This document shows positions 1 through 64,000 of a stretch of DNA of 64,000 bases, in pieces (positions within the stretch are counted from its first letter, which is position 1; the number at the start of each line of letters is the position of its first letter). Below the pieces are notes generated by a model. It made no database searches. It was not told where the DNA came from and saw only the letters and a list, made by a program, of their open reading frames with translations. Source of the stretch: Octopus vulgaris (Eukaryota); assembly GCA_951406725.2 (NCBI GenBank), contig OX597816.1:117800001-117864000 (forward strand). Direction: 5' to 3'. A program made the position numbers and the translations under genes.

Positions 1-2211
1 TTACATTTTCGGTGTTTTTCTTTTCTCTTAGTTTGCAAGAAGTTTACCTGGCGTTTCTTCCTCGACTTCTTTATTTAGGAAGATACTCTTTCAATAATGT
101 GAAATCGAATACATTTGTAAACAGATATATTATATCTAGCGCTTCCGGCTATTCGTCAAATGTAGAAAGCTTAGTAATCGTTACTAATCTTATGTCAGAT
201 AACTAAAAAAGGAGGGGGAAATATTGCTTTTCAACTAAAAATATAAAAATAAATAAAATAAAATTCTACATCTGTCAGTAAGAAAGAATTGAATAACTTA
301 CAAGTGACTGAACTCTGTTAGTGAGGAGTTTCATGTTCTTCAAGTGATTGCTTTAATGGGTCTTAATGGGACATATCATCAATACTTTTAGAAATTTACT
401 AGTCTCTTCATCAGTGCAACCTGTAATCCACCTAAAGTTTCAACCACGCCAGCTTCTCTCCAACTCATTTTTCTTTCCCCACGTCTTGTCATATAACTAC
501 TTTCTTTAAAAATAAAGAAGAAAAAAACAAAACAAAAGCAAACAAAACACAGATCTTTGAAATACACTTTGCCACATATTTTTTAAAAGTTTTAGTTGAA
601 ATAACTTTACTCTTTCACTCTTAGAAAATCTAACACTGTTGACAACTGTATTTCGGTTAAAATAAAGAAGTTAAAATATTGTTGTTGACTATTTATTTCT
701 TTTTCTATTTGTTACCCAATTGATTGCAATACTATATTTAGTGACGTTGAGAACGCGGAAAAGCAGCAAGAGGCAAATTACCAGTAAACTCAGAACAATC
801 AAATCCATGAAATTCCTGTGTTCCAACCATGACTATTCAGAATTTTTGTTTTAGGCCTAACATATCTAGGACTACGTTACCCACAGCATTTATTTTTAAG
901 AGAGTGGTTTGTAGTTTGAAGGGGATTTGGCTGCTAATTCTAGCATATATATCCAGTGGTCACAAAGAGGCACTCTTGTAGCTCGTCTACAAGTTTTGGT
1001 CTGTAGTTGAAGCATTTCCATCTAAGCTAGGCAACGAAATATTTCTATTAAAGACACGAAAAGAGCACTATTTTATTTTCTCTTCTCTAAGATAAAGGTT
1101 TTGTACATTCTCAAAATAAAAGCGTTATTATATTTGACGACATTCATTTAAGATTTGATCATAAAGCTGAGGTCGCCAAAGCTGCAAGAAAAAGGCAGTC
1201 ATAAATCGCCCTCATATCACACCCAACTCTGATAACCATAAAGTTCACATTGTATAATATTGTTCTATGTAAACTAAGTATGAAAACAAAAGATGGAATG
1301 GTTATGAGTGGAGCGCCCTTGATATAATCTACCATTATCTGATCCAAGCCTAAAACCAACAGTGCGATCCCTTTTGATAAACCATTGGTTTCCTCAACTA
1401 AGGTCAGCTAATTTAAGGAGAGGCAAACGCTGCGGCATCGTTTATAAATTTCCAAAGTTCATTAGAAGCATAACTAATACAAATAATAGAATCTGGTTCG
1501 GTTTATACAAAGCCTACCTTTTATCAATTTACTCGATCAATTTTGTGAAGTACATCATAAATTTAGGAATGTTTCAGAGACGAGCCTTCTATGTGGGAGC
1601 TCAGCCTGATAGGACGCATAATGAAAATAATCTCTCAAATCAAACTCTATCGCGTAAATAAACAGGTTAGAGTTTGGTTTGAGGGATTATTTTTCATTAT
1701 GCTACCTATTTTTTCATTATGTTTCTTTCATTATTTTTTCATTAGTTTTTCATTTTATATTTCATTCATTTTTTTTTCTTCATTGTGCTTCCTTTACTTA
1801 CACGATAGAGTAGGTAATGCAGGTCTTGATGGACGCTACCAAGAAAGATAAAAACGAAAAGGTCACGGGCTGAATATCCTTGCTTCAGTGTATCTTCAAT
1901 CAGAGCACATGTGGAACTAAACAGCAGCAGCAACAGCGATATCAACAGCAACAACGATGATGATAACAGAGATAACAACACCATAAACAACAATGACAAA
2001 TATTTTACAACTGATCTCAAGATGCCCAAAATTTCGAGGCGATTGCATATAAAAATAGCAGTCATTCGTTGACACTCAGAATGTTAAAAAAAAGTCCTAA
2101 AAAATTGTCATACTTTTGTAAATATTGTAATTTCGAAGTTCTGTTATTTGAGCAAGTTATTTTTATGAAAAAAGAAAAAAAAAGTAATTTTAACACTAAA
2201 ATACGAGAAAA

Positions 2212-2662
2212 TTGTTAGTGAATTTCCTCGGTAAAACTCATTTCAATAATACAGTTCTATTTTTAAGAGATGAGGAATTATGTACATTATTTACATTTGA
2301 CGGATATTTGTCCCCATCTTGTTTGTTGTTAACACAACGTTTCAGCGTTTATCAGGTGTCTTGGGGAAATTTCGAACCTGGGTTCTCATTCCTAAAGTAT
2401 TTTTCGATGTTATTATTATTATTATTCAGGTCACTGCCTGGAATCTTGGGGTTAGTAGCTCGCGCTCTTAACCACTACGCCATATGTCCGTGGACAATTA
2501 TGGAGTGAATTTTTAGGGCAGATATGAATAGCATATGGGAACCGGTATTAAGGAAGGATAAGAAAATATTAGATTTATAAGCCCTAAAAATTCACTCCCA
2601 CGGGCGTGAGCGCGGGCTACTAACCCCAAGATTCCGAGTTCGATTCCAGGCAGTGATCTGAC

Positions 2663-2710
<48 letters not shown>
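2212..2710. mobile_element. tRNA-headed repeat present as a head-to-head inverted pair, with a degenerate hammerhead remnant
   Basis: 2409-2519 is the reverse complement of 2581-2675 (GCCCTAAAAATTCACTCC...GCGCGGGCTACTAACCCCAAGATTCC...CCAGGCAGTGA, then (AAT)n). A-box-like TGGCGTAGTGG on the - copy; B-box-like GAGTTCGATTCC on the + copy. On the - strand, 2331-2360 reads GACAC-CTGATAA-ACGCT-GAAA-CGTT-GTGTT. Confidence 0.65.
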
Positions 2711-2713
<3 letters not shown>

Positions 2714-3059
2714 TTAAAATATTTTGAAGAACGTGCATTTCTTTAAGTTATTGAGGTAACTGTTATCATGATTGTATCGATCACTTCCATCTGCAATTTC
2801 CGAAGTCCTTTTGAAAGACAGAATGACATAAGAATGCCTAAGATATATGAGCAGTTAAAAATGTTTGCGGATGAAGTTATTCTACTTCTCATAATGATGG
2901 GGGGGGGGGGAATTCTCAAACAATGTAAAAAAAAATTCGTTTAGTTAAATTGCAAAAAATTAAAATACAAAACTCCATGCGCTAATGTTTGAAGAAAATA
3001 CTATTCATGCAGAACCCTGCGAAATGTGGCTACTCACAACAAGCTACAAAAGTAAGGAT

Positions 3060-3192
3060 GAGATGAAGAAGGCGAAGAAGAAGAGGAAGGAAGAAGCAGA
3101 GGAAGAAGAAGAAGGCGAAGAAGAAGAAGAAGAAAAAGAAGAAGAAGAAGAAGAAAAAGAAGAAGAAGAAGAAGAAGAAGAAGAAGAAGAAG

Positions 3193-3230
<38 letters not shown>

Positions 3231-3290
3231 CGACGACGACGACGGCAACAACGACAACAACAAAAGCGACGACGACGTTGATGATGATGA
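3060..3290. repeat. compound trinucleotide microsatellite (GAA/CAA/CGA/TGA)
   Basis: Read directly; explains the poly-E/Q/R ORF 2985-3281. Confidence 0.95.
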
Positions 3291-3318
3291 TTTCTAATTT
3301 TGGCACAAGTCCAGCAAG

Positions 3319-3658
3319 ACGTTTACGGATTCCATGGACAGCGAGGCTCACCAATGGATAAGTTCTTAAGCAGATCAGGCCGAAAATGTCGCTAGAAGCT
3401 AGGATCACCAAGCCTAGATTGGCATATTTCGGTCATATTATTCGGAGAAAATCCCTGGAGAAGGACATCATACTCGGAATGGTCAGTGGCAAGAGAGGAA
3501 GAGGCCGACCAAGAACCCGCTGGCTTGACACCATCAAGAATGACACGGGAATGGCCATAGCCAATCTGAAAGAAGCGGCCCAGGATAGAACTGACTGGAG
3601 AACACTGATCCAACGAGTGACCGAGAGTCGACTTCGACTGAGCGGATAGATAGATAGA
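3319..3658 (+). mobile_element. 5'-truncated RTE-clade LINE 3' end
   Basis: Translation RLRIPWTAR...RLAYFGHIIRR...LEKDIILGMVSGKRGRGRPRTRWLD...AAQDRTDWR is the typical RTE C-terminus. (GATA)n tail; 8-bp TSD CCAGCAAG at 3311-3318 and 3659-3666. Confidence 0.9.
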
Positions 3659-3709
3659 CCAGCAAGTTCAGGGGAGAGGGTATGTCGATTATATCAACGC
3701 TAGACCTAA

Positions 3710-3895
3710 ATTGTCATAAGAGCAACAATTTGTGAGGAGGAGATGAATCGATTACATCGACGCCAGTGTTCAACTGGTACTTATTTTATCGACCCCAAAA
3801 GGATAAAAGGTAAAGTCGACCTCGACGGAATTTAAACTCAGAACGTAGCGACAGATGAAATATCGGTGCTAACGATTCTGCCAGCTCGACGCCCT
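3710..3895 (-). mobile_element. tRNA-derived SINE, family B (GTCGACTTTGCCTTTCATCCTTTCGGGGTCGATAAAATAAGTACC-type core)
   Basis: Same sequence recurs at 5880-6085(-), ~6950-7100(-), 16668-16850(+), 45752-45970(+) and ~61000-61150(-); B-box-like GAGTTCAAATTC in the better-preserved copies. Confidence 0.8.
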
Positions 3896-3944
3896 AATAA
3901 TGATAATAGTGGTTCGCATGGCTTCTTATCTTAAGTGTCTGAAT

Positions 3945-4525
3945 GTGTTATCATGTACATATTTTGCCTTCGTGTAGCAAATTTTTTGCCCAATATCACA
4001 AATTTGCTTGACGGTATTTCCTGTGGCAATACAAGGCAGTTGGCTCATGGTTTCTGACCTTAACTGATTGGAAGTGCGAACGTGTACATGTTTTGTCTTG
4101 GTATAAAAGATGAGCTACAGCAAATATCCTGCACAATACCACAGATTTACTTGTCAGTTGTTTGACCTTAACCAGTTTGAGTATGCCGTGGCTGAACAAA
4201 TGTGCATTTCTGATAACGAGCAGAAGTAGCGGTGGAGCATCATAGCCATGTGTTGAGAGGAATTCCTTGGAGTTTGAATAGTTCACCTCTGGAAACATGA
4301 GTGTTTCGTCCAACATCCTTAAACAACCCTTATTCAGAGACCTTTTGAGCGAGATGGGCTTCTCGACCTGAAGAAAATCCTAACTAGGCCCCGTCGTGAT
4401 GCATGTTCCTGGTGTACCCTTATCAGACGGGTAGTCATGATGGGTATCCTAGGTTTCGTATATTTTACCCCAGTATCACTTTGATGACATGCACTGCTCT
4501 CTCAGTCAATAATAATAATAATAAT
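3945..4525 (+). mobile_element. unclassified interspersed repeat ending in an (AAT)n tail
   Basis: Its 3' end TATTTTACCCCAGT.TCACTTTGATG.CATGCACTGCTCTCTC followed by an AAT/AAC tail is repeated at 47829-47885. Confidence 0.55.
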
Positions 4526-4649
4526 GATTTCTTCATTGACCACAAAGGGATTCCATTAAAAAAAACCTTGTGGACAGTACAGGACAGAACAAAGAATATG
4601 TGTGTGTATGACTCCGAGCGTGTTTTGTTATGCGCAAAATTATATGGAA

Positions 4650-5119
4650 GAGAGGTTATCGCAGTTAGAGACATCCTAAACAGCAGACTCAATGCTGGAA
4701 AACAGGATTGATGCTATCATCTTACCTATACCTGTTTTAACCTACAACTTTAACAACATAAAATGGTTCATCAGTGAGATCATCAAAATTGATGCAAAAG
4801 TATACATGCCTTTCACAATGCATTGCATAATCACCAAAATGCAGATGTAGGTACAATATTCATTCCGCGAAAACGATGGAGGACGTGGATTGATGCAGCT
4901 GCAACTGTTTCTAAGGACAGCAACGATAGGATTAAACACCTATCTAAAGAACAAGGTGCAGGAGTGGCTGTGTGGTAAGTAGCTTGCTTACCAACCACAT
5001 AGTTCCGGGTTCAGTCTAACTGCGTGGCACCTTGGGCAAATGTCTTCTACTATAGCCTCGAGCCGACCAAAGCCTTGTGAGTGGATTTGGTAGACGGAAA
5101 CTGAAAGAAGCCCGTCGTA

Positions 5120-5186
<67 letters not shown>

Positions 5187-5860
5187 ATGTGCCTGTGATT
5201 GTGTGTCTGTATTTGTCCCCCCAACATCGCTTGACAGCTGATGCTCGTGTGTTTATGTACCCGTAACTTTGTGGTTCGGCAAAAGAGACCAATAGAATAA
5301 GTAGTAGGCTTACAAAGAATATGTCATGGGCTCGATTTGCTCGACTAAAGGCAGTGCTTCAGCATGGCCGCAGTCAAATGACTGAAACAAGTAAAAGAGT
5401 AAGCACCAATGACTGGATACTTAAAATAAGAAAGTACCAAAAAAAAATACGACTCAATATCAGAAGAAGCAAAGAAATATATAAAGAAATTAAAGATCAA
5501 CGGGATTGAGTCGCAACAAGATGAAATAGAAGATCCCACAGTGATAGCAAAAGCTATAAAATTATAAACCAAACGAAATCTCAGCGCTGCGCAATACATG
5601 GAAAAGTAAGGCACTGCAAGGCGAACATCTCACAAAGGCCAGTGAGCCTGATGTTAATACAAATATGACTCATCAGTCGTTGGCTGCATTTAGAGTTAAG
5701 TAAGAAACTAGGAGCTTCATTATCGCAGCTCAGGAATCAGTATCTGCCCGTCAAAATCCATCAAGTAAGCATTCTTAAAAATAGTGCTGATAGTGGCTGC
5801 TGTTTTTGTGGTGCCTTGGTGTTGCAAGCGGACCAGTTGGTGTCTTTCTCAAGTGTGCCC
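4650..5860 (+). pseudogene. decayed R4/Dong-type non-LTR retrotransposon fragment, split by a SINE
   Basis: Frameshifted motifs ILNSRLNAG..PIPVLTYNF..GGRGLMQL before the SINE and THQ..ET.SFIIAAQ after it. The latter matches THQWL..ETEGFIIAAQ in the 40.7-kb copy. Confidence 0.7.
4954..5400 (+). mobile_element. tRNA-derived SINE, family A (internal (TA)/(TG) tract)
   Basis: A box TGGCTGTGTGG and B box GGTTCAGTC; ends CAGTCAAATGACTGAAACAAGTAAAAGA; six copies in the window. Confidence 0.85.
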
Positions 5861-5879
5861 CACACATAGTAATCCATGG

Positions 5880-6082
5880 GCTTACACTCAGCCGGCAATT
5901 TTGGGGGAGGGGTAAGACGATTATATAATGACCCCAGTGCTCAAAAAGTACTTATTTTATCGACCCCTAAAGGATGAAAGGTAAAGTCAAAATCAGCGGA
6001 ATCTGAACTGAGAACGTAAAGACGGACGAAATGCCGTTAAATATTTTCTCCAGCGTGCTAACGACTCTGTCGTCTTGCCACC

Positions 6083-6085
<3 letters not shown>
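5880..6085 (-). mobile_element. SINE family B copy
   Basis: Homologous to 3710-3895 and 16668-16850. Confidence 0.8.
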
Positions 6086-6153
<68 letters not shown>

Positions 6154-6499
6154 TCCTTGGGGTAATTTTCGTCAGCTATAATGCACCAATTGTGATTAAA
6201 AATTGTACCTGAGTAGTAGCAAACTTATGTGTGACTTGTGTTTATTTTAAGAAAACATATGACAAGGTTTCACATTTTTTGTTATCGAATTCTGATATCG
6301 CCAATAATTTGGTTCAACTGATGTCAGTAAGTGTACGAAGGAAAAACAGCAACAATAGTTAAATATTTCGGATTTATAGTGAATGAAAGAAAAATGATAC
6401 GAGAAAGCTTCTTTTACCCTAATTTATATTATTCAGTTTATTATTGCCTTTACTCCGTTACATAATAATGGATTCGGGTGTAAACTTAGAAAGGATGCC

Positions 6500-6820
6500 C
6501 CTTAACACAACTATCTCTGGTTCAAATAAATACTAATATAAACAAGCAACAAAGTATTGTATTCAGAACTATTGTGTTCGATTTGGAACTTCTGATAAGA
6601 AGAAAGTACTTTATCTGAAAAAGAAATGAAGGAACTAACCAAATATAGAAACCTGTAAAGGGAAATAACAGGTGCATGAGATATGGAAAAAGAAATACTT
6701 TGCAGACAATTATATAAAGAAAACATCGGGACTGACTCACATATACAACATACAGAGAACTCATACATATAGAAAATAAGATTTCCAGGCACTGCGAATA
6801 CATTAGTTACTTTCTGAAGA
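6500..6820 (+). pseudogene. highly decayed restriction-like endonuclease (RLE) region of an R4/Dong-type LINE
   Basis: ELTKYRNL*REITGA*DM resembles KLSKYKDLEIEISKMWKL in the 41.2-kb copy. Confidence 0.45.
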
Positions 6821-7249
6821 CATCTGACCTGATGGAAAGAAATATTTTCTTTTGACAGTAGCTAACAAATAAACTATACATTGAAACACGAATAACTAAA
6901 ATTACTAATCATAAAAATAATGGCTTCTTATACAGATATAAAATCTTATATTTGGCAGGTTGATTTATTTTAGTCAAAATCGACCGCAGTGAGCTACGAG
7001 TATTTACTTTAACGACTTCAAAACGACGAAAAGCAAAACTGACTTTGGTGGAATTTGAACTAAGAATTTTATGGTGTAACTAGACACAGTAAGGAGTTTT
7101 AGACGCGCTCTGCTTATTATCCTGCCCGATAACCTAACAGAATTGAGGTTGAAGTTACTGTTCCATTTTCTAAATCATATTTGTGCAATCCACATTAAAT
7201 AAAAACTAATTTTGATATATTACAGTCTCCATCTATGGGAACTATCAGG

Positions 7250-8011
<762 letters not shown>

Positions 8012-10477
8012 ATTAAAAATAAACAGGACAACAGAATGAATTGAATTATCACAAAGACAGCTCATTTTCTCAGAAGAGAAAGAAAATTGTAGTAAATCCA
8101 TAACGATATACAGAGGTGATGCTGATTAGATGATATAGGAGGTGGAAAGGGGATAAAGAAAAAGAAGAAGCAGCGCGAAACCATGCAGGGGAAGGAAGAG
8201 GGCGATAATAGAAAGAAAAAATCAGAGGTGAAGGAAAACATAATAATATGGATAGAAAATAACAAATGTGTTTACATATTGAATAATGTGTTATTAAATT
8301 CAACACAATACTACTTCTCAGGAAATGATGTTGAGCAAGTTAATTAAACACACCTTTATTGTAGCTGGATAATTCCACGGGTTTTATGATGTGGGGGAGG
8401 AAAATCTGCAGGTGGTGGGAAGTGGACCATTACGGGAGAACAGAAATTTTTTTTACAATAATATACATAAAAATGTTGGTATTCTTTATCTCTGATTAGA
8501 AAAGACAGAACTTGGAAACGGAAATTGCTACGAGGGAAATAATTTTAAGAGTTGTATAAAAACATGCTGAACGCTGAAATATAGAAGTAGTCTGTTTGTA
8601 TCATATTATCCTCTCCATCACCCGCATCAACAGAGATTTTAAACTAACCTGTATGATCAATAGGCTATCTATACTGTTTGTCTCTTCTTCTCTGTTCCTC
8701 TCTTTGTCCTTCTCTCCTTAGAATTAATGTTTTACTGTAGTCGCTAGTTTCAAAGATAAAAAACTTGCCAAGAGAATGTAATAAATAAAAATTTATTTTA
8801 GATTAACTGGAAAAATTATTTTAAATTTCAATCGAGGAATTTGTTTGCTAAAGTTAGCTCTGGGTCTAGATTGATTAGCAACTAATTCGCTAAAAGATCA
8901 GCCCGTTTCCTCACAATTAATTTGCAAATAAAATTATGTTTGTCACTAATTCGGAAAATTTAAAGCCATCAAGCTATTTCATAATCTTAAAACTATTCCA
9001 TCATATTAAATTGTTTTCAAGCTAAAAATATAACTGCTTCTATAGTCATTCACATATAATCCAACAAAACACATTTTTAGCAAAGAAAAGTATCGGTAAA
9101 ATTAAGTTTATTCAAACCTACTTTTTAATTATCTGAGGAAATTGTATCATTTTTAAACGGTTTTTATTAACATCACGTTCTACACATGCTAGAAATAAAA
9201 CTCAGATAATACAACAAAAATCATTTCTATTACAGTCAATATAAGTTGTTATAAATTATATAATACGTCGAAAATAACCGTCGAATAATTGTTACAGATC
9301 GCATTTCTTTATTTTCCTCGTCACGCTTTTGCAATTGGAATTTGTATCCCTAAAACCTTGAGATATGATAAACTAAGTTACAACTAATTTAGCAAAAATG
9401 GTTGCCATAATCTCTGTGCCAGAGTGAGGCAATGTCAGTTTCATAGATTTTTATTAGTTTTCTGACACAATTCTTGTTGTGTAGAGTCCTGTTAGAAATA
9501 GGTAGAATGAATTTAAATTTCTCTTGTAACCGTTTTTAGATTTTGGATCATCATAAAAACGTATTTGTGTCGTTCTTGTTTAAACTAGCGCCAGGCCTGA
9601 TTTAGTATATCTATAAATAAAGGTGTTGCAATCGTGACCATCGCGGCTTTTTCCTATATAAGTGGATTGCTAATCCGATCATCCGACCATCAGGAAAGAG
9701 ATAGGCTCATATGCCCTTCCTTTTTTTTAAGATAGTAGAGTCGGATTTAAAGGAAATATTATATTCATTTCTAGCGAGTCGAGTGACTGCATTGAAATTC
9801 CATCATGTCATCGTCAAACAGATTCTATCTTCGCGTAATATGTCGAGGGAAGCCTGTTTGGGGAAGCCCTTCTCTCTCCGGGTTATTTGACTATGGCCAG
9901 AAATCTCCGGAATCGTGAAGTGAAATGGCTCAACAGAGAATCGAGCCATTATTTTTTCTTCTTGCAGAGATTTGGATTACAATTCCATATTACTCATTTG
10001 GGTGATTGAAACACCTGTTTAGACATTTATATAAAGAGTGGCAAGTTGTATGAAAGATTAAAGACCGCCTCAATTACTAAAATATCATTAATATAAGTGG
10101 ATTGCTTTCATAATAGTTCAGTGGACTTGATCTGGATATTAATGAACGATTCGAACTAAACACCACTCGATCTTTTATCTTTAGGAAACCATTGAAAATA
10201 ACTGTCAGTGGAACTGGTTGGTATAAATAGGGAAAATCGAAAACAAATCGGGAATATTTAGTTTCATATCCCCACCTCAATAGTTTGTTCGGTAACAACA
10301 ACAACAAAGGTAATTACAGCACATGCTTAGTAATGAGGCAAACCACCTACTTTAGTTGATTATTCTAAGCATTATTATATAATTACTGTTGGTGAAAGTA
10401 CACTTTAGTCTGCGCATCCTTATTTTGCACCGTCATTATTAGGAACCTTCTCTCTTCCTTTCTGTTTCTCTCTTTCT

Positions 10478-10545
<68 letters not shown>

Positions 10546-11099
10546 GCATACATCCGTCAATATAACCGTCTGTCTGTCTTTCTCTCTCTTTCTCCATCTC
10601 TCTCGCTCTTTCTTTCTTTATCTGTCTGTCGGTCGGTCGGTCTCTATCTCTCTCCCTTTCTCTCTTTATCTATCTATGATCAGATAACATGTATCACGAT
10701 TTTTCTACTTTTTGGTGCGTATTTAGCCATGCTATCAACCTTCCAACCATTGCTCTCATTTGTTAATACTTTTCATAACACAATTTTGATTCACTGTCCG
10801 AGTATTAATCATTCAACCACGGTAGTGGTTGAATATATTCTTAAGTACACCATTTCGTCAATCACAGCAGCTTCGAAGCTTCACCACTAATTCAGTTTTC
10901 AACTTTTAACAATATTGTTCATATTGTTAATGTGGTTATTAGTTTCGTTTGGAGTATGGTTAGTGTTGTGATAATTGTCTATGGCATTTATGTTAGTCCG
11001 GTTATTTGTATAATGTTCTAAGTCAAGTTATTTAGAAAGAAATATAATAATCATAACAGCAACTTTACACTCCACACGAATACTGAGGATAGCTTCTAC

Positions 11100-11345
11100 A
11101 CCAAAAATAATAATATTAAAAATAAACGAAATAGCGATAAGATCTGGTTAATAATCCCCTTCGTGATGCAACTTAAATCTAACATAGTTCACTCCATAAT
11201 GAGACTGATAGATAAGCACTTGAACTTAAATAACAAATACTCAGGAATCTTTGAGAATAAAATTAGAGTAGGCCATAGCCTAACTAGTAACCTAGATACC
11301 ATCATAGCCTCGATCAACAATAATAAGCTAGACGCCTTCTACGAA
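11100..11345 (+). pseudogene. Naiad-type PLE linker fragment
   Basis: KIWLIIPFVMQLKSNIVHSIMRLIDKHLNLNNKYSGIF aligns with IIWLILPFALQIKNNLVKPILSIINKHFNNNNKYNEII at 41650. Confidence 0.7.
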
Positions 11346-11840
11346 ACTAGATCGCTACTAATATTCTTTGCTCGGTGTTTTAGGCACTGAGCAATTCCTC
11401 TCTTTTCACTGTATGGATGTTGGGAATTGAAGTTAAGGTATCGTCCAGTGAAGGTCGGCTTGCGGTATACGAATGTCCTGAATTCATACTTAGTGCGTGG
11501 TATTAATACATCCAGAAATGTTAGCTGATTGTCTTTTTCCTTTTCCATTGTGAACTGCATGATCTAACAGCACTTGGACATCTTCCTAGTGTTGCCAGAG
11601 TATAAAGGTGTCATCAACATATCGCAGTCAAATTCTCAAAGTATTCCATGTATATATTGACTATTATCGGTGATAATGGCGAACCCATAGCTAAACCCTC
11701 TTTTTGTCGATATATGTCAGTGTCCATACTGAAAGAGGGTTTAGCTACGGATTCGTCATTATCATCATACTTACTGGAGGTAATTACCTGGAGTGCATCT
11801 GGATACTTGTATCTCTTAGAGGACTTAGCACCTCTAACTT
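11340..11840 (-). pseudogene. Penelope/Poseidon-type PLE reverse transcriptase fragment
   Basis: YRQKEGLAMGSPLSPIIVNIYMEYFE, YVDDTFILW and FTMEKEKDNQLTFLDVLI...VYRKPTFTGRYLNFNSQHP, with frameshifts and a deletion. Confidence 0.85.
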
Positions 11841-11880
11841 ATACCTTATATATATATATATATATATATACATACATATA

Positions 11881-12268
11881 TCTTTTATCTTTTACTTGTT
11901 TCAGTTATTAGACTGCAGATATGCTAGAGCATCGCCTTAAATCAACCCCAATGTTTTTTTAAAGCATGGTACTTAATCTATCGAAATCTTTTGCCGAATC
12001 GCTAAGTTATAGGTACGTAAACACACCAACACTAGTGTCAAGTGGTGGTGAGGCACACACACATATACAAACACACACACACACACATACACATGCACAT
12101 ACACACATATGACGGCTTATTTCAGTTTCCGTCTACTAAATCAACTCAGAAGGCTTTGATCGGCCTGAGGTTACAGCAGAAAACACTACCATACGTACCA
12201 CACAGTCGGACAGACACTGGAACTATGTGGTTGAAAAGTAAACTTCTTACCACACAGCCACACTCTCG

Positions 12269-12270
<2 letters not shown>
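11881..12270 (-). mobile_element. SINE family A copy
   Basis: Reverse complement of 4954-5400. Confidence 0.8.
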
Positions 12271-12329
<59 letters not shown>

Positions 12330-12804
12330 TTGATTGATTGATAGAGATATAGCGTGTAGCGCGTAGCAACATGCTACAATACATTTCACTAAAAAATGCA
12401 CCAATACAAAGATAATATCTAAGGAATTCTTGCTAATAAAGAGATGTAAGCAAAAATAGATACACAAATACAACATAAACAAAATTAAATACGAAAACAA
12501 CCGGAGTTAACTACAGAGTAATTTTTAAATCAGACGTTAAATAAAATGAAACAAAAAGAGATCTCAGCACTCCTATGATCCCTTGTGACAAAATGAAAAG
12601 TACGCAGGAACACGCCATTCTACAATTATTTCATGTCGGAAATAAAGCCAAGATGGCTTTGAAACGTTAATGGACAAATGGATGTAGGAATGTTTTTGTT
12701 CCAAGCTGAATATAAGGGACTAGATAAGAAAATAGAAAGTACATTATTATTAAAGATCAAATTCGAACATAGTCATGCTTTTAATATAACGTATGGAAAA
12801 AGTT

Positions 12805-13345
<541 letters not shown>

Positions 13346-13827
13346 TCCATACATCCGCCAATCTAACCGTCTGTCTATCTCTCTTTCTCTCTCCCTCCAT
13401 CACTCTCGTTCTTTCTTTCTTTATCTGTTCGTCCATCCGTCTGTCTGTCTGTCTGTCGGTCGGCCTCTAACTCTCTCCCTTTCTCTCTTTATCTATCTGT
13501 GATAAGGTAACATGTATCACGATTTTTCTGCTTTTTGGTGCGTATTTAGCCATGCTATCAACCTTCCGTCATAGCCATGCTTTCAACCTTCCAACCATTG
13601 ATTCACCGGAAGTTCGAGGATATGTCAGCTGAAAGGATAGAGAACTGTATCAGTTCTAGGCTAGGTATCATTTTCAGCTTAGTAGACAGGAGCCAAACTG
13701 TAGAGCCTTGTTCAACACACTGCACCATCCGATTCAGGAATCGAACCCGCGACCTAATGATCAAAAGATGAATAAGCTAACCTATAGGGCATACGCAGCG
13801 TCATGGAACCACGTGATATGGAACCAC

Positions 13828-14166
13828 GTGTGGCACCTTGGAAAAGTGTCATCTACTATAGGCTCCGGCCGATGAATGCCTTGTGAGTGAATATACTAGA
13901 CGGAAACTGTGTAACCCATCGTGCATGTATATGTGTGTGTGTGTGTGTGTGTGCGTGGATTTTTGTCTGTCACTACTTGACAGACACTGCTTATCGTGTA
14001 AGGCTTGACAACCGGTATTGGTTTGTTTATGTCACAGTAACTTTGTGTATCGATAAAAGTGTACAATAGGATAAATTCCTGATTTAAAAATAAATACTGG
14101 GGTCGATTTGTCGGACTAATCCTACAAGACAATTCTCCAGCATGGCCACAGCCAAATGACTGAAAC
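13828..14166 (+). mobile_element. SINE family A copy (5'-truncated, diverged)
   Basis: GTGGCACCTTGG...CAGCATGGCCACAGCCAAATGACTGAAACA matches 4954-5400. Confidence 0.75.
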
Positions 14167-14840
14167 ATGTATAAGAGTTATAGAGTAATTCTCTTACATA
14201 CATGCCTACATTCATTCATGCATAGACGCATATACATACATACACATACGCACACCGAAATACAAACACAGAATAAAGATTGGAATTATGATATTTTTAA
14301 TTTTGTAGTTACACTTGTTTCAATACAACACGAGAATTACCTTTCATGAATATAAACATCAAAATCAACATGAATACAATTAATTCATAATCTAATTATA
14401 TATACATATATTAAGTAAGCATGTGCAATTTATTAGGCTGAGAACTTATGTGGGTACTTAATAATGTCCACACGCGCGCACGCATATTATTATCATGTTA
14501 TGAATTCATTATATCCATATTGATATTCATCAATGTATATATATGTACTTTTATATGTATGCATATGCATGCATATGTAAGTGTGCACTTGTGCGTATAT
14601 GTGTGAATGTACTATGTCAAGTAAACTCCGGACATCGGAATGTAGAACAACGTGTTAGTTGTCACGTACGACATTTTTTTAATTTTAAGCCAGGGATCAC
14701 AGTTCCCAATTCCCCGACGCAGCTCACATTAGTTATATACTGAAGCCCACGTTCCATTTACAGACGTCTATAGGCTAATCTATTTATCTATCAATCTGTT
14801 TTATAAGTATAAACATACATATATAAACGTATGTGTATAC

Positions 14841-14891
<51 letters not shown>

Positions 14892-14922
14892 CATATATGT
14901 AATATATATTATATATAATATA

Positions 14923-14980
<58 letters not shown>

Positions 14981-16667
14981 CTTGTATGTATATTTATAGA
15001 TATACATAAACCCAAATACGGTGCACTAGAAAATGCCAAATATTATTTTCGTCTAGTTGTACTTCAGCAGATTTAGAAGCTTTTCTTTTAAGTATTTCTT
15101 GTTCAATGGAAAGAGGAGAAAGAAAATATAAGTGGAATCAGGGATTTCAGCTTGTACCAACCTTTTATAAAGTCTGGTTACACCAACTTGTTAGCAAGTC
15201 TGAAGCTAAGTACTGAGTCTAAGAATTATCTGTGTCAATTTTATGAACTCAATCTGAATTGTTTTTAACTCACAGAAGCCGCATTCAAAATAATGGAACT
15301 AAAGTGAATTGGTCATCTAATTAAAAGATAAGATTCCTCTATAATTCGTTTGGTTAGTTCCACATAATAAAAGTATGTTCATAAAAAGAATTTATTTAAG
15401 ACGTCTATCATGCAGAATAGCAGGAATTTAGACAAACTACGTTAATTCCGAAATTTATATTATACAAAATTTTGATTAATTATGCTTTAAGATTATAAAC
15501 TTCGGGAAGATTCAGTAAATTTTTCGTGATAGACTTTTGCCAATATAAATTGACGGACCGTCAATACTGCTGCTTATCTTTCTTTCAATATATTACAGTA
15601 CGAGGAGTTATAAATCAAGTTTTTCTTTATTATTTGGAAGTATTCTGGCCAATTCAACTGCAGATATCTCTGAGTCTAAAGCTTAATTAGGTACCAAATT
15701 CACTTTGGTAAAATTACTTTCAATAGAACTTCTGTCTGGCAATATCATTCTCAAAACTTAATTTCACTTCGTTTCTATGTATCGGAAAATGCTGTAGCCT
15801 TTTTTCAAAATGGTATTTCGAATTAAATTTTTCAGACTCTTTTAATATTAGATATTCCATTTATTAAAAAAAATGCTTTCTATTTCTTGATTTCTGTGAA
15901 ATTAATAGCAAAGATACCACAAATGTTGGCCCTATATTCTTACAGATGTAATTCTGAAGAATTAATTCGTGAATACTTCGTGCTTGGCTTAGCTAAATAA
16001 ACGCTATTTACATTGTCCAGTTTATGTAGCGTTCATCACAAGCTGTAAGTTGGTTTATAGAAAGAAACAATAATGAAAATAGTTAGTTATTTAATAAACC
16101 ATATGCTATAAAAATCTCGTTTCTCAAGAATTCTTTATAATTGAATAAAATATCCACATGGTAGTGGATGACTGTGAATGTGCTGCTTCTCATCTATCAT
16201 ACGCAGCAGGGCCTGGGTCAAATGACAATACAGACCAAAATGATTTGGGTTTATGTACCAGAAGGAATCATCTTTCCAATTGCCTTTTGTGTATGCCAAC
16301 AGGAAGAGTTAAACTCAACTTTACAAAATAACAAAATACATATAAAATTTTACTGTATAGGTACATATATTTTTTTTATTCAGAGCAGATAAAATGTATA
16401 AGGCTATTTAGAGATATATAATGTCTGTGACAGATATCCATAACCATGTTAAATACTTTGTCCTGGATGTCCAAACAAAAATCCTCTTGATTATTTATGC
16501 TTCCACTCTGAATATGTAAGTCTTTTTCAGATGCCCCATATTGTCAACGTCGCAAAAATTACATGATGGAGGACTTAGAATTCTTTGAGTAGTAAAGGTG
16601 TTATTCAACCTTAATATTCTGTTGGTTCCCCTCAAGGTCTAAATATGTTTTGTTATATAAAAGCGGC

Positions 16668-16850
16668 AAGGCGGTGAGCTGACAGAATCATTAGCACTCT
16701 GGACGAAATGCTTAGCGATATTTTGCTCGTCGCTACGTTCTCAGTTCAAATTCTGCCGAGGTCGACTTTACCTTTCATTCTTTTGGGGTCGTTAAATTAA
16801 GTACCAGTGAAACACTGGATCGATGTAATTTCAGGCCTTTAATAGAAAGG
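16668..16850 (+). mobile_element. SINE family B copy
   Basis: AAGGCGGTGAGCTGACAGAATC...GTTCAAATTCTGCCGAGGTCGACTTT...GGGGTCG.TAAATTAAGTACCAG. Confidence 0.8.
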
Positions 16851-18055
16851 ATTAGATAATAGCAGTTTCATATTTCGGATGACACACCTTGTAGCAATGA
16901 GGTTGTCAGCTTTATCTATGATTCCATATTTACACAATCTCTTCAGTTCTCAACCCACGGTGATGCTGTTTTCTTTCTATATCTCTTTTTGCTGAAACAG
17001 TAATGGATTCTAATTTTCCGACTACACATACTGCAACTGCCTGCTCTTTCTCACCACTGGTACTTTTGCGTGGAATATTATATATATTTTGATATGGACT
17101 TCTTCATTTTGAGACGCATTACACTATGGAACTTTTTCTTTCCAATATGTTCTCGCAATAAAGTAACTTGCATCTTTTCGAGCTACTTACGCACAAATTT
17201 AGCCCATTGCCACTCTTCTCTTCTGAAGAGGCTCCTATTTTGGGCTGTGAGCAATGAGTCTTTTTCTTTTTTCTAGGACACAGCGATAAGGAAAATAAAA
17301 CATTGTTTGCAACAAAATCGTATTTTTTTATCTGTTCATTTATTATTTACTGACCGGAAAGTCATCCGTACTCAGAGATCAACACGCCCATTAATTAATG
17401 ATGTTATCTACCCACAACAACAACAAAAATCAGTTTATAGAAACGATAATCTACAGAGAATAAAATTCTGTCACTATACGTCAGCACAAATGTTTATGAG
17501 GGACAAGATAATTGATTCTTCAATGCCTCTTGTTAAGGCAGAGCATTGTCATTGTTTTGGTTATTTCAAACGCTGTTTTAATATTTTTAACAATTGTTTC
17601 CACCTACTTGTGTTGTGCTGCAATCTTGATTAGAATTGCAATTTTATGGCCTTTATTATAAAGAACCAATTTTTTTTTATTCTTTACAACAAACGGGGAA
17701 TCCTGTTTTGGTTAATATTAACGAACTTTAGGCGGCTGTTGATATTGTCATAGCTCTTATTGTTATAATTGTTGCTATTATTATTATCGTTGCTATTGTT
17801 GCTATTATTGTTATTGTTCTTATAATTGCAGTGGTTGTTGCTTTAGTTGCATTACGGCAAATAGATGCCTCCCAGCTGTATTTGCTATTAAAACATTTTA
17901 TGACGATGATTATTTTATTCACAACCATCTTCTCTTTTTTTATCTGTTCCCCTACCTCTATGTTCTTTCCTTTCTCACCAGTCTCCATGCTTCCTTCTCC
18001 ATATCTCTTTTTCTCCATCTCTTTCTCTCTCCTTTTCTCACTCTTTTTCCATTTC

Positions 18056-18129
<74 letters not shown>

Positions 18130-18171
18130 TTCCTTTCTTTCTTTCTTCCTCCCATCTCTCTGTGTCTCTCC

Positions 18172-18222
<51 letters not shown>

Positions 18223-19439
18223 TATTCTGTTACTGATTATTTTTCTTGCTACTACATTTGAAATTTTGATATACAATTAAATTGATTTAGAATATTTCAA
18301 TTTATTAGTTTTTGTCTGTTTTCTTCATATCAAAATTCAAGTCTCCAGATTTATCGTTGAAAAGTTCATTAAATTACTGCTGAGCATTGAAGAATTGATA
18401 TGGATTCAGCGATGCATGACATCATTAACTTCAACAATGTAAACATCTTTCAATCCATTGACACAGACAGTATCAAAGCGAGATCACTCAGAGAATTGTG
18501 CAAGAAAATAATACGAGCAAACTCACCATGTGATCCTGGGTAAAAGAAGCAGATAGAAAGGATAACTATGTAATCTAACAAAAAAGCTGCTACCTGATCG
18601 TTCGACCTATTTGGACTTCGCTCAAATCGCATGTGAGTGTCTTTTTTTAAAGGAACGGTACTTTAAATAATGTAGTCCAGAATGTCACGGTCGGAACGCA
18701 TTTGGTTATAGGTTTACTGAATCTAAACCACAATTACGAGAAAAAGGCTCTTGTGCTAAAATGTATTCTAAAGTCTTGATGGAAAGTAATTAATTAATGA
18801 CAGAAAGGTGACAGCTGTTATTCACTTTCCATCGAGCACTCTTATGACGCGGAGGTACTTAGCCGAATAACAAGGAGCGATCGATATATCTTGCTTTTCA
18901 GTTACGCAATACTAGTTACTAATTGAGAACTTAACTGTGCATACAGCCATAAACTGCATGGAGTGCTATGTGACAAACTGGATTTATAGAGTGATGAGAT
19001 TTATATCTCGTTACTGCGGCTCTAACCTTTTTTTTTTTTGACACGGTACTGAAACCTTGCGATCTATTTATGAGACTGCAGAGTAGGTTAGATAGATGGT
19101 GTGGTGGAATGCCAAGTAGACATGGAGTTTCTTTCTTTCTTCTTTTCTTTCGCTGGTTTACTAATTGACAATAACGAAATCAAATCTGAATAAAAATAAA
19201 AACAAACTTACACTGTCACTGGCAGTATCAGCCGCAGCAGAAAATGAAGATGATGCTGAAGGAAGAAGAAAGAAGAAGAAGAAGAAGAAGAAGAAGAAGA
19301 AGAAGAAGAAGAAGAAGAAGAAGAATGTGGGAGTGCTATGATAGTAGTAGGATGTTAAATGGTCAAGTGCCCTGAAAGTGACTTGCTGTGGATGGTAGTA
19401 GTGATTACCATTCACAAGTCACTTTCAGGGCACTTGACC

Positions 19440-20005
19440 CTGGGTGTTGGAGTGGTAGGGGCAAGTGTGACAGTGTGGGCGAGAGCAGAGGAAATAGCCA
19501 GGCTGGGAGGCCAGGAGGTCACGCATGTTATAGGCTCTTTTGGAGGAGGGAAGGGGTAGGTTAGGGAAGATGTGCGAGGTGGAGGGGGTCGGACTGGAGT
19601 CGCCGGAAGGCTCGGAGAATGGTGCGTTGGAGGGGTAGTGTGGAGGGGTGGTAAGTGAGGGGAACGGGAGACGGGTACGGGTGGGGTGGGTACAAGGAGA
19701 AAGAGCAGAGGCACGGTACACAGATCATGTCCGGTAAGGGCAGTGTGGATAATTGTGAGGGGATATCCACGTAGGATGAAGTGGCAGCCATGAGTTGAGA
19801 CTGAGTTTCAAAGTTATAGTCGTAACTGCAGAACCTACGTAGACGGAGAAACTGGCAGTAGGAGATGGAGAAATTGGTGTGGGAGGGTGAGAGGAAGAGA
19901 AGTTAAGGTAGGAGTGTGAGTCAATGTGTTTTTTAGTGGATGGAAGTAGTGAGAGCAGAGTGGTGGATGTTGACAGAAATGTCAAGAAATTCGACGATGG
20001 TTCGA
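19440..20005 (-). pseudogene. Neptune-type PLE fragment (RT thumb and Cys-rich linker)
   Basis: EFLDISVNIHHSALTTSIH*KHIDSHSYLNFSSSHP, YCQFLRLRRFCS, PLTYHPSTLPLQRTILRAFRRLQSDP and CSRPHCHTCPY across frameshifts; 5' end abuts (TATC)n. Confidence 0.8.
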
Positions 20006-20037
20006 GATAGATAGATAGACAGACAGTTAGTCAGAGG

Positions 20038-20124
<87 letters not shown>

Positions 20125-20209
20125 TGTGAAAGTGAGATAAACATAACGAAAACGCATTCTATTTGTAACCATGGAAAGATTGACAGACACAAATTACTTA
20201 TTATGCAGA

Positions 20210-20555
20210 CCAAAAATTTCTATTATGCAATCCATGCAATCAAAAAATCTTCTTCACGCTACTTTAAAACATTTTACGGCGCAATACAGACAGTAACCAC
20301 TTCTTAGTAAAAGCACTATCAAAATCTCCAATTCAGCCACTGACAATTTTGCCCTAAACACGCAAACTCCAACATCTCTTAGCTCAACAAGCACAAGCGT
20401 CTAATAGAGAATGCAATTGTTCGAATTCTAAGCAGGAAATAGTCAAACAAGGACATTGTGTATCAGTGTAGCGCACATATCACTATGGTATCAAACCATT
20501 TCGAGCGAAGATACTTCTCTCAAGATCAGACATTAAACAACCCAGAAACTAACTA
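20210..20555 (+). pseudogene. very decayed Naiad-type linker/GIY-YIG fragment
   Basis: ECNC..., KDIVYQC and MVSNHFERRY resemble CNC...RDLVYKC...MTSNSFKTRW at 30.4 kb. Confidence 0.45.
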
Positions 20556-20859
20556 GACCCGGCAATTGTTCAGGTTCAAGTGGCATGGCTACCCCGTGAG
20601 GAAATGCGAGTAAAAGAAGAAAAAATTATTTAAAAAATGTTAAGAAATATTTTAAGGGAAAGGGGATACGTTCCTCGTAGAATCTTGGTTATGGTCCTTT
20701 AACCTGTTAAATGAAGAAAATTGTTAATGATGTATTTTACATCTATAAAAAAACAGCAACAACTATACCTTCAAGCAGTAGCCGAATGGCAGGAAAGATT
20801 AAAATCCATTAAAATGTGTGTAATCTGATGAAGGATGCGAGTTTCAGTTCAATAACAGA

Positions 20860-21490
20860 AACTTGTCGAGTTGCATACACCTTGTAAAATTTTCTTATCT
20901 CGAGTGTAGAATGACGGTGAAGCTCTTCAATCTAATAAGAATGCATGTCCTTTCAGCTATAGGGAGCCTGCACTTCTTTTACCCTTTAGCGCATGGCCTA
21001 GATCTCTGTACGACGCTTATGTGGGGTACTACTGTCTTTCAGGTTCCATATATTGTTTGTTAGATTTGTGTCTTTCTTTTTGCCTACAGGTTTAAAAGAA
21101 GACTGATGATTGGTGCATCTCTTTTTCAAATCCTTTTCGCACAATCCAATATATTTTCCCTTTCGGTTCCCTTATTTGCTGCAAAGGTGATGAGCTCCGC
21201 TTCACAGACAACTGAGCTGACTATGTATGCCTACTGGGAAAGTAACTGGTTTCCTGCTGTTATAGTCTGAAGTAGGCATCATGTCTGATTTACCTGAAAC
21301 GATGTTTCTCATATTAGAGCCGCAGCTGTAGAAAACTTTCAGAGAACGTCCATTCAAGATTTTTTTATCTATGATTATTGGGGAAGTGTTAAAGCCGGGG
21401 ATAATTTCAAGTATATTGACTCTCAGGTGGTGTTACTGGAAACTTACTTCCTGAATAGGCACAACCAGACATTGCTTAACTCCTAGTAGC
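20860..21490 (-). pseudogene. decayed Naiad-type GIY-YIG endonuclease fragment
   Basis: KYIGLCEKDLKKRCTNHQSSFK...DTNL...IWNLKD...KCRLPIAERTCIL...ILHSR*ENFTRCM, with frameshifts. Confidence 0.7.
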
Positions 21491-24400
21491 AGTGGAAAAT
21501 AGAAGGAACACCTTTAATTTTCTAGTAGCGCTATTTTAGCATACCTATACTATTAATACTGTTTTGAATTGAGCTAGAACTTGTTGAACAAAGAAAAATA
21601 GCGAGAGAAATTAATTCAATTGCTATCAGTATTATTATATGTTCATAAATGTGGACCGACGAAACAAAGTGTGCTATGAAGAAATCATTTAATATGTGAA
21701 CTGTTTGCGATAGCATTTCAGTCATTACGAAGTTAGTTCTGAACACCGCCGAAGATGAACATGATTCAAATACATGACTGAGGCAGTGCATCCTTTCTGA
21801 AAGGAAACCAAAAAAATCAAGGGGCGTTACAAGCTCAGTTTATTTAGTGGAATAATATCCATTCAGTGAAGAACATTTCCAAACAAAACAAATGAAAATA
21901 GAATAAAATATTATACAATGCAACCTAGTTCATAGATGATTATGTATATAATTTTATCCCAGTTCATACCACCTTTGTAATATGCAGGTTTCTTTCCAGA
22001 GGGAAATAGGAGTGAAAATTAATTTGGAAACTCTAAAACTTAGAAAAGATAGGAGCATGATTTCACTCGGATATCTGACGTTATCTTTTAAATAATGTTC
22101 TCTGAGATATCAGTTACCTAGGATATTTGATATAATCTTCTAGAATAGGCAGTTTGTGTTATCTCTCGTTACGATAATACAGTGTCATCATTGTTTCTGA
22201 AACAACGAACAGACCTATTTGAAAGAAAGAGTTTCTCTTTTTATTACATGTTTGTGCAAATATCCAATGCGTGTGTGTTTCTGCAAGTGTATAAGAATGT
22301 GTAACTGTGTGTGAACATATGTGTACGAATATAATACTATAAATATGTTATATCACTTCATCCTCTATATCATAACTATAAAACTAAAATGAATATTCAT
22401 CAACGACTGTAGGAAACAGAATCAAAAAGTGTTTGTCCTTTTCTCGGTCCCTGCTAATGATTTCTCAAGTAACGAACATATGACATATTTAGAAAAAATT
22501 ATCGTATAATTATAGAGTGAATAGATATCTGAACTATTCCAATACAGTTTAGCCAATAACGTCTGATTTCTATATAGGAAAACGTCCAATGTCATTCAAT
22601 ACCATTGCCCTATCAATGTCTTTCGATTGCTTCTTCAAAAATTTGTTCTGTTAACACTTTGTTGATCTGACGAAGTCATAGTTATTTTAGAGACAACTTA
22701 GTTTGACTAGTTTACACACCAGTTTGGAGATAAAGATTTATTAAAGTTATAACAAAGTGAAATGCGAAAAATATATCGATAGTTGAGTAAGATTACCTTC
22801 AATTTCCCGGCTTCTAATAGCTATTCTATATTTCGATCGCTTTCAGATACCTTGTTTGAATATATACAAATGGTACATTCGGCCATTCAGTCATTTTTTT
22901 TTTTTTTTTTTGCTAATGCTGTTAATGGTTCTTAAGAGTATTGAAGCCTTGCTTTCGAAATAATGGACGATTTGCTCACGTAATAACTCATTTAAAAATA
23001 CTGAATTATAATTAATTCAATAGTAAATCTTTTTAAGTCCATTAATATTGTGCATTCGTGTCAAAATTCTTGGTACATAACCAACTTACCTTGCTGAGTT
23101 TCCTGATTTTTCTCTTGCAAGAATAATTCCTTTCTAACAATATATTTGAAGTAAAAGAGTGCTTGGTGTAGATGTCTAGTATCAAAGAATGGAGAGAAAA
23201 TTGTGATTAGTTTGTTAGCGAGTATTTTGTTGCCAATAAAGCCATTTAGAATAAATAGGATTGAAGTGAATATAGTCCGAAGCAGACAAGTTTTGCTGCT
23301 GTAGTTACTGCTACTGTTTTTGTTGTTGTTGTCGTCGTCGTCGTTGTTGTTATTGCTGCTGCTGTAGTTACAGCTACCGTTGTTGTTGTTACATTTCATT
23401 CTTCTATGGAATACGTCTGCTGTTTTTTTTTTAAATTCAGGCGTGAATGCTAACGAATCACTCGTCATTTATATGTCTTTCCCACCACCTAGCCAAAACG
23501 ACTCCGCCGCAACCAGGCCAACGCAAAGTTTACCAGTCAAAGCTGTCATAGTACCATTACCAGCCCCGTGCACTATTACTTTCACTAAAACAGCAGACAA
23601 ACACAAAATCCAAAACGGTTCATTTAATAACAACTAACACCACCACAACTGACTGCCATTATTTCCACTACAGCGGTCAAATCCATCACCAGCGAAAGCA
23701 GTAACAATAGTAACACCAGAAACATCAAAAACTATAGTCAGGTAGTTAAATCACTAGGATCATTTACTAGTGCTGCTCGAATAACTGAAATCTTGAGTTG
23801 TCGAGAGAAATAATTAAAGAAGGAAAATCATTCCTCAAATGTTATTGAAGAGGAGTAAAATTAGTGGTTCCCACTCACGTTATCGATCAACTTAATCGAT
23901 ACACCAGTAACTTAACATTGCATTGGCTTTAAGAGTTGGCAGGTTGAAAGGCTGCCTCAAGGGCTGGTAAAAAGGTATCCAAAGCCAATGTGGAAGCAAA
24001 AACGTACCTCACGCGCGGCAAACAGGTTGATTAAATTAATGTTAGATTTTGGTCTTCAATCATTAACCAGGAAGTATTCTGCAACCCCAAATAAAAAATG
24101 AGTAGTTTATCCTCATCCCATTACATATGGGCAAACGATGTGCCACTAGGAATAGATATCTGATGATTGTTGGGGGCTGTCCGATGACGAAGATAAGGCA
24201 ATATTGACGCTTCACAAGAGGCATTCAGAAAACTGGTTGGGTATAGGCATGGAACTATTCCTCCAGATGAATCAAGAGAAGCCCGAAGATACTTCTGATC
24301 TCATAGAATTGATAAATGACACCAGTTTGGTAGTGATATAGCGGGCAGAATCCCAAGATATCGTTTCTATAGAGCGAACCAACCATTTAAGGTTTTTTTC

Positions 24401-24933
24401 TGCGTAGAACAGAGGCTAAATGAAAAATAGGCCCACCACAACCAACGTCACAAAGTGATAAACAAGAACAAAAGCAACAATATGCAACCACAACAACAAT
24501 AGTAACAATGGTAATTGGAACGATTAAAATCAGAAACATCAACCACGAAAGCAGAAGCAGTAGTAACAACAGAGGCAGCAGAACAAACAGAAACAGCAAC
24601 AGAACCACGTGTAAGGACAACTAAAACAACAACAGGAACAACATCGTCAATATCAACAACAGAATGCAACCCCCAACACAATACAACAGATCGCTCAGAT
24701 GTATCCTGTATTGAGTTTAACAAAGATGGAAAATTCAGAACTATCAGAGAAAGAAGGCAAAGCAAAGAGAAAAGGGCAAAAAAATCCTTCCTCACAAAGT
24801 GGCAGAAGATTTGAAAGGGGGGCGATTTGAATAGAATAGAATAACCAGCATCAACTTCTCCACTTCTCCATCACCACCATCATCTCATCACCACAGGCAT
24901 CAATACTGCAAACATTAAAACAAACGCAAATTT

Positions 24934-25064
24934 CTCCTCCTCCTCCTCCTCCTCCTCCTCCTCCTCCTTCTTCTTCTTCTTCTTCTTCTTCTTCTTCTTC
25001 TTCTTCTTCTTCTTCTTCTTCTTCTTCTTCTTCTTCTTCTTCTTCTTCTTCTTCTTCTTCTTCT
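24934..25064. repeat. (CTC)n(TTC)n microsatellite
   Basis: Read directly. Confidence 0.95.
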
Positions 25065-25391
25065 CTGCCAAGAATTCACAACGACCTCGAACCCACAAGA
25101 ATAAACAAGAGAGAGACAGAGACAGGCAGAAACAAGGAAAATGCCCCTTATATATCAATATTATGCAAATATTCTTTTTAAAAACTTTTCATTTAATTTT
25201 TCCAAAATTTAATTGTTTTCCATACATACAGTTGAAAAAGTCTCAATGACCGAAACCGATACTGAAATGTTTTTTTATAAAATTATTTTAGCATTTTCTA
25301 CCTAGACTTTTTCCATATATATATCAACTCGTGTGTTTCTTTGCGACCTTCTACACGCACACACACACACACGCACGCACACACACACACG

Positions 25392-25435
<44 letters not shown>

Positions 25436-25438
25436 CAC

Positions 25439-25468
<30 letters not shown>

Positions 25469-25474
<6 letters not shown>

Positions 25475-26419
25475 ATTTCCTTGGTTTTGTGTTTCGTTTC
25501 TCATTGTGTTCGACGTTTTCTTGGCGTCCTGTACCCATATATGCATGTGTATATACATGTAGAGGTAGGTACGTACATATATGTATGTATATACGCTTAT
25601 GTTTTATCTATTTATTAATTTATTATATGACAGAACGCAGGCATCCCTTTCTAAGTAAGATTGTTCTTAATATTAAAAATGACGCGCACTCTTAACCTTT
25701 CTCTCCCCTCCCTTTCTCAGCCTTCATTCTTTTGGCTTTCCTTTTCTTCTACCTTACTGTCTCTCCCTCTCTGTCTTATTCTTCACTCTTTTCTCTACAA
25801 CCATTCCCGCTTTTTTCTCTCCCTTTCCCTTACTCCTCCTCTTCCCTCCCGTCGCGGTCACGTGATGAGATGGCTATTTCTGTCTTTCTTCTCCTGGACT
25901 CCGTCAAATAGAGACGGTAATCTGTTGCTCTCTGCCGTCCTCAAACAATAGCGTTCGTAAATTTATTTTTATCTCGTTTGGCTTAACAGCCCTTCTTGTT
26001 TGTGTTACTGTTATTCTCTGTCCTGTCTTTTACTGTTTATATTTTCTACTGTCGTTACTGTCCTGTTTTTGTTACCATATTTACCCCTCCGCAAAAAATC
26101 TCAAATTTTATTTAATTTGATATTCGCGGGAAGGAAAATTTCATTGAAGTCATGTATCGCCTTGACCTTCGAAACGTGGAGTAGATGAAATTAAGGCGAC
26201 TGAAGAAGGGGAATTTTCCTTGTTTTGTATGTCCTGTACTCTATTTTTTCGTTGTTTTAAAAAAATGTCCATTTCCTTGGTTTTGTGTTTATGTTTTCGT
26301 TTCTCATTGTGTTCGGCGTTTTTTGGTGTCCTGTACCCATATATGCATGTATATATACATGTAGAGGTAGGTACGTACATATATGTATGTATATATGCAT
26401 ATGTTTTATTTATTTATTA

Positions 26420-26425
<6 letters not shown>
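25469..26425 (+). mobile_element. non-coding element bounded by ~155-bp direct repeats (PLE pseudo-LTR-like) between TA tracts
   Basis: 25469-25623 and 26265-26425 are near-identical (ATGTCCATTTCCTTGGTTTTGTGTTT...GTAGAGGTAGGTACGTAC...TATTAATTTAT). Confidence 0.6.
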
Positions 26426-26512
<87 letters not shown>

Positions 26513-26593
26513 TCCCGGGTTGATTCGGGGTTAACCACAGTAAGTAAGGTACTCAATACATAGCAGAGTAAAATTAATTTATTATATAGAAGG

Positions 26594-26644
26594 AGCTTCT
26601 ACAGGACTAGTACTGTTTCATTCAAGAGAAATCTTCAGGAAGCT
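26594..26644 (-). ncRNA. type I hammerhead ribozyme
   Basis: On the - strand: stem I AGCTTC, core CTGAAGA, stem II (T)TTC-TCTT-GAA(T), GAAA, stem III CAG-TACTAGTC-CTG, GUA cleavage triplet, stem I GAAGCT. Confidence 0.85.
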
Positions 26645-27030
26645 ATTTAACAAGAATTGTATTAGCATTTATACATTTAGAGGAGTGGTGGTGGGGGACT
26701 TTTTGGGGGTAGGCATAGCGCAAAATATCATACTTGGGGGAGTGGTCAAGGTAATAAAAAAATAAAAAAATAAAAAATAAAAAAATAAAAATAAAAAGAT
26801 AAAATAAAAGAATAAAAATAAAAAATATAAAAAAAATATAAAAAATATAAAAAATATAAAAAATATATATAAAAAAATATATAAAAAAATATATATATAA
26901 AATATATATATAAAATATATATATAAAAAAAAGGGGGGATAGAGTTATAGGTAAATAAGGAGATTCTCACTTATACCTACACACACATGTATACGTATCT
27001 ACACACACATACGCACATACACATATATCT

Positions 27031-27085
<55 letters not shown>

Positions 27086-27544
27086 CCTACACATACACAC
27101 ATACATACATACAAATATACATATACATATATATATATATACAATCCAATACAGGCCCATTCCCTAATTTTAATTTTATTATCTTCATTTATTACTTTTG
27201 TTATCTTTGATCGCTAGGGCTAAGAATCCTGGCAATAGCTGCTTGTCCGTTTGTCTGTCTACTAGAAGGCAAGTACTCATTCCCGCACGCACACTCATTA
27301 GCACGTACATTCACCCATTCGTACACTCATACACATACACGTACGCACGCGTTATATTCATACATACAAACATCTACATACGTTCACGTATATACACATA
27401 CGTACTCGTACCTACAGATACGTGTCTACACTTTAGGAGGCTAGTCTATACATATACACCAATAAATATACATATATATATATATATATATACCCGCATA
27501 TACATACACACACACACATATATACTCCTACATACAGATACATA

Positions 27545-27592
<48 letters not shown>

Positions 27593-27800
27593 TATACATA
27601 TACATACATATATACACATACATACACATACACACATACACATACACACACATACATACACATATATATACATACACAAACATATATACACACACATATA
27701 TATACATACACACATACACACATACATACGTATACATACATACATACATCTATACATCCATACTTACATGCATTTATACGCATACACACACCCATCTATA

Positions 27801-27837
<37 letters not shown>

Positions 27838-28116
27838 TCACACATACATATACAAATCTACGCACACACATACGTACATACACGTATACGCATACACGCA
27901 CATACACATATACATGCGTACCCATACACGTGCACACACGCACGCGCATCCATATAAATACACACACACACATATATATATACACGTGTGCAAGCATACA
28001 TACATACTCATACGCGCACACATACTTACAAATACATATATGCACACACTTACACACATATATATACATACACATATACATGCATACATACATATATGCA
28101 TACATACACACACGCA

Positions 28117-28164
<48 letters not shown>

Positions 28165-28812
28165 TACACATATATATACATACATAGACATACATACACA
28201 TACATACACATACACATACGTACACACACATATACACATATATATATATACATATATATATACATATACACATATACGCATACATATATACACATATACA
28301 TACATATACATACACACACACATACATATATACATATACACTGATACACATACCCATACATACACATGCCTATACTTATATTACTACATACTCACATATA
28401 TAGACATATATACATATACACACATACATATATACATGTACATACACATACGCATGCATATATATATATATATATATATACATATATATACACATATATA
28501 TATATATACATATATATACATACATACACATACACACACACATACATATACACATATACATGTATACATACGCAAAAATGATACGCATATATACACATAC
28601 ACACACACAGACAGATGCATATACATACATATATATATATATAAACTACATATCTATATAAATACATACATAATACACATATACACACACATATATATAC
28701 ATTCATGCATATACATATACAAGTATACATACACAAACATACACACACACGCGCACACATACATATACACACACACATATACAAATACATACATGCACAC
28801 ATACACACACAC

Positions 28813-28857
<45 letters not shown>

Positions 28858-29520
28858 CATGTACACATATACATATGTATATATATATCAACAAGGGAGG
28901 GTAAAGTTAATTAGTTATTAATCAAATTCATCAAGTGTTCAGTATGTAAAGGGACCATTATTATTTTGAGTAAACAATGTTAGAGGGAAAAAAATTCTCT
29001 AAGTAGTGGAAGAGGCTAAAAAACTTTATTGGCTGCTATTTCTAGAAAGTTTAGTATGTGGCAAAGTAATTTATTTTATTTTCCTAAGCCCTAATTATAA
29101 TATTTTATACATACATACACATACATAAGCACATACATTTACACATACATATGCATATACATATATACACATATACATACAAACACATATACACATATAC
29201 ACACACACACACACATACAAGCACATACATACATATATACATATATATACACACATATATACACATATATATACATATATATATACATGCAAATATATAT
29301 ACATATATATTTTTACATGCATACATACACACACACACACATAATACATGCGTATATTCCTACTGTACCCATGCATTTCTATACATATATACATACATAC
29401 ATACGATACACATATACAAGCGTGCACATATAATATGTGAAAGGTCTTAGGAGAAAAGGTAATCGGGGGTGCTAGGGGAACAGTGGGGTTGGGGGGGGTT
29501 GTAGGGGGGGGGGGTTGTCA

Positions 29521-29902
29521 TCAATCAGGTTGCCGGTTAGGTCTATAGTTCTTGTAGTTCGCATACTTCTTATGCATACAGTTTGGGGAGTGTTCTGAAA
29601 ATTTGTTAAGGAGAGGGCCTTTGGCGAACAAGATCTCTAGGCTCTCTGATATGCATAGGTCACAGCAGGTATGTCCTCCTGTGTACGAGCGCGCCTTCTG
29701 TAGTAGTTTCCACTTGGTCTTGAAGGGGATTGAGTTCCTTTTAAGGTACCAGATGTGGGCGGCGAGGGTAGTTTGGTTGGATTTATCCTGTCGCCGGAAC
29801 GAGTGTGTATGTGCATACCAGCGGGTCTTAAAGCTGTTTGACGTCATTCCAATGTAGGATTTACTTTTATCGTCAAGGCCTGATCTTACCTCGCATTTAT
29901 AT
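29521..29902 (-). pseudogene. inverted copy of the GIY-YIG endonuclease domain (5'-truncated)
   Basis: Same protein as 30447-30828 except N/T near the C-terminus. The N-terminal part of track ORF 29521-30021 is antisense of the spacer. Confidence 0.85.
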
Positions 29903-30828
29903 GCGTACCACAAACCAAATGAATCCCTTAGATATATAGATATCAATTCCAACCACCCCAGAAATATATTAGATAACCTAGTAAAAAGTGTCTCAATTAG
30001 AATCTCTAGCCTGTCCGCCACGGAAGATATCTTTAAGGCCGCAGCCCCCTATTACAACGAGGCCCTGGCCCGCAGTGGTTTTAAAGATAAGATTACCTAC
30101 ACTAGTATAGCCCCACGCCAACCCAGGAAAAATAGACGAAGACACATTAGCTGGTATAACCCCCCTTCAACCGTGAGGTCGCTACACCTGTAGCTAAGAT
30201 CTTTTTCACTCTCCTACAGAAACACTTCCCCACCCAACATAAGTACTACACTATCCTAAATAAGAACACTATTAGACTCTCCTACTCTACCACGCCCAAC
30301 CTAGCCAGGAACTTAGCCAACAACAATGTGAAAAAACTTAACATATCTACTTTCTCCGGGGCCCATCCAACGTCCGATAGCAATTGCAACTGCCATGATA
30401 AAACCACCTGCCCCCTCAACAACAACTGCCTACAGAGGGACCTAGTATATAAATGCGAGGTAAGATCAGGCCTTGACGATAAAAGTAAATCCTACATTGG
30501 AATGACGTCAAACAGCTTTAAGACCCGCTGGTATGCACATACACACTCGTTCCGGCGACAGGATAAATCCAACCAAACTACCCTCGCCGCCCACATCTGG
30601 TACCTTAAAAGGAACTCAATCCCCTTCAAGACCAAGTGGAAACTACTACAGAAGGCGCGCTCGTACACAGGAGGACATACCTGCTGTGACCTATGCATAT
30701 CAGAGAGCCTAGAGATCTTGTTCGCCAAAGGCCCTCTCCTTAACAAATTTTCAGAACACTCCCCAAACTGTATGCATAAGAAGTATGCGAACTACAAGAA
30801 CTATAGACCTACCCGGCAACCTGATTGA
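29903..30828 (+). pseudogene. 3' part of the Naiad PLE ORF: RT thumb, Cys-rich linker and GIY-YIG endonuclease
   Basis: AYHKPNESLRYIDINSNHP..RISSLS..YNEALARSGF..WYNPP / 1-nt frameshift in the C-run at ~30160-30166 / FNREV..KHFP..RLSYSTTPNL..CNC..CPL..CL..LVY..YIGMTSNSFKTRW..H..HIW.LK..CDLC..E..LLN..E..CMH. Confidence 0.9.
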
Positions 30829-31501
30829 TGACAACCCCCCCCCCCCTACAACCCCCCCCCCAACCCCACTGTTCCCCTAGCACCCCCGATTACCTTTTCT
30901 CCTAAGACCTTTCACATATTATATGTGCACGCTTGTATATGTGTATCGTATGTATGTATGTATATATGTATAGAAATGCATGGGTACAGTAGGAATATAC
31001 GCATGTATTATGTGTGTGTGTGTGTATGTATGCATGTAAAAAAATATATATGTATATATATTTGCATGTATATATATATGTATATATATGTGTATATATA
31101 TGTGTGTATATATATGTATATATGTATGTATGTGCTTGTATGTGTGTGTGTGTGTGTATATGTGTATATGTGTTTGTATGTATATGTGTATATATGTATA
31201 TGCATATGTATGTGTAAATGTATGTGCTTATGTATGTGTATGTATGTATAAAATATTATAATTAGGGCTTAGGAAAATAAAATAAATTACTTTGCCACAT
31301 ACTAAACTTTCTAGAAATAGCAGCCAATAAAGTTTTTTAGCCTCTTCCACTACTTAGAGAATTTTTTTCCCTCTAACATTGTTTACTCAAAACAATAATA
31401 ATGGTCCCTTTACATACTGAACACTTGATGAATTTGATTAATAACTAATTAACTTTACCCTCCCTTGTTGATATATATATACATATGTATATGTGTACAT
31501 G

Positions 31502-31546
<45 letters not shown>

Positions 31547-32194
31547 GTGTGTGTGTATGTGTGCATGTATGTATTTGTATATGTGTGTGTGTATATGTAT
31601 GTGTGCGCGTGTGTGTGTATGTTTGTGTATGTATACTTGTATATGTATATGCATGAATGTATATATATGTGTGTGTATATGTGTATTATGTATGTATTTA
31701 TATAGATATGTAGTTTATATATATATATATGTATGTATATGCATCTGTCTGTGTGTGTGTATGTGTATATATGCGTATCATTTTTGCGTATGTATACATG
31801 TATATGTGTATATGTATGTGTGTGTGTATGTGTATGTATGTATATATATGTATATATATATATATGTGTATATATATGTATATATATATATATATATATA
31901 TGCATGCGTATGTGTATGTACATGTATATATGTATGTGTGTATATGTATATATGTCTATATATGTGAGTATGTAGTAATATAAGTATAGGCATGTGTATG
32001 TATGGGTATGTGTATCAGTGTATATGTATATATGTATGTGTGTGTGTATGTATATGTATGTATATGTGTATATATGTATGCGTATATGTGTATATGTATA
32101 TATATATGTATATATATATATGTGTATATGTGTGTGTACGTATGTGTATGTGTATGTATGTGTATGTATGTCTATGTATGTATATATATGTGTA

Positions 32195-32242
<48 letters not shown>

Positions 32243-32764
32243 TGTGTGTGTGTATGTATGCATATATGTATGTATGCATGTATATGTGTATGTATATATA
32301 TGTGTGTAAGTGTGTGCATATATGTATTTGTAAGTATGTGTGCGCGTATGAGTATGTATGTATGCTTGCACACGTGTATATATATATGTGTGTGTGTGTA
32401 TTTATATGGATGCGCGTGCGTGTGTGCACGTGTATGGGTACGCATGTATATGTGTATGTGCGTGTATGCGTATACGTGTATGTACGTATGTGTGTGCGTA
32501 GATTTGTATATGTATGTGTGAGTGTGTATATATATATATATATATATATACATATATATAGATGGGTGTGTGTATGCGTATAAATGCATGTAAGTATGGA
32601 TGTATAGATGTATGTATGTATGTATACGTATGTATGTGTGTATGTGTGTATGTATATATATGTGTGTGTATATATGTTTGTGTATGTATATATATGTGTA
32701 TGTATGTGTGTGTATGTGTATGTGTGTATGTGTATGTATGTGTATATATGTATGTATATGTATA

Positions 32765-32804
<40 letters not shown>

Positions 32805-33263
32805 TATGTATCTGTATGTAGGAGTATATATGTGTGTGTGTGTATGTATATGCGGGTATATATATATATATATATATGTATATTTATTGGTGTATATGTA
32901 TAGACTAGCCTCCTAAAGTGTAGACACGTATCTGTAGGTACGAGTACGTATGTGTATATACGTGAACGTATGTAGATGTTTGTATGTATGAATATAACGC
33001 GTGCGTACGTGTATGTGTATGAGTGTACGAATGGGTGAATGTACGTGCTAATGAGTGTGCGTGCGGGAATGAGTACTTGCCTTCTAGTAGACAGACAAAC
33101 GGACAAGCAGCTATTGCCAGGATTCTTAGCCCTAGCGATCAAAGATAACAAAAGTAATAAATGAAGATAATAAAATTAAAATTAGGGAATGGGCCTGTAT
33201 TGGATTGTATATATATATATATGTATATGTATATTTGTATGTATGTATGTGTGTATGTGTAGG

Positions 33264-33314
<51 letters not shown>

Positions 33315-33685
33315 AGATATATGTGTATGTGCGTATGTGTGTGTAGATACGTATACATGTGTGTGTAGGTATAAGTGAGAATCTCCTTATTTACCTATAA
33401 CTCTATCCCCCCTTTTTTTTATATATATATTTTATATATATATTTTATATATATATTTTTTTATATATTTTTTTATATATATTTTTTATATTTTTTATAT
33501 TTTTTATATTTTTTATATTTTTATTCTTTTATTTTATCTTTTTATTTTTTTATTTTTTATTTTTTTATTTTTTTATTACCTTGACCACTCCCCCAAGTAT
33601 GATATTTTGCGCTATGCCTACCCCCAAAAAGTCCCCCACCACCACTCCTCTAAATGTATAAATGCTAATACAATTCTTGTTAAAT

Positions 33686-33736
33686 AGCTTCCTGAAGATT
33701 TCTCTTGAATGAAACAGTACTAGTCCTGTAGAAGCT
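33686..33736 (+). ncRNA. type I hammerhead ribozyme
   Basis: AGCTTC-CTGAAGA-TTTCTCTTGAAT-GAAA-CAG-TACTAGTC-CTG-TA^GAAGCT; predicted cleavage after 33730; same sense as the + strand ORF. Confidence 0.85.
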
Positions 33737-33747
33737 CCTTCTATATA

Positions 33748-33833
<86 letters not shown>

Positions 33834-34756
33834 TATCCTTAAAAAAGGATATTATTGACAGTCACTTTGAAGTTTCGGTCAGCTAAGCCGTCGTCCGATA
33901 CGATGCATTGAAGTTAATTCTTGTTGAGTTAAAATCTTCCTTGGACATGTAGGTTTCGGTGGAGTGGTAATTAAGTTATAGGGTTGGTTTTGACAGAGAG
34001 GTATTTTGGAGAAATGTTTATTGATTAAATTTGTAAGCAGATGTGTATATTTACGTGTGTTACCTTCAAATCACGGGATTGTTTATTTTAGTGGTTCACC
34101 TAAAAGGATGTTGGTAGGCCTATGATGTGACAGTACTTTTAGTTATTTTGCTTTGAAAATGTAAAAGTCAATGCCTCAATATTTGAAAACTGCGAAATTG
34201 GGTGCGTCAACTTTTTGGTAATAGAAATTTTTTTTTAGAGTTCATAAAAGAATGTAAGTAGGTGGTATGTTTTAGCTGGTTAGTTTTTTATTTGTTGGTA
34301 GATAGGATATTTTCTGTTTGTATCAGGAAGCTGAGGGATATTAGTCGGATATACATGGTGTTGCTAGTATAGAAATTTGTTTATCTTGTGCCTTGTTGTT
34401 TACAAGAAGATGTGGCCAGGTTTAAAGGTTGTTGGTCTGTATGTTTATAATAGGATAATAAAGATGTACTCTATAAAAGTATAGAGAAACCCATCAGATT
34501 AATGTAAAACTGTTTTTACTACAGCTGAACATAAAGGCAAATGTTAATACACACACATGCATACATACATACATACATGCATACATACATACATACATAC
34601 ATACATACATACATACATACATACATACATACATACATACATACATACATACATACATACATACATGCCTGCATGCATACATTCATACATGCTACGTGTA
34701 TCAGGTTACACACATGTAATCAGAAGTTGAATTTTAGCATTAATGTGTGTGTGTGT

Positions 34757-34846
<90 letters not shown>

Positions 34847-35443
34847 AAGAATGATTAATTTTATTTTATCAAAAGATGTGAAATGCAAAGTTAGCTCGAA
34901 TAGAATTCAACCCCGTGATGTAAGTATATGAAGGTAAATTGTACATGAAGGTAAGTATTGAGGTTTATAACTCAATGCTTCTCCCCACATCATTTAAAAG
35001 ACATGTAACATGTAACTTAAAAGTTACTATTCTATTTTGATTGTTTTGTCACCTATAACGTTCTGGTTGTTTAGTCCTCGATCAGTCCTGACAGAGCAGA
35101 TTTATTATCAAAATGCCTTGTAGCCCTGTCTGACTCATCTTCCTTTTTGCGACATATATCCATCCCGGACTACATTATGTAATACATCTGGTATGTTTTT
35201 AAGACGATAAAGTATGATTTCAGAAAAATTTCCCAACTATTTCTAATGGGTCGTATAACTATGTAGAGGCTCCTTTGGAGATTTAGATGATGTCTGGACA
35301 CTGAGTTTGAATCACACTAAGAGTTTCCTCTTCGCGATCGGCATGATTGGATTTTAATTGTCTTCACATTCGGGGTCATTGGAACAATTTTGGGAACTGG
35401 TTGAGTACTAAAGGAACCACTGTCCAATTTCTATCATCTGACT

Positions 35444-35752
35444 CAGTGATTCTCAACCGGGGTCATTTTGTGGGGTCCACGCCGGTAAATGAATTGGAGA
35501 TGCACGGTAGTACATTGAGGATCTATAAAAAAATTTATTTTAGATGTATTTATTGGAAGAAACAGCTAGGTTTCTTTCTCTAGCGTTTTACACAGTTCAA
35601 CCTACACATGTTAATGTTTGAAAAATAAAAGATGGAATTTTGAAAGAAGTACCAATAAAACTAGATTTTACACATGGAGAGGTTATGGGGGTCCACCAGA
35701 GAAAGATAGGAATCAAAGGGGGGGCCATAGCAAAAATGGTTGAGAAGCACTC
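35444..35752. mobile_element. hAT (Charlie-like) MITE
   Basis: TIRs CAGTGATTCTCAACC / GGTTGAGAAGCACTC; degenerate 8-bp flanks ATCTGACT and GTCTAATC. Confidence 0.65.
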
Positions 35753-36551
35753 GTCTAATCAGAAAGTAATAGACATACTAACAAGGTAACATATTCAATG
35801 TCAGTTCTCCCCAAGATTCTTCAGGTTGCACTCTCCGTCCACTTTAATCCTAAGGTAGCAGAAGGATATGGAACAATCCCCAAAGCTGGAGATGATTCAA
35901 TTGGATTTCAGATGCAATATACGAAGCAACAAACATATATGACAGTCTTACTGTGTCCTTACATTCTCTTTCACCATTCACTCAACATAGGTCGTTTTAG
36001 AGTTTTGTTGTATACAAACTAACGTTAGCCAGGTGAAAATATTAAATTATAAATCTGTTTGTAAAAAACAGAAATACTTCAAATTCCGTATATGAATTCT
36101 ATCTGTGTGTATGTGTGTGTATGTATGTATTTCTCTCTATCTGTCAGTTAAATATCTATCTATTAATACGCACACACACACACACACACACTTAAATATA
36201 TGATGTTTGCATATTAAATAAAGAATAATCATATAAAACCAAACCCGCAGGACGAACAATGAAATCAAATAGGTAAAAGCTGAAACTACGTTTATTTTAG
36301 TTCCCAAACATGAAATTTGGTAAAAATAAATTTTCTGTAACTAATTTATCAACAAAAATAGAAAGTGTATATCAATGGAAGCAGAAACTATATTTTCAAT
36401 AGTTATTTGGAGTTAATAGAAACTAGTGGATTCTATAATCTGAGATTCTAAGTGAAAATCCTAGGGGAGTAAGCTTTTATCTTTCATGCGTATGTAGAAA
36501 CTAATAAACAACATTAGTAGTATGAACAGACATAAGTTGGTGGGCCGAGAG

Positions 36552-36594
<43 letters not shown>

Positions 36595-36939
36595 CAGAGT
36601 GAATAAGAGAAGAAGGAAGGAGAGAAAAGAGGAGAGAAACGATAAAGAGAGAAGAGACAAAGAGGTCTCTTAAAGCACGTGTGAAGCTAATTGACTATTG
36701 AGACACTGACTGACCGCGGCACTGCTTGCTCATGATAACCTAGCTTCCGCAGCACGACGTATTTTATTGATTTCATATACTGAGTCGCTAAGCGACGTAA
36801 CTCGACACGCCAGCTTATACCGGTAAACACACGTGCGCACATATTTACGATGGGGCTCAGTGCACTTATTCTCAACCAAATATCACACACAATGTAGGGG
36901 CCAATTATAAGAAATAATAAACATAAAAGCGGAGATATT

Positions 36940-38134
36940 GGATCTTTTTCATTTCCAAGGCCTGTTTTTTCAGATTTTTCCTACTTAACCAAAGAATTTG
37001 AAACTTCGTATACTGGTAGAATGTGTCAAAAGAAAACATAATTGTAAACCAGAATGAAAACGGAATTGTAATTTCAAAGTTTAACGTTGTTTAATAATTA
37101 GAATTTTAACCAATGGTATTCGGTCTTTCGGCTTCATATTATTTACTCCGTCTCAATAGACGTAAACGGCTATTTTGCTGACGTATTTAACATACGTGAA
37201 ATGTAAACACCCGGTTACCGTATTCCTTCAGTTTCTATTCACATTTTTTAAATATATTATTAACTAACTTATATATTAAACTTACATATTATATAACTAA
37301 CTTAGTTTTTGTAAATTTTCGTATATTTTTTGTGATTTTTATTCCTTACTTTATTCGTGTAACTTTTATTTCTGTAACTTTTTATCTTTGGCAATCTTTC
37401 GTATGTGTGTGTATGTATGTATGGCCGATTCAGTGTTTACATTATTTCGAGTTAAAACGAAAGATTACCTTTGCTATGTAGAAAATAATGAGGTTGACTC
37501 AATGGAATAATGACAGTGATCGAAGATATACACAAAATTTCTTTTGGTAATCTTTCGTTTTAACTCGAAATAATGTAAACACTGAATCGGCCATACATAC
37601 CTACACACACACACATACATACACACACATACATACACACACACACATACATAGATACATACACACACACACACATACATGCATACATACATATACACAT
37701 ACACCGAGTAAAAAATTTCAGTTATCTCTCTCTTTCACACATTACTCTCTCTTTCACACATTACTCTCTCTGTCTCTTCACACACACTAACAGAAGTACT
37801 TCACTAACACAACATACTTTCTGTCTCCCACACCCCATCAAACACACACATACGCACACAAAACACAGACCTACGCACAGCTGTCTACGTCACAAAAAAG
37901 CTTTCTACGTCACACTAAGATAATGCAGTTAATTATTTCAAATGAAAACAAACAATACGATTGGTTAAAATTCGCAGATTAAATCTACCCTTGAAGTTAT
38001 AAAATACATTTTTCTCAAATAAACAAGTTGAAATTAGTGTTTTCTTTTGAGACACTCTACCAGTATACGAAGTTTCAAATTATTTAGTTAACTAGAAAAA
38101 TCTGACAAAACAGGCCTTGGAAATGAAAAGATCC
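36940..38134. mobile_element. non-autonomous DNA transposon with ~100-bp TIRs and a perfect 8-bp TSD
   Basis: GGATCTTTTTCATTTCCAAGGCCTG...TTTGAAACTTCGTATACTGGTAGA is inverted at ~38035-38134; TSD GAGATATT at 36932-36939 and 38135-38142. Confidence 0.88.
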
Positions 38135-38340
38135 GAGATATTAATCCGAAGCGCTGCACTACTTGGTTGCAAAGTAAACTTTTTAACTATAAGGCTATGC
38201 CTCGTGTTCATATACATGTGTGTGTGTGCGTGTTTGTGCGTCTGTGTGTATTTACATATGACAAGGTCCGGTGCCATAGTAGAAGACATACACCCAAGTT
38301 GCCAGCAATAGGACTGACCTCGAAATCACATTCATGTCTA

Positions 38341-38415
<75 letters not shown>

Positions 38416-38446
38416 CAAAATAAGCAATAAGGATATCCAGAGGTAA

Positions 38447-38532
38447 TGCAGTACGATCGTTTCACGCAACTCCATTTAATTGAACAATGCAATCATTACA
38501 TCGATTTAAATGCAGAGCAATCTTCAGCTGCA
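38447..38532 (-). ncRNA. minimal type I hammerhead ribozyme (PLE type)
   Basis: TGCAG-CTGAAGA-[long imperfect stem II]-GAAA-C-GATC-G-TA^CTGCA; palindromic tetraloop in stem III. Confidence 0.75.
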
Positions 38533-38609
38533 CAAAGACATAGAATTTAATTGAATTAAAACATGGACACATTAGTATAACTTCATCTAAATTAAATTCT
38601 ATGTTTTTG

Positions 38610-38695
38610 TGCAGCTGAAGATTGCTCTGCATTGAAATTGATGTAATGATTGCATTGTTCAATTAAATGGAGTTGCGTGAAACGACCGCACTGCA
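38610..38695 (+). ncRNA. mutated hammerhead copy (cleavage triplet GCA, loop GACC)
   Basis: TGCAG-CTGAAGA...GAAA-C-GACC-G-CA-CTGCA; U16.1 is lost, so it is predicted to be impaired. Confidence 0.55.
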
Positions 38696-38843
38696 TTACT
38701 TCTGGATATCGTTGCTTATTTAAATTTTAATCAGCTTATTTTGAAATTGTATGGATAATACCGTACTAAATTCTGGTGCCTCAACTTAAGTACCATATTC
38801 AAATGAATCTAAATTTTTGCTGAACTCATCAACCATACCCCAA

Positions 38844-38882
<39 letters not shown>

Positions 38883-38970
38883 TATATAAATGTAATATAA
38901 ATATATATATATAATATATATATACATATATTTATATATTTACATACATACACATACATACATACATACA

Positions 38971-39002
<32 letters not shown>

Positions 39003-39212
39003 AAGAATAAGGAGAAAAAGGAGAGGTAATTAATAAAATATTATCAATTAATTATAAAATCTGACATCTCTGACAGCCGTTTCCATTCAGTAATGTTTAG
39101 ATAATTAATTTATAAAATTAAAACCATTGTAAGATGAATCTCTTCAGTGGTAGTAAAGATATACCGATTAGAAATACATGCTGAGGTAACGGCTGCAAAC
39201 CGTTAACTGAAG

Positions 39213-39264
<52 letters not shown>

Positions 39265-39334
39265 ATGTGTATGTGTGTGTGTGTGTGTGTGTGTGAGGTG
39301 TGTGTTTTAGGCTGTAAGCAAGAATACACTTAGA

Positions 39335-40508
39335 TTAATTAACATAGAAGCTAGGAATATTATGTATGATTATAATATTCAAGACAAAACTGAGTTCTTT
39401 GTACCGGTTTGGCCCTGTATTACGCTTAAAGACCACAAAGAGAATTTCTCAACTGATCCTAAGGGTAGATTTATTTGCCCAACTAGATTTAGCTAAGCTT
39501 AGTAAAAATATCTTAGATAAATACATACTGACACTTGAAAATAAAATAGCTCTCGAATGATCTTCTAACACACAGAATGCATTAGCTTGGTTTCCAATAT
39601 TCAACAAAAATGCAAATATAGATTCTTACAAATTGATACATAAGTTACTATTCATCTATAAATCATACTATATTAAATAGCGCCCTCTTATTTGCAAGGA
39701 AAAATACAAACATTACAATGAAGGAAATAAATATAATACTTATAGCAAGTAGCTCAATTATAGAGATTGATAATAAACTATGAGCCAGAAAAGATAACCC
39801 TGATTGTTTTGATGTAACTATGGGGTCCCCGGACTCGGCTCAACTAACAGACTTAGTGGGAATTTATTTTCTTTCTATGCTACATGATGAATTCCCTGAG
39901 ATTGGGGGCGAATTATATAGGAATGATGCATTATTCATCGTAAAAAACTTCTCCAATAGACGCATGGAACTAATTAAGAAATGACTATATAAATTTTTCA
40001 AGAGATTTGACTTTACCATCACAATAGAAAGAGAGTATAATTCTATAAACTTCTTAGATGCAAATGTTAATTTAGTAATAGGGCTCCATGAACCTTTTAA
40101 AAAAAACCTAACTCTAATATTAAATACATACACTCTCAAAGCACTCAACCAACCTCAATAAAAAATGTCTTAATTAAAAATATCAGCGGAAGAATATCTT
40201 TCCTTTCATCTAATGAGGATATACTTAATAAACATAAGAACCAATATAACATAGTCATGGCTAATGCAGGCTATAAGAATAAAATATTTACCGCATATAA
40301 ATAATACTAACAATAGTAAGGGAAACTTCAAAAACAAATATAATAGCTATAAAATTAAGAATAATATTAGTGACAAAAATATAAATGAATATGTGAGCAA
40401 GCATCAAGTTAAAAATGAAAATAAAAATAATAACAAAAATAAAAATAGATCTGATAAATATAAAACAAACTACAATGTCCCCACTCTACTCGGAAATGTT
40501 GAATCATC

Positions 40509-40553
<45 letters not shown>

Positions 40554-40567
40554 TAATAATAGTAATA

Positions 40568-40661
<94 letters not shown>

Positions 40662-41583
40662 TAAGAGAGCGAATAATGCAGATATCGACAAAGCCCTGAC
40701 CCATCAATGGCTAATGGCCTCTGGCTTAAAATCTGAAACAGAGGGGTTTATCATAGCAGCTCAAGATCAATGCCTACCAACAAGAAACTACCAGGCCAAC
40801 ATATTAAAGAACGGCAGTAGCCCAACATGTCGTGTATGCCGACAACAAAATGAAACCATTGACCATGTTGTCTCCAAATGCAGTCTTCTAGCGCCTACAG
40901 AGTACCTCAGTAGGCATGATAGAGCTGCACAATATATTCACTGGGTAATTTGCAAAAACCTGGATTTGCCCCATGAAAAAAACTGGTGGGAACACAATCC
41001 ACCTCCTGTGCTTGAAAAGGACCACATCTCACTCCTCTGGAACTTCACCATTCAAACTGACAGGAAGATAGATGCAAATAGGTCAGACATTATATTGAAA
41101 GACTTCAGACAAAGAACATGCCTCCTCATTGATATGACTGTCCCAATCGATATAAACGTATCTGTCAAGACCTACCAAAAACTGAGCAAATATAAAGATC
41201 TTGAAATAGAAATCAGCAAAATGTGGAAGCTGAAGACTAAAACAATACCTGTTGTCATAGGTGCCCTGGGAATGATAGCGAAAGGGACTGATTGCTACCT
41301 AAGTCAGATACCAGGAAACCCCAAAATGGCAGAAATTCAAAAGATAGTGCTCATGGGAACTGCTCATATCCTACGCAAAATACTCTCTATGTAATCCCAA
41401 GGTTTAAAACAAACTTTTTTATTTATTTATTTATTTATTTTATGTATTAGACATTCACTAGTACAACACCAAAAAAAAAAAAAAACAAATATATGGCACA
41501 GAACTTCCAACCTGTTGTCTCTTGAGGTCTCTGGGTGAGACTTGGAGCCAACTTGTACAGACATAAAGCAAAAGTCAAACATA

Positions 41584-41648
<65 letters not shown>

Positions 41649-42190
41649 TGGTTGATACTGCCTTTTGCGTTGCAAATTAAGAATAATCTGGTAAAACCTA
41701 TCCTTTCAATTATTAATAAGCATTTTAACAATAACAATAAATATAATGAAATTATCAATATTAAAACTACTATCCCTAAAGTCAATAATATATCTATTAG
41801 CTGTGATTGTAGAATTAAAAGTAACTGCATACTTAGAAACGCATGTAAGCGTAAAAGCGTAGTATATTAATATACAGTAACGGCACAGGGAATGAGTTGT
41901 TATGTAGGTTCGACACAAAATGAAAATAAGAAACCTTTGGCCTCTCACATTTGTTCTTTCAGAAATAGAAAAAGATCTGGTTCCATTGGTCTGAGTAAGT
42001 TTATTTGGGAGCTAAAAGAAAAGAATATACAGTATGAATTAAAATGGGAAATACTGATCTTGGCACCCTCTTATCAAATAAGTAAGAGTAAATGTCACTT
42101 ATGCCTAAATGAAAAATTTTTTCTTCTCTCATCAAAATACCCTATTCTTAACCTTAGAGATGAACGTCATGACTCTTGCATACATTTGTA
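39335..42190 (+). pseudogene. decayed Naiad-clade PLE (RT, linker, GIY-YIG) interrupted by an R4/Dong insertion
   Basis: ITLKDHKENF..PKGRFICPT, FDVTMGSPDSAQLTDLVG, LYRND (YRDD motif), INFLD and RISFLSSNE before the insert. After it: CDC..C..C..VVY..YVGST..H..SF..IWELK..CHLCLNEK..LN.RDE..CIH. Several stops and frameshifts. Confidence 0.88.
40660..41584 (+). mobile_element. 5'-truncated R4/Dong-clade non-LTR retrotransposon in (AAT)n
   Basis: Open frame to the stop at 41394 with CCHC knuckle CRVC..H..C, RHD, and RLE motif R(S)D..D..K..KY..VVIGALG; 3' UTR; (AAT)n at 40509-40659 and 41585-41647. Confidence 0.9.
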
Positions 42191-42533
42191 TTCTCAAAAT
42201 ACTGATAAAATATTTAATTATTTACTTAATTTATTCCTTGCATTTGCATTTATGTCTAACCCATTTCACTACATATTTAACCTTTCTTCCTTTATACTAC
42301 TTTAAGCTCCTCTTTATAATCAACCCAACCCCTACTTTCTGTATGGATATATATTTTGCCCTTACACTAATATTCATGTATAATATTAACTTATTTATCT
42401 CTTTCCCATAAACTGTATTGAATTTAAACAAAATTTATAATCAACCCATTTATCTAACCTTTACCAGGTGTAACACCACGCATTCTTTTTTAAGTAAGTT
42501 TTATATATATAATATATATATATATACACACAC

Positions 42534-42966
42534 ACAAAATAAGAAAATGGAGAAATACATCCAAATCAAATATCAACTACCAGATAACACCCAATCACAT
42601 ACTTTATTAAACCACTACATAAGAAACTTTAAGGTCATACATAATAATATAGAACAAAACAGTGTACATAAAGGAGTGTACATATAGGAGTAATATGATA
42701 CAATAAGTACAATATGTATAAGAGAATATAAATATAAATAAATATAAATATAAAAATAAATGTTTATATTTATATTCTCTTATACATATTGTACTTATTG
42801 TATCATATTACTCCTATATGTACACTCCTTTATGTACACTGTTTTGTTCTATATTATTATGTATGACCTTAAAGTTTCTTATGTAGTGGTTTAATAAAGT
42901 ATGTGATTGGGTGTTATCTGGTAGTTGATATTTGATTTGGATGTATTCTCCATTTTCTTATTTTGT
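42534..42966. repeat. ~205-bp-arm near-perfect inverted repeat
   Basis: 42534-42738 is the reverse complement of 42763-42966. Confidence 0.9.
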
Positions 42967-43132
42967 ATTATGAATTTGTGGTAAAACATTTTACCTTTGC
43001 CCATATAATACAGTAAATGAATTAATTGCATCGCAATTCTTAACATTTATGTATTAACTTTGTTGGGTACTAGCAGTATATTGGATATATGTTATCCCAT
43101 GGAGGGTTGCATTTACAACCCCTATCTCAATT

Positions 43133-43174
<42 letters not shown>

Positions 43175-44206
43175 AATGGTCGTGGGTAAGGCCAGAACAA
43201 AGCGAAGTAAATGCAAAGCAAATCACAAGAGAACAAATATATGAATTAATGTAGACTTACCTTGTATTCAGTATTTCGGGGTTATGACCATACTTTCAAG
43301 AAATTAACGAATGTTGCCGATGTGCGTGTGTGTGATATGCGCGTAAAGGTGTTGCTATAGCAACCAGCTAGCTTCCTGTAGCTCTCTTCTGTTGTTGATC
43401 TTAGGTTTCTTTTGGTGTGTGAGGATGACCTCAGAGATTCTAAGGTTGCCTCTGTTCCGCGGTGTGGACTGAATTCCCGGGTCTGGCATTTCCGTAGATG
43501 TTACTTCACAGAAGTGTCTTCTGTATGTCTTTCTTAATGCGTATACGGAGTTTTCATGCTGAGTTTTCTATGTAGGATGCGTCACATTTTCCACAGATGA
43601 TTTCGTATACAACATAGTGACCCTGAATTGTGCCAGAGGACAATGAATCTATATGAATCTGAATGAATCTATAGTGTAGCGGTCATAATTTAGTGATGCG
43701 GATAAAATGTTGTCCCGACGGTGTAGTGGGGATTTTATAAAATTTAGATGATTAAATATGTATAAATCAACAAAACCGCTTATGTTCGCGCTGTTATACG
43801 AATTCATTTGGACGTCTAATAAGTCAAAAGCGCTATATTCCCAGGTTCAAAGACATCTGACACTGAATGATAGTGTTTTATGTGCATGCATAATGAGGCG
43901 CAATTCGAGTTCATCGATAATTATAAAATGACCTACAAATTCCAAGCATCGTGTTGCATAATTTCAAATATAGATAAGTAAAAATCTAAATATCAAACTG
44001 CAGGTATCTTACCTTACATTTACTGTGAGTGGCTTTAAACCAAGATATCACCGAAAAGCTACTAGCCCGTAGCAACGGGTTAGAACATTTCTTACTATTA
44101 TTATTGATACCCTTTAGATTTTTTACACGCTAAACGTAATTCTGTACAAGCAGGGTTAATTAGTTTGAATTTAGGTCCATAGTAAAAGTCAAATTTATGA
44201 TCTTTC

Positions 44207-44209
<3 letters not shown>

Positions 44210-44253
<44 letters not shown>

Positions 44254-44368
44254 ATGTGTGTGTGTGTGTGTGTGTGTGTATGTATATTTATGTATATATG
44301 TATGTGTTTGTATGTATATGTGTATATAATACGCATGTACATATGTATCATATATATATATATGTGTA

Positions 44369-44420
<52 letters not shown>

Positions 44421-44478
44421 GCCTGTGTATGTGTATATATATAGAGAGAGGGAGACAGATAGATATATACATATAATA

Positions 44479-44545
<67 letters not shown>

Positions 44546-44800
44546 GTATACATACATATATATATATATATAATATATACATATACATACATATATATAT
44601 GTATGTATATGGATATATACATACAAATATACACATATATTACACATATACAAATATACATACGCACCCGCTCACTCGCACACGACAGCATGTATGCACA
44701 CTGGCACACACGCACGCACACACACGCACGCACACATACATGCACACACACAAACACACACGCACACACACACACACATATACAACGTACATATATAAAC
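44210..44800. repeat. TA/TG/CA microsatellite mosaic
   Basis: Read directly. Confidence 0.95.
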
Positions 44801-45159
44801 ATTGCTATATGTGTGTCTTTGTTATTTAGGCTTTATTGAAAAAATATGTCAATGAAATCATTGCATTGGTTTAGTAGACAGAAGTACAGTAACTACCGAT
44901 GTCTTGCAAAATAAATAGTTTCTGTTTCCTTACGTAGACAGCGATAGTTACAGCAAACAAAAATATATTGGAATATATTAAAAATTTACACTGTTTAATA
45001 TCAATACTTTATGTATACACAGTAGAAATACACCCATACTCATATACAAGCTTACCTACTAACTCATACACATAGACACACACCTACGCATACGCACTCG
45101 TGCATTCACGCACTCACGCATACACGCACACCCACACGCGTGCACACTTAGTCTTTAGT

Positions 45160-46235
45160 CGAAAGACATCTTGTTTATTTTGTATTCTTATTCTGTTTTC
45201 GTTTTCGTTCTTGCTTTTGTACTAGCTTTATGTCTCCATCTTGTCTGTTTTCAGTCGTAAACTTTATTTCTTTGACCTCAGTACTTATCAGACAAACGAT
45301 ACCAACTTTTTCCAAGCACCGAAATCATAATGGCCCTGGATTAAAGGATGGCTGGTGAAAAGTGTTAATCCATGTCTGATTTTTGTCCTTTCTGTCATTC
45401 GTCGCACATGTCATCATATATCATTTCTAAAGTACATATTTTAAATTTTGACTGATTTGTTTTCTCCCGTTGTGAGCATCCCTCTTTTTCTCTCGATCTA
45501 TTTTACCCCACCTCTCTCTTTCTCACTACTTCTCATTCGCTCTATTTTGCTCCTTCTCTCTCACTATCTATTTCTTCCTCATTTTCGCCCCTTTGTCTCT
45601 GTCTCTCATTCTCACTTAGTTACCAGCTGCGTCTGCTATCTGTCATTCCTTTGTTTTGGCCTTTTGTCGCGCGATCTGACCACATGTGTCTAATGTTTCT
45701 CCTTTTGTAATTTGTACCAACACGAAAGTCATTTTATATTTTCCGTGCCTGTAAGGTGGCGAGCTGGGAGAATCGTTGCCACACTGGACTAAATGCTTAG
45801 TGGCATTTCTTCATACACCTTGCTTTCTGAGTTCAAATGCTACTGAAGTCAATTTCACATTTCCCCCTTTCGGGGCTGTTAAAATAAGTACCAGTTAAAC
45901 ACTGGTGTTAATGGAACCGACTCTCCTCTCCAATTAGAATTTCTGGTGCTGTGCGTAAATTAGAAAGTATTTTCCCTCTGGATTAGTTTGTCTTTATTTT
46001 AAGTCAAAAGATATCCTTTTTGTTTATACCCTATACTTGTTTGTTCTTGATTTCCGTATAAGTTTTATGTTTCGTCTTGTTGGTTTTTCATTTGTAACAC
46101 TTGTCCTCGTTTTATTTTGTGTGAATCTTGACGCTTTCCAAACGAACGATTCCAAATTTTTCCAAGTGACGAAATCCTAATGACCCACGATAGAAAGTTA
46201 GCTGTTGAAATGGTTTATCAATTACTGCCATTACG
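45160..46235 (+). repeat. old diverged direct repeats (~45160-45380 and ~46003-46230) with a family B SINE between them
   Basis: AACGATACCAACTTTTTCCAAGCACCGAAATCATAATGGCCC vs AACGATTCCAAATTTTTCCAAGTGACGAAATCCTAATGACCC. Confidence 0.55.
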
Positions 46236-46291
46236 TCCTTGAGCATTATGTGGATATACATATACATCTATATTAAATACCTCTATGCGTG

Positions 46292-46364
<73 letters not shown>

Positions 46365-46588
46365 GTATGTTTATGTGTGTATATATATATATGTGTGTGT
46401 GTGTGTGTATGAGTGTGTGTGTTTATATATATATACACATGCATATATATAAATGTGTGTGTGTGTATGCATATTAGACGGTTTGGAGATGATGTACAGG
46501 TATTATATATTAGAAGAAATATTAATAAATATCTGTAAATATAAAACCATCCAGATTTCTGAATACCTTATTTCTTCTAATATATATG

Positions 46589-46641
<53 letters not shown>

Positions 46642-46725
46642 ATATATATAGAGAGAGAGAAAGAGAGAGAGAGAGGGAGAGAGAGAGAGAGAGACACGCG
46701 CGCACACACATACACAGACACACAG

Positions 46726-46764
<39 letters not shown>

Positions 46765-46804
46765 CACCACTAACATCCATACCATTCGCTAGTCAAACAC
46801 GGGT

Positions 46805-47760
46805 AAAGATCATGTAATTAGTCGACAGCAATTTGTCGCCGTTTAATTTTTCCTCAGTCAATTCGTCGTTTGTCAATTCGTTGAGATCACAGGAAAAATG
46901 GAAGAACGAATATCTGAATTTAAAAAACGTTTATTTTAAGGTTTGCTGTATTACATATATATTTTTTCCTAAAATATGATTGTGTGCAATTGCTTTTAGA
47001 AAAATTATTTTGGGGTTTGGATTATATTTCTTCATGACATTTTTTATACGCAGGTTCATATCTCCGTATTTTTTCTTTTGGCTTGGACTTTCTCCTTCCA
47101 TAAACTTCTGCAGTTTGGTACTAGAAAACTTTCCCTCACATTTAATCACATCAATATTTCCAAATATTTAGATGACTAATATTCACTGTGTTTTTCAGCG
47201 TGCTGTGGTAAGCTTCTAAATTATTTGTAGTATGAGCAATCCCCGTCATATATCTATCCCAAACATTCCATATAGGTAATGGAAATGGAGGTCCAAGGCG
47301 TCGCCACCTCTATCCTCTTCCTCTACGTGATTCTATATAATTATTTTCAAAATAGGATACAATTGATTGGAATATCGTCGTCATCTATAAGTTGTTCATA
47401 TCCATCTACATCATCAACCGGCAGGAAGGCAAGGGCAACAAAACACCACATTTTAGAACTAAAACTGTCGTCTTCGTGATATCTGCATTTTAGTCCTTCT
47501 TGCATAATATGCTTGTACACATTTTGTCCTAAATAAAACAAGCAGCATGCCAAATGACGCAGGAAACGATTCCAAAAATCCGTTATGGGTCGCTTTTTGA
47601 AATCCATAATTACAGCCTTGGCCAAAATACAACCTTGGCAGGTATGAAAAAACAGAGAATATGATTGAAACTCATTTATTTCATAACTGAAATAATAATA
47701 ATAATAATAATAATAATGATGATGATAATAATGATGATGATAATAATAATAATAATAATA

Positions 47761-47792
<32 letters not shown>

Positions 47793-47915
47793 AATGATGA
47801 TAAAATAATAATAATAATAATAATAATAATATTTTACCCCAGTGTCACTTTGATGGCATGCACTGCTCTCTCTTTCAGTAATAACAACAACAACAACAGC
47901 AACAGCAACAACAGC

Positions 47916-47960
<45 letters not shown>

Positions 47961-50460
47961 AATAATAAAAAACATTTTTGAGTATATTCTATCAATAATT
48001 AATATTTGATGTCTTCCTTTTGCTTTTATAACCGCTTTTGTGTTTTTGCATGCTTGAGACTAAGTTCTCACAATTGGTTGGCTCAATTTTCTGCCACTTT
48101 TCATGAATTTTGGCTGTTAATTCACTTTTTGTACACACTCACGCGTGCCCAAGTGTGACCACAAATGCTCAATGGGGTTGAAATCTTGAATTTCTTTTTT
48201 AGTGGTGGGCGGGGGCATTCCATCAACCTCATCCCTTTCTCCTCAAACCAACCCAGTGAGACTGGCTGTGTGATATGGAGCATTGTCTTGTTAGAAGATT
48301 ACACCATCTGTTAAGTTATCATTGAAAATTTCACCTGAAGAAGGTTGATAAACTTGGTCTAATATGCGAGTGCAAGTGTTGGAATTCATTCTACCCTCAC
48401 AAGTGAACAACATTCCTGGCCCTGAAGACGACATGCAATCCCAAGCCATTACGCTACCACTTCCTCCAAATTTGATTGTTGGAACAACACATCTCAGATC
48501 ATAAGTTTCCCTAACTTTTCGATGAACATAAACAGCTCCAGGGGTTCCAAAGATCTGAGAAAAAATACAAATTTTACTGATTATTTTTGGTATCCAATAA
48601 AAAATATGTACAAGCGTAATACTAATATGGAGACCCTACCTCAAAGTTGCTTTCATCGGACCAAACAACATTAGCACAATCATCAACAGTCTAATCTTTA
48701 TGCTCTTTTGCCCAAGACAATCGCTTCTTCTTGTTCACCTCAGGCAGCCACGGTTTCTTTCTAGCCTTACATTCTTTAAGCCCAAATTCTAATAACCTTC
48801 TTCTCACTGTGCGAATTGATATCACTTTGTTGCTCTCCGAAACTCAGCAGCTATGGCAGAAGAGGATTTTTTTTACTGTTGGCCAGATATGTTCTCTTCA
48901 GCGACCTGTCTTCCCTCAAGGTTGTACACATTTTGTGACCTTGACCATCGCATCTTTTGAAAGAATTGGTCCCATTGTACCTTTTAATGGTTGTTTGGAC
49001 ACCGTTTCACGAGCATTTAAATTTTCTTGCAATTTTGACTTGGGATAATCCTTCTCTGAACAATGCAATGATTTGAGCCCTTTGAGCTTCAGAAATCTGT
49101 TTCTTCGGAGACATTTTTAACAAAGATCAACCACTGGTAAGTTAACAATAAGATATTCACTGGAAAAATAGGAAAAAATGTTAGTATCACACATTGAATG
49201 GCCGAAAATTGCCCCAACCACTTATGCAAAATATGCAAAAATGTATTAAAGCGGTCATAAAAGCAAAAGGAAAACATATAAAATACTAATTATTGATGGG
49301 ATATACTCAAGAATGTTTGTTATATTGTTTTCAGTTATTATGTGTTTTAATCATATTCTCTATTTTTCCATACCCGCCCCATAATTTTGACCAAGGCTGT
49401 ATATTACCAGATCCTTCATTCTGCTGTAATTCATTTATTTTGGAAAAAATGTCTACTATATGTGACTAATCTTTTGTCAGAGAGCAAGCGAACAATCGTG
49501 GGGCATTAAAATTATCAATTTGAATGTGAAGTGTATATAACTGAAAAAATATACTAGAACAACACTTAAATGTTCCATCTGCTGTTTTAACTGTCGAAGT
49601 GCATTGTCATTTACAAATATTGGTATTCGTTTTGAATCTTCCATTCCGCTGTCATACTGTAAAACGCTTCATAATTGTCACGGTAGGAGTATTCACTTGG
49701 AATGAAAAGCCCAACATTTGTAAGTGAGGTGGCAGGATAGTTGGAAGCAGCTGGCCTCCAGCGTCTGATATTTCTATTAAACTGTGCAAGCGGAGGTATT
49801 TGCGACAATGTACAGTCGTTTAAATTCTGAACTTCACTAGCGATAATTGAGCGAGGGGCATCACGAGATGAAATAGATTTTACTTCAATATTTGAAACTA
49901 TTGTCCTTGTATTTACCTCTGCGGCAGTTGAAGCGTGATTATGGATCCTAATCTTCTTAAGCTCTTTATAATTTTCATCTGTATGAAGTCTCGCCTTGCA
50001 CACACGATTTTCGCACCTTCAATACATCTTCAATCCATCTTCATTCTGCTTACTTATTTTTTTATGTATATATAATTTTCTTGATTGATCACTTTGATTT
50101 TTCCTTTCTCTGAAGTTATGAACTTGCAGGTAGCCATGTTGATGGGTAGGCGTATTGAATAAATTTAATTCGATTTAGTTGAAAATCTTTGTTCGTAAAC
50201 TGTTCGGTGCAGATACTCAAGAGAGAGAGAGAGGGAGGAGAGGGGGGTTAAAGAGAGGAAAAAATATCTAAAACTGTCCAGCGACAATTTTAATTCTAAA
50301 GTGATTATTCTAAACTTTCTCTCGAAAATTACATTTAAGAGTATTTTGGGACGAATTGGCACACGACTAATTGACCTGGGGATGAATTGACCGACGACGA
50401 ATTGACCAGAGACAAATTAACCGTCGATGAAATAACCGCAGACGAATTGTCCTCGCACCG
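46805..50460 (-). mobile_element. decayed Mutator-like (MULE) transposon with FLYWCH domain, split by a Tc1 element
   Basis: ATG at 50137: MATCKFITSEKGK..Y*RCENRVCKARLHT..HNH (FLYWCH); then FQLYTLH, IMDF, CLFYLGQNVYK, ALAFLP and TTNNLEAYH. Termini are diverged inverted arrays of ~15-bp GTCAATTCGTC repeats (46815-46882 and 50385-50460). Confidence 0.82.
47613..49399 (-). mobile_element. Tc1-family transposon, decayed, intron-containing transposase
   Basis: TA TSDs at 47611-47612 and 49400-49401; TIR CAGCCTTGG(C/T)CAAAAT with long subterminal homology; VVWSDESNFE, GGSGSVMAW, QDNAPYH, DFNPIEHLW and AVIKAKG. Confidence 0.9.
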
Positions 50461-50510
50461 TAATTTATAACATTATAAGACAAAAATTTCGCAACAGAAT
50501 CGTTGATCTT

Positions 50511-50567
<57 letters not shown>

Positions 50568-50902
50568 ATGATAAAGCTGGCAGTGGGAATTACTGATATA
50601 ATTCATTTTTGCCAGCTGAGTGTACGCGAGTAATGTGAAATAGAATATCTTGCTCAGGGGCATAATGTGCCGCTAGCAATCGAACTCAAGATTTTTAATC
50701 GTTAACCGAATATTCTTACCGGTCTCATTCAAATACAACACTGACTTCACTGTCCTGCGAACCACCAATTCTTTAGACGTTAGAATGAATTTGGAGAGAA
50801 TTGATCTGCCATTTTTAGCCCTTTCTTCATCGAAACACTCGTTCACTTGTCCACAGACCTCTGGTAATTCTTTTATATTTAATTTTTGTTTGCTATCATC
50901 TG

Positions 50903-51390
50903 TTTTTACTTGTTTCAGTCATTTTACTACGGTCATGCTAGTGCACTGCCCTGATGGGTTTTAGTCGAACAAATCGACTCAGGACTCAGTCTTTTGAACC
51001 TAGTACTTATTCTATCGGTCTCTTTTGCCGAACCGCTAATCTTACAAGGACGCAAACACACCAACACCAGAAGACAAACACAAAGTCTCACACACACAAA
51101 GATACATATACGACGAGCTTCTTTCAGTTTTCGTCTACCAAATCCACTCACAAAGCTTTGGTCGCTTCGAGGATATAGTGAAAAACATTTGCTCAAGGTG
51201 TAATGCAGTAAAATTGAACCCGGAATGATGTGGTTGTGAACCAAGCTTCTCACCACACAGCCATACCTGGAAGAGCTACTTTTCAGTTTCGACTACCAAA
51301 TTCACCAACGCAAAGTGTCACGCAGTTGGATTGGATCCAAGACCATATGGTTGATAAGTAAGCTTCTTAAACACACAGCCATGCCTGGGA
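50903..51390 (-). mobile_element. SINE family A copy plus a partial second head
   Basis: Reverse complement of 4954-5400. Confidence 0.8.
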
Positions 51391-51626
51391 AAACCATCTT
51401 TTCAATGAAGTTGCCTTTAATTAAATTTCTAAGGAAAAAATTAGGCACATTGATTGATCTTGTATTTCTAAACTCAGTAAAAAATGCAATTGTTTTTATT
51501 TTTGTTGTTGTTTACTTCGCAGAGAGAATCTTTTGAATGATGTTGGATTAAGAAGTAGAATGTGGGCAGAAAAAACGCAAAAGAAACACGTGATAAATGC
51601 AGTAGGGAGAGATAATTTGATATATA

Positions 51627-51686
<60 letters not shown>

Positions 51687-51717
51687 TGTATATATATATG
51701 TATATATATATTTAAAA

Positions 51718-51767
<50 letters not shown>

Positions 51768-51920
51768 TGTGTGTATATATCAAATTGTTTCTGTACCACT
51801 CGCTTTTTAATGCCATTGCACTCAAAAGTTCAATGTTGGAAGTTACGTAATGTTTGCGGTTTTTAAACACTAGAGAGACACTACCTCAGACTTGCATCAA
51901 AATGTGTGATCCTACATATT

Positions 51921-52287
51921 TCTTTTATTCTTTTACTTGTTTCAGTCATTTGACTGCGGCCATGCTGGGGCACCGCCTTTAGTCGAGCAAATCGACCCCA
52001 GGACTAGTACTTATCATATCGGTCTCTATTACCGAACTGCTAGCTTACGGGGACGTAAACACACCAGCATCGGTTGTTAAGCGATGTTGGAGGGAGGACA
52101 AACACAGACACACAAACATATACACGCACATACATAATTATATATATGACGGGCTTCTTTCAGTTTCCGTCTACCAAATCCACTCACAAGGCTTTGGTCG
52201 GCCCTAGGCTATGGTAGAAGACACTTACCCAAAGTACCACGCAGTGGGACTGAACCCGGAACCATGTGGTTGGTAAGCCACTCCTAC
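51921..52287 (-). mobile_element. SINE family A copy
   Basis: Reverse complement of 4954-5400. Confidence 0.85.
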
Positions 52288-52319
52288 ATCTGTAAGCAAA
52301 AAAAAAAAAAAAAAAACCG

Positions 52320-52575
52320 GCCGGTTACGACGACGAGAGTTCCAGTTGATCCGATTAACGGAATAGCCCTGCTCGTGAAATTAACGTGCAAGTGGCTAAG
52401 TATTACACAGACACATATACCATTAACGTAGTTCTCAGTGTGACACAGAATGTGACAAGGCTAGTCCTTTGAAATACAGGTACTACTCATTTTTGCCAAC
52501 TGAGTGGACTGGAGTAGCGTGAAATAAAATGTCTTGGTCAAAGACACCGAATACCCTATCCACTAAACTACGTGC
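52320..52575 (-). mobile_element. SINE family C (CORE-like central domain)
   Basis: CTCATTTTTGCCA.CTGAGTGGACTGGAG...CGTGAAATAAAATGTCTTG.TCAA is shared with ~50595-50720 and ~60480-60700. Confidence 0.6.
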
Positions 52576-52582
52576 TTTCACG

Positions 52583-52642
<60 letters not shown>

Positions 52643-52743
52643 ACACGTACATTCATATGTATGAATATATGTTCATGCATATATATGTGTGTATGTATGT
52701 GTATATGCATATATGTAAATGCATACATACATACATACATACA

Positions 52744-52775
<32 letters not shown>

Positions 52776-53190
52776 CATATGTATGCATATGTACACACAC
52801 ATTTATATACATATCTATCTGTATGTATATATATGTGTATATGTGCGTGTGTGTGTGTGTGTATAAAATATAAATAACAATTGAAGAACAACTGTCAATT
52901 CATTACGGCCGTTTCTAACGACTTCTTTAATTAATTAATGTAGATTAATCGACACCCCAGGCTAAAGAAGGTCTTCACTCACGTAAGGTGTTGTTATCTG
53001 TTTGGCGGGTATATGAGAGGTTTAGTCCACTTTGAACGTTTAAACCTAAACCAAACGATAACAAAGGAGATCTACTTTCTACATTATACCAAGGTTCATA
53101 TTTACATAATATTTTTGTGTATGTATATTATTCTGACATAACGCGGTGCCTCAACTTAAGTACCTAATTCAACTGAATCTTACTTATATC

Positions 53191-53228
<38 letters not shown>

Positions 53229-53271
53229 ATAAACATATATATATACGTATATGTATGTATATATATATATT

Positions 53272-53311
<40 letters not shown>

Positions 53312-53327
53312 TATACATACATATATA

Positions 53328-54566
53328 TAGGGTCATCCTATAAGCAATGCGGATTTTTCAATTTCATGAACTAAAAGTCGGAGGGGCTGGAATAAACTAC
53401 CAGCATCAACTTGCTATAAAAGTTGGTAGTAATTTTACCTTGTATTTATTCTTAGTGCAAGTTTTGAAGATTGCCAGTTACTTTTTCAAACCTATAATGG
53501 AAGTCACAAAGGGGCATATTCAACAAATTTTGCTTTATAAGTTCAATAAAGGCAACAGTGCAATGAAATTGCGAGGAATATTAATTCAGTATATGGGGAT
53601 CGGACAATAAGCATAAGCCAGTGTCAACGGTGGTTCCAGAAATTCCGAGCCGGAAATTACAGCCTAGAAGACGAGCCTCGTCCTGGAAGATCTGTAGAGC
53701 TCGACGATGATGTCCTACAGAACTTGGTGGAACAACATCTCATAGTAACTGTTGAGGAACTAGCAGAGAAACTTGGATTTAGTCATTTAGTCATTCATCG
53801 ACATCTGCATGCTATCGGAAAAGTCAGTAAATTGGATCAATGGGTTCCTCACAATCTTTCCGAGTCTAATCACGCGCAGAGAATGAATGCGTACTTTTCT
53901 TTGCTGTCATGTCTCATGAATGAACCCTTTTTGGACCGAATAGTGACTGGTTCTCTATAAAAATGGGTTCTCTATAAACATGTCAAGTGCCGAAGACAGT
54001 GAGTATGGAAAGGAGAAATACCGGCATCCCAGGCTAAAGAAGGTCTTCACTCACGTAAGGTATTGTCATTTATTTGGTAGGATATGAAAAATTTAGTCCA
54101 CTCTTAACTTTTAAACTCAAACCAAAGGAGATCTACTGCGTAAAGCTTGAGCGGCTTACGTCAGCGCTAGAAGAAAAACGACCATCTTTGGCTTCAAGAT
54201 GAAAAGTGTTCTTCCATCAGGATAATGCTCGGCCACATATAGTAAGGATGACATTCCAAAGGCTGGAACAGTTTCAATGGGAAATGATGCCCCACCCACC
54301 ACACATATATTCGCCCCATCTGAATATCATTTATTCTGCGGTCTTCAAAATCATTTAGACGGAAAAAATATGAATTCTGTCAGAGCAGTACTAGAGGAGT
54401 ATTTTTCGTCACGGACAAGTGAATTTTGGAAGTCTGCAAGTCTGCCAGATAGATGGAAGAGCACTGTAGAAAATGAAGGAGAGTATATTTTAGATTAAAA
54501 AACTTTATCTTAATTTTGAAAAATAAAAGAATTATAAAAAACCATATTATTTATCGGGTGACCCAA
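53328..54566 (+). mobile_element. mariner transposon, full length, decayed transposase (53497-54498)
   Basis: TIRs TAGGGTCATCCTATAAG / TTTATCGGGTGACCCAA within TA tracts; WFQKFRAG..LEDEPRPGR, WVPHNL, FLDRIVTG, HQDNARPH and APSEYHLF; stops and frameshifts. Confidence 0.92.
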
Positions 54567-54647
<81 letters not shown>

Positions 54648-54805
54648 TCACGTAGTTTTTTTTTACTTATATATTGATCATTCATTTTTATACTTTTTGA
54701 GAGAAAGTTATATGTTTTATAAAAATATATTTCACTTGTTATTTATGTTTTGGTTTATGTCTATCACTGTTTGAGTTGCATAATAGTGGTTTTATCTCTC
54801 TAATT

Positions 54806-54917
<112 letters not shown>

Positions 54918-54964
54918 AATTAGAGAGATAAAACCACTATATATACATATATATATATACATAT

Positions 54965-55565
54965 TTCGCTATGCGACACAACGTTGTCGCTAAAATATAC
55001 AATATTATTCAGAAAAAAGACTGTCTCAGGAGTAAATACAGAGAATCCCCGTTATTGAATACATGCATAAACATCAACACGACAAATGTTGGTGGAACAT
55101 TCCCATCCAAACATCTCTCAAGTATAACCATAACCACCGGATATCGTTTTGGGGGGAGAAAGAAAAAAAAGTATGTATCAATACAGAGGTCAGCTGTCCT
55201 GCTGAGGTGAATATCTCTTTGAAAATTAAATAGAAAGAGAATAACTATGTGCAACTGCTTCGAAACCTCTAGCTTCTATATTCAGATTAGAAATTCACAA
55301 TTATACCAAAAGATATTTGATGCACTGGGTTTTGTGAGTAAATGCATAAGTGACAATGTGTATAAGTTTGGATTTCTAGAAAATGAAAGTGAGCAACTAA
55401 CGCATTACAAATACTATCTGTAAGCGGAACAGAAAAAAATGTACAGGACTTTTCTCGAGTTTTATATCGGGCATATTTTTGCTATCATGATTCCAATGAT
55501 GGAGCTTTGCATCTTTTTTAGAAACTAGCTCCTTCCCCAGAGAAAAAATTCAAATAATTAAGAAA
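54965..55565 (+). pseudogene. decayed RLE-type non-LTR retrotransposon 3' fragment
   Basis: RHNVVAK, CWWNIPIQT, EVSCPAEVNI..KENNY and DALGFV across frameshifts. Confidence 0.65.
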
Positions 55566-56623
55566 ACAAGAGGACATACATATATGCTCCCACTATTTTT
55601 CATCTCATTAGTCATTCCTCAGTTTCATACTTAGAAGCAATCCTTTAGACGAGAATGCCCGTAAACTTATCTGAGTAAAAATATTTAAAATTACAACCTT
55701 GTGGCTTGTATGTGCGTATTATGCATACGTGTGCGTATTGTGCATGTGTGTGTATGTGTGTGCGAATGCATGTGTTGTATTAAGTCATCATTTATCATAT
55801 AGATTTTTTTTTAAAAATTTCAAAACAGTTCCTTGTTATTGTAACACTGTCACACCTACAAGATATTTTTTTCGAAACTTCAGTACAAGACTTTCCTAAT
55901 TTTGAGCTCCACTTCTTAAAGCTCTGTTTACTGGCATATACATGATCTGCTCTTTTGTAGGGGATGAGTCAAACCTTTCATCTGACACTGTGTGTCAGAT
56001 AGAAGCAGTACACTGTGTTAGATAGTTGGTGTTGTTGTTTTGTAATTGCAGGTTATTTTCTTTAGTAGTGCTGGGAGTTAGCTTTGAGTTGGTGGTTGTG
56101 GTTGGGTCTGAAATTGTCGGAATGTTATTTTGCTTCTATAGAGTTAATGGAGAAAAACCTGACTTGAAAAAAGCAGCTTTGCAAAGAGGATCCTCGATGA
56201 TAGATGACTATAGGAAATATATGAGAACATGATTGTTATGTTGTTCCTTTCAGTAAGCAGCTGTTATGTTATCAGTTGCAAAAGCCAGTGATAAAAGATT
56301 GAATGTCAGTCTGGTGATAAGAGATTCTGCATTGATTTTGTTGATTCTGTTTAGATTTACTGCAATTATGGGTAAAATAGAAAGCCAAAAAAAGAAAAGA
56401 AGGAATTGAATGAAAGAAAATAAGGGTGTGTGTAGGTTTAATGCAATGTTATATATGCACTGGTTAGTCGTATGGATGTTTCTTCTTCTTCGTGCACAAA
56501 TGCGTGTGTGTGTGTGTGTGTTTGGGTGTATCTGTGTGTGACCATTAGAGATTGTGCGCATTGAGAAAATACATCCATGTTATTTCATTTTAGTCCTGTC
56601 ACATGTATCTCATCTGCAAAGTG

Positions 56624-56678
<55 letters not shown>

Positions 56679-56761
56679 GGTCCCAGGTTGATTCGGGGTT
56701 AACCACAGTAAATAAGCTACTCAATACATAGCAGAGTAAAATTAATTTATTATATAGAAGG

Positions 56762-56812
56762 AGCTTCTACAGGACTAGAACTGTTTCATTCAAGAGAAAT
56801 CATCAGGAAGCT
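56762..56812 (-). ncRNA. type I hammerhead ribozyme
   Basis: On the - strand: AGCTTC-CTGATGA-TTTCTCTTGAAT-GAAA-CAG-TTCTAGTC-CTG-TA^GAAGCT. Confidence 0.87.
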
Positions 56813-57083
56813 AGTTAACAAGAATTGTATTGGCATTTATACATTTAGGCAGGTTTAAAGGGGTGGTGGTGGGGGACTTTTTGGGGGTAGGCATAGTGCA
56901 AAAATATCACACTTATGGGAGTGGTCAAGGAGTCAGTGGTAAATTAGATAAAAGAATAAATAAAAGAATAAAAAAATATATAGAAGAATAGAGTTTTAGG
57001 TAAATAAGGAGATTCTCACTTATACATATACACATATGTATATATATACACACACACACACATATACATACACACATACATAT

Positions 57084-57135
<52 letters not shown>

Positions 57136-57415
57136 GTGTGTGTATATGTATGTGTGTATGTATATGTGTGTGTGTGTGTGTATATATATACATATGTGTA
57201 TATGTATAAGTGAGAATCTCCTTATTTACCTAAAACTCTATTCTTCTATATATTTTTTTATTCTTTTATTTATTCTTTTATCTAATTTACCACTGACTCC
57301 TTGACCACTCCCCAAGTATGATATTTTTGCGCTATGCCTACCCCCAAAAAGTCCCCCACCACCACCCCTTTAAACCTGCCTAAATGTATAAATGCCAATA
57401 CAATTCTTGTTAACT

Positions 57416-57466
57416 AGCTTCCTGATGATTTCTCTTGAATGAAACAGTTCTAGTCCTGTAGAAGCT
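57416..57466 (+). ncRNA. type I hammerhead ribozyme
   Basis: AGCTTC-CTGATGA-TTTCTCTTGAAT-GAAA-CAG-TTCTAGTC-CTG-TA^GAAGCT; predicted cleavage after 57460. Confidence 0.87.
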
Positions 57467-57507
57467 CCTTCTATATAATAAATAAAATATATATATATAT
57501 ATACGTT

Positions 57508-57932
57508 ATGGTATTTTTATATAAGTTTAAAGTGATCACTGTGCAATGACTAAGGAAAATAGTCTAACAACGGGCCCCTCGACAGAAAAAAATAGAAGGT
57601 TTTTCTATCCACGTGGGATATGAACCTACATCCCTTTGTTTACGCGACTAAGTGTGTTACCTTTACACCAGCGGATTAACCTCCCTGGTTCCTTCAAATT
57701 TAAGAGCTATATTAGTTCGTGTTTGTTTTTTATGTAAACAAACTTTCTGTATGCTTTCGGTGCGAATGGTTTTGTTATATGGTGCCGTATTTTACAATCC
57801 TGTAAATAATAATAATGGTATTTTTATACAAACCTAAAGCTTATGGCGATCACCGTGCAATGACTAAAGAAAATAGTCTAATAAAGGGGCATATAAGCTA
57901 TCGACAAAAAAATAAGGCTTTCCTATCTGTGT

Positions 57933-57939
<7 letters not shown>
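57508..57939 (-). repeat. partial tandem repeat containing a decayed tRNA-like segment (57607-57676)
   Basis: 57508-57620 resembles 57815-57939; the - strand reads ATCCGCTGGTGTAAAGGTAACAC...GTAGGTTCATATCCCACGTGGAT. Confidence 0.5.
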
Positions 57940-57991
<52 letters not shown>

Positions 57992-58112
57992 GTTTGTGAA
58001 TGTGTGTGTGTGCATGTATATGTATATGCATATATATGCACCTTAGCGTTGTATACAACAATTCCTGTCATATTTCACATGCACACACACATACACACAC
58101 ACATATATATAT

Positions 58113-58389
58113 CCAATGGGTTCTCTCTCGTCAGGCGGTCAACAAAGAGTACCTTGTGAACGTTTTGAGCGAGTTGAGGAAGAGATTTCGTCGCAAAAGC
58201 CAGATCTCTTCTACCTGGACACCTTCAGTTTGAAGGATTTCCATGGTGCCTTCACAAAGTCATTGGAGTGCTACAATAAGTACATTGAAATCAAAGCATC
58301 CTACTTTGAAGGAGATTTGAGTTTTCTATCTCTTTGAAATCCAAGCTTTCTCCTGAAAATGTCTCAAAACTACTGAATTGCACCTCGTG
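58113..58389 (+). mobile_element. internally deleted mariner 3' fragment (second family)
   Basis: AVNKEYLVNVLSELRKRFRRK and YNKYIEIKASYFEGD; ends in TIR-like AACTACTGAATTGCACCTCGTG. Confidence 0.7.
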
Positions 58390-59425
58390 TGTGTGTGTGT
58401 GTGTGTATGTGTGTGTGTGTGCACGCGCGAAGTCTTATGCCCAGCACTAGCTACAAGTCTTGAATAAGTAAACATTCCCATTTCACCGTGAGAGAATGAG
58501 AGAATCAGTGTCTTCTAATACCTCCATTAAATCGAACCAACAAATATAGGGAGACAAATTCAAAGATATTTCAGACCTTTTCCAAGAACTTGTAACAGAC
58601 ACTTCAAATCATTAGCACCAAGTATTTCAGGAATTGATTATTTTACCGATCTGACGATTGCCTTCCTGCTTCCCTGTTTGAACTTCCTATTAAAATTTTT
58701 TTCTGACGATTCTGCTTCCAACCAGAAAAACCAGAATTAATCGTCATCCTAATAGAATTATGAACTTCTAACTTCCCTCGGGTTTCCCTCCTTGCCATGA
58801 TTCCTGCATTCCTCTCCTACTGAGATTCATACTTTTCATACTTTCTCTCACTTTTCTTTATCAGTATTTTTCGCATTCCCTCCTCTCTATCTTTCTCTCT
58901 TTCTCTTTGGCTCTGTGTGTCTGTCTTCCCGTCTATCTGTCTGTCTGCCTGGATGTCTCTTTCTCAACTTCTCTTTTATACTTCCAAACATACCACCCCG
59001 TCAATTTCTTCATCTTCATCCTCTACTTCACTATTTCTTTGTTTTTCTTTATTTTCCTTCCTTCTTTCTTTCATTTTTTTCTTTGGTATTTCAATCAATG
59101 CTTCTCTTTTTCATCAAACCATTGTTCTTTTTGTCTCTTTTCTTCACAATACTCATTGTTTTTCGATCCTCCACTTCCTTTCTTCCTATGATTTTTCCTT
59201 TGTTGTCCGATCTATTTTAAAACTTCAACCACAGAACACCTGCACATTTCTTATTAACACTAACATATATAGATATATATGTGTGTGCGTGCGGGCGTAT
59301 GTATGTATATGTATACGTATATGAGCATGTATGTATGTGTCTGGGTGCTTATGGTTTATGCATATACATATATTTGTAAATTCAGTTCTATTTGTATGTA
59401 TGTACATACATATATACATAGACAC

Positions 59426-59472
<47 letters not shown>

Positions 59473-59895
59473 TTTTTTCAGTTGGATTTCAAAAACTAAT
59501 ATTTGAAATTAAGTAAGTTTCACCAATTTTGCAGACTCTATTGTCAAAAAGATGTTCTTTTTTTTTTACTAAAAACACGAGAAAATACTATTGTGAGTAT
59601 ATTTTTAACTCCGAATTTACAGAATATCTATTTTGGTTGCTAAATGCTGTTATTGATATTGCATTTATTTTATGTTATTGTTTTTTTAAACCCATTTTAA
59701 ACAATATTTGTTTTCATTTTTAACTAAAAAAAAAAAAACAATTTCCATTGAAACATCACTCCACTTCTAGAATTATATTAGCATACCAGCACGCTGTCAT
59801 TTTCAGTCGAATTACACAGTCTACTTTAAGTGATTAAGTTTTCGTTACTTTTACTGTGCTTTGCGTGGCTGTTTTATGCAAAATCTGTTTTGAAT

Positions 59896-60325
59896 CGATG
59901 TCTTGCATATTCATTCTTAATACGTTGTTGCAGATTTGAACGTAAATATGATAATCGCTGTTTCCTTTCGTCATTGGAGAACAACTTCTCCTTTCAGATG
60001 AATGTGTGTTCGTAACACACTCGATTCATTAACACAAGAGGACTCTGGGGCACCCAATGTTTTTACACTGTTGTGTATAATCAGTCAACGGCACCCTGGT
60101 CTAATGAATCTAACAAGAGAGCGTGAATATGACAATCACTGACGAGATATAATGATATCGAAACACCTTGTTCCCCAGAGTTTCCTTACGCTAATGAATC
60201 AAGTGTGTTACGATCACACATTCATCTGAAGAAAAGTTGTTCTCCTTTGTCAAAGCTCAACAGCGATTAGCATATTCTCGTTCGAATCTGCCGAAACATA
60301 TTAAGAATGAGTATGCAAGTCGTCG
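59896..60325. repeat. diverged foldback (~195-bp arms) with hammerhead-like cores at the inner ends
   Basis: TTCAGATGAATGTGTG.TCGTAACACACT.GATTCATTA is inverted at 60192-60230; CTGACGA-GATAT-AATG-ATATC-GAAA at 60139-60163. Confidence 0.75.
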
Positions 60326-62132
60326 TTTTGATACTTGCTGTTCACCATGTACATGATGATTTATCATGTTTTTGAATATTTTTGATACAAAAGCTGGTAT
60401 AAATCGAGTAGCTTTTTATCGGTTTACTCTCATACCAGTCCCATTTTGAAAAACATTGAAAGGTCCTTCCGAGCCTTAGGACCATAAATTTGGTTTCCTG
60501 GATTCTGTGGCGTATATATTCCCCCATTTCTTGACAGGACACCGGCCCGTCGCAGGATTACTCACGTTTGCCAGCTGAGTGAACTGAGCAACGTGAAATG
60601 AAGAATTTTTCTCAAGATCACAATGCATCGCTGGTCTGGGAATCGAAGCCACAATTTTACGATCAATAGTGCAACACTCCCAACTACTAATTCACACGCC
60701 TCTTTATGTCTTCCTTATAATAGTTATTGGTGTGAGTTAGTCAAGGGAGGAAGGCAGACCTCATGGTTCCGGTGAGATTACCATTATCAAAGGTTAATCT
60801 GAAGATCTAAAGATAACGTGACAAAAAAAGAAAAAAAGCAACAAAACGTTGATATGGAAAGTATGCTTGCAACTGAATGAATTGTGCTAAAGTCATTCAA
60901 GGAGCAGGTTGAGATGTGCTAGGCATATCACCCATTCAATTTCAGAGTAGATACCAGTTTTTATTTCTTTTAAAGGGTTCTCAAAACATGTGTGCCTAAT
61001 TAAGGCAATTTTAGAGTAGAGGTTACTCCGGGACTCTTGACTGATACTTTATTTTATCGACTCCGGTTGTATGAAAAGGCAAAGTTGACTTTGGTGGGAT
61101 TTGAACACAGAACGTAAAGAACTGGAAAATATATCGCTTGGCATTTTCTCTTATTCAGCCTGTCTCTCTATATATGAAGGGATGTAAGCTAACATGGTTA
61201 AATTCGAAGTGTGCTGGAAACCTAACGAAATCGTCGGATGTCCGATTCATCCTCGGTGCAACGTGAACTTGTCCTTGAGGTACCTGGCTCTCAACAGTTA
61301 AATCTACAGAAGCAGCAGTACTTAATGGAGCCGCAACGGAAGTGGTGGCGCTTTGTAATTAACAAAAGATTAGCTGTGTTGCATTTTCTACTTAAGATCT
61401 TTTTGCTTAACACTATAGAAACCGAATATAAGCAGGTGCCTGTGGGAGTAATTGAACCCAGATTTTCTACACAGTGCCATTTCATGTGTGTGTGTGTGTC
61501 TGCTTGTGGACTCTATGGTTTACCTTATTCAGAGATAATCTATCGTTATTCTAGCATTGTTTGCTTATTACTGTTGTTTAATTCCAAGTTAATCCAAATC
61601 AAGCAAATCTATAATCAATGGCGTACAAAGTTTTAGTGCCTCTAAGACTACATTATCCTGAATATATATATATATATATATATGTCTTCTCCCCATTTTG
61701 AGTTGGTGAGGTATGATTTGAGGAAAATTTGGCTGCTATTTCTGGCAGATCAATCAGCTTCCAATTTGTTAGTATAGTTAGTTTGAGTATATAAGTAAGA
61801 TGCGTAAGAAATTACAAGACTATAAACTATAGAACTCCACAATCAATAAGAAAATCATTGAGAGATTAAATCAGATTCACGGAGAGAAGCGTAGACAGAG
61901 AAAGAAATATGGGGGATATGAGATAGAGAGGAAGCAGAAGAGAAGGGGAGAAAAGGGAGAGGAGAGTGGGAGAAACTAGTTGAAAATTTTCATTATCTCA
62001 GGATAGTTTTTAAAAATCATGGTGGGTGATAATGTTTATGTTTTGCATTAATAGTTATGGGTCTATATTTACATTCCGATTACTATAGACAAAGATCTAT
62101 ACACATCGTGTTTGCAGGGGATATGTAAAGCG

Positions 62133-62230
<98 letters not shown>

Positions 62231-62303
62231 AAGAAAGAAAGAAAGAAAGGAAGGAAGGAAGATAGATAGATAGATAGATAGATAGAAAGAAAGAAAGATA
62301 GAT

Positions 62304-62373
<70 letters not shown>

Positions 62374-62560
62374 TACACCTGAACTCTTATTTCAGCCTGA
62401 AATTGGTAAACATCTGTCCTTGATAAATGAATGAGATTATCATCATCATCATCATCATCAGCAGCATCAGTATCACCATCCTCCTCCTCCTCCTCCACCT
62501 CATCATCATCATCATCATCATCATCATCAGTATCACCATCATCATCGTTATCCTCACCAT
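62133..62560. repeat. (GATA)/(GAAA) and (CAT)/(CCT) microsatellites
   Basis: Read directly; explains acidic ORF 62097-62660. Confidence 0.95.
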
Positions 62561-63156
62561 CGTCAAAATCAGGAGCAACAGCAACAGCATTGCTCTTGTC
62601 ACCACCACTTCTTGGTGTCGTCAACGTCGATGTCGTTAATATCCCCACCACCATCAACACTCTTCCTAATCGTCCTCATCATGATCATGATCGTCATCAT
62701 AATTATCGTCGTTATAGCAAAAAAAAATGTAAAAAGAAACAATACAAACGAAACACAAGATAAGCAGTGAACTATAGATGTTGGCATTCTAAAATTAATG
62801 GTAAATGAGAAAAAAAAAAAGCCATGAGAATTTAAAATACAGCGAATATTTCAGTCAAAACAGATATAAGAAAGTAAGAAAATGCAATAACGTTCCTTGT
62901 AATAGTAATTTGTAAAAGTAAAAATAGAAATTAAAAAAGAAACATAAAAATAAAATAACTAATAATAAATAATAAATAAATCATATAAAAATAAATGACA
63001 AACAAACAAGATACTCTGTATCTCGTTTTGATGCAGATTTTAGATATTTTACAAGTTTAAGACTTTGTTTCGACATAAGATTAAAAGCTAGCAAAGACAA
63101 ATATTTGCTCATCAACAACAATAAACAAGAGTATGTTTAAGTGATATTTCAATATG

Positions 63157-63209
<53 letters not shown>

Positions 63210-63326
63210 ATTTATTTATTCATTTATTCATTTCTACGTTATTTCATGAAAAGTGATTAAGTGGTGGGAGGTTGTTTTACAAAAGATTGTTTTGTTTTTT
63301 TCGCTATGTTTTTGTTGTTGTTGTTG

Positions 63327-63388
<62 letters not shown>

Positions 63389-63503
63389 ATTATTATTATT
63401 ATTTTGCAGTGTTCGTTTGCCATCGGTGTTTAACTTGTGGGGCATACGTATTGCGAACATGTGTGTACACACTCACAGGCTCTCACACGCACACACAGAT
63501 ATA

Positions 63504-63920
63504 TAGGCGCAGGTGTGATTGTGTGGTAAGAAGCTTACTTCTCAGCCACATGGTTCTGAGTTCAGTTTCACTGCGTGGCACCTTGGGAAGGTGTCTTTTA
63601 CTATAGTTTCGGGCCAACCAAAGCCTTGTGGGTGGATTTGGTAGACGGAAACTGAAAGAAGCATGTCACACACACACACACATAAGTATATATTAATGTG
63701 TGTCTCTGTGTGTTTGTGTTTGCTCCCCCCACCTCAATCGCTTGACAACAGATATTGCTGTGTTTATGTCCCTGTAACTTAGCAGTTCAGAAAAAGTGAC
63801 CGATAGAATAAGGACTAGACTTACAAAGAATAAATCCTAGGGTCGATTTCTTCAACTTGAAACTCATTAAGGCGGTACTCAGCATAGTCGCAGTCAAATG
63901 ACTGGAATATGAAAAAGAAT
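63504..63920 (+). mobile_element. SINE family A copy
   Basis: AGGCGCAGGTGTG...GAGTTCAGTTTCACTGCGTGGCACC...CAGTCAAATGACTG. Confidence 0.85.
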
Positions 63921-64000
63921 ATATATATATATATGTATGCATACACACATATACATGCATACACATATTCATTCATACTCACACAATGCACAAACACGCG

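Follow-up and report, generated by a model that had tools for sequence, protein, structure and literature searches.

Lopsided inverted pairs of a Penelope-like element in (TA)n repeats of the Octopus vulgaris genome

Members of the Hydra clade of EN+ Penelope-like elements (PLEs) carry a C-terminal GIY-YIG endonuclease, a DKT motif and canonical hammerheads, and they insert into (TA)n (Craig et al. 2021, PMC8557442). The same study describes an inverted truncated copy and a one-sided tail as typical of PLEs, and its supplement includes Hydra-1_Obim from Octopus bimaculoides. For an Anolis element studied in vitro, cleavage and extension take place on both DNA strands, the tail is delimited by two internal sites at which reverse transcription is initiated, and ribozyme cutting is dispensable (Frangieh et al. 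2024, PMC11167929). Penelope elements of Adineta vaga form inverted head-to-head pLTR junctions for which self-priming has been proposed (PMC3846280). In LINE-1 and SVA, an untemplated G has been read as a copy of the cap and hence as the mark of a capped start (PMC4859970). Inverted architecture, one-sided tail, TA preference and two-site initiation are already published features (Craig 2021; Frangieh 2024). The formation of inverted PLE ends is nevertheless only partly known, and the octopus family described here provides counts from a genome for comparison with the in vitro result of 2024.

The locus studied here occupies positions 56676-57483 of a 64-kb window of O. vulgaris DNA, the whole stretch that was analysed and the one to which all positions given without a locus name refer. 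It consists of two 5'-truncated copies of a Hydra-clade PLE in inverted orientation, set in (TA)n. The left arm (56676-57115, minus strand), recognized by its matches to family copies, is a 5'-truncated copy of the element's 3' end, or pLTR. It ends at 56676 with ...GGGACCTAC directly against the (TA)n target repeat of the left flank (56628-56675). Its last 69 nt (56676-56744, minus strand) are the tail, which is the stretch between the two putative priming sites and which continues into the start of the open reading frame (ORF) in tandem copies. The right arm (57116-57483, plus strand), delimited by its sequence and by comparison with the left arm, is a 5'-truncated copy without the tail. It stops at CTATATAATAAA(T), 57482/57483, and is followed by AAAA and then by the (TA)n of the right flank (57487-57503). 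The left arm would have been primed at site 2 and the right arm at site 1. The predicted hammerhead cut after 57460 lies 22 nt before 57482, and the left arm extends 69-70 nt past the point where the right arm stops, which is the length of the tail. Arm ends, cut-site distance and tail length were all re-derived, and they agree with those given in a first-pass annotation of this DNA. The right flank continues at 57504-57900 into another high-copy repeat, in which a motif of ~50 bp recurs ~315 bp apart (near 57535 and 57850).

The two arms meet head to head within a TA tract at 57096-57135, located from the sequence and from sister copies. It had been proposed that the arms were joined through such a tract, and the junction does lie in (TA)n. 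The tract is found at the same place in 13/13 sister copies displayed, which identifies it by comparison as the element's own 3' UTR microsatellite and not as target DNA.

Each arm carries a type I hammerhead motif in its pLTR with the core and three stems present. The left motif lies at 56762-56812 (minus strand), with a predicted cut between 56768 and 56767, and the right one at 57416-57466 (plus strand). Both were recognized from core and stems in the sequence together with a constrained fold; an Rfam scan of the 64-kb window gave 0 matches at the gathering score. The constrained hammerhead fold of the 51-nt motif has a free energy of -7.3 kcal/mol, compared with minima of -7.6 and -8.5. 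When flanks are included, free folding does not give the hammerhead fold and a rival hairpin wins, with z between -1.2 and 0. The rival hairpin, at 57457-57478 (plus strand), extends across the cut site to a point just short of priming site 1 and is in competition with stem I. Such competition may keep the ribozyme inactive. Stem III and its loop (57435-57459, plus strand) are nearly self-complementary, as expected for dimeric PLE hammerheads, and the predicted self-dimer of this segment is worth -12.8 to -15.2 kcal/mol compared with -1.4 for the hairpin. It is a speculative idea that the self-complementary loop III holds two RNAs together for a dimeric enzyme. A TATA-like box is present 29 nt upstream of the first base of the ribozyme, at 56835-56841 (minus strand) in the left arm and at 57387-57393 (plus strand) in the right arm. 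That first base, 57416 (plus strand) in the right arm, is the proposed RNA start and the junction hotspot of the family (see below).

Identity between the arms is 98.3% over 289 nt. Apart from the microsatellite, three substitutions and one indel separate them, all within the 20 bp at 56897-56916, so that an earlier description of arms diverged by a few substitutions holds. The arm variant of this cluster occurs three times among 108 matches in the fetched loci. Three occurrences are what the overlapping fetches of this locus (L001, L052 and L060) would give, and the variant is therefore probably private to it. These differences bear on whether the palindromes are mirrors produced by assembly, or fold-backs that arose by chance in microsatellite DNA. 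Simple repeats are very abundant in the region and none of the short-read contigs examined spans the whole locus, which leaves room for an artefact. Its probability is nonetheless negligible given that the arms differ, that the same fixed asymmetric ends recur at every pair counted below, and that head-to-head family junctions are present in short-read contigs of two other runs. The short-read junctions join 56777-56812 to 57416-57438, which is the mini form of the palindrome. The first-pass annotation had argued against an assembly mirror from the arm differences, and the short-read junctions reinforce that judgement.

A second insertion in the window, a palindrome of 7.2 kb at 26508-33753, belongs to another subfamily. 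It has a tailed arm on the minus strand and a longer, untailed arm on the plus strand. Its ends are asymmetric in the same way and are 85-86% identical to those of the 0.8-kb palindrome over the end region. Ribozyme differences between them are CTGATGA/CTGAAGA and TTCTAGTC/TACTAGTC; they are confined, as had been reported, to N7 and a loop, which is loop III. The centre of the 7.2-kb palindrome encodes, in two frames on the plus strand, a 5'-truncated and frameshifted ORF remnant (29858-30828). It comprises the reverse transcriptase (RT) thumb (29858-30193) and the GIY-YIG endonuclease with a CxCX5C linker (30160-30828). A one-base frameshift in a C run between RT thumb and linker (30160-30170) is common to many near-identical copies, among them L063-L069 and L144-L169. 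The open frame measures 222-225 aa in most of the protein-level copies scored in the genome. The shared frameshift could stem from a defective source copy that was mobilized in trans, from slippage that recurred or from an assembly error in the homopolymer.

Family copies elsewhere in the genome (2.8 Gb in 227 contigs were searched) are 94-100% identical at the protein level among the 150 scored of many. They encode a single ORF with RT as well as a C-terminal GIY-YIG endonuclease. A tandem copy at L140:7772-9913 has an ORF of 713 aa with YRDD and a YIG motif near its C-terminus. DKT replaces DKG, and the linker and two further motifs are CNC-x5-C (CxCX5C), CDLC (CxxC) and CMH (CxH). The N-terminal motif is of the RWK type without being an exact RWK, reading RWR in the 713-aa copy and RWRS in another. 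Partial tandems, an inverted 5'-truncated copy and a tail at one end only complete the architecture of an EN+ PLE. On these motifs the family is placed in the Hydra clade. A Neptune-clade PLE, the first guess, needs a CX2-5CxxC linker and CCHH, and was rejected because the linker is CxCX5C; a CCHH motif was absent by eye from the 713-aa ORF copy. In a protein search, 1,116 relatives, most of them unnamed, had E values of 1e-20 or better, and the 120 of these that were listed are 37-52% identical. The relatives carry PF00078, PF01541 and PF26215. Direct Pfam scans of ORF pieces and of a 680-aa copy gave only weak unrelated matches, with no RT or GIY-YIG match. Other retroelement ORFs, some of them Penelope-like by eye, lie less than 10 kb from family copies at L084, L123 and L130.

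The repeat unit is 4,782 bp long in L140-141. Hydra-clade elements are described as 'generally short (<3 kb)', which PMC8557442 gives as a tendency and not as a criterion, and the excess in the octopus unit is 3' UTR microsatellite. In L140-L141, unit positions 2190-4420 consist of ~2.3 kb of (TG)/(TA) microsatellite with a few conserved unique islands. With a 3' UTR of this kind, each insertion would seed new microsatellites and new (TA)n targets.

A 31-mer from the element end has 4,402 exact matches in the genome and its reversed control has 0, so the copy number is far beyond chance. Back-to-back insertions of the family number roughly 2,000 in the genome. The first 100 of the 4,402 matches correspond to 63 consecutive loci on contig C1, which were fetched with an upstream margin of at most 10 kb. 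Arms were counted from BLAST matches, and matches ending before query position 255 were dropped. Among 121 arms, 64 have the tailed end, 56 the short end and one another end. Thus 120/121 arms end at two sites ~69 nt apart, in a sample that under-represents ends upstream of site 1 because the seed 31-mer reaches to that site (the short end). All 121 arms adjoin (TA)n, in which target-site duplications are unreadable. Every one of the 52 head-to-head pairs combines one tailed and one short end (binomial p 4e-16), and 16 of the 121 arms (12 tailed, 4 short) have no inverted partner inside the fetched stretch. Genome-wide, the plus strand carries 1,172 tailed and 1,163 short ends. A histogram of endpoints had been put forward as a check, and it yields the two sharp peaks that were foreseen, one per arm. 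The idea of two defined priming sites, one used by each arm, with head-to-head joining of the products, is likewise upheld by these counts.

It is likely, in our assessment, that each insertion results from two target-primed reverse transcription events on one source RNA, in a scheme that includes a capped start and run-off mini palindromes. The endonuclease would cut both strands of a (TA)n tract, and each target 3' end would prime at one of two sites within the RNA that lie 69 nt from each other; at both, a few A/T bases are available for pairing with the target. Each of the two cDNAs would then stop independently. Their 3' ends would be joined via self-complementary bases, in the case of 56676-57483 those of the element's own (TA)n tract. 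Both priming sites would recur near the 5' end of a transcript that starts, capped, at the first base of the ribozyme. Priming at this 5' copy would run off after ~68 and ~137 nt and yield abundant minis of 200 bp. The ribozyme would be mostly uncut in the templates that are copied. In LINE-1 twin priming, the region of the RNA copied from the second primer lies upstream, without overlap, and no palindrome is formed, whereas both primers of the octopus PLE would copy the same region from two fixed sites.

The first-pass annotation had placed one of the two primers at the RNA 3' end. With a query that bridged the tail end and the beginning of the ORF, 92 candidates were obtained, and 40/40 of those scored run through the junction into the ORF, whose ATG lies 47 nt after the tail end. 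Since tandem copies continue in this way, the 3' terminus of the RNA is not at the tail end, and both priming sites are, on the evidence of these copies, internal to the RNA. Whether ribozyme cleavage or circular RNA sets the ends was also considered. Genome-wide, 684 loci have their head-to-head junction within or at the start of stem I, compared with 12 at the predicted cut site, which speaks against such a role and led us to reject ribozyme-cut or circular templates as the main source.

Within pairs, the arms agree at two polymorphic sites in 45/45 and 50/51 cases (Fisher p 5e-9 and 1e-13). This agreement points to one source copy for both arms, although later gene conversion could have produced it instead. 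It would also be expected if a single cDNA primed at the tail end folded back and self-primed the second arm, so that only one target-primed event took place. Self-priming has been proposed for PLE inverted junctions (PMC3846280), and junctions in the octopus family often fall in self-complementary sequence (AGCT or (TA)n). A fold-back origin is very unlikely, however. The untailed arm contains the longer, unique part of the ORF in the large element of the window and in L128 and L129. An untailed arm that exceeds the tailed one in length cannot arise by a single fold-back from the latter, and thus two primings are needed in at least those cases. In L100 the longer arm, judged by ORF strand, is the tailed one, and rougher measures of 16 long pairs give a longer tailed arm in five, a longer untailed arm in five, equal arms in four and an unresolved result in two. 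A cDNA primed at site 1 would, moreover, have no tail to copy, and two start sites are used in vitro (PMC11167929). In the chimeric copies L143, L146 and L158, an ORF-bearing cDNA is fused directly to another piece whose beginning is the proposed RNA start, a pattern suggestive of template jumps from one RNA 5' end to another.

Most pairs in the sample are minis. They make up 38 of the 52 pairs and measure 136-307 bp by BLAST in the 63 loci, with 17 of the 38 at 199-202 bp. Their abundance and tight clustering, and the many recurrences of two junction types, might suggest that the 200-bp minis are self-propagating non-autonomous units, resembling MITEs or retrozymes, that derive from master palindromes or circular RNA. 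We regard this as quite improbable. The mini junctions shift from locus to locus by single bases, both loop variants share the same junction types, and lone arms that directly adjoin (TA)n also start at the base of the hotspot. Retrozymes are arranged as direct tandems (bioRxiv 10.64898/2026.07.22.740005) and the minis are inverted, and only the 12 loci mentioned above join at the cut site. Both established classes were also rejected as assignments in their own right. A non-LTR retrozyme needs direct tandem hammerhead units. A MITE needs symmetric TIRs, a fixed interior and a DNA transposase, whereas the ends here are asymmetric in 52/52 pairs, the centres are variable and the arms are continuous with an RT ORF.

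The minis offer a view of the RNA start. Alignments of the 76 mini arms start at stem I's first base in 27 cases and further upstream in 6. Counting by hand through the first 100 of 173 matches gave 78 loci at which a lone arm meets (TA)n directly. The first A of stem I is kept in 49 of these, where the preceding base is a G (28 loci), C (9), A (6) or T (6). At this position the element has T, and the target could supply only T or A. The junction pile-up, the TATA-like box 29 nt upstream and the frequent untemplated G together indicate a likely capped start of the RNA at the first base of the ribozyme, with the minis as run-off products from the 5' copy of the tail. The mini junction includes the self-complementary AGCT, in which a start at its first base and a start two bases further on are indistinguishable by alignment, and an annealing bias there may sharpen the junction peak. 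ORF-bearing copies begin within 3 nt of the proposed start in 4 of 30 cases. Most of the other 26 reach further upstream and two start downstream, which implies that read-through or tandem templates are common. A related sequence, probably a sister family (L140:7589 and loose ends in runs X1, X3 and X9), has a different upstream region and the same ribozyme start, with a TATA-like box at the same 29-nt distance.

Twin priming could hold and the hotspot still have another cause, namely an RT stall at a folded or protein-bound ribozyme, or a splice junction in place of a capped start. Stem I and an AG splice acceptor preceded by a pyrimidine tract both lie at the hotspot, and in the D. virilis Penelope the end of an intron overlaps the ribozyme (PMC4209133). 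We consider a stall or splice origin doubtful given the sharpness of the boundary, upstream of which only the 6 of 76 arm starts are found, and the prevalence of a single extra G as the commonest preceding base. The TATA-like box, its counterpart at the same distance in the related sequence (three runs), and the ease with which long copies pass the hotspot weigh in the same direction. We therefore retain the capped start, and we lean towards a picture in which most insertions are strong-stop-like run-offs, with both strands primed at the 5' tail copy of a capped RNA that contains an uncut hammerhead. If so, the genome would record the start site of the element, and show that each of the two priming sites serves once, and only once, per insertion, on RNA of a single source copy. 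No PLE report using the terms 'untemplated G', 'strong-stop' or 'twin priming', or interpreting the RNA start in this way, was found in the literature outside subscription papers and bioRxiv supplements.

Overall, the palindrome is a real feature that was correctly predicted. The product had been described as a ribozyme-tipped retro-palindrome that mimics MITEs; the element is a PLE, and the lopsided palindrome is not a class of its own but a published PLE signature, here displayed by a new family of a known clade. What the family adds is the use of one site per arm in all 52 pairs, the origin of the arms from one source and the rarity with which ribozyme cutting is used. The minis likely map the RNA start independently of RNA data. 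For annotation, they also serve as a warning that MITE look-alikes of ~200 bp in TA repeats can be PLE stubs.

The closest described relatives are those of the Hydra clade (PMC8557442), with which the family shares the GIY-YIG endonuclease, DKT, the CxCX5C, CxxC and CxH motifs and an N-terminal motif of the RW type. Also shared are a type I hammerhead of the same layout, the (TA)n target and the inverted 5'-truncated copy. The octopus unit differs in its length of ~4.8 kb, with a microsatellite-filled 3' UTR, from the less than ~3 kb given for the clade, and its tail of 69 nt exceeds the 30-40 bp of the PLEs described there. The ribozyme is not that of Hydra-1_Obim, and three short motifs of the family gave 0 matches in the supplement of Craig et al. 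2021 (PMC8557442). On these two grounds, it looks like a family separate from Hydra-1_Obim.

As proposed for the octopus family, AT-rich DNA is cut and extended on both strands, two internal starts flank the tail and ribozyme cutting is dispensable in Poseidon PAc of Anolis carolinensis (PMC11167929), an element of another clade. In PAc the tail lies inside the ORF, whereas the octopus tail ends 47 nt before the ATG. Priming of PAc is described as non-homologous to the target, and both octopus sites match (TA)n over a few A/T bases. The pairing of one site with each arm and the mini palindromes, both counted here, fall outside the treatment given in PMC11167929. Two primings on one RNA also produce inversions in LINE-1 twin priming, and LINE-1 resembles the octopus family in the extra untemplated G before the start (PMC4859970). 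Head-to-head pLTRs, an optional tail on one of them and a TATA box in the pLTR are common to the octopus family and the Penelope of Adineta vaga (PMC3846280). The dual minimal hammerheads of Schistosoma, pairs of ribozymes 100-700 bp apart on opposite strands (PMC4209133), are similar to the minis. In those accounts the arrangements are explained by self-priming or as plain truncated copies, and the RNA-start hotspot with its extra G is described for the octopus family and not in the accounts of PMC3846280 and PMC4209133.
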